NCBI RefSeq assembly: GCF_006345805.1
Contig: NC_043000.1
Coordinates: 161,138,001-161,202,000, forward strand
Reading direction: 5' to 3'
DNA length: 64,000 nucleotides
Source: Octopus sinensis
Lineage: Eukaryota
Below the pieces are notes generated by a model. That model had not been told where the DNA came from. It searched no databases and worked only from the letters and a program-made list of their open reading frames with translations. Positions 1 to 64,000 of the stretch are shown here, one piece after another; position 1 is the stretch's first letter; each line of letters starts with the position of its first letter. The translations under genes and the position numbers were made by a program.

Positions 1-196
1 TGTTTATATGTTGTACGTGTGTAGACAGGGAGTCACATAGAAAGTAATGAAGATAGGGAGTTACAAAAATACATACATACAACATATAGATACACAATCT
101 CTCACACGTGTCATTGATCTTAAGCAAACATTTAGAATATATGCCGCAATTTCAAAATAATTTTCTGCTTCACCAACTTCAAAGCAATTCTCCTTA

Positions 197-206
197 ACTA
201 CTACTT

Positions 207-274
<68 letters not shown>
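197..274. repeat. (CTA)n microsatellite
   Basis: Directly visible near-perfect trinucleotide run. Confidence 0.95.
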
Positions 275-1796
275 ACGAAGAAGGAGAACAACCTCCACTG
301 TATAATTGAAAGAATTACTGAGGTTAAATTGGAAAATGTATCACAATTCGCTAAAACCTATCATACACATAATCAGAAATAAGATAAACTATACCATATA
401 ACGATACATTAATCGAATATACAGTCCGGCTATTATTAACGATAATAAATGAAATGTGACTGATAATGGTTTCACTATAAGGATAGTCTGATATGCAATA
501 TTATCTAGCAAAAGACACATGAATATTTCATATTTATTGTTGATGTTTAAATCTATTTCAGCTCCGGTTGAGCAGGTCTATGATCAAATGAGTCATAATT
601 ATGTATCACTGCGTCCTTCGAACTGGCAATATATATCTAGAACTGGCTATATTTACTTTCTTCTTTACGGTAGTTGTGTCAGCGTGCTTTTTATTTACAA
701 CAGAACGAAATGGAGGTTTCCTTGTTTTATCGTATTGCATATTTTGCAACGACGAAATATTTCGTTTTGACTTTTTCTCTTACAATGTAAATCTGTAGCG
801 TTGCTGGCTTTACATCACATTGGGAGCATGGAGTCGTGGATTTTGCATTTGGAAGTTTATGTAGAAACAGTCATGGGTACTCAAACACCGTTTCCACCGC
901 GTTACTTGGATCTGAGTTAAAAAACATTTGGTGTTAAAAGTAAAAACTTTAAAACGTTGTGAAAGAGGTTTGACCAATTTAATCCCACAAACTCCTATTC
1001 ATCATATTTAATGGTCACCGCATCATTATTCATCCAGTCACCATCATTGTTCATCCATTAGTCTCTGAACTGAAAAAGTGATGGGCACGACTCTTCCAGT
1101 TCAGCCTAATTCAGAACGTTAAAAAAATTAAGTCGGTAATATGAGTGTTTTAGCATTCGAAAAATGTGCTCCATCGATGTAGCGACATTTGATCGCTTCC
1201 AAATCGTTATTTTTGGTACTTTGTACTTCTATGACCTATGAATTTTGCGGGGAAATCTTACGTAGAAAAGTAGAAATGGAGTAATTTGTCTTTCATACAT
1301 GGTGGTGATATATCCAGGTCATAGTATGATATAAATGCGTGGGTATAACAAGTGTTTGATTAATACTGCTTTCTAAGATTCCATGAAACAATCAAAGTAG
1401 TAGGTGCGGTCTTCCAAATGCGAATGTTATTCTCTTTATCCCCGTCCTGTTCTAATAAACTCTGCGGGCATTCTGTGAGATAAAGTTCCTGCCCAACTCA
1501 CATTAAGAGTTTCTGCACAGCCTTCATTTTACCCATTTTTATGATCGAACCATGGAAGTAAAAAAACACGTTTTTGTTGTTGTTTTTTTTTAATATTTTT
1601 TTTTGCTGGAACACCGCTTCTTATAATTGCACTACTGGTCGTAAGAAATTCACATGCTCTGTATTGAATGTCATACGTAGAATCAAAAATAAAATCAGTT
1701 GGAGGGGAAAAAATACAAAAAAAGTAGCTATTATGAGTAATCTTTACAAAAGGGAGATAATTTCAGGAAATTGAAAATTAATTCACTGTTCATTCA

Positions 1797-1900
1797 GACA
1801 GACAGCAAACTGGATGGGAAACGTCGCTCTAATCGTTCCGGATTTCCCCGCTTAATTCCACCGAGGTCGACTTTGACTTTTATCTTTTCGGAGTCAAGAA
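1797..1900 (+). mobile_element. Decayed fragment of tRNA-derived SINE family 2
   Basis: aattccaccgaggtcgactttgacttttatcttttcggagtc matches the central motif of the copies at 41.7-42.7 kb. Confidence 0.55.
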
Positions 1901-3285
1901 AAACGCCTACCCATTCATGATGATAGATAAGTTTCCCAGTAAAACCCTTGAACCAGATACATTTCGGAGTTTGTTCTGGCTCATTCCATTTTGAGTTAAA
2001 ATCCGGCTACGGTCTATTTGGATGACTGCCTTAATCCGACATTTGTTTTAAATGGACTGTGTCCATTTCTTTTTAAGAAAGTAAAATATTATTTGAAGGC
2101 GATTTTATACCTATTTCTAGCTGTTTGATCGACCGTGATGAGGATATTGATAATGTTGCTATTGGTATTGAGTATGATGATACCTTTGAGTGGAGTGTTT
2201 TCTTGTTGCTTATGCTGTTCCAGAAGAAACATTGTTGTGTGCTCCAGATACATGAATCTATAAAATGACCGATTACCAGCTGATGCTTTGATGCTTACAC
2301 TTTCACCAGTGATCCTCTTCAGGACACTTAATGCTGGCTCGATCTCATCATTTACAGAAACAGAACTAATTTCGATCCTGGAGCTTGCTTACCACCAGGT
2401 GTGTATCTTTATATGCTGATCAGAGGAAAATCATCCTTCAGTCTAGCTGTGATTTGTCAGGTTTAGATTCTACTGCTGGAAATATTTAAGTCGCTTCTGC
2501 TGCTCGATGTAGTACTTCTAAATTCTACAGTTCTCACATTTATTTAACAGTGGATTAGTACCACCTTGGTATATCTAATTAAACAATAGTGCTTTCTTAG
2601 AATCTATAGTGATGTGTTTTGTCTTCAGACCAGCAATGACAAGATCTGAACTTATATCATTGGCACAGAGCTATGGACATGTTTCAGCTTTATAAAATCC
2701 AATCAAGGTGGCAACGTTATATCAAACCTTTTGACACGTAAGGAAATAATTACAAACATTTTGGTCATTAGTAATTTGCATATTTGCAAAAGAAAAATGA
2801 GAATGATAAAAATCGAACAAAAGGAAATAAATTATGTGAGCAAACGGCATTAATTTAGATAATTCAGGTAAAATGATATTGTCTAGGTGACGATGATTAA
2901 CCACTTTATCATTAAACACACTAAAGAAATTACGGTGATTTTATGTACTTGACAAGTTGAATAACTAGTAACATCTTCCTGGTTATGTTCCTAGAATCAT
3001 CTAGATTCAACGGTGTAAGAAAGCAGCTTATGTTCCTCTGTTTAATCCTCTTTTAGGGTGTGAAATTGGGCCCTATGTACACTAACTTCTCACAAAGGAC
3101 ACACATCATTATTACTACGATGTAATTAGGTGCGGCTTTGTCGAAAATAATCTTTATCTGATAATACACTGGTGTTTTTCCTGCTCTTTCCGGCTACTAA
3201 TTTTCTAATTATATCTAGATGTTTATATTCGAAATTCATCCAATGAATATACTGTATTTTATGGGTGAATGTACGTGTGAGTGAG

Positions 3286-3324
<39 letters not shown>

Positions 3325-3969
3325 CGTGTGTGTGTGTTTGTGTGTTTGCCAAGTGTGTAGAATTTATATATTAACTTTTCACTTATAGTTAGCTACTTGA
3401 TTCTCAGTCAAGCGCTTCGTGCAAAATATTTTCTTTTCTCTAATAACAGAGACGCCAAAATAAGCCTCACTCTCATGATAATTCACTCCCTTCTCTATCG
3501 TCTGTCATCTTCAACATCTCCTGTATCTAATCATGTCACTTCAAAAATCACTACTTTCATCTGTAATACCATTATCAATATTACGGTCTACACCACCATC
3601 ATCATCATAGCAATTGATATGATCATATCTTTCTTTTTTTGTTTGCCTTTGTATGTCTACTCTTCCTCCTCCTCGTCCTTGACCTCAACATTATTATCAT
3701 GGCTGGCCTTATTGTCTTTATCACTACAACACACCACCTAACATTATCATCACCGTTATCGCAATCTTAGTATCATCTCCATTATTATTGTTATTAAACT
3801 CACAATCATTACCAATTCTACTACCATACATCTTATTCTTCCTGCCTATCCTCATCAGAATCAACATCATCTTCATCGTTAATCATCATCACGATTATTA
3901 AGAACTATAGCTTTGCATTTTAGACACTGTCTTCATGGTAATCAAATTCATTAGAAATTTTAATCATCA

Positions 3970-4362
3970 GCTCTGTGGTAAGTAGCTTGCTTACCAACCG
4001 CATGGTTCCAGGTTCAGTCCCACTGCGTGGCACCATGGGAAAGTGTCTTCTACTATAGCCTCGGGCCGACCAAAGCCTTGTAAGTGGATTTGGTAGACGG
4101 AAACTGAAAGAATCCCGTCATATATATGTATATATATATATATGTATGTGTGTATATGTTCGTGTGTCTTTGCTTCTTCCCCCATCATCGCTTGACAACC
4201 GATGCTGGTGTGTTTACGTCCCCGTCACTTAGCGGTTCGGCAAAAGAGACCGATAGAATAAGTACTAGGCTTCCAAAGAATAAGTCCTGGGGTCGATTTA
4301 CTCGACTAAAAGGCGGTGCTCCAGCATGGCCGCAGTCAAATGACTGAGGCAAGTAAAAGAGA
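3970..4362 (+). mobile_element. tRNA-derived SINE family 1 (octopus-type), near full length, with internal (TA/TG)n
   Basis: Head tgtggtaagtagcttgcttaccaac...ggttcagtccc (A/B-box-like), body ggccgaccaaagccttg...gacggaaactgaaaga, 3' part gcggttcggcaaaagagaccgatag...gctccagcatggcc. Homologous copies at 11.3, 37.0, 55.9 and 63.3 kb. Confidence 0.85.
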
Positions 4363-6524
4363 TACTCATGGCCATGAGCCTTCTGATCATCATCATCATC
4401 GTTGTCCTCTTCATCGTCATAGTCTCCTTCCTGCTGATCGTCATCATCACTAACATCATCATTGTTACTACCATTTGCTTTTAGAGAAGAATTTATTTCT
4501 TCATGTTCCCCAGTGAAATTCGTCTTGCCAACATTCTTCCTGCAAATGTAGCTGTTACTCTTGTTACAATTTTTTCTTATCATAATTTGATGTTGCAATC
4601 GATCTATTAAGATGGTGAAGCAGCAGCAGTTGTATCAGCCATAGTGTTAACTGTTAATCGGTATATCATTGTTATCTCTATTGTCTAAACCCAGACGACC
4701 AGTGGTCATATCGTGTTTTCTATTTAGATCTAGCGTCTAGTACAATACTCTCTTCTGTGACCGTCGATTTTCAAGTTCATTCTATGTGATTTGAGAGAAA
4801 ATTGACTGTGTTTAATAGAATGACCAGCAGACTATTTCTCTCTTGCCTGTCATGTTCTTGTTTATTGCTATTTTTCTTCGTTCTTTTATTGGTATTGGCG
4901 GTTCATTCGTTTTGGCTATTAGGGAAATTACTTTTGCTCTTTTTCTTCTGGTTGTTTATTCCTGTTTCAGTTCTGATCGAGAAAACTTATTATGAATGGC
5001 TTACCAATTATGACCACTCTTTCTTATTTTCAGAGATAGTTTATCTAGGATTTCTTCTTCATGTGCATCTAGATTATAAGACTTTAGTACGTATTTTTTG
5101 TCAATCGGGAAACAGTGAAAGCATGTAGAGGCTCTCTCATTCGTTCATTTTTTTATCACTGGTGGTGTTACTAAAATTGTTTCCTGTTTAGTTTTACTAT
5201 TCTTGTCTTCATCGTAAACTTTATAGTTGCAAATTAATTCCAAGATATAAATTATACCCTTACGTTGTATCAATGAGATGATTGCCCCTGTTTTAAGCAA
5301 GTCCGTATCATGCTTTTCTGAAGATTCTATGATACAGAGGAGGTAAACTGTGAAAAGATTTTTGTCTCTTTTTTTCTTTAGGTAGTAAGGGCTTCAAGGG
5401 ATAGGTGAACACTAGGAAGAGAATCCCATTTATGCTAGTGTTTTGATCCTTAATATCTTCACTCTGAAAGCGTGGGTCTGCATCCTGGCTGAGAATACTG
5501 GAAACTCACAGCTCTCATATTATTTGCCACTATTTGATATGAAAATTGCACCTTTCAAGATGGTAACCCACACCTGCACGTCGGATACGTTGTGTCTTTT
5601 GAAGATCTCTTTCGGTGTTGTTTGAGTAGATCCCATTGCAAGTCCTTTAATGTGCCTTTACGTCTCTGACTCTGAGGAATCAAAACTTTGAAACCGTGGA
5701 CAGATTTACCTAAAATCTTTCTGTTTCTCACCTCTCTTGCGAGGCCTTTGCTTTGCAAGCCAGATTCGTTAAATTAGCATCTACAAGTTTGTAAATTTAG
5801 GCCTCCTTTTTTCTGCTTTTTTAAGGCATAATGAGTTGATCAGAAACACTCGAGTGGAGTACAATTTTCGGCTTCATGCCACTCCTGTTGAGAATTTCTG
5901 GGTGATTTTCATATTTAATATAGTTGTTGGTTATTAAACAGTTTGTTAGAACAGTTAATGAGCTGGCACAAAACAGGAAAGCTCACTTAGATATACTAAC
6001 TAAAAATGCCGCCAGTGGTAACTTTGATTTCACCTATGGGATCTCTATAAGATGAAATGAAATGCTGATTTCTGACATTGGAGAATGGATGCATATTTAT
6101 ATGATTGGTGTTCTGTAAATTATATCGATTATATTAGAAAATTAATGCTTTTTCTTTTCTTAATCTGCACAATAAGATTGAGTGCAAACGTGATCCTGCT
6201 ATGATAACAATACACAACACAGAAGAGAGACACTAAATTTGAGTTTGTACTTTTTATTAGTTTTGTAGGTTTTTCTGTGATTCCAGTCTTAATGAAATCA
6301 AACATGTAAATACCATCAGAAGTTTTAAGTATTTTCAGCTGAAATTTATCCTTAACCCAAGTCAAAATATAACAAGAATATGTGTTCCTATGATAGTACT
6401 TTGAAATTGCTATTTGTAGTAGCTAATTTGAGGAAATATTGCTGTTCCTGTTTATTTCAGCTTTTCACTGCCAAATATTCTTTCTTAGAAGATGTTTCCC
6501 TCAGCCATCCACGCCAAATAAATA

Positions 6525-8841
6525 CCTGTGAAAAAATTATTGTCTGCTACCCAGACAAATGATGTTGTACTAAACTACATCGAGTACGCTGATTCCGAAT
6601 CCGAACTCAGAATTGTTGTAGCACGTCAGGATTTTGAATTATGTGCATAATTATATATTAATAGTATATTGGTATCATGGATAGTTAAGTTAAATAATTA
6701 TTATAATAGTATATTAGTACTGTGTATAGTATATTTATGTTCAAGGCAAATAGTATTATAATATAATGGTACATAGTATATTTATGTTAAGGGGATACTC
6801 ACTTTATTTTTTATATACTCAGAAATGTTTGAGACACTTGCGCTTATGCATCGTGCTTGTCTCCCGTTGTTGAAACCAACAGTAGTCACCCATTATGTGT
6901 GGATTGAACCGGCCTTGACACCTCGTTTCAATCTCAGATATTTCCTGGCGGAACTTCTCACCATGCTCGTCAATAACGGCACCAAGATTCGTTGGAAAAA
7001 ATCGAGTAGAGAATGTAAGAAATGCATTTTAAGGGACATTCGGCATCCCATTCTTTCATACGCTGTTAGCATGTTGTTTATTAAATCAGCTTAGTTTTCA
7101 GCTTTATGATTTCCAAGAAAGGTCTGTACAACTAACATGAATGAACGCCATGCGATCATCTCAGCTGGATTCAGTTTACCTCTCAATTTGCTATCAGACA
7201 TCACTTCTCTGATCTCGAGTTCAGTGAAAACGCTCTTCAGTTTTGCAGTTTGCTGCAGATTTTTGGTGCAGTTTTTTCTGCACCAACTTTTACTTTTAGG
7301 TACTAGATGCCACAGCCATTGTGTGTCTTTTTTTTATGCAGCTTTTCACGGGACCGAGTTTGATGTGAATGGGTGGAAGGAAGATCTTTTGCGTGTCTAC
7401 CAATGGTATATGTTGATCATTGTACCGACCAAACTATGCGATCATTTCTTTTAAGCCAGTCTTTTACAGTGCAATGATTGCTGTCGTCGCAACTGTTCCA
7501 AATACACAAGAAGCACATATTTTTGGTATATCCCAGATACAGTCCCAGGAGGAGGAAAATCACCTCTAAATCACCACAAATATTCCACTTATGAACTGAG
7601 TAATTCAATCCTTTCAGAATGAATTCCATCGATTCCCAAATTTCTTCCATGCCGACAACATGACTCACAAGAATAGAAGGTTTTTCATTGCTATTATGTA
7701 AAAACAAAGCTTTGAGGCTAACCTTACTCGAGTCTATAAACACTCTCCATTAGTTAGCCGCATGCACGTATCCAAGTGCAGAAACTAACATTATTTTCAT
7801 GCTTCAAGAAAAAAAACTGACAAGCCTCCTCGGCGAGAACGGAAAATAGAAATTTTTGTACCTTGCTGTAGGAGATTCCGTTGCTGCATTTTGGATCCCA
7901 AAGCTTCTGCCTTCTCCTTTGACAATGCTAGGCCTCTTACTAAATCGTTCAAATCTTCTTGGTTAAACAAGCGTGGCTCATTTTTCTTAGAAGCAATTAC
8001 GTACTCTTCGTCGATAGGAGAATCAAGGGGTTCATCGTGCAACGTGCCAAAGTTTCAAGTAAATCATGTGAGAGGGGAACTGGGACAGGGTTCTAGAAAT
8101 CATGTGGGGGCGGTTCTAGAGCCGACTTATAATCTGCATTCACAATTTTTTCTTTGATTCTCTTTGAGGAACTACTACCAGTAGTCATGCAAAGGCAACA
8201 ATCGAAGACATGATTGGTTAGCTCACGCTATACGATTGGTACAGCAAAAGGCATTTCCATTGTGTAAGTCGTGAGTAACACACGGTGCAGCATGTATGAG
8301 GTTCCCACCTATTGTTTTGGTCCCCAGCTTTACATCCGAAATAATATTTATAGGCAGTTTTAATTTTGTGGCAATGTTCTTCCGCTGGTCACGCAGAGCA
8401 AATTTCCAAAGACATAACAAAAGTTGTCTGGGTGATTCATACAGCCTCTCTTATTCATGAGCTAACATAATGACCACAGTTAAAACAGTAATCACACAGA
8501 GCGAGAGAAACACATACCACACGTGACTGAGAGTTACGAAGAACAAATTGACATATTTGGCGATTCCACATAATACGTTAGCGCTAAACTAAATAATGAA
8601 TTTTCTCACCGTTTGTTTTATTGCTGTTATTTCCTTAATTTTGTAGTAAAACCACTTTCAGTTTAGCAAATTTTATAATACGGCCTACATCAAACCGAAA
8701 GTATATTCATAATCTTGCGCATGAGTATAACCAAAACCCTGACGTGCTTGTAGAATTCTGAGTGCAGATCCGATATCAGCAACCTCGATTTTGTCTAAAA
8801 CACATGATTTCACTCCAGTACCAAAATTTTGTTGTCCAGTG
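6525..8841 (-). mobile_element. Chapaev3-type (CMC superfamily) DNA transposon, complete but decayed
   Basis: Right end reads CACTGGACAAC on the - strand, left end c(a)ctgtgaaaaa. Subterminal inverted repeats (atcgagtacgctgattccgaatccgaactcagaatt...gcacgtcagg versus its complement at ~8735-8790). ATA flanks both ends (6522-6524, 8842-8844), consistent with a 3-bp TSD. Confidence 0.8.
6819..8458 (-). pseudogene. Chapaev3-type transposase pseudogene (frameshifts and stops)
   Basis: Fragments MNKRGCMNHPDNFCYV..., EPRLFNQEDLNDLVRGLALSKEKAEALGS, FIDSSKVSLKALFLHN...WNICGDLEV...GYTKNMCFLCIW, ...QGRFNPHIMGDYCW...KHF* match Chapaev3 transposase motifs as I recall them. Confidence 0.8.
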
Positions 8842-10084
8842 ATATCCAAGGCAAGAATGTTCTCCACGTGGCCTCCAGCCTGCTAATAACAGTAATGACA
8901 TCACCACAAGTGTAGAAATTACGAAATATGCAGAAGGAACGCTAGAAAATATTTGTTGGTAAGCATTCTCGATTAGAGTTTCTTGAACAAATCTAGGTGA
9001 AATTATACAATGTAACGGCTTGTACGTAAACAAAGTGTGTTTCTCGCAGTGTAGAACACATTCTCTTACGAAAGAAATGTTATTGTTTTACTCATCTCTA
9101 TGTTATACATTTCACACTTCGAGTTTATGGCACGAGATAATCCCGCTGTTATATGGTTGTAAGATGAGTTATGGTCGTATATTATGGTCATTCTAATTGC
9201 CATTATGGACATCAGTGGTCTTACACAATTTTCGAGGAATTCTTCAGCATAAAAACAAATGCGTGAATAGGGGGTTGTATAATGAATGCAGTAACCTAAA
9301 GGTAATTGGATCATTTAAAATTATACCCCTAGTTGAGGGCCAAATCATTACGGTCATTATAATACAAATCAAAAGCAAATGAATAAGCTTCAAAATTCAT
9401 TTTGAAACTGATGAACGCGAACATATAATGCAAGTCTGATATTTTGTATACACAGTGACAATTTTTGACTTGTAGCTTCAGTATCCTTCTAGTACTTGAC
9501 ATTATTTGCTATGTTGCAAGAGCATAAATTATCATATTTGTACTTCATAGGTGGTATGTCTACGTTTAAATTGTTCTTTGATATATGTCAAGATTGTTGT
9601 GAGTAATAAGGAGTTGAATTTTTATGTACAATCTGATACATATCTATTAAGAATGAATTGCTTTACTGAAACTACGGCCTCACATATCGTTGAAAATGCG
9701 ACTGGAAGTCACCAAACATCTCATACAGTCCGAAGTCACATTGTTTTGAAATGAAATTTCTTTGTAAGATACGGCCTAAAGCCTTGGAATTATATATTTC
9801 ACTAAGTTTCTCAAGGGCAAGATGTATTGCTGAGTGATATTCAGAAACTAACAAAGAAAAATTTTGAGTTTACCTTAGCTATGATGAAGAAATCAACCTT
9901 GTTCTCTGCATCTCATCCATCATTTGTCATATTTATACTTTTTTTATATATCTATATATTTTTAATATGCTTGATGTATTAAGTATATCTTTAAAAATTC
10001 ATGCATATTGATTCTATGGCTGAATGTATGTATTGTTATATGTGAATTGATTTTCCTAATTTGATTTTCATTTCTATATTCAAC

Positions 10085-10790
10085 TAACGCCTCAAGTTCG
10101 AATCACTTAAGCACTTCAAAGTACAGCCGATACATGGGAAAAAATTTAGTAAATTTATTTGGTCTTTAAAGGAACACAATAAACAATTTGGTTTGGAATG
10201 GACTATTCTATCTCGATGCTTTGCATATTATAAAGATGAATCCTTTTGTCCGCTCTGTACCGATGAAAAGTATCTCATTCTGTTCTCACGTTTAAAGAAC
10301 GCGTTTATCGTTGCAAACCTTGGCAAAAACATACCTTTAGTTCCTATAAGTAGTTTGTACCAATCTATAAAATTTGATTTTTGACTGTCTTCTTACATTT
10401 CATTTCCACTACATATATCTATTTACACGACTTTAAGCTGTATTTCCACTCATCTATCGCACTATATTTCTCGACTATTAATTTTCTATTAATTTCTTTC
10501 CTTTTCCTCCTTCTCATTCTCTAAGTTGCCTTTGAAGTTAAATCTGTTGACGGTTTATTTTTTAAAAAACAACAACTTGCGAGCCTTCCTTCCATCATAT
10601 ACGCGGTAATCACATTAGGTTAAAATGTCTTGTTGATGCGTTTTGTTTCTCTTTTTCCTTCACGAGTTGATTACATTGTTTTACATCATTTTATTTCCTT
10701 CGGAATGATACCAATAGTTTCTTCGAAACATACGTCGGAAGTATAAAGATTTGAATAACACCTGCGTTTAACTCCATTTCTTAATTTATC
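10085..10790 (+). mobile_element. Penelope-like element 3' fragment (GIY-YIG C-terminus and terminal repeat)
   Basis: Translation SKFIWSLKEHNKQFGLEWTILSRCFAYY...CPLCTDEKYLIL fits the LSKYIWxLK...W.I...CxLCxxEK motif of Penelope-like endonucleases; followed by a degenerate hammerhead at ~10695-10741. Confidence 0.75.
10695..10741 (+). ncRNA. Degenerate minimal hammerhead ribozyme
   Basis: cGAAAC-atac-GTC-ggaag 3' half is intact and ggaa can pair with ttcc; the CUGAnGA box has decayed (cggaatga). Confidence 0.5.
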
Positions 10791-10794
10791 GATG

Positions 10795-10828
<34 letters not shown>

Positions 10829-10837
10829 AATAAATAA

Positions 10838-10905
<68 letters not shown>
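10795..10905. repeat. Compound (CA)n/(TAAA)n/(TA)n microsatellite
   Basis: Directly visible. Confidence 0.95.
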
Positions 10906-10912
<7 letters not shown>

Positions 10913-11100
10913 GAGTGTATTTTACCTTGTTAACAATTAACACGGATAAATGAATGAATAGTTACCAGGGCAGCAAAAATCTCACAAGTAAAGATGTTGT
11001 AACTCCTTGTTTATAAAGGTTGAAACTTCGTATTTACGTTGAATATTTGAATAAAATGAATAAAAAATGGAGTTAACGCAGGTTTAAACAAGTATTTTTA

Positions 11101-11185
11101 CTTTCTACATATGTTTCAAAAATTCCACTGATACTTATTCAAAAGAATAAAAGGTATAAACAATGCAATCTTCTCTTCGGGAAAG
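11101..11185 (-). ncRNA. Type I hammerhead ribozyme with one core substitution, in a Penelope-type terminal repeat (~10910-11210)
   Basis: Reverse complement: ctttc-CCGAAGA-gaagatt...aattttt-GAAAC-atat-GTA-gaaag. Stem I ctttc/gaaag; U4>C in the core. Confidence 0.65.
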
Positions 11186-11250
11186 TGAAAAAACGAAACT
11201 TGTCAATACGACATTTTTGCTAAAATGTCGTATTGACAAGTTTCGTTTTC

Positions 11251-11412
11251 GACGGGCTTCTTTCAGTTTCCGTCTACCAAATCCACTCACAAGGCTTTGG
11301 TCGGCCCGGGCTATAGCAGAAGACACTTGCCCAAGGTGCCACGCAGTGGGATTGAACCCGGAACCATGTGGCTGGTAAACAAGCTACTTACCACACATCC
11401 ACTCCTGCGCCC
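11251..11412 (-). mobile_element. SINE family 1 head
   Basis: Reverse complement of the 3970-4120 head sequence. Confidence 0.85.
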
Positions 11413-13019
11413 ATGTATATTATTTCATTTGAAGTTGTATTCATGTTAATTTTGCTATTATGCTTCCTCGTCTCGTTAACTGAAATAATTGTCTTATTAA
11501 TTTATAATTTGAATAGACGGATGGTATTAGTAAATAGAACAACATGGGTTTAATGGACGATATACTTATAAACATGAATCGGAGTTAGGCTATTTGATGA
11601 GATTTCTGTGTAGAGTGTCAAATTAATTAATATCCTAAGGGTGTGACAGAAGACTGTGTTTATTATAGTAATTTAGACCATATTATCTCAAATTTCTTTT
11701 TCACAGATGTGCATTACAGACCCCACGTTACATATTCGTGTCCTGTTCATACACTTTTGCATAGCTTATTCCCTGTAATTATGATTTAACAGTTCATTGT
11801 GAAATGTTTGTTACATTATGACTAATGCTGCTATATTTTTCTCTATTTTCATCATAATCTACCAAATGGCAATAGGTAAAATGTTGCATTTCTAAAATCA
11901 TGATAACAATTGAATTTACCGAATTCTTCTAAGAATCTGTTCACTAATTTTTGTTGACATATATGATGATTGGTTTTATCATTATATTTTTCTCACGATT
12001 CCGAAATTTAACTATTTTTTCCCTTTGATGGATTACATTTGGCAAGGTGTTATTTATGACATAATGACTCATGAAGATTTACTTAAGATTTTCTATAGAT
12101 GTATGCTTATGTATCCTGCTGCAGCGTGAATGTGTTTGTGCATGCGTGCATATGATATTGTATGTTTGAGATGAGTAGCCACATTCCATTAGGGGCTGAA
12201 AAGCCTTCTACTCAAATTGTCTTCCTGCCTTATATATGATGTCAACTTAGCAGAGAGCAACATTCCCCAAATTATATGTAAGGAGGGGAAGGAATCATCA
12301 TTTTATTTTACGAACCACTACTTCCACACACTCTGTTACGGAAGAAAAATGCCATCACTGCTGATCCAAGGACCCATAAATATTTAAGGAACATTTTCAT
12401 TCATTATACGGTAATCAAATAATCCAGCGATACCCTTTTTACTGGTGGCCGTCAGGTCTTTATTGTAGGTCATGTTGTCCTTGTCCAAATGCTTAATACA
12501 TAAAAGAAAAGTTCTATATTTTATAGTCAACAAAGGTTTCTTTTCTTGGTGAGAAATTCACGGCTGCAATGACCACGTCATGTAACAACGTTGAAGGTCT
12601 GTCGTCGTCAATTCATATAATAGATTCAGAACACAGAGCAGAATGATACAGTACAACTGTCACTTACAATATTAGTATTTTGAAATTATTGCAGTTTTTC
12701 TTGATGTATAGATACACTGCGAATTCTAGCCTTAGTTCTGAAATATGTACGTGTATGTATGTAAGTATCTATATCTACGTGTAAACGCGTGTGTATGCAT
12801 TTATGCGTATTCGTCTTGTTCAGATAAAAGACAGCGCGTTTCAGATGTGAATAGCATTCTTGTGCAGGGCGTATTGGAGTTAAATAAAATATTAACTGTA
12901 AACTGGATGTCATTCTCTTCTCTCCTCTCTTCGTCATAACACCTTTTACAAGAGATAGTTTATGTAAATATTTCGTATATCTCCGTATAAATAAATATTT
13001 GTATAATATTATTATTGTG

Positions 13020-13118
13020 TGCGTATATAGATACGTACATACATACATATATATATATATATTGTGCAAGTTTATAAAGTCAGATATGCATTTATATATT
13101 CATATACACATATATGCG

Positions 13119-13152
<34 letters not shown>

Positions 13153-13326
13153 TATACTTTATAATCATATATATATATATGGAGATAGATACATAGATAA
13201 ATAGAGAGATGAATACATACATGCATATATATCATGAGAGTGGGGTGTAAGTTTGTGCGTATGTCTTTGCACACTCATAAATATACTCTCTTCCTCTCTC
13301 CGTCACTCTGCCATCACATCTGTGTA

Positions 13327-13378
<52 letters not shown>

Positions 13379-13468
13379 CGTATATATGTATATATATATG
13401 TGTCTGTATATATATATATATGCATGTATATATATATACATAGATTTATGCGTGTGTGTATATATATT

Positions 13469-13514
<46 letters not shown>

Positions 13515-13521
13515 ATGTATA

Positions 13522-13566
<45 letters not shown>

Positions 13567-13590
13567 CCATACATATATATGTGTGTGTCC
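13020..13590. repeat. (TA)n/(TG)n low-complexity tract
   Basis: Directly visible; source of spurious Y/I/C-rich ORFs. Confidence 0.95.
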
Positions 13591-14653
13591 ACGATAAAAA
13601 AAAGTGAAGAAGTATTAAGGAAAACAAATGTACGCTGAATGGAATAATCCTATTGACGAGCGCAAGAATCTGGTCCATTTATATCTTAGGAAATTGATTT
13701 GATAGAATTTTATAACGAACTTTTATTGTTTCTTTCTAAAGATTTCCTCAATGTCACCTACTCCAATTAACTTCATATGATCCTTTATTCTATTTACAAT
13801 ATCCCATTCTCTCTTCAGTTTGCTACAACACGAACAATGTTGCCTACTGACTTCATCCTCTGATAATCTTACACTTGATTGTTACCCACTAGGGGATAAT
13901 ATATTTTATTGCATTGGCCACTGCTTCTACTCCCATCAGATCTTTCCATGATGTAATTTTTCGGTGAGTCTACAGTAAACAGGCATCGCATGTTATTATA
14001 ACAGCATACATTGCATTACCTTGAATGGTGTTGCTGCATTATGTTGTAACATATTTTATTCCTATCGAAGTATGCTTGTATGAATAAACATCTAACAATT
14101 CTGTTTTATTTTTCATCTGACTACAATAATATACCCCATCACTTGGTTATTATTTTCCCAACCTCTTTCGTTCTCCATGAATGTATAAAACCTAGGTTTA
14201 TATTACAGAACCGGTCCCAGCATACATGAATATACTTTTCGAGCTGAAAGCAGTAAATATTCTCTTCGTTTCCACCGTGGTTCAGAAAGAAACTATGCTT
14301 CGAACAAACCAATTAAGGGATGCGATTTCATGTTCCAGCTGAAGCAATTCTGCTATACTTCACTAACGTTGCTAAACAACCTCAGAATAGTTCGAACGTA
14401 ATACAATATTCTCTCTAAATATGAAATCCCTGTCCTACAGCATCAAGCAAAACGTTACATTGCTACAACGCTATCAGATATAAGTATATTTTGATCATTA
14501 TTGGGGAAATGCGTTGCTAATGAAGATTTCTTTTTAATCAAAATCTAGAGAAAATCAGAAAATAATTATCTTAGAATATGAAATCACATCTGTTATTTTA
14601 AATTAAAGAACCATAAAACATACAATCTTCATAATTAATGGTTTCGTTTTGTA

Positions 14654-14873
14654 CGATGGGGTGCAGAAATGTCCTGGCTTTTAAGGTATCTCGAAAGGCC
14701 TGGCTGGAGACCCAACTATCTGAGATCTTTTACAGACCCTAGAAAACTGAAAGGCAGCTGCAATAAGCGTATGAATCTGAAAGGTGAATATGTTGCATAA
14801 AATCATAATTCACGGATTCTCCTGTATTTTCTTTCCTTTTACTAAAAGCTAGGAACTTGTCAGCACCTCTTCG
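14654..14873 (+). mobile_element. Mariner-derived MITE
   Basis: TIRs cgatggggtgcagaaatgtcctggctttta / rc cgaagaggtgctgacaagttcctagctttta, TA on both sides; internal KRMNLKGEYVA* resembles a mariner transposase C-terminus. Confidence 0.75.
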
Positions 14874-15265
14874 TAAATTGTACAATCTCTGCACGTATTT
14901 CCAACTTAGATAGACTGACACGTTTATAGTCAAAGATTTTGCTCAAAGTCATATTATTTTAAAATAATTTTCAATATACATAGCCTCAGCTATTTTGACT
15001 GAGAATCGAAATTGCAAATCCTACGTGTAAGGAAAATGTATCACTTAGTCAGAAACCAGCTGTATGCTCCAGCAAGGTCCTGGTTGAAACCAATAAAAGA
15101 ATAAAAGAATATAGATATGCATATACATACACACGTATAGATACATATGTCAATGTGTGTATCTAAAATATATATCTCTGGAAACAGGTGATATTTGCCG
15201 ACAAGAAGAGCGTCCGGTCACAGTAAATATGCCTCAAACTTCTACCCATGCTTTTATGTAAGTGA

Positions 15266-15321
<56 letters not shown>

Positions 15322-15439
15322 TGTGTGTGTGTGTGTGTGTGTGCCTGTGTCTGTGTCTGTGTGTACATATGCATAGCCATATGCTATTTGAAACAACGAC
15401 ACATGCAAACATAAATTCACAAACGTATAAAAGTACTTC

Positions 15440-17095
15440 TAGTGTCTAATGCGGTACCACTTTTCGGAATTATGCGAGACAAGTTACACAAAACCCATTT
15501 ACCCAAAGGTAAGAACAGGGAGGAAATGGAAAGCAGAAAAACCAGTAAACAGCGCGATCGGAAAGCTAAGGCATGTCGATATAGTCAGAGCGACGCAAGA
15601 AGCAAGATCCAGTCGAGGGTTGCACAATTTCAAACCATTTTGCACGAGCCATGTCAAAGAGATGAAAGTGGCAGTGGTACACGAATTGAGAAAGGTGGAA
15701 AAAGAAAGACAAAATGTTCATTTGGTACAATGTAGTCAACAGTGACAGTGCCTGATGGGAGGAATATGTGGTCAGTTGCAGAATCTCATTGAAGGAACTT
15801 TAGGCTTGGGAACAAGCAATAACATCCTTCATGATCAAGTCTACTTCCGACGGTTTGCCTTCCCTGGCCAATTTCGTCCGGTGGAACATACAGACGACTG
15901 AAGAATGTAGATCTGGAGAGAAAGCGACAGTGAGACATGTTCTGTCAGACAACAGGCTAGCACTAGACACGTATACATGGCGACACAATCAAGTCCTCGG
16001 TGTTACAAACGCAGCAGTCAAGGAGAAGATCGAGGAAATAATAGGGGAGAATACCCGAAAGTGGTAAAGCGCGGAAAGATATACATCCAGGAGGAGGGAA
16101 CAGGACATAAGACCAGGCCTTCATAAAAATATATATATACACGACAGACGAAAGACGGAAGGGTTAGTGGGAGCTGGCTGTGGATTTGGGAAGACTGTTA
16201 ATATGTCCACGCATAAAAACAACAAAAAGGCTGTACTTTATCCTATGGAATACAGAACGAGAAATTGGAGCTTAGCTAGAGCTGACAGTGCCATCGGAAG
16301 TGAATATCGCTAATGCAGAGCAACGGATTCAGGGGAGGTATGAGAAATTAATCGAAGAGTGCAGGGAACAGGGGTGGACTGTCGAGTATTAACACCTGAC
16401 AGTGGAGGCTAGAGACTTCTTTGAAGGAGAACTGGCGACGATAATTAAAATTTTGCGTTTTCCAGTTCAGAGCTGAGAAAAGTAATGGGGACGATACAGG
16501 AGGCCATCGACAAAGCCAGCTTCTATATATGGCTGAAACGAGAAGACCCGAAATGGCTCGAAATCCATAACATGCCAACTGGGAAATAGCGACGCTAGGT
16601 GAGGCCGGCTGACATCTAAAAAGTGTAGCTGCTTGACAGGTGGGACGAGGGAACTATATCGTTCAATGCGTGTCCTTGTCCCAGATAGTTCGAAGGCTTT
16701 TACCACCAGACAGCTAGTCGGCTCTAGCTGCTGGAGCTGAAACTAACATGACTCTGTTGGAATGTAGGTTGAGTGAGGCGCGGGGCAAAACTATGCGCCC
16801 TTCCCCTCAATTGGTCAGTTGAAGCTTAGATTGTGTCACATGCCAGTTTGCATGCGCTGGCTGCTGGAGTCTACCGGCGAGTATTTAGAGGGTAATCTGT
16901 CAGGGTGGTCATTCGCCCGCTTACAGAAAAAATGCTCTCAACGCTAGAACTGAAGACACCTCTGACAGGTGGAGCCCCGCCAGGTCAATAACGGTAGAGG
17001 AGAAGGGGCCGAAACAGAACGTGGTTTCTCCTAATGATGCCCTAAGCCACTGGATCCTATAAAGGAGTTGTTGAAGTAGCGAACCACGAAGCGTG
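15440..17095 (+). mobile_element. HERO-clade RLE non-LTR retrotransposon, 5'-truncated and decayed
   Basis: Motifs KVRTGRKWKAE...LRHVDIV; IKSTSDGLPSLANFVRW...HVLS...YTWRHNQVL; ILWNTE...LELTVPSE...RYEKLIEECREQGW...VEARDF; KASFYIWLKRE. ORF ends near 16570, then a GC-richer 3' UTR. Confidence 0.8.
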
Positions 17096-17529
17096 GTTGG
17101 AATTCATAATGGTTTGGATTCTAAAATTATCGAAATAATTCTAATCAATATTAAACTTACCCGATATTCATATGAATGTCATCATTCTTATTTTACAAAG
17201 ATACGTACACATATATACACATACACAGGAATATACATTAATACACACATGCACGCACACTCACTCTTACGTATTTAGTGGCTAATCAAAAATGAAACAA
17301 ATATGTACATTAAAGTCACAAAGTATACAGTATTAAAACGTATATATACACACGTACATACATAACACATACATACATTCATACATTCATACATTCATAC
17401 ATACATACATACATACATGCATAACATAAATACATACATAACATACGTGTCCGACAATGGCTTAAGTGGCCGAAATTTCGAAGTTACTCTCAGAAATGTT
17501 CTTGTTTAAGAATAATAAATATATATCAT

Positions 17530-17945
17530 ATATATAACAAAGTGGAGTTGTAGGGTACCGCACGAGTGGAATTATATACGAAAGAAGGTTTGAAAATGCA
17601 ATTTTAAAAGATGTTTATTTACTTTACCGGTTTCACTCTTTGGAAAAAGATTGTCATAAATAGCATGTAGAAGTTTGGTTGCGTTAATTATTGGTTGTTA
17701 CAAATTGCTACATTACATATGTCCTTAACATGTCCTTGTTACCAAAGACGGTATATATGTAATGTAGCAATTTGTAACAACCAATAATTAACGTAACCAA
17801 ACTTCTACATGTTACTTTTGACCATCTTTTTCCAAAGACTGAAACCGGTAAAGTAAATAAACATCTTTTAAAATTGCATTTTCAAACCTTCTTTCGTATA
17901 TAATTCCACTCGTGCGGTACCCTACAACTCCACTTTGTTATATAT
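17530..17945. repeat. Long inverted repeat (~190-bp arms, ~33-nt spacer) of a Penelope-type terminal repeat; each arm has a decayed hammerhead
   Basis: 17530-17720 is the reverse complement of 17753-17945 with about 6 mismatches; the arms contain GAAAC-CG-GTA and stem II tcttt/aaaga. Confidence 0.9.
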
Positions 17946-17951
17946 ATATAT

Positions 17952-17990
<39 letters not shown>

Positions 17991-17992
17991 CT

Positions 17993-18040
<48 letters not shown>

Positions 18041-18409
18041 TAGATAGATAGATATAGATAGATAGATAAATGCATACATACATATATAGAAACCTACAAA
18101 AATATTATGCCCATAGAGATACACATGTTAGAAGATCATAGCAACCGGTAAATATAAAGACAAATAAAATACATAAATGACAGGGGTCTACATAAAAATA
18201 CGGAAATATGAAAATGGTAGATAAATAATTAAATATATATACATATGAATAAACAAGTTTTAATATAGAAATGCAGCAAAAGAAAAATGGAACTAAATGC
18301 AGTTGGAACTTACGTCACTTGGGCACTTACGTATGAAAAGGAATAATATTTTATATGCGATAAGTATTTAAGAACATTGCTCGAGACGTACATAAATACA
18401 GATACACAT

Positions 18410-18802
18410 ATAAAATGTATCTATATATATGTACGTGCACATGTGGGTATGTATGTATACATGTATATATGTATGCATGTACGTATGTATTACGTATGTG
18501 TGTATGTGTTACGTATATATATATATATATATATGCGTGTGTGTGTGTGTGTATATACATATATATGTATATATATGTATATATGTTTGTGTGTCTGTGT
18601 GTGTGTATGTATCTATATATATATACAAATCGGTTTCATTCAGGAAGGAAAAAGAAATTTATGAGAAAAACAAAAGAACGAACGCGAATACTTTCAACTC
18701 CTTATCCGTTGTCGACGAAATAATATTAAACGTCGACTTGCATATACACATACACACACATATATATATATGTACATATGTGTATATACAATGCATACAC
18801 AA

Positions 18803-18866
<64 letters not shown>

Positions 18867-19010
18867 CACACATATATATACATATATACAAACATATATA
18901 TATAAACATATACTTATATGTAAATATATATACACCTGTACGTGTGAGTGTGTATGTATGTACTTTATATATATATATAAGCAAGGATATATACACGTAT
19001 AGTCAGAGAC
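18410..19010. repeat. (TA)n/(TG)n/(CA)n low-complexity tract
   Basis: Directly visible. Confidence 0.95.
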
Positions 19011-19471
19011 ATATACACAAGCCTATAGCATACATTTACTCATACATACAGAAACCTACGTACATGGTTAGTAAAAAGCTAATCTAAAGAAATAAATACA
19101 GTGACAAATAAACAGATGCTCACGTATATTAATATATTTGCAAAATTATATATATAAATTCTTAAATAAATATACATATATATATATGTATATATATATT
19201 TATATGTATATATATATATATACCTACAGTGATAAATATGTGTAAATATTAAACTTGAGATATTCTGCAAATACACATAAATTAGCATATACACACACAC
19301 AACGCTCGCGCACATATACCCATATGTAAAAATATATTTAAATTTGTCTTTTTCGTTCTCTTTCAACACACACACACACACACACACGCACTTACAGAAA
19401 TATGTGTCTATATTTTTTTATGTGTGTATATATATATAGTTGGAATTTACAAAAACAGAAGACGAAGACAA

Positions 19472-19659
19472 ATTATATTTATACAAAACAAGAGAGATGG
19501 AGATAAGATGAATAAATGTTTATTAACATTGACAAGACCAGACCTATAATTGTTTCAGCAAGTGAAGAAATGAAACGATTGTAGTTTTGGTGTTGTCAAC
19601 GTTAATAAACTTTTACTAATCTAAGCTCCACCTCTCCTGTTTTCTATAATATTCATAAT
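19472..19659. repeat. Diverged inverted repeat (~85-bp arms)
   Basis: aaaacaagagagatggag...tttattaacattgacaa...gtttca mirrors tgaaac...ttgtcaacgttaataaa...ctccacctctcctgtttt. Confidence 0.8.
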
Positions 19660-19789
19660 ACTATATATGGATGTACGTGCTTTGATAGGCATTCAACCAG
19701 TCTAATCTTGGATAATTTTATCCCTTCCCGCGAGGTTTATATCCTCACTTGTACCTTGATATATGTATATATATATATATATATATATA

Positions 19790-20186
19790 GGTAATACTAA
19801 GTAATTAAGGGTTTAGCAACGATTTGCCTCACCATACACCGAATTTAGAAATAGCAGTCAAAGAGTTATAGCTATTCTTTCTACTAAAAGGGAGATCTCA
19901 GTAAAACCGCAGCACTTGAAAGGCAAACACAGACAGGCAAGAGAGAAGGAAATGACGGCAATCCATCATACAATTTTAAGTCACCTACGGACGTACGTTT
20001 CGAAATTAAGTTTTAGGAAAGCATAAGAATTAGATAATTATGACTTACCCAACTTCTTTTCTCATCAGCGTAGGACACTACAATTATGAATAATTGTATA
20101 TTAAATTTCGAGATACTAGAAGGCATCATTACAACTCAGTATCAGAGCGAGCTAAAACCGTTACCAGTATCACCAAATTCAAATTC

Positions 20187-20187
<1 letters not shown>
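19790..20187 (-). mobile_element. Short hammerhead-bearing element (Penelope-type terminal repeat or retrozyme-like) inserted in (TA)n
   Basis: ~400 bp of non-microsatellite sequence flanked by (TA)n on both sides, containing an intact hammerhead. Confidence 0.65.
19981..20078 (-). ncRNA. Type I hammerhead ribozyme, intact core
   Basis: Reverse complement: cctacg-CTGATGA-g[long stem II: aagtt/aactt, cataa/ttatg]c-GAAAC-gtac-GTC-cgtagg. 6-bp stem I; minimal stem III with palindromic ACGTACGT. Confidence 0.85.
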
Positions 20188-20218
<31 letters not shown>

Positions 20219-20430
20219 GGAGAGAGGGGGATAGAGAGACAGACAGACAGACATAGACAAGAATGAACATGTATATTTGAATATAATCAGATAGTGTACG
20301 TAAGATACCACATACACATGCACACATATACACACCCACTCCCGCTCATTAATATTTATGCAGATATTTATATATATACATATTTACACACATACTACAC
20401 ATATATTTATATATTAAGACACAGACACAG

Positions 20431-20476
<46 letters not shown>

Positions 20477-21517
20477 ATGCATATGCATATTTGCACATGT
20501 ATTTGAGTGCATATGTGTGTAAAACCGCTAAGCAGGCTTTGAAGGGGACACTAATTCTCCTCTAAGAAACCCAACTAGATGCGCTATTGTTTATCATAAT
20601 GGGATCATCCTGCCTTTAATTTCTCTGTAGATACGCACGAATATTACTGCAAATTTGATGACGGAGAAATACTCAATATATTACTGATTGGTTCACCTCT
20701 ATCACGCATTTACTTGCTACCATTTACATTTTATATGGTATTAGTAACTGGTATGTTAATATTTCTCTCAGTTTACTCGAGAAAGTGATCGAGACTGCAC
20801 AATTTTGCACACAGAGTACCGTAATATTTGTATTTGTTTAGAAAAATAAACTTAAGTTTACTTTTCTAAGTCTTTTTAGCCAAAGAAAACATATCACACT
20901 ACCTTCGACGTCAGCTGTGGAGTAGCCATCTGATCCTGTTAGTTCAAAATAACAAAATGAAATAAAAACAAAATTACTTATGGTCAATTGTGGACTGTAC
21001 ACTAAAGTCTGTCTTCTTAAGCTTACTCATGTCAACAAAAAATACGCAGAGCAAATAAGAACATTTGTTTTTGAGTATATAATCTTTCAATAACAATCGT
21101 AAGAAATGCTTATTGTATTTATTTCCTGAGTGTTAGCTTTTCTAATGGCTTAGACTTTCCATTTCATAAACTTTGTGATTCTTTAAGTTATCTCCAAAGG
21201 ATTTCTAATCCTCTAAGATACTTTGTTAGTAACTCATTTGAAATATATCTTTAGGTTAACCAACATTTCTGCTAATGAACTCATTTACAAAGACAGTTTA
21301 CACTTTTGTAATGTGAGTGAAGGACATAGCTGCTTTATATGATAAAGATCAATGTATCCCCATCATAGACGAAAGCATTTTAACTGGAGTTATATGTTGG
21401 TATCACCTTTGTTCGCTTTAGAAGACTCCACACTAAACAATAAATATTCATCAACTTATCTGTTCTACATCGATACCAACGCATCTTTCCTAAAATGAAC
21501 TGAGCTATGGACTACAT

Positions 21518-21746
21518 CAGTTGTTCTCAATCGCGTTCCATATTTTCCTTGGGGGACCATATAAGATTTTGTTTTTAAACTTATTTGAGATTAATTGGTT
21601 ATACATTTTTAAAATATCATTTCTAATATTTAATTATATAAATACATGATCTTTTAAGCATCGAATGGTTAGGCGACGGCGTCTATCCGAGTAAAATAGA
21701 AATCGAAAGGATCCATAGGTAACATAAAAATGGTTGAGAGACTCTG
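21518..21746. mobile_element. hAT-type MITE
   Basis: Ends cagttgttctcaa / ttgagagactctg; near-identical 8-bp flanks gactacat (21510-21517) and ggctacat (21747-21754), consistent with an 8-bp TSD. Confidence 0.7.
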
Positions 21747-21947
21747 GGCTACATTAATTCGACCCTCTTTTGTGCTTTTTGCTCTGATATAGGTTTATCT
21801 GGAACTCTGGACAGCAAGAAGTCAAGTTATTTCTTGAAAAAAGCAACCACTATTCCATTGACATCTCCCATACATATATCACGAATATGTGCGCGCGTTG
21901 TTTGTGTATAAATATTATGCGTAGGAAAATGCATATACAGTCATATA

Positions 21948-22040
<93 letters not shown>

Positions 22041-22640
22041 GTATATCTACATACACGTTATATACTGTTTAAAGAAAGATGTATGAATATATGTTTTTTA
22101 TTTATGTGTTTAGCTCTTGTAACGCGCTTTGCAGTTTATATCCATGATATATTCTTGAAATATCTCATTATGTATTAAGTAGAATGACACATAATAACAG
22201 ATAATACCTGATTTAACTTGTATGTCTATTATATCGTGTGCAGGTGATTGTGATGTTTTGGATAATAGTAATGTTTTGTGTGCTATGTTTAAATGGAAAT
22301 ACGTTGAAAAAGGTTGAAAGAAAAAGAAACTAACAACAAAAAAAAATTGCGAATGAATATACATGTGTTTTTGGGTAATAATAATTCTGTAGGTAATGAC
22401 AATTTTGTAAACACTGTATTCTATGCAGAATCTTGACATGGCACCAGTACATTACCAATATATATATATATATATAAATATATATATATATTTCATCGAA
22501 TTTGAATCATCTGTAAAGTAGATTTTGACCCCATCCTTATCCTTCATTGTTATTTAACATTGTGTTTCTTACAGGATCGATGGCTGTGAGTTTTGAAAAT
22601 GGGTGGACAAACTGTCATGTTTATCCATATATACATATAT

Positions 22641-22741
<101 letters not shown>

Positions 22742-23560
22742 TCTTTGTGGTTATAATTTAAATTTGTCCAGTATCTTGACAATGATAGATAAATATAAAT
22801 GTCATCTGTTTTGCTTTCCTATTAATAAAGCGTTAGTGTTTGCCAGAAAGCTTTAACAATTCAATATATTCCATTCTCTGTTGCTGATGTATTGGCGGGC
22901 GTCAGTTTGAGACTGATTAAGCACCATATCGGCCCCCCTTTAACAAGTTCTGTGATAAAAAAAAAAATTCCAGCTATGACCATACTGTCTGCTTTCCTTT
23001 ACAAGCAAGTAATTGTCCAGCACCATCGATATTAAATATGCCCATGTTTTGCAAGATACATTACATCTAGTACTGTAATGTTCAATGTTTCAATTATTTC
23101 TTCTGTGAAATTGTAGTGATATAATATAAATTTTGCTACGATTTCCATATTGAATGATTGCGTCCAATCATAATATTTTAGGTTATGTTATGAAGATAAA
23201 CATTACTATTACGGCTTGAGAATGAAGCTCAGGGTGTACGTATGTGTCTGAGAAATTGCCGTTCACTTATATATTCATTCAGGTGGAGGTAATTAAGTTG
23301 AATGAATCCTTATTTTCAAACAACGGAACTGTACGACTGCCAGCGCTTCATGTGCGTATTTACATATATGCTAATTACTTGTAGGGACACCGTATTTCGT
23401 TATGCAGTGAAAATATAATTCAAACTATATTAAACGCGTTATAAGTCAATACTGTGATTTACTTTGTTAGAAGTGCAACTAAATCACATGTTAAGTTTAT
23501 CTCAGCACTGATTTGTTACTTTTCGTTTCCGAAGATGTTTAGTGTAGACAATAGTGCGAG

Positions 23561-23860
23561 AGAAGATGAGGAAACAGGTAATAGGGGTATATGCTTATTT
23601 CAAGAGTTCTTGCTCCATCTTTAGCCCTACACTCAACCCATTTACCATCCACGAACTCATTTGCATAACGAAATACTCTGTCTCTGCAAGTAATTACAGC
23701 TGCCAGGAATGTGATTAATATATAAAATTAGAATACACTGTTATATTTAGAGGTAATCTAAGTAACGAGTTCGTGGATAGCTAATTGGCTGGATGAGATG
23801 CTGAGAAGGAGCCAGACATGAAATATGCATATATACCCATTTCTTATCATTCTATCTTCG
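23561..23860. repeat. Old foldback or MITE with ~100-bp imperfect inverted arms
   Basis: gggtatatgcttatttca...gctcc...atccacgaactc mirrored by gagttcgtggat...ggagc...tgaaatatgcatatataccc. Confidence 0.7.
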
Positions 23861-24359
23861 ATCGCATTGTTGTTTGCATTAGGCGTATTCGGATACGAAA
23901 CGACGTGACAAATCAGTGTTGGCTATAGTTTCTATAGATAACTTTAACATGTCATAAAAATTTTGCTCAAAAGTGTCGCCTAACGAAAACGCAACCTAGA
24001 ATAATGCCACGTGGTTTATGATAACTCAAAGAAAATTATTGAATTAGAAGACAATATTTGTGATAAACCATATAACGACTATGAAAAGAATGTGAGCAGT
24101 AGCATAAGCCCCGCTTTTAATGTGAATTTGACTAGTATCAACCGGGCTTGTGACACTAACAGTTCATTATCCGTATGTAGATGCATCAGGCATTCTAATA
24201 TTTATAAAGAAAAAAATAAACAGAAAAGCGAAGCTGCTTACTTATCGAATCATCATGACCATTTGATTCCAGGATCGTAAAGAAAGAGGAGAAAAACAAA
24301 TATATATATACATATATATAATTCCCTAAAATCTGATATAGGAAGAAATTGAAAATCTT

Positions 24360-24566
24360 ATAATAATTATTGCGCTGGGGATTAAGCCAAGATCTAGACT
24401 AGTGGCTGAGGTAGGTTGAAATATAATGCCCGGTACAGTTCCTACACAAAATCTGTGTCTTAGGGACAGCAAGTATTATCAGGAGAGTGATAAGGTCATA
24501 GGTAATAACCTGCGATCCACTGGACGCCTACCGAGAATAAGACCGAACCTGAGACAAACCAAAATA

Positions 24567-24631
<65 letters not shown>
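24360..24631 (+). mobile_element. R4/Dong-type LINE 3' end with (AAT)n tail
   Basis: Decayed C-terminus IALG...LGTASIIRRVI, short UTR, (AAT)n tail 24563-24631, then (AAG)n to ~24678. Confidence 0.7.
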
Positions 24632-24661
<30 letters not shown>

Positions 24662-24689
24662 AAGAAGAAGAAGAAGAAATGAAATCATT

Positions 24690-25417
24690 GATATTTGTAC
24701 CTCTGGTGAACAGAGCTTTTATACGGGGTTTAAAAAAGCAGACCGAAAGAATCTCAATGAGTGGGTCAGGAAGATAAATGCTATCGCCGGTGATATCAGG
24801 ACTGGCAGCATCACAGACACCAACAATCTGATAAATGCAATCTCGATCTTTATAGGCCAGAATTTAGATTTGAAAGCCAAAGGTATATGTCAACATAACA
24901 TGAAGGGACCGTGGTGGGAAAGGAGAATAGCGCTGTCTATTGACGAGACCAAATATCATGTTAATATTCTGGAACGGAAAAAACGGATTGAAGCTCAACG
25001 GGAGAAATATGTTGAGCCAGAGGGGAAGTATAGGGTGAGGAGAAAGGGAATCAATGTTGTGATTAAGGAATTAAAAGGGAGGTTGAAAGCTAAAGCACAT
25101 ACACTAAAGAGATATGAACAGAGAATTGAGCAATGCAGATTAAACAGACTTTTCAAGACAGTGCCATTTATTTTTGAAGACAGCATAAGAAGGCATCAAG
25201 AGGAATGTAAAGGAAGTTGGAATAATGTTCCCAGTAAAAACTCTTACAAAAGATTTTCCTCCTTGGCTCCACCAGAATAATCAGGAAAGTATCAGATAGT
25301 TGAAAAAAACAGATAGCATGGTACCGTAGTCTGCAGGCAGCAAGCCCGCTATGCATGCGACGCTCCAGGAATTCCTGCAAAACCTGTGATAAAAAGAAAT
25401 AATTGTAAGAGAAATAA

Positions 25418-25461
<44 letters not shown>
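24690..25461 (+). mobile_element. Internally deleted R4/Dong-type LINE
   Basis: Pre-RT region (FKKADR...ITDTNNLI...PWWERRI...KYRVRRKG...ELKGRLKAK..LKRYEQRIEQCRLNRLF) is joined within ~50 bp to the extreme C-terminus (QKIFLLGSTRIIRKV), then UTR and (TAG)n. Confidence 0.75.
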
Positions 25462-26559
25462 ATAAATTTAATAATTATGAGGATAACAAGTGTTTGATAT
25501 ATAAGATTATATAAGATCATGTATGACTGAAAGTAAAAGAAATATTACCGTAGAAACGCTTGCAAAACCACTCAAAATTTGGATGTTATTTAAACTCAGG
25601 AAAAAAAAAACACAGTAAACACATTACATGTTTCAATCCTCTCGTCTCATTGTATGTTACTAAAATTCTCTCAAACATTCTTTGAAATACTTTGAAAAAA
25701 CAAAGAAGAATAAGACTTTCCACCATTACTTAGATACCAGTAAATCTTTGATAATTTTAATATTAAAAAAAATCTACAGTCTTTAAGTTGATATATAAAA
25801 TTACTGTATTATTTTAATCTTTTTACTAAAGCTTTTATTAATCACGAAAGAAATAAAAATACAGTAAGAAGCATTAATATTAGCATTATTTACAACTTCA
25901 TGGGAAACTACTCTAAATATCTCTAAAACACTAAATAAGTGAAATAATTTAAGGATATACTTTTTGCAAAATAAACATTCTTCTTACCGAAATGAATAAT
26001 ATTAAACTACAACAGATAACAATAACAACAATATCATAATTAAAAGGGCAAATTGCGAGCATATACCTCCGCCTATTGAACATCCGCCTATAGTACAATT
26101 ATCACAGAAAATTATAATACCATCACATCATGTATTTACTCAGCTTTGGAAGGTGATAAGGTGATTAGTACTTTTATTGCATATAGTGCACTATCAACAA
26201 TTAATGATTCTAGTGTTAATTTTCGTACCTATAAATGTAGAGTACATTACGTGTGTTTCATTAGCGAGAACTGCTTAATGAAATATATACTATAAAAATA
26301 TTTTCTATAGTACTTCATAAATATAGTATTGCAAAAGGTTCTTACTCATAAAGGCATTAAATAATATATGCAGCGTACTTTTAAGTATTGATGTGTGTCT
26401 CATTGTTATCAATTATATCTCAGCTTGCAAATCGAGTGTAAATGTTTAACATTACATATAGTTCTTTATTCCTTATAATTTATTTGAAAAAAAGTGACTT
26501 TCACGTAAAAAATTACTTTAAAATTAGAAATGCTGAATTTCTAAATGTCTCAAAGAGAC

Positions 26560-26745
26560 ATGAGCGGTGGTGGAGCGTAGGGTGGTTGGATACTGTCAAC
26601 ACAACGTGACAGTCCGTCAGGGAATTACATCACCGCTGTTTAGCCCTAGGAAGCATCGACGCTTCCTGTCGGCTTTGACACATTTCCTGTGTCCTTATAT
26701 TTGCGAAGGGGAGGCAAGCACCCCCGCCAGCTAGGATTAGCACCT
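26560..26745 (-). repeat. Structured repeat motif, copy 1 (probable retroelement 5' region)
   Basis: Homologous to 27010-27115 (tttagcccYagga..catcg...ggcttt.gacac...tatttgcRaagggRaggc), with three hairpins. Confidence 0.65.
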
Positions 26746-27009
26746 TTAAAATATTTTTACATATCTATGCTTAGAAATATATGTATATAACTATATTTAT
26801 ATATACAGGATGCGGTGAATAAATTATCGCTTAAATTATCAAAAATTGAAAATAATATTAACATCTCATTTTAACATATATTTACCAAAATTACATAAAA
26901 ATATCTTGAAATATTATTAAATCACAGAGCGAGATGTAAACATTAACCGCTCGACAATGTAAAGTATAAAAGCCATCTCAATATAGCTAACCACAAAGTG
27001 GGGTGTTAC

Positions 27010-27115
27010 TGTAGCTTTTTAGCCCCAGGAGATCATCGTCTCCAGCTGGCTTTAGACACCCTTTCAGTGCCCTTGAAGTATTTGCAAAGGGAGGCCATCC
27101 CTTCCTCGCAAGCCT
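27010..27115 (-). repeat. Structured repeat motif, copy 2, directly downstream of a hammerhead
   Basis: Hairpins aggga/tccct, ggcac/gtgtc and ggaga/tctcc occupy the same positions as in copy 1. Confidence 0.65.
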
Positions 27116-27125
27116 GAGTGATACG

Positions 27126-27166
27126 CACGGACCGGTTTCGAGATTATTGTCTCTTATCAACGGGTG
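27126..27166 (-). ncRNA. Minimal type I hammerhead with U3-A8 variant core
   Basis: Reverse complement: cacccg-TTGATAA-gaga-caataa-tctc-GAAAC-cg-GTC-cgtg. Perfect stem II and palindromic ACCGGT; stem I is partly eroded. Confidence 0.7.
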
Positions 27167-28344
27167 GTAACCACCAGGTCACGATGGAAGACAAGGCCTG
27201 CTTTGCAAATTTATATATTTGCGTAAATTTATTCAATAAAGTGTCATTGGCTTCAACCACGGCCTCCAGAAGTCTTCGGAATCTCCTGCAACTCTTCTGG
27301 TCAGTGTTCTTGATTAGGTTGGTGAATGCTGTCATAATCCTTGCCTTCAGTTCATCTTTGGTGTTACAAGGAGTTTTGATGGTCTCTCACTCAACTGCGC
27401 CTCATACATAATAACCAAGGGGTTGCAATCTGTGGACTTAGGTGGTCATATGTGAGGGGTGATGTGATCGTAGAAATTGTCTGACAGCCATGACTGGGTC
27501 CTCCTACTTGTGTAGCATGGAGCAGAGTCTTGTTGCCAGATGTAGATTTTTCCAGCAGCCGCCCTCTTGACCCAAGGCATCACTACCTCGTCCAGTCACT
27601 CGATATAGACCACCGTTTTGTGTCTGAGGCCGTGTGGGGAGATGGATGGAGACATAACCTCGCCATCACTAATGATCACTCCTAACACCATGGTGTTGAC
27701 AAGATGTTTGATTTTTATCACTATCGGTAGATGTCTTGGGGACACGGCAAGCCTACGGTTGTTCTGTGTTTACCATCAGATCCTGGTAGAAGTTTTTTCT
27801 CGTCTGAGAAAAACAAAAGCAAGTTCGGTTGAACGGATTCTTGAGTTTGTTCAAAAGCTTTGTAGCACGATGTTTCCTCTTATCGTTAATGGATTGGGTT
27901 AAAGATTGACCCCTTCTCATCTTATATGAGGATATCGAATGTCTTCATGCACTATCTGCCTATAAAAACTCAGACGCTCCCATATCCATAGCGATGGACC
28001 TGACTGACTTGGAAGGGTGGTTGTCAATCATGGCCTGGATCGCACCAACAAATACAGGAGTTTTTTTTTTTTATCAGAACGATCAGTGAGTTTTCTGAGT
28101 TGCCGTACCTTCGCAATCACCATTAGGCTCATCCAACTCTTTCCAAATCCTCTGCACTATCCTCAAATTGACACCCAAACACCCTGAAATGTTCGTATTG
28201 GAATGCGTTATGGTGCTGTGTTTTTTTTCACAGACAGTGCCCAACTCACCCTACTATACAATGTAGTCGACAAAACCAAAAACAAACTTTTGCATGTGCA
28301 AAATTGAAAATATAAAATGGCGACAATTTAAGCATTGCATACCG

Positions 28345-28345
<1 letters not shown>

Positions 28346-28387
<42 letters not shown>

Positions 28388-28399
28388 ATAGATAGATAA

Positions 28400-28450
<51 letters not shown>

Positions 28451-28597
28451 TAGATAGATAGATAGATACATACATACATACATACATAATACATACATAC
28501 ATACATACATACATGTATACACATACACACACATATATACATACATATATACATGTATATGTATATATGTATATATATATATATATGTGTGTGTGTG

Positions 28598-28642
<45 letters not shown>

Positions 28643-28652
28643 ATGTATGTAT
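28346..28652. repeat. Compound (TATC)n/(GATA)n/(CATA)n/(TA)n/(TG)n microsatellite
   Basis: Directly visible. Confidence 0.95.
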
Positions 28653-29233
28653 ATGGACCATAGAATCTCTGTTGGTGGACGTAGAGAACTCAGTTATTCG
28701 ATTAATGGAATTACTTGCCTATTGAAATAACTCGTACGTGGCTAAGCATTCCACAAGAACGTGCACCCGTAATAAGTCTTAGAGAGAATAAATGTGAAAA
28801 TTTGTGACAAGATTATAGTTTTCAGTTACACGTTTAATCGACCAGACTGGTTTCAATATAGTCTAGGGGTCAACCGGAGGTCATTGAAATTGTTATACTC
28901 AATTTCCCACGCAGAGAGATTGAGCGTCTGAGCTGGTAGCTGGGAAGCAAACTTCGTAAATATTCGACCATACTGTCTCTTTGTATACATACGTGTGTGT
29001 GTGTGTGTATGTGTGTGTATTTATGCGTATAGGTAGGTATGTAGGTAGGTGTGATTGTATGTGTGTGTGTGTATATATATATATACGCACAGGCACATGT
29101 ACATAGATATACATATGTATGTACATATATATGTATTATGTATGTATGTATGTATTTACGTCATACACACGCGAATATGCACACACACATACACACATAC
29201 TCATACACATGCGCACGCACATATGCGTATATA

Positions 29234-30500
29234 TCGGGGTTGGACAAAATAATGGAAACAACATAGAATTTCAAACAAGTTTATTTTAATATTGGGCAGG
29301 ACCGCCTTTGGCAGTAATTACTGCTTGAATTCTACGGCGTATGGACTCGCACAAAGTTTGAATTGTTTCCAAAGGAATATTTGTCCATTCCTCAGCTAAA
29401 ACAGTCTCTAGTTCTTGTAGTGATGATGGTGGAGGATTTCGACTGCTTACTTGTTTTTCTAAAATGCACCATAATTGTTCAATAATAATGAGATCTGGGG
29501 ACTGTGGTGGCCAGATAAGATTTTCAACTTTACTAGAATGTTCCTCGTGCCATTCAGTAACACTTTTAGCTGTGTGAATTGGCGCATTATCATCCTGAAA
29601 GATTGCGTTTCACTCCGGAAACAGTCCCGCAACTATAGGATGAATTTGATCAGATAAAATGCATAAATAGTCTTCACTCTTTATTCTGCCACGAAGGGAA
29701 GCATATTGGGCCGGCGGATTTCCAAGATATACCCCACCCCAGATCATTACAGATCCTTCTCCATGTTTAACAGTTGGAAGAATGCAGTCTGAGTTAAAAG
29801 CTTCTTTGACTGTTTCCACACGTATACTCGGCCCGTGGTCGGAAATAAGGTAAAGGATGACTCGTCCAAGAAAATAACATTCTTCTACCGCTCTAGGGAC
29901 GAGTTCTGTAGGGTTTTATTCCACTCTAAACGCATTGCAACGTTTGTTTTTGAAAGTAGTGGTTTTCTGATTTAAGTCCTCCCATGAAATCTGGCTCTGT
30001 GCAACTCCCGGCAAACAGTTTTTGTGGAAACTGGGTTCTCGAGGTAGTTATTAAGCTCTGTAGTAATTTTGGGAGCTGTACTTTCGTGATCCTTTCTAAT
30101 AATTCGTGTAAGAGTCCGATAGTCCCTATCTGAAAGTTTTGGGTTTCTTCCGGAGTTTTGTTTCGACGATGAAGTTTTTCCCTCTTTCTCAAAGGCTGTT
30201 ATTACTTTCGAGACAGTACTTCTTGATACACCAAACATTTCGGCTGTTGTCGTTACGGTAGCACCTGCCATGCGAGTACCAAAAATTTGACGTCGTTGAA
30301 TGTCCGATAGAACTGCCATTTTAATGAATTGTAATTACCTTATTCTGATGATATCTGAAAAGAAACATCAATTTTAGCAAAGCATATTAAGAAACACTAA
30401 TAATAAATCCCAAAATAAACCTGATTTTGACGGTTTTATAGATATTTCAAAATTATGATGCTATGATGCTAGGTGTTTCCATTATTTTGTCGAACCCCTG
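29234..30500 (-). mobile_element. Tc1-type DD36E (Incomer-like) transposon, full length, decayed
   Basis: ~28-bp TIRs ggggttggacaaaataatggaaaca at both ends, with TA flanks. Confidence 0.9.
29286..30319 (-). pseudogene. DD36E transposase pseudogene
   Basis: N-terminal HTH MAVLSDIQRRQIFG...GRNPKLSDRD; PTVKHGEGSVMIWG; FQDDNAPIHTAK...WPPQSPDLIIIE (36 residues between D and E by my count); ends AKGGPAQY*. Contains frameshifts and stops. Confidence 0.85.
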
Positions 30501-32635
30501 TATATATATATATATAACCACTGATAAACTTTCATCTACAAATTGCTAACCAGCCTAAATTGACTAATACTTACGGAGCTTTTACACTCTGTGTATATTA
30601 TGCTATGGGGTGCAAATATGTTTATGTCAATGAAGATCTTGCAAAGTAACCGATATGAACTATAAATGAACAAATATTTTGTAGTTGTACAAAAAAGTAT
30701 TACATAATGCAAATGAATTAATGAGAATGCTCTTTAAAAATGAAGAATATTTAGCTTATAGCCATGATGTTTCTTAATCAGAAGAGCAATTTAAAACATT
30801 TTGCTGCATAGAAATACAATACACCAATGAATTACATGCATACATATACAGATGCATAAAAACACAGATAAACGCAATCTCGCACAAAATTAGAGACACA
30901 AACATGCAGACATATTTGCAGCAAAGATTTATATTGCATGCTTTTATTATGGACAATCTCCAACAAATTTTCATATTTCAAATCGAAATTATAAATAATT
31001 AAAATACAAAAAGGAGGTTGCTAATAATAAATCCTATAAATTGCTTAAACAAATGTAGTCGTTTTACTAATAGTATTGAAACCGAGATACTCATTAAAGA
31101 TTAAAAAGTGTTCTTTGGTTATTAAAATGGCGAACATAGGACTGCAGAATTTGAAACTGATACGAAATCCTTAAAAGATCTAATAATTATTATAATTTTC
31201 AAATTTTAATGTTTACGTATTTGACTTGTTTTTCGTTTTGCTTTATTCATATATTTATTTTTTGTCTGTGTTTGGCACCTAGAAGTTCGGATATATTTAT
31301 CAACTCTGAAGGAATATAAAGCAAAGTATATCAAACCTGAAATTTAACTTAGAATGCTAAACAATTAAATAATATTAAATGTTCAGTCAGTATCCTACTC
31401 CCTTTGTTTTACTAACCCACCAATGTCAATAATAATATTTTCTGATGAAGTTAGAATAAAAATTTGGAAAAAAAAAGAAGGCTTAGGGAGAAAATGAACA
31501 ATAGAACGTAACGTAAGTGAACAATTTGTTATTTTAACCGAACAATAAGTTTGCTAATATCCCAACCCCATTGAATTGAAGTATTGCAGCCACCAATACT
31601 CCAATCCAGGACATCCTTCATAACACGCAACCTACCGGCTCTACGGCAAATGACTGCAAAGCCATAAACGCAGGAAATCTAAAACCAAACTATTGCTTCA
31701 CACTCTACCCACACAAATAAAACAAAAGCGGTAATACCACTGTTATTCTCTGCCCGAGAGAATCTTACTAAAACATGAGTGTACCTTCAGCCATGTGCCT
31801 CACAGGAGCTATGGAACTCAACTGAGAATCACACATCTAACCAAAATTATAACACTCATATACATAATACTACTATATACCTTCTCTCTAGCTAATTGAA
31901 GTGTGCCATATCTGCTCTCTATCTTTACACCAGTCCTGTAATCAATACCCCTTGCTACAGCGAAGTAGCTACAACGAAGTTGGTCCGTTTCCTTCACACA
32001 TGTCAGGTAAGAAGAAATCATTCAGAAGGAACAAAAGCAACAATCGCGACCATATCCAACAATACTATCACAACGATCGTGACTCTAGATGCCACCCGTT
32101 TTCTAACTAAAGTATCCTCTTTTATAATATATTAGATGCGGCAAAAGAAAACTTGAGATGAATTTACGCAATAAGGTATCTCCAATCTCAACTGTCACCC
32201 CGTACATCCGTATACGAAGAACGCCTTGTGCTACGTCAGTTGCTTTAGTTTTCACTTGGCAGAGAAATAAAAGAAGACAAGGCGATCACTCTCACCATCG
32301 ATTTCACTAAAAGCTGGGTGAGATTGGGGAGAAGCCCTGTGCGTAATAGCCTTATTCTTAGTATACATTTGCAACCAAAGAATAATGTTAGGATGATATA
32401 ACTTCTCATTCATATCCGAGTTAATCAAGAGGTTTCTACCCGTGCTTCAGCGTCACATTGTTAATCGATTCTTTGATTGTTGTATTAAAGTGTTATAACT
32501 TGGTACCTAACATTATGCTCACAAAGTAACAATAGTAGAAATCACACTCGTACTAATCAAGATAGAATCGTCAAGGGGCCCTCCCAACTCATAATTCCTG
32601 GTCATGTGCCTAAATTAAAAACTGCTATTATTATT

Positions 32636-32800
32636 ACGGTGGTAAGCTGGTAGAATAATTAGTATTGAAATAAATGCTTCGTTACACATAATTGAGCATT
32701 TTACATTCTATGTTCAAATTCTGACGACATCAAGTTTGACTTTCATCATTTTAAGCTTGATAAAGTATAGTACCACTGAAGTACTGTGGTCGATGTTCCA
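32636..32800 (+). mobile_element. SINE family 2, decayed copy
   Basis: ggtggtaagctggtagaat...gttcaaattc...tttgactttcatc...gataaa...gtacca. Confidence 0.6.
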
Positions 32801-32819
32801 CCAGAAATACTCAGAGGGT

Positions 32820-33200
32820 GTTTTATTGGAGATCATAAAGTAGAGAATGTAGAAAAATTTTAAACTGGAAGCATTCCCTAACCAGAAGGACGAAACATCT
32901 CTCTTTTTACAACAATCTTCAACAATAAATCGTATTTCACCTTGGAAAGAGCAGTCGAATAAATTTCATAAGGTTTAGTAAGGCTACAGCAATAGGAAAA
33001 GACTAGGACCTATTTAGAAACTTAGAAAAACTATTTAGAAACAGTATTGCAACCGATGTGGTCACGGTGAGATGATCTTTGATCAATTCTTCAATGCAAG
33101 ACAAGCAGCTTACGTTGTCACAGCAAAGGCGCGTGCTCAAAGAAACGAAGGAACTAATGACATTCGATGGGTCTGAGTAGCGGAGGCACAACTTGCTAAC
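32820..33200 (+). mobile_element. RTE-like LINE remnant (post-RT region)
   Basis: IGDHKVENVEKF...EKLFRNSIATDVV loosely resembles the RTE post-RT pattern; highly decayed. Confidence 0.35.
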
Positions 33201-33209
33201 AAAAGCACA

Positions 33210-33590
33210 ATTCGGTCTTAACCAAACTATGATGAGCATGTGGTACTCAATCCCAAAAATACGTGTGCAGCACAGTAGCATTCCTTTGTCACTTTTTCAA
33301 ATTTGCGATCATTCTTAAATTCTTTTCTTCTCCTGATAAGTATTGAGACTACTCTGTTCTGAAATACTCCTTTTCCACCAAAGTTGTTTATTTCCTCATC
33401 TATCCGTCGATGTTCTCTTCTCAGTAGTTCTCGATCACAGCCTTTCTGCCACAATCCTACTTGCAGCCTTGAGGAAATTATTTGTTTGTGTGATGTTCTT
33501 TGTTTTAATGTCTCTCAATACATTATTGACTTTACTCGATTCTTGATATAGTTTCCATTGTTTAGCCTTCTTAGAGTCGCACATAAATTC
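33210..33590 (-). mobile_element. R4/Dong-type LINE N-terminal fragment
   Basis: KVNNVLRDIKTKNITQTNNFLKAASRIVAERL is homologous to the pre-RT regions at 24.8 kb and 58.5 kb. Confidence 0.6.
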
Positions 33591-33599
33591 TACCTAATG

Positions 33600-34990
33600 C
33601 GCTAACAATAATATGAATTGTTTCTGTTTTTAGGCCCTACATATGAGTTACTTCTATTTCCAAATCTTTGTATTTTGAAAGTTTCTCCGCTTCTTTCAGA
33701 GAAACGTTGTCATCTGCTGGTATTGATAAATCAATTTTTTTCTTGGGGATTTCTAACAACTATATCCGGTCTATTAGCCTTTATTTATATGTGTGTATTG
33801 GCATATTCAAGAGTATGGTTGCTTTATCATTTGCTGTGACCTTTTCTGGGGTGTACCTATACCATTTTTTTCAGTTAATATTCCATAATGTTGTCATAGC
33901 TTCCAGAGTATATAAGTTCCAACTTTGTTATATTTATGAATATATTCCTTCTTAACCAGATCTGGAAAGCTAGAAACAATATGATTTACTGTTTCTTCTC
34001 CGCCACCACATATTCTGCAGTTACTTGTATTTCTCTTTATTATGAGTTTTTGTTGATTTGTGGTGGGAAAGACTTTCATCTTGTACTGCAATTAAAAAGC
34101 CTTGCTTTGAGACCTGAGCTTCTCATTCATCGGTGAGATTTTGGTTTGTGTATTTCTTTTCTGTTTAGTGTAACAGAATATTTGCCATGAAGGGGATATT
34201 TTGTCATCGTTTTATCATGATCCGGTGCAGTTCCAGCTTTTGTTTGGATTCCAGCCGTTTTACAACCTTTGTTGTTTCTTCTTCTTCTTCTTCTTCTTCT
34301 TCTTCTTCTTCTTTTCTTCTTCTTCTTCTTCTTCTTCTTCTTCTTCTTCTTCTTCTTCTTCTTCTTCTTCTTCTTCTTCTTCTTCTTCTTCTTCTTCTTC
34401 TTCTTCTTCTTCTTCTTCTTCTTCTTCTTCTTCTTCTTCTTCTTCATAGTTGTTTGCCTCTATGATTTCTGTTTTGCATTTTTCCAGCTTCTGAAAGACA
34501 GAAAACAGTTTTGCTTGTTTTTCTTGTCTTTTGCGGCTATTTTTATCAGTTTTCCTTGCTTCTGAAGTAGGTTTTTCTGTAATACTACGGTGGTCATTTT
34601 GTAATATTTTCCTAGCTGTATAAAGCGTCTACCACCTTCTATATGTTGTATATATAACCTTTCAATGTCAGAGTTTGGATGGTGCATTCTGAATCTTGTC
34701 ATTAGTTTTCTTATTTTCCTGTCTATTTTGATTAGTTCATTTAGAGTCCAGTTAAGAATATTGTAGCTGTAACTTATAACTTAGACGGCTAGAGTGTCAA
34801 TACCTATTATCTTGAATTTCACATTGAGCTCTGTTTTCAGTATTAATCTAACTCGTCTATAGTATTCTTTTATTATCTTCTCTTTCATTTGTGAGTGTTG
34901 TATCGTATCTAGCTCATTGATTCCTAAGTATTTGTATGTCTGGCTTTGGTCGGATTCTCTTATTTCATTTGCTTATTTTATTCCCTAAAT
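33600..34990 (-). mobile_element. R4/Dong-type LINE family A, 3' portion, interrupted by (TTC)n
   Basis: YKYLG...MHHPNSDIERLYI...GGR; PLHGKY; CRICGGGEETVNHIVS...KKEYIH; RPDIVVR...IDLSIPADDNVSLKE. Confidence 0.9.
34276..34445. repeat. (TTC)n, about 56 units
   Basis: Directly visible, inside the LINE ORF remnant. Confidence 0.95.
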
Positions 34991-34994
34991 CATT

Positions 34995-35279
34995 GTTGTT
35001 TGAGGATGATGAACAAAACACCCATGTTTCCAAATGTGAATTATCTAAACCCCAAAGAATTTCTTTCAATACAGAGCTATGAGGCTCCCCCACTATTTCT
35101 GCTTGTGATCAGAGATGCATATATCGTCACCCACTGAGGGGCATGCTCAACTAGTTAAGGTCAAGCAACTGACAAGCAAATCTGTAGCCCATCTTTTATC
35201 CCAAGACAAATCAATGTACATGATAACACTCCAATAAGAAGCAATGAGAGACACTATCTAGTACTGCATCAGGGTATTT
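34995..35279 (-). mobile_element. 558-bp element copy a (5' half only, fused to the LINE ORF)
   Basis: Homologous to 35540-35861 with small deletions. Confidence 0.9.
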
Positions 35280-35303
35280 ATTATTATTATTATTATTATT
35301 ATT

Positions 35304-35861
35304 GAGTGAGAGAGCAGTTCATGCCATCAAAGTGACACTGGGGTAAAATATACGAAGCCCAATATACCCATCATGACTACCCGTCTGATAAAGGTACACC
35401 AGGCACATGCATCACAACCATATGTGCGCGACATGGTGATCTCATATCAAGATAAACAGCACATGACCTTGCAGGTGGGGCCCAGTTAGAGTTTTCTTCA
35501 GGTTGAGTTACCCATCCCGCTCAAACGGTCCCTGAATAAGGGTTGTTTAAGGATGTTGAAAGAACCACCCATGTTTCCAGAGGTGAACTATTCAAACCCC
35601 AAAGAATCCCTCTCAACACATGGCTATGATGCTCCCCCACTACTTCTGCTCGTGATCAGAGATGCACATATCGTCAGCCATTAAGGGACATGCTCAACTG
35701 GTTAAGGTCAAACAACTGACAAGCAAATCTGTGGTATTGAGCAGAATATTTGCTGTAGCCCATCTTTTATACCAAGACAAAACAATGTGCATGATAACAC
35801 TTCCAATCAGTTAAGATCAGAAGCCATGAGAGCCACTGCCTGGTACTGCATCAGGGCATTT
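35304..35861 (-). mobile_element. 558-bp non-autonomous element copy b (full length)
   Basis: Near-identical to 37989-38546; flanked by (ATT)n on both sides. Confidence 0.92.
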
Positions 35862-35863
35862 TA

Positions 35864-35920
<57 letters not shown>

Positions 35921-35921
35921 G

Positions 35922-36660
35922 CACTTTCTTTCATTTCTGCTTACATTTCTTGCCGAGTGTCTTCCTGACACCTAGGGCAGAGAAACTTACTGTATTCATT
36001 TGTAGGGTCGGCCATTAAAATAAATGCATCAGACTGTTCATTTACAAAGTCATGTGACAGAGATAAAGGGGGAAGACAGGGAGAAAAAGAAAAGATGAAA
36101 ATAATGAAGTAACAAACTAAAGGTGGAAAACGCAAAGAAAATTCACAGTGGCAATGCTCTTCTCAATGCGTATGACGTATCAATTAAGACAATCTTTTGC
36201 ACTTTCCTGCATGGATGGTAAGCCAGGGATCATTCTTAAATAATTTTCAGTTCCTTTTTTGATGATTCCAATTGCTCCCACGATCATTGGTATTTTAACC
36301 GTCTTGAGATGCCACATATTTTCGATTTCGATTAGCAAATCTTTATATTTTCTGAGCTTATCAAATTCTTTTGCGAAGATATCATTGTCTCAAGCTATGC
36401 TCATGTCAATAAAAAATAAAAAAAAGACTTTATCGTTTTGATCTTTCACAACAATATCTGGTTTATTTATTTTGATAGCCCTGCCTGTGCATACTGGGAA
36501 GTCCCAAAGAATAGTTACGTTTTCTCCCTGAGTTACTGCCTCAGAGTGGTGCTTGTACCATTTGTCAGCAGTTTTGATTTTATAATGACGACTCATTATC
36601 CAATGTAGATATTGGCCAACTCTGTCATGTCTTCATTTGTACTCTACAGGTGCTAAAACC
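35922..36660 (-). mobile_element. R4/Dong-type LINE family B, 3' end
   Basis: HDRVGQYLHW...WYKHHSEAV...ILWDFPV...NKPDIVVKD...IDMSI...KYKDLLIEIE...VQKIVLI...ALRRALPL*, then a ~220-bp UTR shared with 54265-54480. Confidence 0.88.
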
Positions 36661-36700
36661 CTACTAATACATTATTATTACCATTATTATTATTATTATT

Positions 36701-37021
36701 GAGTGAGGGAGCAGTGCATGCCATCAAAGTGACACTGGGGTACAAATATACGAAGCCCAGTATACCCATCATGACTACCCGTCTGATAAGGGTACACCAG
36801 GCACATGCATCACAACCATATGTGCGCGACATGGTGATCTCATAACAAGATAAACAGCGCATGACCTTGCGGGTAGGGCCCAGTTAGAATTTTCTTCTGG
36901 TTGGGTAACCCATCCCACTCAAAAGGTCCCTGATTAAGGGTTGTTTAAGGAAACACCCATGTTTCCAGAGGTGAATCATTCAAACCCCAAAGAATACCTC
37001 TCAACACATGGCTATGATGCT
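36701..37021 (-). mobile_element. 558-bp element copy c (3' ~320 bp)
   Basis: Homologous to 35304-35632; ends at a SINE family 1 head. Confidence 0.92.
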
Positions 37022-37171
37022 AGGTCGGCCCGGGGCTATAGCAGAAGACACTCGCCGAAGATGCCACGCAGTGGGACTGAACCCGGAACCATGTGGTTGG
37101 TAAACAAGCTACTTACCACACAGCCACTCCTGCGCCTATACCACTCCTGCGCCTATGCCACTCCTGCGCCT
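37022..37171 (-). mobile_element. SINE family 1 head with a triplicated 5' 16-17-mer
   Basis: ccactcctgcgcctat x3 at 37124-37173; the body matches 11290-11412. Confidence 0.85.
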
Positions 37172-37184
37172 ATCGCCATTATTA

Positions 37185-37247
<63 letters not shown>

Positions 37248-37251
<4 letters not shown>

Positions 37252-37954
37252 TAGTTTTATTTTTATAGCGTGCTTTCACTTCACTACCGAGCACAGCTCT
37301 GTGTGCCTTAGGTATGTGCTGTGATTTGTTGTGTTGCTCTGATGGTTATTGTATGGAAAGTGTTCTGTGTAGGATGTGTGCAGTGCCTAGTAGTGCAATT
37401 TTCTGTATGTTATATGTGTTTGTAAGTCCTGGTGTTTTTGTTATGTATTTGTCTGAATATTTTTTTATCATGCCTAATGCACCTACTATGATAGGAATTG
37501 TTTCTGTTTTCAGATTCCACATTCTGGTTACCTCTATTTCCAGGTCTTTGTATTTTGAGAGTTTCTCCATTTCTTTTAGAGACACGTTGTCATCTGCCGG
37601 TATTGATACATCAATTAGAAAGCATTTTTTTTCTTCATGATCTCTGACAACTATATCTGGTCTGTTGGCCTTAATTTCTCTATCTGTGTGTATCGGCATA
37701 TCCCAGAGTATGGTTGCTTTCTCGTTTTCTGTGACCTTTTCTGGTGTGTGCCTATACTATCTTTTTTCTGTTGTTATTCCATAATGTTGGCATAGCTTCC
37801 AGTGTATGTAGGTTCCAACTCTGTCATGTCTGTGAATATATTCCTTCTTAGCCAGGACTGGGCAGCCAGAGATAATATGATTTATTGTTTCTTGTCCATC
37901 TCCACATATTCTGCAGTTACTTGTTATATTTCTTTTCATTACATGTTTTTGGTA

Positions 37955-37955
<1 letters not shown>
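37248..37955 (-). mobile_element. R4/Dong-type LINE family A 3' end (CCHC and RLE), well preserved
   Basis: ORFs 37757-37939 and 37346-37699 are in frame, split by one TAG (probably from TGG). CRICG...ETINHIISGC...RHD; ANRPDIVV...IDVSIP...EKLSKYKDL...IIVGALG...QKIALLGTAHIL. UTR followed by (AAT)n. Confidence 0.93.
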
Positions 37956-37988
<33 letters not shown>

Positions 37989-38546
37989 GAGTGAGAGAGC
38001 AGTTCATGCCATCAAAGTGACACTGGGGTAAAATATACGAAGCCCAATATACCCATCATGACTACCCGTCTGATAAAGGTACACCAGGCACATGCATCAC
38101 AACCATATGTGCGCGACATGGTGATCTCATATCAAGATAAACAGCACATGACCTTGCAGGTGGAGCCCAGTTAGAATTTTCTTCAGGTTGAGTAGCCCAT
38201 CCTGCTCAAAAGGTCCCTGAATAAGGGTTGCTTTAGGATGTTGAACGAAACAACTATGTTTCCAGAGGTGAATTATTCAAACCCCAAAGAATCCCTCTCA
38301 ACACATGGCTATGATGCTCCCCCACTACTTCTGCTCGTGATCAGAGATGCACATATCGTCAGCCACTAAGGGACATGCTCAACTGGTTAAGGCCAAACAA
38401 CTGACAAGCAAATCTGTGGTATTGAGCAGAATATTTGCTGTAGCCCATCTTTTATACCAAGACAAAACAATGTACATGATAACACTTCCAATCAGTTAAG
38501 ATCAGAAGCCATGAGAGCCACTGCCTGGTACTGCATCAGGGCATTT
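37989..38546 (-). mobile_element. 558-bp non-autonomous element copy d (full length)
   Basis: Near-identical to copy b; (ATT)n on both flanks. Confidence 0.92.
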
Positions 38547-38659
38547 ATTATTATTATTATTATTATCATTATTATTATTATTATTATTATTATTGTTATT
38601 ATTATTATTATTATTATTGTTATTATTATTATCATTATTATTATTATTATTATTATTAT

Positions 38660-38722
<63 letters not shown>

Positions 38723-38735
38723 CTGTAGTAGTTGT

Positions 38736-38900
38736 AAGGCGGCAAGCTGTCAGAATCGCTATTACGCTGGATGAAATGCTTAGCGATATATTCGCCTGCC
38801 GCTCCGTTCTGTGTTCAAATTCCTCTTAGGTTGTCTTTGCTTTTCATCCTTTTGGAGTCGATGAAACACTGGGGTCGATTTGATCGTTAGGTCCCTCTTC
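38736..38900 (+). mobile_element. SINE family 2 (tRNA head plus Meta-domain-like centre)
   Basis: aaggcggcaagctgtcagaatcg...gttcaaattcc (B box)...tttgcttttcatccttttggagtcgat. The Meta-domain label is from recollection of the motif. Confidence 0.75.
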
Positions 38901-38915
38901 AAAACTATTATTATT

Positions 38916-38990
38916 GAGTAGTGCGTGTCATCGAAGTGACACTGGGGTCAAATATATGAAGCTCAGTGTACACACCAAGACTATCCGGCC
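38916..38990 (-). mobile_element. 558-bp element copy e (3' stub)
   Basis: gtgtcatcgaagtgacactggggtcaaatatatgaagctcagt matches the element's 3' end. Confidence 0.8.
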
Positions 38991-39685
38991 TGGACCTATG
39001 GATAACTTCCATAACTTCCAGAAATCCTTTGCCTGGCAGTTCTTACTGAGGGGCTCTGCCTGTTCGGGATAAACTTTACAGGCACAGAAGCGCCGTCAGC
39101 CGAGCCTGCCCGAGTTGCGCCCAGAACGATGAAACCGTTCTTCACGCCCTAGTCCAGTTCGCGAGTATTGCTGACTTGTGGGGTTATGCCGATCACCTGC
39201 TGTTGCGTGTAGGATGGATCCGGCTATCAGCTGAATCCATTGTGATGATTGTCCCGCCGACCTCTTTTAGCCGGGAGGGACAGGCAATTTTTATTTGTCT
39301 AGCAGCTGTAGCGAAAGAGGTAGCATGGTGTATCTGTTTGAAAGAGCTAAAGATAGATACTTTCCTCTTTGGCCAAGTTCACATCAACTTTATCGAAAAG
39401 GAATTTAAGGGTGGAGATGGAATTATTGCCTTGTTGGAAGAATGGCCAATGTGAAAGAAACAATTCTGAGCGTGCAGCTGTAAAAAAAAACAGAAGAGCT
39501 CTTGTGGGTTTTTCTACGAGAACCATAAATCCTCTCCCCCATGGGGAATTTAATTTAATTTTTAATTGTTGTTTATAATGTGTACATGCGAAAACCTATT
39601 GTATCGTCCTGTTTTTGTCTTTTATGTTGTTGTATGGCAATTAATGTTTCGTATGTGAGTCCTCGTTGCTAATAAAAGAATAAAT
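38990..39685 (+). mobile_element. L1/Tx1-clade LINE 3' fragment
   Basis: FAWQFLLRALPVRDKL...CPSCAQNDETVLHALVQ...LWGY (zf-RVT-like), T-rich 3' UTR, AATAAA at ~39671. Confidence 0.7.
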
Positions 39686-40254
39686 TATTATTGTTGTTGC
39701 TTTTGTAATTATGGCTACCTTCTGATGCCACAGTAACAGCGTTGTTACTGGTGTGGGTTTGAGTTGTTTCTGGTGCTGTTGTTAATGTTACTTTTGTGTC
39801 AGGCTAGGCTACATTCTGTAGCCACAGAAAAATATAGTGTTTGCCCGATTTTAGCTGTTGTCGTCCATATTGTTACTTCCTGTGTTGTTGATTTTTATGG
39901 TAATGTTGCAGTTGTTTTTGTCTTTGTCTGAGTTACCGTCCGTAACAGTAATAAGATTTGTTGCACTTAACACTTTTCTGACAAGAACCTGGTATATTTC
40001 AGCTCGGTTTTCGCGATGTTATCCGATCTATTCTTCGTATTTTGTGGAGCTACGATGGTAGGCACCGAGCTTTCAATTCCTGCAATTTTTACTTTAATTT
40101 TACTATACTCGCAATAATAGTTGCCATATTTCTTTCAGCCTCTTTAGCCTGGTTATCACTGATGAAATCAATAACATTTTTTGCTCTACTTCAAAATAGA
40201 ATGAAGCTTCTTACGCCTCTTATGAATTTCAATGAATTTTAGTATTCAGTCGTT

Positions 40255-41350
40255 AGTTGTTTCAAGATATTTTGCCACACCAATTGTTGTGCTTTCGTAA
40301 GACGGTTGAAATTTGATCAAGCCTTGACTTCCTTAGGCTCTGGAAAGATAAAGATGATCCACGTATGCCTTTCGATGGTACATTTTATTACAATTTTTTG
40401 TTATTACAGAGTTTTCTATCAGTTTTGTCTCTTTCACAAATATTCTAGTTCACCACATTCAGGCTATAAGTAACAAATGGAAATACTAAAGAATTTATGG
40501 CTAACACCTTTTAGCTCTGACTTCAGAACTGCTGGAACTCTCCTTCTCAATCTTTCTTTCATGCTTTCATGCTGCATGCTAGAGCCTTCATTGGTACACT
40601 TACCAAGACAAAATTCCACCCGGGTCATCACTGAATTCTTTCACTGTTTGTAACAGACCTGCAAGTTCATCTTTGTCTTTGCCAAATTGTTTTATGTTAT
40701 TCATATGAAATAGATGACTTATTTTCATGTTGTAAATTTTAAAACCATGCCTTGTTCTGTTGAGTTCACTTGTCAGGAGTTTTAATGCTATGCAAAAAAT
40801 CAGAGGTGATAGTGAGTCAACTTGGAAAGTGACTTTGTTTATGCTAATATCGCTTGTATCCATTAAAATGGTATAATTGGAGACTCGTTTTCCACAATGA
40901 CATATCCTTCAGAAAGTTTTAAATTACAGTAGAAATTTTGAAGACGTCTAGTAGTTTCCGGATCCATGAATGCAAATGTGCGATTTCTGCGCAAGTGTTG
41001 GATGAACATGTTATGGGCCTATAGCATTTTGGAACGCTAGTTTCAGTGTTCTTTAGGTGTAGGTAAAAAGGAACACTTGTTAATAAATCAGGCGTATTCT
41101 CAGGATCACTTGTAATTTCACTGAACATGTCAGGCTAACTTTTCTTGTGCTCTCGGGGTCGATAGATTCAGACATTTTTATCGGGGGCTTTCCACATATG
41201 AGCCATCGTGAAGGTCATCCTTAGGTCTGCTATTGAAATTTCTTTCCAACCTTGTTCTTGTAAAACTTGGTGGGATTCTTGTGTGAATCTAATCCAATCT
41301 GCATTTTCATTGTATGTCTTCTGGTCACTCGAAATCCAATCCCCAAATGA
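40255..41350 (-). mobile_element. R4/Dong-type RT-domain remnant
   Basis: YRPITC; FQVDSLSPLIFCIAL...ISHLFHMNNIKQF (degenerate QGDSLSP / HLLYMDDLKL). Confidence 0.85.
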
Positions 41351-41439
41351 TTATTATAATTGTTATTATTATTACACTAGTTAGTGATTACTAACTTAAT
41401 TACCGGGCATTTTTCTCTTGAGGTTTTGGTGACAGCATA

Positions 41440-41440
41440 A

Positions 41441-41472
<32 letters not shown>

Positions 41473-41510
41473 TATTATATTATTATTATATTATTATATT
41501 ATTATTATTA

Positions 41511-41541
<31 letters not shown>

Positions 41542-41567
41542 ATTTAATATTATTATTGTTATTATTA

Positions 41568-41600
<33 letters not shown>

Positions 41601-41634
41601 TACTACTCCTACTACAACAACAACAACAACAGCA

Positions 41635-41665
<31 letters not shown>

Positions 41666-41697
41666 TCATTATTATTATTATTATTGTTATTATTATT
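41440..41697. repeat. Compound (ATT)n/(ACA)n/(ACT)n microsatellite
   Basis: Directly visible. Confidence 0.95.
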
Positions 41698-42680
41698 TAA
41701 GTCAGTGAGACGGCAGAATCGTTAACACATCGGGTGAAATGCTTTGCGGGGTTTCCTCCTGCTTCACTTCATGAGTTCCAGTTCCATCGAGGACGACTTT
41801 GCCATTTATCCTTTCGGAGTTGATAAAATAATTACCAGTTGAACATTGGGGCCGAAGTAATCGACTTACCTCCTACAACGAAATTACTGACCCCGTGCCA
41901 AAATTTGAAGCCATTATTATGAAAATTATCATAATTATTACTTTTAAAGCGGTGCTCTTGCAGAAATGTTAGGACGCCAGGACAAATAGTCGGCAGCTTT
42001 CCTCCGTCTGTATACTCAGTGTTCAAAGTCAACCGAGATCGGTTTTTCCTTTCATTCTTTCAGGGTTAATAAAATAAGGACTAGCTGAACGCGGGATCGG
42101 TGTAATTGACTAGCCCCGCCTCAACTCATCCTCATTCCCCACCAAAAATGTATACCTTGTCCCTATTGTAGCAAGTATTATTATTAGTAATAGTAGTTGT
42201 AGCATTAGTAGCATCAGTAGTACTGGTGACAGTGAGCTTACAAAGTTATTAGAGTTGTAGGAAAATGCTTGAGGTAGTTGTTCCGTGGAACTAAGGAAAT
42301 CGTTAGCGCGTCGGATAAAATTCTAACCAGCATTTTTTTCTGCTCATTATTTTGGGATTTCAAATACATTAAGTTCAACATGCTTTCATCCTTTTGGCAT
42401 CATTAAAATAAGTTCTCATTGAACTTTATTGTCTATGTAACGCACTTAATCCCTCCACTGGCCTTGAGCTAGGTGGTGAGAATCGTTAGCATGCCGGGCA
42501 AAATGCTTTGCAGCTCTTCGTCCGTCATTACGTTCTGAATTCAAATTCTCATGAGTTCGACTTTGCCTTTCAACATTTCGGGATCGATAAAATAAGTACC
42601 AGTCGAGCACTGAGATGGATTTAATCGACTTTCTCCCTTACAAGAAACCGCTGTACATGTGCCAAAATTTGAAACCACCA
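41698..42680 (+). mobile_element. Head-to-tail cluster of about 4-5 SINE family 2 copies
   Basis: Recurring gaatcgttagc / gttcaaattc / gactttgccttt-catcctttcgg-gataaaataagtacc at about 41700, 41950, 42230-42300 and 42470. Confidence 0.75.
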
Positions 42681-42707
42681 CCATTACTACTACTACTACT
42701 ACTACTA

Positions 42708-42746
<39 letters not shown>

Positions 42747-42808
42747 ACCACCACCACCACCACACCACCACCACCACCACCACCACCACCACCGCCACCA
42801 CTACCACC

Positions 42809-42840
<32 letters not shown>

Positions 42841-42910
42841 CACCACCACTACCACCACTACTACCACTACTACCACCACCACCACTACTATTACTACTAC
42901 TACTACACCG
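42673..42910. repeat. (CTA)n/(CCA)n compound microsatellite
   Basis: Directly visible. Confidence 0.95.
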
Positions 42911-43859
42911 TCACATAATTTTCAACACATAGTCATCAGTATCCCCATAAACCCAATTTATCTTTGCCACCATCGTCATTTTCATGTTCATCATTAACAT
43001 TATGTTCATCTTCGCCGTCATTAATATCTTCATAGCCATCAGCATTGTCACTTTTGTTATAACGATCACCATCTCCGTCCACATCTTTGTATCGAACCTA
43101 CCATCATCCTAATCCTTATCACAGTAATTATTATAACGAGTGTGCGAATACTTGTGTCGGTTGATGTTCTTGTGTACGTACGTCAATGTTCTTGTGTACG
43201 TACGTCAATGAAGAAAGACATAGGCTGAGAGGAAAAGAGAGTGGAAGAAAGAAAGAAAGAGACTGATTAGTTGTGATGGGAGAGACAGAGATACAATCAT
43301 AGATACCGAACCTTAATAAAAGTCGTATTAATAAACAAGGGAGATAATTATCAATATCATAAAACAAGTCGTCACCGTAATTACCAACATTCTACGACGA
43401 CGACGACCATCACCACCACCATAATCGTCGGCGGTGGCGTCTCCTCGTCGTCGACATCATCATCATCATCAGCATCACCATCATCATCATCATTAAAAAG
43501 TATAAACATGATTGACATCGTTTATATTATCTTTACATCAACACCATCCTTATGATTAGCACCATCAACATTATCCTTACTAACATCAAAATCAAATCAT
43601 CATCATCATCATCCATCATCGATATCGTCGTCGTCGTTATTATCATCATCAGCAGCATCATCATCGTCAGCATCAACAAAAACGACAAATGTTCACTGTC
43701 ATTACCGTCAATTACATCAGTCGACGTCCTCGCCACCATCCTTGTGGCAATTATTTATTATTCGTTGCAGCAACAGAAGAATGACATTTTAGTTTTATTC
43801 TTATAACTTTACCAAATCTAACTTTGGTTTTATTTCTGCAGTAAAATCCTTTCTCCAAC

Positions 43860-44280
43860 GATATCTGCACTTGTATAATCTATATTTTTCCTACCGAGTC
43901 AGCATGGGTGTTTGTGCGCTGTTTTTCTAAGAAATACCCAAAGTCCATTACCCTCCACTCAGACAACTCATGCCCATAATTCTCTACGGTATAAAGTCAT
44001 AATACAGGTCGACTTCATATATTTGTTGATCTCCTAGAAGTGACATTAAATTTCGACAGAGTAACGCACAAAGTTTTCGCGAAACGATATGTGAGGGTGG
44101 TACATAATGAAACAGATCTCTACCATCCAACCATAGTTTGCAAGTACCTGGTGAGGGTGTTTAGTCGAACGCTCTCCAGCCTCACCTTTCTTCAAAACAG
44201 TACATCATTGGCCAGACAGTCCTGTTCTACAACTTTACCCGGGCAGTTAATGGTTTCAAAGTTACTAGTGGTTAAATACT
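43860..44280 (+). mobile_element. Old APE-type LINE RT remnant
   Basis: VDFIY...NFDRVTHKVF resembles the D..KAFDRV.H RT motif. Confidence 0.4.
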
Positions 44281-44329
44281 CAACTCTAGCACTGGTAACA
44301 AAACCCACTATCGTATTACCAAATAAGTT

Positions 44330-44900
44330 ACGCTTCATTTTCTCTTAATTTTAAAATTTGTGTAGATAGAATCTTCCTTAATTTAGTGGATAAGCATCTT
44401 CCACGGACACAAAGTTACAGAAAATCTATAACAGGAATATTTTGAGGTTCTCTTAGCACTTATATATTTTGAGGTTCTCTGCGCACTTAGCATGAAAAAT
44501 ATTAGTAAACAAGCACATAACTAGAACAGAAGCATGCTTGCCATGCAAAACTAACGCCATGTGCGCACTAAATAGTGAATACAGTAATCAAAAGCCATGT
44601 ATGAGTCGGAGGTAGTCTCGAAGAATGTCATTAGAGAAACAAATATACTTGAAATACGTAAGAAAGACACAAAGCTTCGTAAAAACCCAGGATTAAGAAG
44701 AAGGATGACGGAACGTCACAAATTTTGGCGAAACATAAAAATTGCAAGAAAACACCGTGATATAAACTGGAGGCCACGAGAAAAGTGTAGCCCTTAAAAG
44801 TAGTAGAAGGCGAAACCTCTGTAAACCGGAGAAAAGCATCATATTGAATAACTCTATCCCACCGACCAGAACTGGTATGCATTAGCCAAATGAAATAAAT
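44330..44900 (+). mobile_element. Penelope-like element remnant (linker and GIY-YIG)
   Basis: FLNLVDKHLP...KIYNRNILRFS; KFWRNIK...INWRPREKC...NLCKPEK. Confidence 0.6.
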
Positions 44901-47802
44901 GGCTGTTCTATAAGTATAAGCGTCGGATCTTTCCACAACGATGCTTCCCTTACCACAAGTGAGGAGTTAATATTTCGTCCACTCTTAGCTTTCATATATA
45001 CGGACCTATACACATACATGCATATGGATGATTACACATGTTTAAAATTCACCTTTTCATCATCATCATTCCCATTCCTCTCCCCCATTTCTATCCTACC
45101 CTTTGACACCTTATCATCCTTAACCCCCGCACCACCGTAGAATCAAATATAATGTAAAACTCCAGTTTTTAACACCAAAATTTGGTATGCAGATCACTGA
45201 CTAAAAGGAACCAATCCGATAGGCATGACTTCGATAGCTGAATAAACAAGTCGTGTTTTTTCGGATTCGGTGGTGTATGCTTTTACCCTTGGATTTCGTT
45301 CTGACCCTTTTCAACATCTCTACGACCCATAAATCGGATGCAAGACCTGAGCCATAATTTTCCACGCAGCCATATCTGATGATTACTGAATTTTGACTCA
45401 CCATGTTCGGCATGAAACCATTTGGTAATAAACTGATTGTCATGAGACCATAAAGTTATTTAATATTATTTATACCACTTATACAAATAATATATAAATA
45501 TATACTACTAGCAATAAAGTAAATATAAATAGATATATACATATATCATACAGGTATATTCTGGTCAGGTATATTCTGAGGAGAGTACTGTTTTGTTTCC
45601 TCACACTGTAGTCTGCTTTTGATAGTACACTTTCCTATATTCACATTTTACAGCATTCAACATACTGTTGGGAAGGCGCAATAGAGTAAGTAAAATTAAT
45701 AATCTATGAATGATTCTAAAAGCCTTATCGAAAGCCCTAGCGCTCAAGAATGATTTCATGCATATGGATTATATGGATAATTCATTAAGGATATTCTGAA
45801 TCTCATTGGATTCAAGCTGAATTATACAACCTGATATGTCTAAACATTAGCTGGATTTCGAAAGGGAACTTAGGTAATTATATTGGATTTTAACTGAAGG
45901 GTTGATAATATTGCGTGAGCTATTAAATTACGAGTTTTATACTGATCCTTCCTTGAAACAAACCAGCAGTAGAGGCAGAGAATAAATTTTAGAATCTCAG
46001 ATGATCTCGATTTAATGTGAAAGATACAAAATAACTCTGTTAAGATACCCTAGTGTTTATTGGACAACATCAAATCATAGGCACCATAAAAAAATGTATA
46101 TTTCTTTAAGCATACAAGCATCCTAAGAAGATGCAAATGGAATTAAATTAAATACTTAGACACATTGGCTTGTTAATTTAGTTGGACTATAATTTCGAAA
46201 GATTTTATAATTCAAAATGTTCTATTTTGATGTAATCTCTTAAGCAAGACATTGTATTCTACTTATTTAAATCCTTGCAATTTCTAGAAGACTTTCAAGC
46301 ATCATGTTTGGTACTTGTTATTCAGATAAAGGATGAAACTATGGAGGTATTTTTGTGCGCATGCTCAACTAAATTAGGAGAGATCTTTAGTGATTTTGTT
46401 TTTGCGGCTGTTATATTTATTGTAAATGCATTATATTATATAATCTGAGTTATATGGTTTATTTTCAAAGCTAAAAACTATATCAGTACCCATTACCAAT
46501 TTGCTTTGTACAAGACTTAAGTTCAATACGAAAAGAGAGTTATTCAGGATACAATTTTCCATAAATCACTATCAAATTTAACTTCAAAACACAGATGTTT
46601 CTAATCAATAAATATTATTCAATTCATGGTACATTTTAAAGTTACACTTTTGTTTTTGTTTAATCTCTTCGATAAATAGAATATTGCATTCTGTTCTTGA
46701 GCATACTGACTGTTACTTAAATACCCCATTGAAACCAACAATACGCTTGCATTGGATTAAGTGCCGTTCCTTTATTTACAACTACAGGTGTTGTTGGATA
46801 TGGACCCTCATAGGACAAAAATCCTAATAATCCTTATTATGAGGTATTGCTTCTCACATTTAGATATCTCTTACTTCGTGTCTTTTCTTATTTAGCAATA
46901 GCTAAATCCTGTACTAATGTTCGTCTTCTTAAAGGGAGAATGTGTCCTCTAATTACTTTCATTTTCAGAAACTTACGTAAGATCTATTACACTGCGTCAT
47001 TATTTCATAATAACATTAAATAAAATTAGAAATTAAGCGGCGAAATCAAGATGCTACTCAAATCTGAAGTCCGTTAACTTTCTCTCTGATAATTTTTATC
47101 TTCGACGAAGGCACCTTTTTAAGAATATATAGTTTTACATCTTTTATGTCAATTATACCTCGTAGCAATAATAAAGTATTAAAAACAGGAAAAGAAAACA
47201 AATACAAAATTTGATAGCAAACTCTATGTCTGTCTGTCTGTCGGCATCTCTCATTTCCTCTCTCTCCCCCTCTAATACAAACACACACACATATATATAT
47301 ACCTACGTATAGAAATATATCCGTGTATATATACATACATACACACATATACTTACGCACACGAGCACAGTTTAAAATCCAATGAAATGTAACATCTTAA
47401 GAAATTTAGATTTTTTTCTCCAAAATAAATACGATATTACAAACACTTCTGAGCCGAAAGGAAAATGATGCTATTTTACAAACTTTTGATCTTGTTCAAA
47501 AAGCCAGCGAGTAATTTCTGTCACAGCAGACAACCATCGAGAAATTGTCTGATTTGATCATGCGTTGCCCTCCAGCCAATTCTACCATTTCATAACATCC
47601 CAGCTGTAGTTCTCTTGTTGTACTATATGTATACATTTCCCCTGCCGCTTCATCCCTGCAAATCTGAAACCACTTCTTGAGTTGAGGTTGGAATAACGTT
47701 AACTATTTAATGAGAAGAGAGAGATGGGGGAAGGCGTGTATAGTGCATACATGTGTTTTCGTATACTATGGTATGTCTGTGCTTGAGCAGTTTGAATGTT
47801 TC

Positions 47803-47840
<38 letters not shown>

Positions 47841-50792
47841 TATATATTTATGTACCTAATGTGTATATATATACACACACACAGGGTATGGGTGTGTGTG
47901 TGTGTGTGTGTGTGTGTGTCGCATAAGTAGACATGTGTTGCTTTTTAAAAAAATTTACTAATACGAATTTGTACATTCTTGAAGTATAGGAGCACACACT
48001 GTTATTCAACTTACTTAATTTATTCAACTTCTAAAAGAAGTACTGATTTTTTTTCCTTGTTTGGCTAAAGTAAAATTACAGAGGAATTTTTTTCAAAGTA
48101 TGTTCAACATTTTAAACTTTGCCTTGCATTTCTTTATTATATTAAAAGTTTTCTGTGATTTGCATGGAGTTGATTCTACAGTTTGTTATTAGAAGCATGG
48201 AACCTTTAGTATTTGGAAGTGCTGAACTACTCTTGTTTGGTTTTACTTGAAATATTCTCTCATACTTTTCTGATGTGATAAGTAAAAAAGTGTTTAGCAA
48301 ATAGTCGAATGAAATGGAGAGGATAAGCTAAAATACTTTATGTTCATAGTGTTCCTAGTGAATACAAAATAAGCGCTTCATTGTTAACAGAAATTTCATT
48401 GATGAGCCTCCATTCTTGATTTTTTTTCCAAATATACTACGTCAAGACTATAACAATACTATGTAGTGCGTCCTTTATTTAATTTGCTTTTTACACTATT
48501 GATTTTTCCTAGTGAAATCGTGCCGTTATTTCCTGCATGTTCAGTAGCCTCGTTGAGCATCTGTTATACTTTATACTAAATCATTTACGTAATTATTTCA
48601 GTTCAAATAAATCCTTATTGAGCAAACCTATGAGGAAGTTTTTCCAGTCACAACATTACGGAGTGCTTTCCTTCGGGCTATGAAGTGGAGATTAGTTTGC
48701 TGTTGTTCATTGCAGTTCCAGAAACCTCGTAGCCGCACTTAATGGCAGGCAAAATATTATGATGGCTACGTAGATTTCGATCTCTGATAAAAAGCTGAAG
48801 ACGTAGAACATTTAATAATTAACAGATTATTCAATGCAAAACGACTTTTTGTTTTATTTTGCATTATCCGTTAGAAAGAGAAGGAAAGTAAGTGAGAAAT
48901 TGAGAGACCGACTGACAAAAACCGATAGATTAGAGGGGAGAGAGAGAGAGAGAAAGAGAATTATAGAAAGGAATATGTGTCTAAATGTGTTGTGTGGTAA
49001 TTTATTTTGGCGACTCCTCGATGATGCAAATCAGAGTTAATCTCAGTGCTACATGGAATCATAATGTAAAGGAACAGGAATTGTAATGTAGAAAATCAAA
49101 ATATCTGACTCTAACAATTCTACCAATCTACCTTCCTAAACGTTTCAATGTAACTCAACATTTACAATTTCATTCAAAGAATCAATTTCTAGAGGCAAAC
49201 TGTCCAATACATTATCAATTCGTCATTGAAGCTGTTTATCGAATGTTTGCGAGAACACACTGTATCGTACGAATAATTTTTCAGATGAAAGAACGAAACC
49301 TAAATCCTCTTCGTTTTCGCTGGAAGCAATAGTTATTCTGTTAGAATATTGACCCGATGCTTCAAAGTTGAAAAGTAAATTCTTAGTAAACAATTTAACC
49401 TTAAACTTCAAGAACCTTCTCCAGCATATTTATCACTTTCTTTTTGTTTTATTTTATCTTTTGCATTGTTTTTTATTTATTCTATTCAATTTCACTTATT
49501 TTTTGACCAAGCATAAGATTAAATTTATGAATAAATACGAAAATACGAAAAAAAAACCCCCAAAAATTAATAGAATATGAAAGGTAAAAATTCTAATGCG
49601 TGATTTTTTAAAAATTATATTTTTCTAGTTTGCGTTTTGTATTTCTATCTGAATATTTTGAATTTTGAATTTGTCATTTTTTCAAGCAAAAAAGTAATAA
49701 ATAAAAAAGGATAAAATAAAGATTCTCAAGAAAGGCAAAATTTCTAAATCGTGAAAACATTTTTGCGTTTTTTTGCTTTTGTTATTTTCATCTGGCTATG
49801 TTAAAATTTGTATTTTGTTATTTTTCATTCAGATTTTTGCAATATTTTTAGATATATAAAGAATTATTTCCCAAAGATATGAATTTTTAATGACTATACT
49901 ATTGTATTTATTGATTCAATGTTGTTCTTGCGCTGTTTTGTTCTTTTGATTTTATTTATTTCTATTGACGTGGACAATGCAACCATGGCGATTATTTGTT
50001 TGTCTCAGACGAAATTTACGAAGTATACATCAGCTGTAAGGATTGTGGTTGCAGTTTAGATATTATATATTTCAGAGATAGTCTACTAAGTATACCATCG
50101 TTTAAAACATAATGATTCCTTCAACATTAGAATGGTGATGTTGATGATAAGGATGTTGAGGAAGAGCATGATGAGGTGGGAGTAAATTATGAGAACAGAG
50201 AAAGATATCAAAGATGAGGATGAAGCGGAATAAATTGCAGAGTGGGAGTATTAAGATATTAAAATAAACATGAAAGAGTAATATATAAGAGTCAGATATT
50301 GGTGGTAAAAAATTGCTTTGAGAATACTGCAATTCATCATCTTGAATCAATGTCCTCCTCCTCTTCTTCATCATCATCTTAATCATCATCATCATCATCG
50401 TCGTCGTCGTCGTCGTCATCAACATCACCACCCTCATCGCCATAACCATCAACATCAATATCGTTATCGCCATAATTGTTTTTAATTTACGTAGAAGACA
50501 AGAGATTTTTGAAGGAATGGAAAGTCGACTATATAGATCCCAGCATTTGGTTGGTATTATATTCTATAGACCCATCAAGAATGAGAAACAAAGCTGACCT
50601 CAGGGGTTTTGGACACGTAACATAATGATCCTGAAGAAATTCTGCTTGGTTTGTTTCCAGGTGCTCGAAAGATTGTTCAATTCCACTGCTTAATCATGAT
50701 AATAATTATAATCATTGTCACTACCCACGTTATCCCCATTCTCACTATTACATTCATCATCGTGTATGTATATATGTATGCATGTATGTATG

Positions 50793-50828
<36 letters not shown>

Positions 50829-51119
50829 TGTATGTATGTATGATGTATGTATGTATGTATGTATGTATACACATATATACACGGAGACAAACAGAGACAG
50901 ACAAACAGAGAGAGAAAAAAGGAGAAAAAGCAAGAAGGTGAGAGTTATGGAATAAGAAATAGACAATAAATATGTAGATATATATACGCGAGATAATCAC
51001 ACGAGAAAATTATTCAGTCCTTGTAAAAGTGTTTGTTTATCCCAATTCAATTAATTGCTCCGTTATTAATATTATTTCCGAGTTTGTATACAATCAGTCA
51101 AGCTCTGTTCAGGTAAACG

Positions 51120-51400
51120 AAGAAGATCGTTAGTGAACAGAATTGATACTGGTCCCAGGGATTCATCCTTTGGTGTCGCGTGCTGTTCCTCAGGACCTTC
51201 TTTTAGCATTAACATATCTTTTATGTCAGACGAACACTACCAATCAATTCCCTCCAGAATTCCCTTTATAGCATTAATCTTGGTAGGTTACACTTCAGTA
51301 GACCAGTCTTCAAACAGTTGGTTAATAAATGCCCAGTCAGGACGACTTCTAGATTGCATTATGTGTGCCGGTTCCTCAACAGTATTTGACTCACTACCTC
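51120..51400 (-). mobile_element. Very old LINE RT remnant
   Basis: TPKDESLGPVSILFTNDL is a degenerate GVPQGSVLGP..F..ND motif. Confidence 0.3.
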
Positions 51401-52439
51401 ATTCTTACTACGAAAGAAGTAGCAAGATATAAATGTGAGACAAATACCATATATTATCTAGTTTGTATTTATTGCATTCAACGACGTGGCCCTGAAACTT
51501 TAGCCTTCTTCATCTGTTTCCTTCGGAAATGTTTCAAACAGGAATAGTGTGCTCTGTTTCCAGTTCCTAAAGATTTTCCTTGTGTTCAATGAGATGTAAT
51601 ATTTCTCCAACATGCTAACATACATTTTGTTTTATTATATACGAAATTATAAGGACACATTCATTCCTGTTATCTTTTAATTTCCAAACGTACGGTGAGA
51701 GAGCAGTGATCCTGATTTTATTCCTGGGTGTGAAAGCCAATGTGTGCTGCTTAAATGTACGTTTATAATGTACACTCCCAGACTAGCTTCTATCACTGTG
51801 TGTTTACTGTCAGCTGACTTTATATCGAAGCTATATATCAAAAATAGGAAAGCATGAATTACTGAATGAAACCTGCGACTCTTTAAGATGGATTTCAATT
51901 TTGGATTCAGTGCCAGAGATTACGCGTCAGAGGAACTAGTGTCGTGTTATTATTCCCAATTTCCCTCTTATCCACCTCAGAATACTAGAATAAATTTTCT
52001 GTTTAAAGCATCTCATGAGAAATGATGCCCTTCAAATACAAAAATGATTATTAATATTACCTTCAGATTTTAGCGAATGAAAATTCGAGGTAGAGATAAT
52101 CTAAGGTACTACATGAGCACATTTGTTCTTCCAACATAGTAATCGTTAGTGGTGCCGTTTTCGGAATGATTCCATCAAAATATATTGACGATTAAACTGA
52201 TGATGGCCCAGCTTTGTTTTTGCTCGTCTGTCAGCAGATGTAGCACATATTAAGCAGCAAAATCTTTCAGTTTTGCTTTAAATCATGTTGCATAAATGTA
52301 TAACGACACCTCCCTGTATAATTTTTTCTTTATATATAAACCTCCACACTTCATATCTGTCTTTGTATTGTTCTTCTGATTCTTCATCCTAGTGGCAGAT
52401 AAATGAAATCATTATTATTGTTGTTGTTATTATTCCTTT

Positions 52440-52940
52440 GTAACATAGTGTAGGTAAAAATCTACCGGAGACTTTAGTCATCTGTCAAGTCACAGCAAAG
52501 TCCTGAGACAGATAATAGTTACATTATGATGCCCGCTGTACCGAATAAGGCAGCTTATTACAAGACATAAACCTTTTATGGGATTTCCAGTTGCCTTAAG
52601 AATTTTGGAGTTTCAATGGGACTGAGCCCAACGCTCCGATCACCACTGGTAACACTTTTACATTACACTTTCGCATTCCGTACAGTCTTGCCATTTCCAC
52701 TTTCAATTCGGAGTACTTGGTAATTTTTCTTAACCTCTTTACTCACAGCATTCATGTCATTTGGTATGGCTACATCAATAATCTGACAGTATTTGTCTCT
52801 CTTATTCAATATAACAATATCAGACCGACGTTGTTCGATTACACTACCAGTCTGAAAATCATAGTCCCTCAGTATGGTTACTTTTCCATCTTCCTGCAAA
52901 ATTTTACTTGGTACATGCTCATACCAGATCTCTGTTACTT
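52440..52940 (-). mobile_element. R4/Dong-type RLE 3' fragment
   Basis: WYEHVP...KVTILRDYDFQT...EQRRSDIVIL...QIIDVAIPND...VVIGALG. Confidence 0.85.
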
Positions 52941-52946
52941 CATATA

Positions 52947-53023
<77 letters not shown>

Positions 53024-53024
<1 letters not shown>

Positions 53025-53212
53025 GCTTTTGCACAGCTTCTAACGCTGGAGATGTACTATTGTGTCAGCTATCACTACCAGTGAACAAAGGTAACACTTC
53101 TTATTTTTCGAGCACCCTCCAGAGTATTCGAGCGGTTCCAAGCAGTGCTGTTTTCTGCAAGTGCTCCACCCTTATTGCAGCCCTTATTTGTTCCATGTAC
53201 TTCTCAATATTT
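53024..53212 (-). mobile_element. R4/Dong-type 3' stub (distinct family) with (AAT)n tail at 52946-53023
   Basis: EKYMEQIRAAIRVEHLQKTALLGTARILWRVLEK*. Confidence 0.85.
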
Positions 53213-53219
53213 TTTTGCC

Positions 53220-53745
53220 TTCTTCAATGTTTTTCAAACACAGCACTGTCCTACCCAATGTTAACCACTCTTGTGTTACTTAGTCGGCATTTAACAAAGT
53301 GTTGAGTTGCGCAGCAGTTCTTGCATGCCATTCACCAAAGTATTGCGTAGACCTTCAAAAACAGAGATCAAGGCTACAACAAATAAAAAAAGTGAGCAAT
53401 AGTATCCCTGAATGAAATCTCTTGATTGTTACCTTGGCTATGCGCTGGTTGTTAAAGAAAAGACGTTTTTTGTTTCCATACTCTTCTTAATTAGCGCACA
53501 CAATTTCTCAGCTATTCCACAACCATCTCGAGTGTTTCCAAAATCCACGAATGCAGCAGCATAGCCTTTTTAACGTCCACCAAGGCCATGCACAAATCCT
53601 TTTAGTACGGTTTGCAGTTCTTCATCACAACCTTATCAATCATAAGGTGGTCCTTGGTGCCCTTAGATTCTTTTCGGTATCCCTTTTGTTCTATTGGAAG
53701 TAAACTGTTTTCTACAACAAACGTATGTATTTTATCTGCGAGGAT
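53220..53745 (-). mobile_element. R4/Dong-type RT fragment
   Basis: LLPIEQKGYRKESKGTKDHLMIDKVV...MALVDVKKA. Confidence 0.8.
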
Positions 53746-53769
53746 GCCTTGTTGTTGTTGTTGTTTTAC

Positions 53770-54230
53770 TGCTAAGAGCGATCAGTATCGTTTGCTCTGT
53801 TTGATTCTTTGAGAGTGGAGAGTACCCAGTTGTGAGAGGTCTCATAGGAACTCTTCTACACATTATAAGCTTTTATACTTGATAGTTAATTATCGTGACA
53901 GACATTCAGCATCCAAGTACCAATCTGAAAATCCTAGCTGTCCCAAGCAGAGCAGTCTTTTACGCTTGCTCTGCTCTCATACCAATTCCGATTTCTCTGA
54001 TAGACTTCTCAAACTTGGTTGTTAGCACTTCGTGTGCCCCGACAACGACTGGGATGAGAAACACTCTCCTCATAGTCCACATTCTTGCAGTTTCGTCTTT
54101 TAGTTGCCTGCACTTTTCAAACTTTTTTTAGTTTTTTGTCATTTGTGTGTGCATCCCCAGGTATTGCAATATCTACCATCTTGATTTCCTTTTTCTTTCA
54201 TCAACTACAACAAAATCTGGTCTCCTATCA
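53770..54230 (-). mobile_element. R4/Dong-type RLE 3' fragment (distinct family)
   Basis: RRPDFVVVD...VDIAIPGD...PVVVGA...KTALLGTARIFRLVL. Confidence 0.8.
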
Positions 54231-54264
54231 TTAATATTATCGTTATTTTCATTATCATCTTCTT

Positions 54265-54649
54265 CTAATTCTGTTTCCATTTCTTGCCAAGTGTCTTCCT
54301 GACTCCTAGGGCATAGAAACGCACAGTATACATTGGTAGGCCATTACAATAAACACACCAGATTGTTCATTTACAAAATCATTTGGTAGAGAGAAGAGGA
54401 AAGAAAAATAGACAGAAGAAAAGGAATTTAAAAAAAAATTAAACAGAGAAAAAATGGGGAAAAGGAAACAAAATTCACAGCGACAATGTTCTTCTCAATA
54501 TGTGTGACGTACCAGTCAAGACAATATTTTGCACTTCCTGCAGTTCCTATTTTGATCATTTCAAGTGGTCCTACAATCACTGGTATTGTAACCGTCGTGA
54601 GATGTCACATTCTTCTATTTCAGTTAGCAGATCTTTATATTTTCTGAGC

Positions 54650-54720
<71 letters not shown>

Positions 54721-54800
54721 TTTTGTTTTCTTCTTTCAAATTTGCTTCCATTTCTTGCCGAGTGTCTTCCCGACTCCTAGGGCAAAGACACTCATAGTAT
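54265..54800 (-). mobile_element. Family B R4/Dong 3' ends (54265-54650 and a stub at 54720-54800), separated by (ATT)n
   Basis: 3' UTR homologous to 35922-36145 (tttcttgccRagtgtcttccYgacWcctagggca). Confidence 0.85.
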
Positions 54801-54811
54801 TATTATTATTA

Positions 54812-54870
<59 letters not shown>

Positions 54871-54893
54871 TATTATTACTATTATTAATAAGC

Positions 54894-55353
54894 GAGTGAG
54901 AGAGTAATGTCACTGGGGAATAAGTAGCATGCATAGCTCTCTCACTGGGGTACAAATATACAAATCCCAACATACCCATCATGACTACACGTCAACTAAG
55001 GTTACACCTAGCACACAAATCCTAACCGTACGTGAGCTATATGGTGATTTCTTGTCAAGATAAACAGCGCCTGACCTTGCAGTAGGGGCCCAGTTAAAAT
55101 TTTCTTCACGTTGGTTAGATAAAGGTCCCTGAATAAATTTGTTTAAGGATGATGACCAAAATACCTAGGTTCCCAGAGGCGGATTATTCAAACTGCACAG
55201 AATTCACCTTAACATATGGCTATGATGCTCCCCCCCCCATTATTCCTACTCGTGATCAGAAATGCACATATTGTCAGTTCTTAGAGATATGCTCAACTGG
55301 CTAAGGTCAAGCAACTGACAAGCAAATCTGTGGCACTGAGCAGAATATTGGCT
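54894..55353 (-). mobile_element. 558-bp element copy f (5'-truncated, diverged)
   Basis: Homologous to 37989-38439. Confidence 0.88.
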
Positions 55354-55369
55354 ATTATTATTTTTGTTT

Positions 55370-55908
55370 GAGGGAGTAGTGCATGCTATCACAGTGTCAC
55401 TGGGGTAAAATATTCCAAGCCCAGTATACCCATCATGGCTACCGGTCTGATGAGGGTACATCAGGCACATGCATCACAACTATATGTACACAGCATGGTG
55501 ATCTCATATGAAGATAAACAGTGCATGACCTTGCAGGTGGGGCCCAGTTAGGATTTTCTTCTTGTCGAGTAGCCCATCCCACTCAAATGGTCCCTGAATA
55601 AGGATTTTTTAAGGATGTTGAACGAAACACTTATGTTTCCAAAAGTGAATTATTCAAAGCCGAAAGAATTCCTCTCAACACGACTGTGATGTTCCTCGCT
55701 ACTTCTGTTCGTGATCAGGGATCCGCATATCGTCAGCCACTAATGGATATCCTCAACTGGTTTAGGTCAAACAAACGGCAAGCAAATCTGTGCCATTGAG
55801 GAGAATTTTTGTCATAGCCCACCTTTTATACCAAGACAAAACATGTACGTGATAACACTCCCAATTAGTTAAGATTATAAACCATGAGAGTCAGATACCT
55901 AGTCTTGC
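55370..55908 (-). mobile_element. 558-bp element copy g (nearly full length, diverged)
   Basis: Homologous to copy d over nearly its whole length. Confidence 0.88.
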
Positions 55909-55918
55909 TATTATACTT

Positions 55919-56310
55919 AGGCGCAGGCGTTGGTGTGTTGTAAGATGTTTGCTTCCAAACCACATTGTTCCGGGTTGTGTTCCCCTGTACACACAGCGCA
56001 CGTATTAACGCATGTTTGTGCGTGTACGTGCATGTGTGCGTGTACGTGCATGTGTGCGTGTACGTGCATGTGTGCGTGTACGTGCGTGTGTGCACGTGTG
56101 CGTATGTCTTTGTCTTTGTATTTGCAATCCACCACAGCTTCACAACGGTGTTAACGGTTCGGCAAAAAAATGGGCTTCTTTCAGTTAACCAGTTACCAAA
56201 ATCCTCCACCAGTCTTTGGACGGCCGGAGAATGCATTAGAAGTCACCTGTACACAGTGCCGTGTAGTGGGACTGAACCTGGAACCATGTGGTTGGGAAGC
56301 AAACTTCTTA
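55919..56310 (+). mobile_element. SINE family 1 variant with an internal 18-bp tandem repeat, plus an inverted head fragment at ~56255-56310
   Basis: aggcgcaggcgttggtgtgttgtaag...; (gtgcgtgtacgtgcatgt) about x4 at 56018-56090; gggactgaacctggaaccatgtggttgg is the antisense head. Confidence 0.7.
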
Positions 56311-56369
56311 CGCACATATATAAATACATATACATATATACGTGTGTGTGTGTGCGTATTGAGTGGGAC

Positions 56370-56680
56370 TTTGTGATTTACGATGACAAGGGTTCCAGTT
56401 GAACACATTTACAAAACAGGTTGCACATGGAATTTTACGTGTAAATGGCAGAGCACTCCACAGACACCCGTATCCTGAACCTACATATAAGAGACAATAA
56501 GCGTGACACGGAATGTAACAACACTGGTCATTCGAGTTAGAGTACAACTCCTTGTTAGCAAGTAAACTGGAGCAACGTGAAATAAAGTGTCTTTTTGAAG
56601 GATAAACTACAGAATCAGGAATCGAACTTACAAACTAACGATCGTGAGCGGAACAACGCTCACCACTAAGCTATGCACCT
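56370..56680 (-). mobile_element. tRNA-derived SINE family 3 (CORE-like)
   Basis: Reverse complement: tagcttagtggtgagcg (A box)...agttcgattcc (B box)...gacactttatttcacgttgctccag. A related fragment lies at ~28730-28810. Confidence 0.65.
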
Positions 56681-56814
56681 GTATATATATATATGCGTGT
56701 ATGTGTATTTATGTATGTATATATGTATGTACGTATATGTTTTAAACGCATACATATAGCTGCGTGAGTATGAACGTGTGTGTAGCCGCACATAAAAATA
56801 AACACCACACAGGT

Positions 56815-56963
56815 AAGTATATATATATATATATATTTATGTATATATATATATACATACATATATACATACACACACATATAAATAAATAAATAAATAA
56901 ATAAATATATATATATAGTATATATATATATACATACATACATACACACACACACACGCACAT

Positions 56964-57020
<57 letters not shown>

Positions 57021-57023
57021 CAT

Positions 57024-57060
<37 letters not shown>

Positions 57061-57074
57061 AATATATATATATA

Positions 57075-57117
<43 letters not shown>

Positions 57118-57124
57118 TATATAT

Positions 57125-57172
<48 letters not shown>

Positions 57173-57437
57173 TATATACATATATATGCCTATGTGTGTG
57201 TTTGCATAGACTTTTATGTCCCCACTCTGCCAAGATTCAATCATTTATGCAAATAAACAAACACAAACTTAGAGATGTGAAATTGTGTTTGATGACAGAA
57301 TTATGTAACTGATGACGGGGTTATGTTGACATCAGAGCAGGCGAAGAATGTGATGTAATTACAGAAGCCAGACTTTACAGCACTACGCTTAATGATAGAC
57401 TGTTGCTATAGTAAAACACACACACACATATACGTAC

Positions 57438-57483
<46 letters not shown>

Positions 57484-57494
57484 TATATATATAT

Positions 57495-57525
<31 letters not shown>

Positions 57526-57560
57526 TATATATATTACATACATAGTATAGAGATACATAT
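56815..57560. repeat. (TA)n-dominated low-complexity tract
   Basis: Directly visible. Confidence 0.95.
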
Positions 57561-57799
57561 ACATTCACCCACATGTATGCACACATAAAAGTTAATGTAT
57601 TCGTATATACGTGTGTGTGTGTGCGCTGTGCTTTACATTTAATAATTCATATGTGTGTACTTATCTACATAGGCGTCAGTTCTGGATGTCTGTGAGTGTG
57701 CTTATGAACTGTAGATGTTACACAGCTGCTAAACTGTTGCCATAGATGTTCTATGCTCTATACAATACGCGGCTGTCTAGAAAGATCTATAGTAATAGC

Positions 57800-58049
<250 letters not shown>

Positions 58050-58117
58050 AATAATAATAATAATAATAATAATTATTATTATTATTATTATTATTTATTA
58101 TAATAATAATAATAATA

Positions 58118-60690
58118 TAGATATGTTGATGATGAAGGGAAGCTCATGATAGGATATAGAAAGAAAATGCATGACATTTGGATGAAAACCCAGAGCTTAG
58201 ATATTAGGGAACCGACTGTGAGCAGGCAAGGATGATAATGAAAAAAGGATGGTTAACAGCATTAGAACTTGATGAGATTAGGAATAGAGTGACGATCGAA
58301 AATACAGTGAGTGATGTTGAAGTGGTTACACAGAATGGGGACGAGTTTGCAGTCAGTGATGGGGCCCAAGAGAATTTTGCTGGTATAAAGTTTGACGATG
58401 TAGAAGGACTGAGCGATGAGAAGAGAGGAATAATCGGAGATATCACTGGTATCATTCAGAAATATTTGGACATGGCAAGACATGGATTCAAGAAAGTGGA
58501 TAGAATTTGGTTCAGTGGGTGAACTCAGAACGTGGATAAAATTAAAGCAGATAATATAACTAGAACGAATAGATTGATTAAAGCTTGTATCAACTATATA
58601 GAAAGGAAAATAGGTTTCGAACTAAACCGTGAAAGAGAAAATGTAGCAAAACGACCTTGGTGGAAAAGAAAGATAAAGCAATCAATGAACGAAATACAAA
58701 ACATCGATATCGTAGTAAGAAAGAAGCATAGTGAAATCAAGAAGAAGGTGAAATATCGGGAACGGGAACGTAGATATAGAATCAAGAAAAGTGCTTAAGT
58801 GTAGAACTTGAAGAGATGAATGAAAAACTGTAGGCAAAAGCTACGAAAATTAAGGGATATGACCAAAGAATTTATAATCAATAGATTGCTCCAACAGGAT
58901 CAGAAAAGGGTTCATCAGCAGCTGAAGGGAAAGGTTAACAGCTGTGAGAAACAGGACACGGAAGAAAGTAGATTTTGGAGTAACATGTAGGATAATGGAA
59001 GAAATCATAGGAAAGATGCTGAATGGCTGAGGGAATTAAGATCCGAGAAAAATGAAGTGAAACGGAACAATATAAGAATAACAACTGAAATGGTGACCGA
59101 GCAGAATACAAAGGTTCGAAACTGAAAGGATACTGGTTGATAAATTTTCTGGCATTACATAAAAGAATAGCTGCGCAAATGGATAAAATAATCAGCAACG
59201 GGGTGGAAATCCCAACGTGGACGACGACCACATGTAAAACGGTTCATTGCCAAATGGACCCCGGTAAAGGTAATGTAGTGGATAATTCCCAGCTAATTTC
59301 CTCTCTACACTTGTTGTGGAAAATGATGACAGGAATAACATCTAATTGTGGGTACGATTTCCTGGAAATGAATGACAAACTGCCAGATGACCGAAAAGGA
59401 TGCGGGTGGAGAATCCAAGGAACGGAGAATCGACTTTTGAAAAACTGAATGGTTCTGAACGATTGCAGGAGAAAACATTTTAATCTGACTCTGGCGTAAG
59501 AAACGTTATGACATGGTCCCCCATTCCCGGATTTTAGAAAGTGTTGAGTTGGTACCGGTGTCTATAATATTTTGCATTTTATCAGATCAATGGACATTTG
59601 GAATACAGTGTTAACATTTATGGCGAAGGTTAACATCAGTAGAGGCATATTTCAGGGAATTAGTCTGTCGTTGTTTGTGATTTCTATGACATGTCTCACA
59701 GAGATATTACAATAAGTGACAACGGGGTACACCTTGAAAAATGGAGAAAAGTTAAATCACCCTGTTATATAGAGATGACTTAAAGATCATCAGTGATCAT
59801 TAAAGAAGGCGAAGTAGTGTCCTCTGTTAGTGTAAAATTATCCACCGACGAGAGAATCAAGGATGGTAAGATGGATAGTTATAGGATTCTGGGTGTTTTT
59901 TGGAATATGACAAAGTGAAGGGGAGTAAGATTATGGAAAGCTTTAGGCGAGAATACCCCAGAAGAACCAAATTAATTATGGAGAGTAGACTTACAAAAAA
60001 GAACACAATCAAGGTAATACATAGACTGTTTCATTAATGGGATGTGGTTCAAATATTGTTAATTGGAAGAAGAACGAGCTTGGAGAAATGGATAGAAAAA
60101 ACAGGAAAGTGATAACAATAACAAGGAATTGCGCCCTAAAAGTGATATCGATAGACTGTATTTGCCTAGATACGTAGGGAGAAGTCTCATAGGATACAAG
60201 ATCTGTCTTGTCAATGAGGAAAGCAGTCTGATTGAACATTTGTTTGTCACTGACATAAATAGCAACACTATACCTGGTGAAAATATGACACTCAAAAACA
60301 TTAAATAAATATGATGGAGAACAAAGATTCTACAACTAGGAAATGAAACCGACGCATGAGCAATACTTCAAAAGAGAAATTGAAAGAAAAGACGTGATTA
60401 ACATCTGGAGGTGGTTAAGGGAAAGTGATCTGCAAGGATGCAATCAGGCATTGATATGCAACGCCTAAGGAACAAGCTCTGAGAGCTTATTACTCTAAGT
60501 TCCAAAGAGTGAAACGCCCCTTTGTAGGATGTGTGGCAGCAAGAACGAAACAATCTCATAGATTGTGAGTGATTATAGCAAACCGGCACAAAAGGAATAC
60601 AAAAGGAGGCATGGTAACGTAGTTTAGTTTGTTCAATGGAGATTGTGTTAGAAGTACAATCCTAGAAGAATATGGAAATAGTACAAACAT
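58118..60690 (+). mobile_element. Long decayed R4/Dong-type LINE (N-terminus, RT, CCHC)
   Basis: GWLTALELDEIR; NITRTNRLIKA; RPWWKRKI; LHKRIAAQM...IPTW; RGIFQGISLS; KSDIDRLYLPR; AQKEYKRRH. Many frameshifts. Confidence 0.88.
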
Positions 60691-60699
60691 GATACAGCT

Positions 60700-61911
60700 C
60701 GAACAATCCTTCGTTTCAGCAATAATAGGCCCTGAAACGTACCTTCATATAACAAGTGATGTGCTCTTACGAACTGTACTGAAGCATGAAGATTCCAAGC
60801 AAGCTTCACTCACGAAGGAATTTTTTAAATCTCTTAGTCTACAAGTTAACAATAAGAATAACCAAAGACACCCAAATACTGACAGACCAGCCTTTGCTTC
60901 TCCTGATTTTGAAACTAACAATCAGAAAGACCAACGAAATCCAAATAGTGACAAACTTATCACACAATGCGAAATCATCAAACAAAAAGAAGGCTTGTAT
61001 GAATAACGTCGAAGAAAAGTGGAAAGGTAAACTGCTGCATGGATGATACCCTTACTGCCTGTCCAAGCGAGATACTGATCAAAATCTAACACACTAATGG
61101 CTACAGGGGACAGGTCTGAAAGTGGAAACAGAATGTTTTGTTATTGCAGCACAGGATCAGAGCTTACCTACAAGAAACTACTATACAAACGTCCTTAACG
61201 ATGGATGTGCCCCCTCGCTGAGAATTTGCAGAAACTTCGCGGAAACAATTGATCATGTGGTTTCTGGTTACCCTGTCCTCGCTGAAAATGAGTACCTCAT
61301 AAGACATGACAAACTAGGGCTGTACATTCACTGGAATGTTTGTAAAAACTACAAAATTAAATGTCACGATATGTGGTACAGGTAACATCCAGAGGATGTA
61401 GTAAATGGTGAGGACATCACCATTCCTTGGAACTTCCCAATACAAACAGACAAACAAATTGACTCCAATCGACCAGACATTGTGATCAAGGGCTACAACA
61501 GAGGGAATTGTCTATTAATAAATATGTCTGTCCCACAAGATCAAATTGTCTCATAAAAGAATACGAAAATCTTTCTCACTATAAACATCTGCAAATTGAT
61601 ATCACCAAAATGTGTAAGCATAGCATTACGATAACACCAGTAGTAATTGGTGCGTAGGGAAGGATAAACAATGGAGCTGAGAAGTATATTAAGCAATTCC
61701 CCGGTGATTCCAGTCTCCATGAACTACAAAAGATAACCTTGATGGATACAGTCCATATACTATGGAAAACACTCTGCACCTAAAATGGAATAAATGTGGT
61801 GATAAATTTAGCATGCATAACAAAACAAAAGTGCCCTTCTTACTCTGGGCCTCCGGAGAATGCCCGGTACTAAGGGAGCTGAAATAAAGTTGTTATGAAA
61901 AGAAACCATGA

Positions 61912-61980
<69 letters not shown>
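60700..61980 (+). mobile_element. Second R4/Dong-type LINE 3' portion with UTR and (AAT)n tail
   Basis: WKGKLLHG; LKVETECFVIAAQDQSLPTRNY...RICRNFAETIDHVVSG...RHDKLG; SNRPDIVIK; VVIGA; LQKITLMDTVHIL; tail 61912-61980. Confidence 0.9.
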
Positions 61981-62089
61981 TTTTTATTTATTTATTTTTT
62001 ATTTTATTTTATTTATTTATTTATTTATTTATTTTTTATTTTTATGTATTAGACATTCACTAGTACAATACAAAAAAAAAAAAAAAACC

Positions 62090-62165
62090 CAAATATATGG
62101 CACAGAACTTCCAACCTGTTGTCTCTTGAGGTCTCTGGGTGAGACTTGGAGAGTCAAACATAGAA
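62090..62165 (+). mobile_element. Probable 3'-UTR stub of a further R4/Dong family
   Basis: Hairpin aggtctc-tgggt-gagactt just upstream of (AAT)n, positioned like the other LINE 3' ends. Confidence 0.5.
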
Positions 62166-62182
62166 TAATAATAATAATAATA

Positions 62183-62237
<55 letters not shown>

Positions 62238-62238
62238 T

Positions 62239-62269
<31 letters not shown>

Positions 62270-62316
62270 CAACAACAACAATAATAATAATAATAATAAA
62301 AATTATTATTATTATT

Positions 62317-62347
<31 letters not shown>

Positions 62348-62367
62348 CATCATCATCATCATCATCA

Positions 62368-62405
<38 letters not shown>
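62163..62405. repeat. Compound (AAT)/(AAC)/(ATT)/(CAT) microsatellite
   Basis: Directly visible. Confidence 0.95.
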
Positions 62406-62407
<2 letters not shown>

Positions 62408-62960
62408 GCACTAATACAGTACCAGACAGTGGCTCCCATGGCTTCTGATCATAACTGATTGGAAGTGTTATCATGTACATTGTTTTGTCTTGGTATAAAA
62501 GATGGGCTACAGCAAATATTCTGCTCAATACCACAGATTTGCTTGTCAGTTGTTTGACCTTAACCAGTTGACCATGTTCTTTAGTGGCTGACGATATGTG
62601 CATCTCTGATCACAAGCAAAAGTAGTTGGGGTGCATCATAGCCGTGTGTTGAAAGATATTTTTGGAAGTTTGGATAATTCACCTTTAGAAACATGGATGG
62701 CTCGTTCAACATCCTTAAACAATCCTTATTCAGGGACTTTTTGAGGGAGTTGGGCTATTCGAACTAAAGAAAATTTTCACTGTGCTCTACATGCAAGGTC
62801 ATGCGCTGTTATCTTTATATGAGATCATTATGTCACGCACATATCGTTGTGATGCATGAGACTGGTGTACCTTTGTCAGACGGGTAGTCATGATGGGTAT
62901 ACTGGGCTTCGTATATTTTACCCCAATGTCACTTTGAGGGCATGCACTGCTCTTTCACAC
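62406..62960 (+). mobile_element. 558-bp element copy i (full length, diverged) with (AAT)n/(AAC)n tail
   Basis: Reverse complement of copy d over its full length. Confidence 0.92.
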
Positions 62961-62990
62961 AATAATAATAATAATAATAACAACAACAAT

Positions 62991-63022
<32 letters not shown>

Positions 63023-63279
63023 CTAGCTGGACCTGTGAAAACGTCAGGGAAAATATAAAAAATGTAAGCATCTGTAAATTGTGCTGGTGCCATGAGAAAT
63101 GATTCTAATATTGTGACACTTACAGAATATAGAAAGAAGTGTAAAACCGATAACTATATAATCTAATCTAAATATATGTTACGCAAACGTTAACAGAATT
63201 ACTATTTAGCCTTAAAATACACCGTATATACTCAAAGAACCGTCTTGATTTAGTGGTACGGAACGTTCTTATGGTACTC

Positions 63280-63554
63280 TTTTATTCTCCTACTTATTTC
63301 AGTCATTTGACGGTGGCCACGCTGGAGCACCGCCGTTTAGTCGGAGAAATCGACCCCTGGCCTTATTCCATTTAATCTTTGCGCTTGTTCTATCAAGCCC
63401 TTTTGCCGAACCGCTAATTTATGGGGACGCAAACACACCAGCATTGGTTTTTAAGCTATGGTGATGGGGTGACAAAGACAGACACCACAAATACACACAC
63501 ACATACTTACATACATACATACAAACATACATAGATACATATACATAAATATAT

Positions 63555-63622
<68 letters not shown>

Positions 63623-63702
63623 ATACACGACAGGCTTCTTTCTGTTTCCGTCTACCACTCAGAAGACTTTGGTCGCCCCGCGCCTATAGTGCAAGACACT
63701 CT
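63280..63702 (-). mobile_element. SINE family 1 copy
   Basis: ggccacgctggagcaccgcc...ttttgccgaaccgcta...tttccgtctacca is the reverse complement of the 3970-4362 type. Confidence 0.8.
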
Positions 63703-64000
63703 ATAAAGTATAGAGTTGAATTTCGTGTACCCACCTGGTGGCAACTTTTGTCCCCCGCCCATTTTATAGAGGAGATTACCTATTTTTCCAGGCTTTTTTC
63801 ACAGCTATACTCCGTTCGAAATTTGCATTAGATTTTTAATGAAAAAGAAGGGAATGTTTGTAATTTGTAGAGAAAACGATGAACGCGCCTGAACAAAAAC
63901 ATACTATTTCTCCCACCAACTAAAAGACATGAAAAACTATCAAACAAGGCGAATAAGGACCGGGGATGAGGGAAAGAAGTCACAACCAATACTCGATCCT

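Follow-up and report, generated by a model that had tools for sequence, protein, structure and literature searches.

A U3-A8 hammerhead motif and a two-hairpin RNA domain in an abundant short repeat family, possibly of the animal retrozyme kind

Results and discussion

On the minus strand of the window (the whole 64-kb stretch of DNA analysed here), a hammerhead motif with an uncommon core is followed by an RNA domain that recurs at 26640-26745, and the question is what kind of element these two copies represent and whether the core is a family property or decay. Both copies belong to an abundant, high-copy dispersed repeat family. There is, in our judgement, an even chance that it is a non-coding, non-autonomous retroelement of the animal retrozyme kind. 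The window is AT-rich and is rich in microsatellites, DNA transposons and LINE fragments, and the character of its repeats suggests a cephalopod, probably an octopus. Coordinates of the features are collected in Table 1.

Table 1. Features of the two repeat copies and their surroundings
Feature	Position	Strand	Basis
Hammerhead-bearing copy, 309 nt, in the presumed maT transposon	26914..27222	-	empty-site joint; repeat scan
Second copy, 221 nt, without hammerhead core	26525..26745	-	alignment; z -2.4
9-nt direct repeat, upstream copy, likely target-site duplication with microhomology	26744..26752	-	
9-nt direct repeat, downstream copy	26516..26524	-	
Decayed DD37D DNA transposon (presumably maT-type) hosting the hammerhead copy; upper boundary approximate	26804..28260	-	translation
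Hammerhead, classical type I	27118..27175	-	Rfam HH9 alignment, E 9.3e-6
Distal stem I, UUAC/UA internal loop, and 6-nt proximal stem I (27166-27161 with 27129-27124)	within 27118..27175	-	
Core U3-U4-G5-A6-U7-A8-A9 (U3-A8 replaces C3-G8); U3=27160, A8=27155, A9=27154	27154..27160	-	sequence
Stem II, 4 bp with 6-nt loop, without extra base after A9	27140..27153	-	
GAAA (27139-27136), palindromic stem III ACCGGU (27136-27131), and C17 (27130)	27130..27139	-	
5' arm of predicted ~50-bp rod extending hammerhead stem I	27176..27210	-	helix probabilities 0.96-1.00
3' arm of rod; weakly refolds as hairpin A after the predicted cut	27080..27129	-	
Hairpin B, hammerhead copy	27054..27072	-	p 0.77-0.93; three family variants keep pairs
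Hairpin C with basal AGCC/GGCU helix, hammerhead copy; takes in most of 'gggctaaa'	27021..27051	-	
Tail of hammerhead copy: short hairpins, without ORF	26914..27020	-	fold not significant, 79/300 shuffles
Hairpins A (26725-26710), B (26693-26677), and C with basal helix (26674-26642), second copy	26642..26725	-	p 0.86-0.99
Tail of second copy	26525..26641	-	z -3.3, 1/300 shuffles

Hammerhead motif

The minus-strand hammerhead with core UUGAUAA, as given in the original prediction, was borne out. Its pattern matched once in the 64-kb window, compared with 0.00 matches expected and 0 of 100 shuffles, and a relaxed descriptor detected no further hammerhead in the window. The predicted cut lies between 27130 and 27129. 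Rfam model HH9 (RF02275) aligned over its entire length, covering the stem I internal loop, loop II and the 4-bp stem II, with 31.3 bits (E 9.3e-6), which does not reach the gathering score of 52. At gathering scores, Rfam gave no match for the hammerhead copy or the domain; at E up to 10, none of the HDV-like, twister, pistol, hairpin and IRES families was detected, HH9 being the sole match. The motif has the YUGANRA-GAAA-UH core, three helices and a Watson-Crick 3-8 pair (here U-A), and judged from its sequence it is a predicted ribozyme, built as a classical type I hammerhead whose 2-bp stem III is palindromic. Stem I of the window hammerhead contains two mismatches, one of them also present in the apparent consensus. 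As a monomer, the active fold is predicted to lie 7.8 kcal/mol above the minimum-energy fold.

Two copies and their insertion sites

The presence of two diverged copies of the downstream domain was confirmed: they are 73% identical over 86 nt, with a local score of 86 as against a maximum of 44 in 2000 shuffles, and the homology spans the cut site to just past 'gggctaaa'. These are the only two copies of the domain in the 64-kb window, the best other match of a covariance model built from both having an E value of 0.11. GC contents are 0.45 (309-nt copy) and 0.50 (221-nt copy). Pairing of the copies end to end, as a relic stem I, was tried and found not significant (449 and 743 of 3000 shuffles).

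The hammerhead copy was delimited by an empty-site joint (26913 to 27223), which all of the 4 runs contain; some 7 different letters stand at this joint, so that the 309 nt replaced about 7 nt of target. No flanking direct repeat of at least 6 nt was found by the repeat scan. Nesting in a maT transposon, formerly claimed for one copy, holds for this copy but not for the other, which lies about 60 nt outside. In the transposon frame, 37 residues separate the second catalytic D from the decayed third position, and we take this DD37D element to be maT. The insert opens with a short inverted repeat (27222-27205, minus strand) that departs from the family upstream sequence (loose end at 27197); this suggests a small 5' fold-back at the insertion of the hammerhead copy.

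The second copy begins in register with the hammerhead cut site, position 1.1 (a register picked post hoc), and in both copies six bases and then UA follow this register. Among the contigs listed, at least 4, from three runs, stop matching at 26745. This copy is flanked by a 9-nt direct repeat; among as many as 1500 random local pairs, chance gave such a repeat in 3 to 50, the count varying with the zone size. A likely target-site duplication together with a defined 3' end was seen for the 26745 copy and not for the hammerhead copy, and the 26745-26525 copy looks complete at 221 nt.

Neither copy contains an ORF of more than 21 codons, a tRNA or a Pol III box, and no ORF lies beside either. 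The longest ATG frames after the cut have 21 and 17 codons and are not common to both copies, and the translation-initiation role proposed earlier for the domain finds no support here.

Family abundance and depth profile

Of the 24 runs listed, 20 (four organisms) hold part of the insert, and 7454, 7375, 141 and 3571 contigs align to the 801-nt stretch 26500-27300, which includes the maT end. Summed contig depth, an indicator of a high-copy repeat and not a copy number, was approximately 1e6 over hairpins B-C in run X1, as against 50.7 for the exact contig spanning the insert junction. Contigs with 5-10 differences (X7 #31 and #32, X12 #16, X1 #7) join hammerhead and domain; their linkage is therefore a family trait.

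Across the cut site, the ratio of depth at 27109 to depth at 27127 was 6.8, 4.0, 4.4 and 2.0 in X1, X2, X12 and X7, respectively, and in X1 the hammerhead was about 20-fold shallower than hairpins B-C. The step is clear in just two of the three large runs; in X2, depth rises again on the upstream side of the cut (27109/27165 = 0.9). Taken together, the register of the 26745 copy, the contig ends at 26745, the 9-nt repeat and the depth step suggest that many family copies start at the cut site. The locus had been proposed to be the 5' end of a retroelement or of a short non-autonomous element. The short non-autonomous element stands, with a 5' end probably set by the hammerhead (26745 register, depth drop), but the view that the locus is merely the 5' end of something longer is not supported, as the 26745 copy looks complete.

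These data bear on a reading that we regard as very improbable: that the repeat comes from an autonomous LINE (RTE, Dong/R4 or other) as its 5' UTR, and that the domain serves translation initiation. Of all parts of a LINE, the 5' end is the one found least often among its copies, whereas the domain is the deepest part of the repeat here. No ORF follows either copy, the flanking repeat closes the 26745 copy after 221 nt, and no HDV-like or twister match was found at E up to 10. LINE fragments are nevertheless common in the window, and HDV-like and twister ribozymes at LINE 5' ends are described in passages of PMC7761336 and PMC6765202.

Searches elsewhere gave no relatives. A metagenome scan returned 10 loci, all unrelated and without BLAST match to either copy; viral contigs gave 0 matches in 3 scans; and the single match in prokaryote genomes (L011) was without stems I and II and was taken as chance. 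The searched texts hold no published description of the repeat family; Repbase, Dfam or the supplement of PMC7229834 may already hold it.

U3-A8 core as probable family consensus

Family variants were taken from public contigs at least 80% alike, 40 of the 109 variant rows being listed. Among these 40, rows occur at 27127, 27133, 27134, 27141, 27165 and 27179, some with shares near 10%, and none at 27160 or 27155. At 27165, the family letter (91% in X1) re-forms a G-C pair of stem I. A C3-G8 consensus would give majority rows like that at 27165; with none among the 40 listed of 109, U3-A8 is very probably the consensus. From sequence comparison, the core is apparently a family property and not decay, and a minority C3-G8 form could sit outside the listed rows. 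The core was thus rightly called non-canonical but is not newly unusual: natural U3-A8 cores already shown to be active in vitro are reported in part of PMC3088659, and about 1,300 U3-A8 motifs in Schistosoma in a section of PMC4209133. The hammerhead is no new ribozyme chemistry nor, on present evidence, a new RNA class.

In loop III, the family variant CG to TA (27133, 27134) preserves the palindrome. Depths at the two letters are near-equal in 3 of 4 runs (5413/5462, 1911/1949 and 1493/1496), so the letters are probably linked, as one subfamily keeping the palindrome. Alternatively, two-sided CpG decay would yield the same letters.

The type of hammerhead also bears on a second reading, which we consider unlikely, namely that the repeat is the pseudo-LTR 3' end of a Penelope-like element, most copies being 5'-truncated remnants and the domain a terminal non-coding region. 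The Cercyon Penelope-like elements of Schistosoma mansoni, as described in part of PMC4209133, share with the present repeat the U3-A8 core, a palindromic helix III and an occurrence mostly as lone dispersed, truncated motifs. Retrozymes may moreover derive from pseudo-LTRs, according to passages of 10.64898/2026.07.22.740005, and the depth here drops towards the 5' side. Cercyon hammerheads are, however, of the minimal type, in which A9 is followed by an additional base, helix II is longer and loop 1 is poorly defined (sections of PMC4209133), whereas a classical 4-bp helix II and a stem I internal loop are found here and no ORF lies beside either copy in the window; the minimal traits (extra base after A9, long helix II, no loop-1 contact) are all absent. 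No ORF starts within 216 nt after the cut. Comparison of the upstream arm with the 3' region (10385-10790) of a putative Penelope fragment at 10088-10790 gave no match (326/2000 shuffles).

Downstream domain, rod and tails

The pairs of hairpins B and C and of the basal AGCC/GGCU helix have probabilities of 0.67-0.99, and 0 of 1000 column shuffles gave a shared fold as good. In the two-copy consensus fold of 17 pairs, 3 are changed on both sides, 1 on one side and 0 are broken; two sequences give no covariation statistic, and the shuffle cannot separate current selection from an inherited palindrome. Of the 40 listed variant rows, 28 were tested against the fold of the window copy, the other 12 belonging to the transposon (11) or to X7 alone (1). 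Of these 28, 14 were unpaired, 9 keep a pair and 5 break one, most of them being transitions, which by themselves favour G-U. In the B-C region, pairing is preserved in 4 of 4 paired variants, among them a double change from U-G to A-U. Hairpins B and C are a well supported conserved core of the predicted structure.

For hairpin A, the probability was 0.86 in the 26745 copy, 0.00 in the whole hammerhead insert and 0.25-0.39 after the cut, and as a shared fold it was not significant (434/1000 shuffles as good). Of the three hairpins said to be kept, B and C are therefore retained but A is not. The imperfect enclosing gctggc/gccagc stem was not recovered (mean pair probability 0.00-0.06). The terminal gggctaaa is present but is mostly a helix strand, gggct pairing with the 3' strand of the claimed enclosing stem. 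The domain has no Rfam match at E up to 10, in line with its description as an undescribed structured RNA.

The strongest structural feature is the rod, in which 27210-27176 pairs with 27116-27080 (27210-27080, z -6.0, 0/300 shuffles) and which, by prediction, absorbs the hairpin A region before the cut.

Beyond the core, the tails of the two copies show no similarity to each other (1472/2000 shuffles as good), and other types of tail follow the core in loose contig ends, among the 24 listed of 1122. Family letters at 26985 and 26970 (the latter by eye) improve one hairpin of the hammerhead-copy tail. The second tail has a long-range stem (26637-26631/26569-26563) and hairpins at 26613-26592 and 26561-26545, and closes with an 8-bp inverted repeat followed by a T4 run. 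On the minus strand, the tail hairpin at 26959-26990 is as deep as the core in four runs and the deepest part of all in X7 and X12; with several different sequences after it, this hairpin may be a second shared module.

A shared core with unrelated tails resembles the module exchange of SINEs (parts of PMC4758252), which raises a third reading: a linear, ribozyme-headed SINE in which the hammerhead occupies the usual place of a tRNA head and serves to trim the 5' end without a tandem or circular stage, B-C is the central domain, and swappable tails ending in a hairpin and U run recruit a LINE RT. We hold this possible but doubtful. With its flanking duplication, the 26745 copy appears to be whole between the cut site and the closing hairpin and T4, the depth climbs from hammerhead to core, and neither a tRNA nor a Pol III box match was found; Pol III A and B boxes, as in tRNA-, 5S- or 7SL-derived heads, are absent from the sequence up to 27222. 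Hammerhead-bearing SINE-like elements are known in schistosomes (sections of PMC6765202). The absence of tandem copies from the window, of go-back joints from those listed and of hammerhead halves at the copy ends, together with the shallow hammerhead, fits this reading better than a retrozyme. Yet in a scheme that lacks tandem or circular RNA it is difficult to account for the conservation of the stem III palindrome and for a 50-bp rod formed with an upstream arm that is then discarded; moreover, 5' cutting deprives a copy of its ribozyme, and no tail matches a LINE 3' end within the 64-kb window. Its fuller form is, we think, rather improbable: a superfamily of thousands to tens of thousands of copies, in which a hammerhead head would set the 5' end of a linear RNA, the undescribed two-hairpin core, kept throughout the subfamilies, would be recognised by RT or ligase and tails would be swapped, possibly making up part of the unclassified short repeats of the host lineage.

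Retrozyme-type reading and proposed mechanism

Passages of PMC7229834 assign animal classical type I hammerheads to non-LTR retrozymes of 170-400 nt with GC under 50%, target duplications over 4 bp, and a weak palindromic helix III with cleavage as dimers; parts of 10.64898/2026.07.22.740005 describe dispersed retrozyme monomers and a Penelope origin of retrozymes. In the present repeat the hammerhead is of the classical type I, its architecture including loop 1 and loop 2, and the unit is non-coding, within 150-450 nt, of GC up to about 50% and strongly self-paired (z -3.6). Lengths of 309 and 221 nt, the 9-nt flanking repeat, the rod (z -6.0) and the high copy fit a retrozyme as well. Against it, no tandem copy occurs in the 64-kb window and no go-back joint between the insert ends was seen among the 15 listed of 112 joints; neither copy ends in the 5' half of the hammerhead, contrary to the expectation for a unit-length monomer; the hammerhead is far shallower than the B-C core in X1, unlike in a tandem repeat; and 5 of the 14 paired family variants break the predicted pair of the window copy. 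That the repeat works like a retrozyme, with putative tandem units and circles, is about as probable as not; we do not file it as a member of that class.

In the retrozyme-type reading, master copies, likely tandem, would be transcribed, and two hammerheads, joined by their palindromic stem III, would cleave after C17. A 2-bp palindrome in this stem is a sign of such paired-hammerhead cleavage, which a lone 5' trimming ribozyme leaves unexplained, and since dimer cleavage requires two hammerheads, tandem masters are suggested. The long rod could hold both sides of the cut together for ligation of the unit into a circle. The RT of an autonomous partner, for which a Penelope-like element is the published candidate, would start on the U-rich tail, primed at an AT-rich target, and proceed in the 5' direction of the RNA. 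If the template had been cut, synthesis would end at the cut site and yield a copy like 26745-26525, flanked by a duplication; if it was uncut or had been ligated again, synthesis would continue past that site, through the hammerhead and into the arm of the rod, yielding a copy like 26914-27222. Hairpins B and C would be a recognition or stability core of the RNA and not a translation element.

Relation to known systems

With animal non-LTR retrozymes, as far as they are described in parts of PMC7229834 and 10.64898/2026.07.22.740005, the repeat shares a classical type I hammerhead whose helix III is weak and palindromic, a non-coding self-paired unit of 200-400 nt with GC up to 50%, a longer target duplication and dispersed monomers. 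It differs in its U3-A8 core, in ends formed by a tail hairpin and not by a hammerhead half, and in a shared core with unrelated tails; it is known from dispersed single copies, and in the portions of the texts searched the family is not reported for the lineage. The Sm-alpha SINE-like elements of Schistosoma are likewise short hammerhead repeats, and the Rfam HH9 model aligns at full length, but the score of 31.3 bits is below the cut-off of 52, the core is U3-A8, and a Pol III box or tRNA head is lacking. The CORE, V, Deu, Nin and Ceph SINE superfamilies (described in part of PMC4758252) also have a conserved hairpin-forming core and exchangeable tails, whereas the present repeat is without a tRNA head, the comparison being one of descriptions and not of domain consensus sequences. 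Those supplementary files of PMC4758252 and PMC4824008 that were searched hold no match to the motif, and the supplement of PMC13282606 does not mention ribozymes.

If confirmed, this would be a very abundant hammerhead retroelement family with U3-A8 in a classical tertiary-contact architecture, of a kind that searches built on C3-G8 would miss. If copies do start at, or run through, the cut site, cleavage in vivo could be read from genomic fossils, which could also tell a linear from a circular RNA template, an open point in retrozyme and Penelope biology. A passage of PMC13282606 reports 893 unclassified, recently active SINE families in O. vulgaris; if the host is an octopus, the repeat may explain some of these.

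Other features of the window

The plus-strand fragment 10088-10790 resembles, in its motif, the C-terminal GIY-YIG end of a Penelope-like element. Its part 10088-10381 had no Pfam match, 0 of 28 homologue candidates scored, and the atlas lead was just 0.75. A T-rich region follows the GIY-YIG-like fragment, with a possible decayed hammerhead near 10700-10745.

A decayed LINE with restriction-like endonuclease motifs, presumably HERO-like, occupies 15400-17100 (plus strand). Its end (17046-17100) has a weak likeness to the hammerhead-copy tail (E 0.91) and 13 letters in common with one loose end; the tail match at 17046-17097 was left as chance. Further LINE fragments at 24600-25280, 34460-34780, 37269-37756 and 58200-61400 are, from their translations, assumed to be Dong/R4-like. 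A fairly intact Tc1-like transposon remnant lies at 29230-30500 (minus strand; DDE_3, E 8.8e-11; HTH_Tnp_Tc3_2). A near-perfect long hairpin at 17528-17947 has 193-nt arms that are 97% complementary and 34 nt apart. Finally, a second dispersed short repeat family of about 600 nt, with 78-97% identity, was observed at 34982-35893, 37957-38544, 55353-55843, 57900-58079 and 62372-62992.
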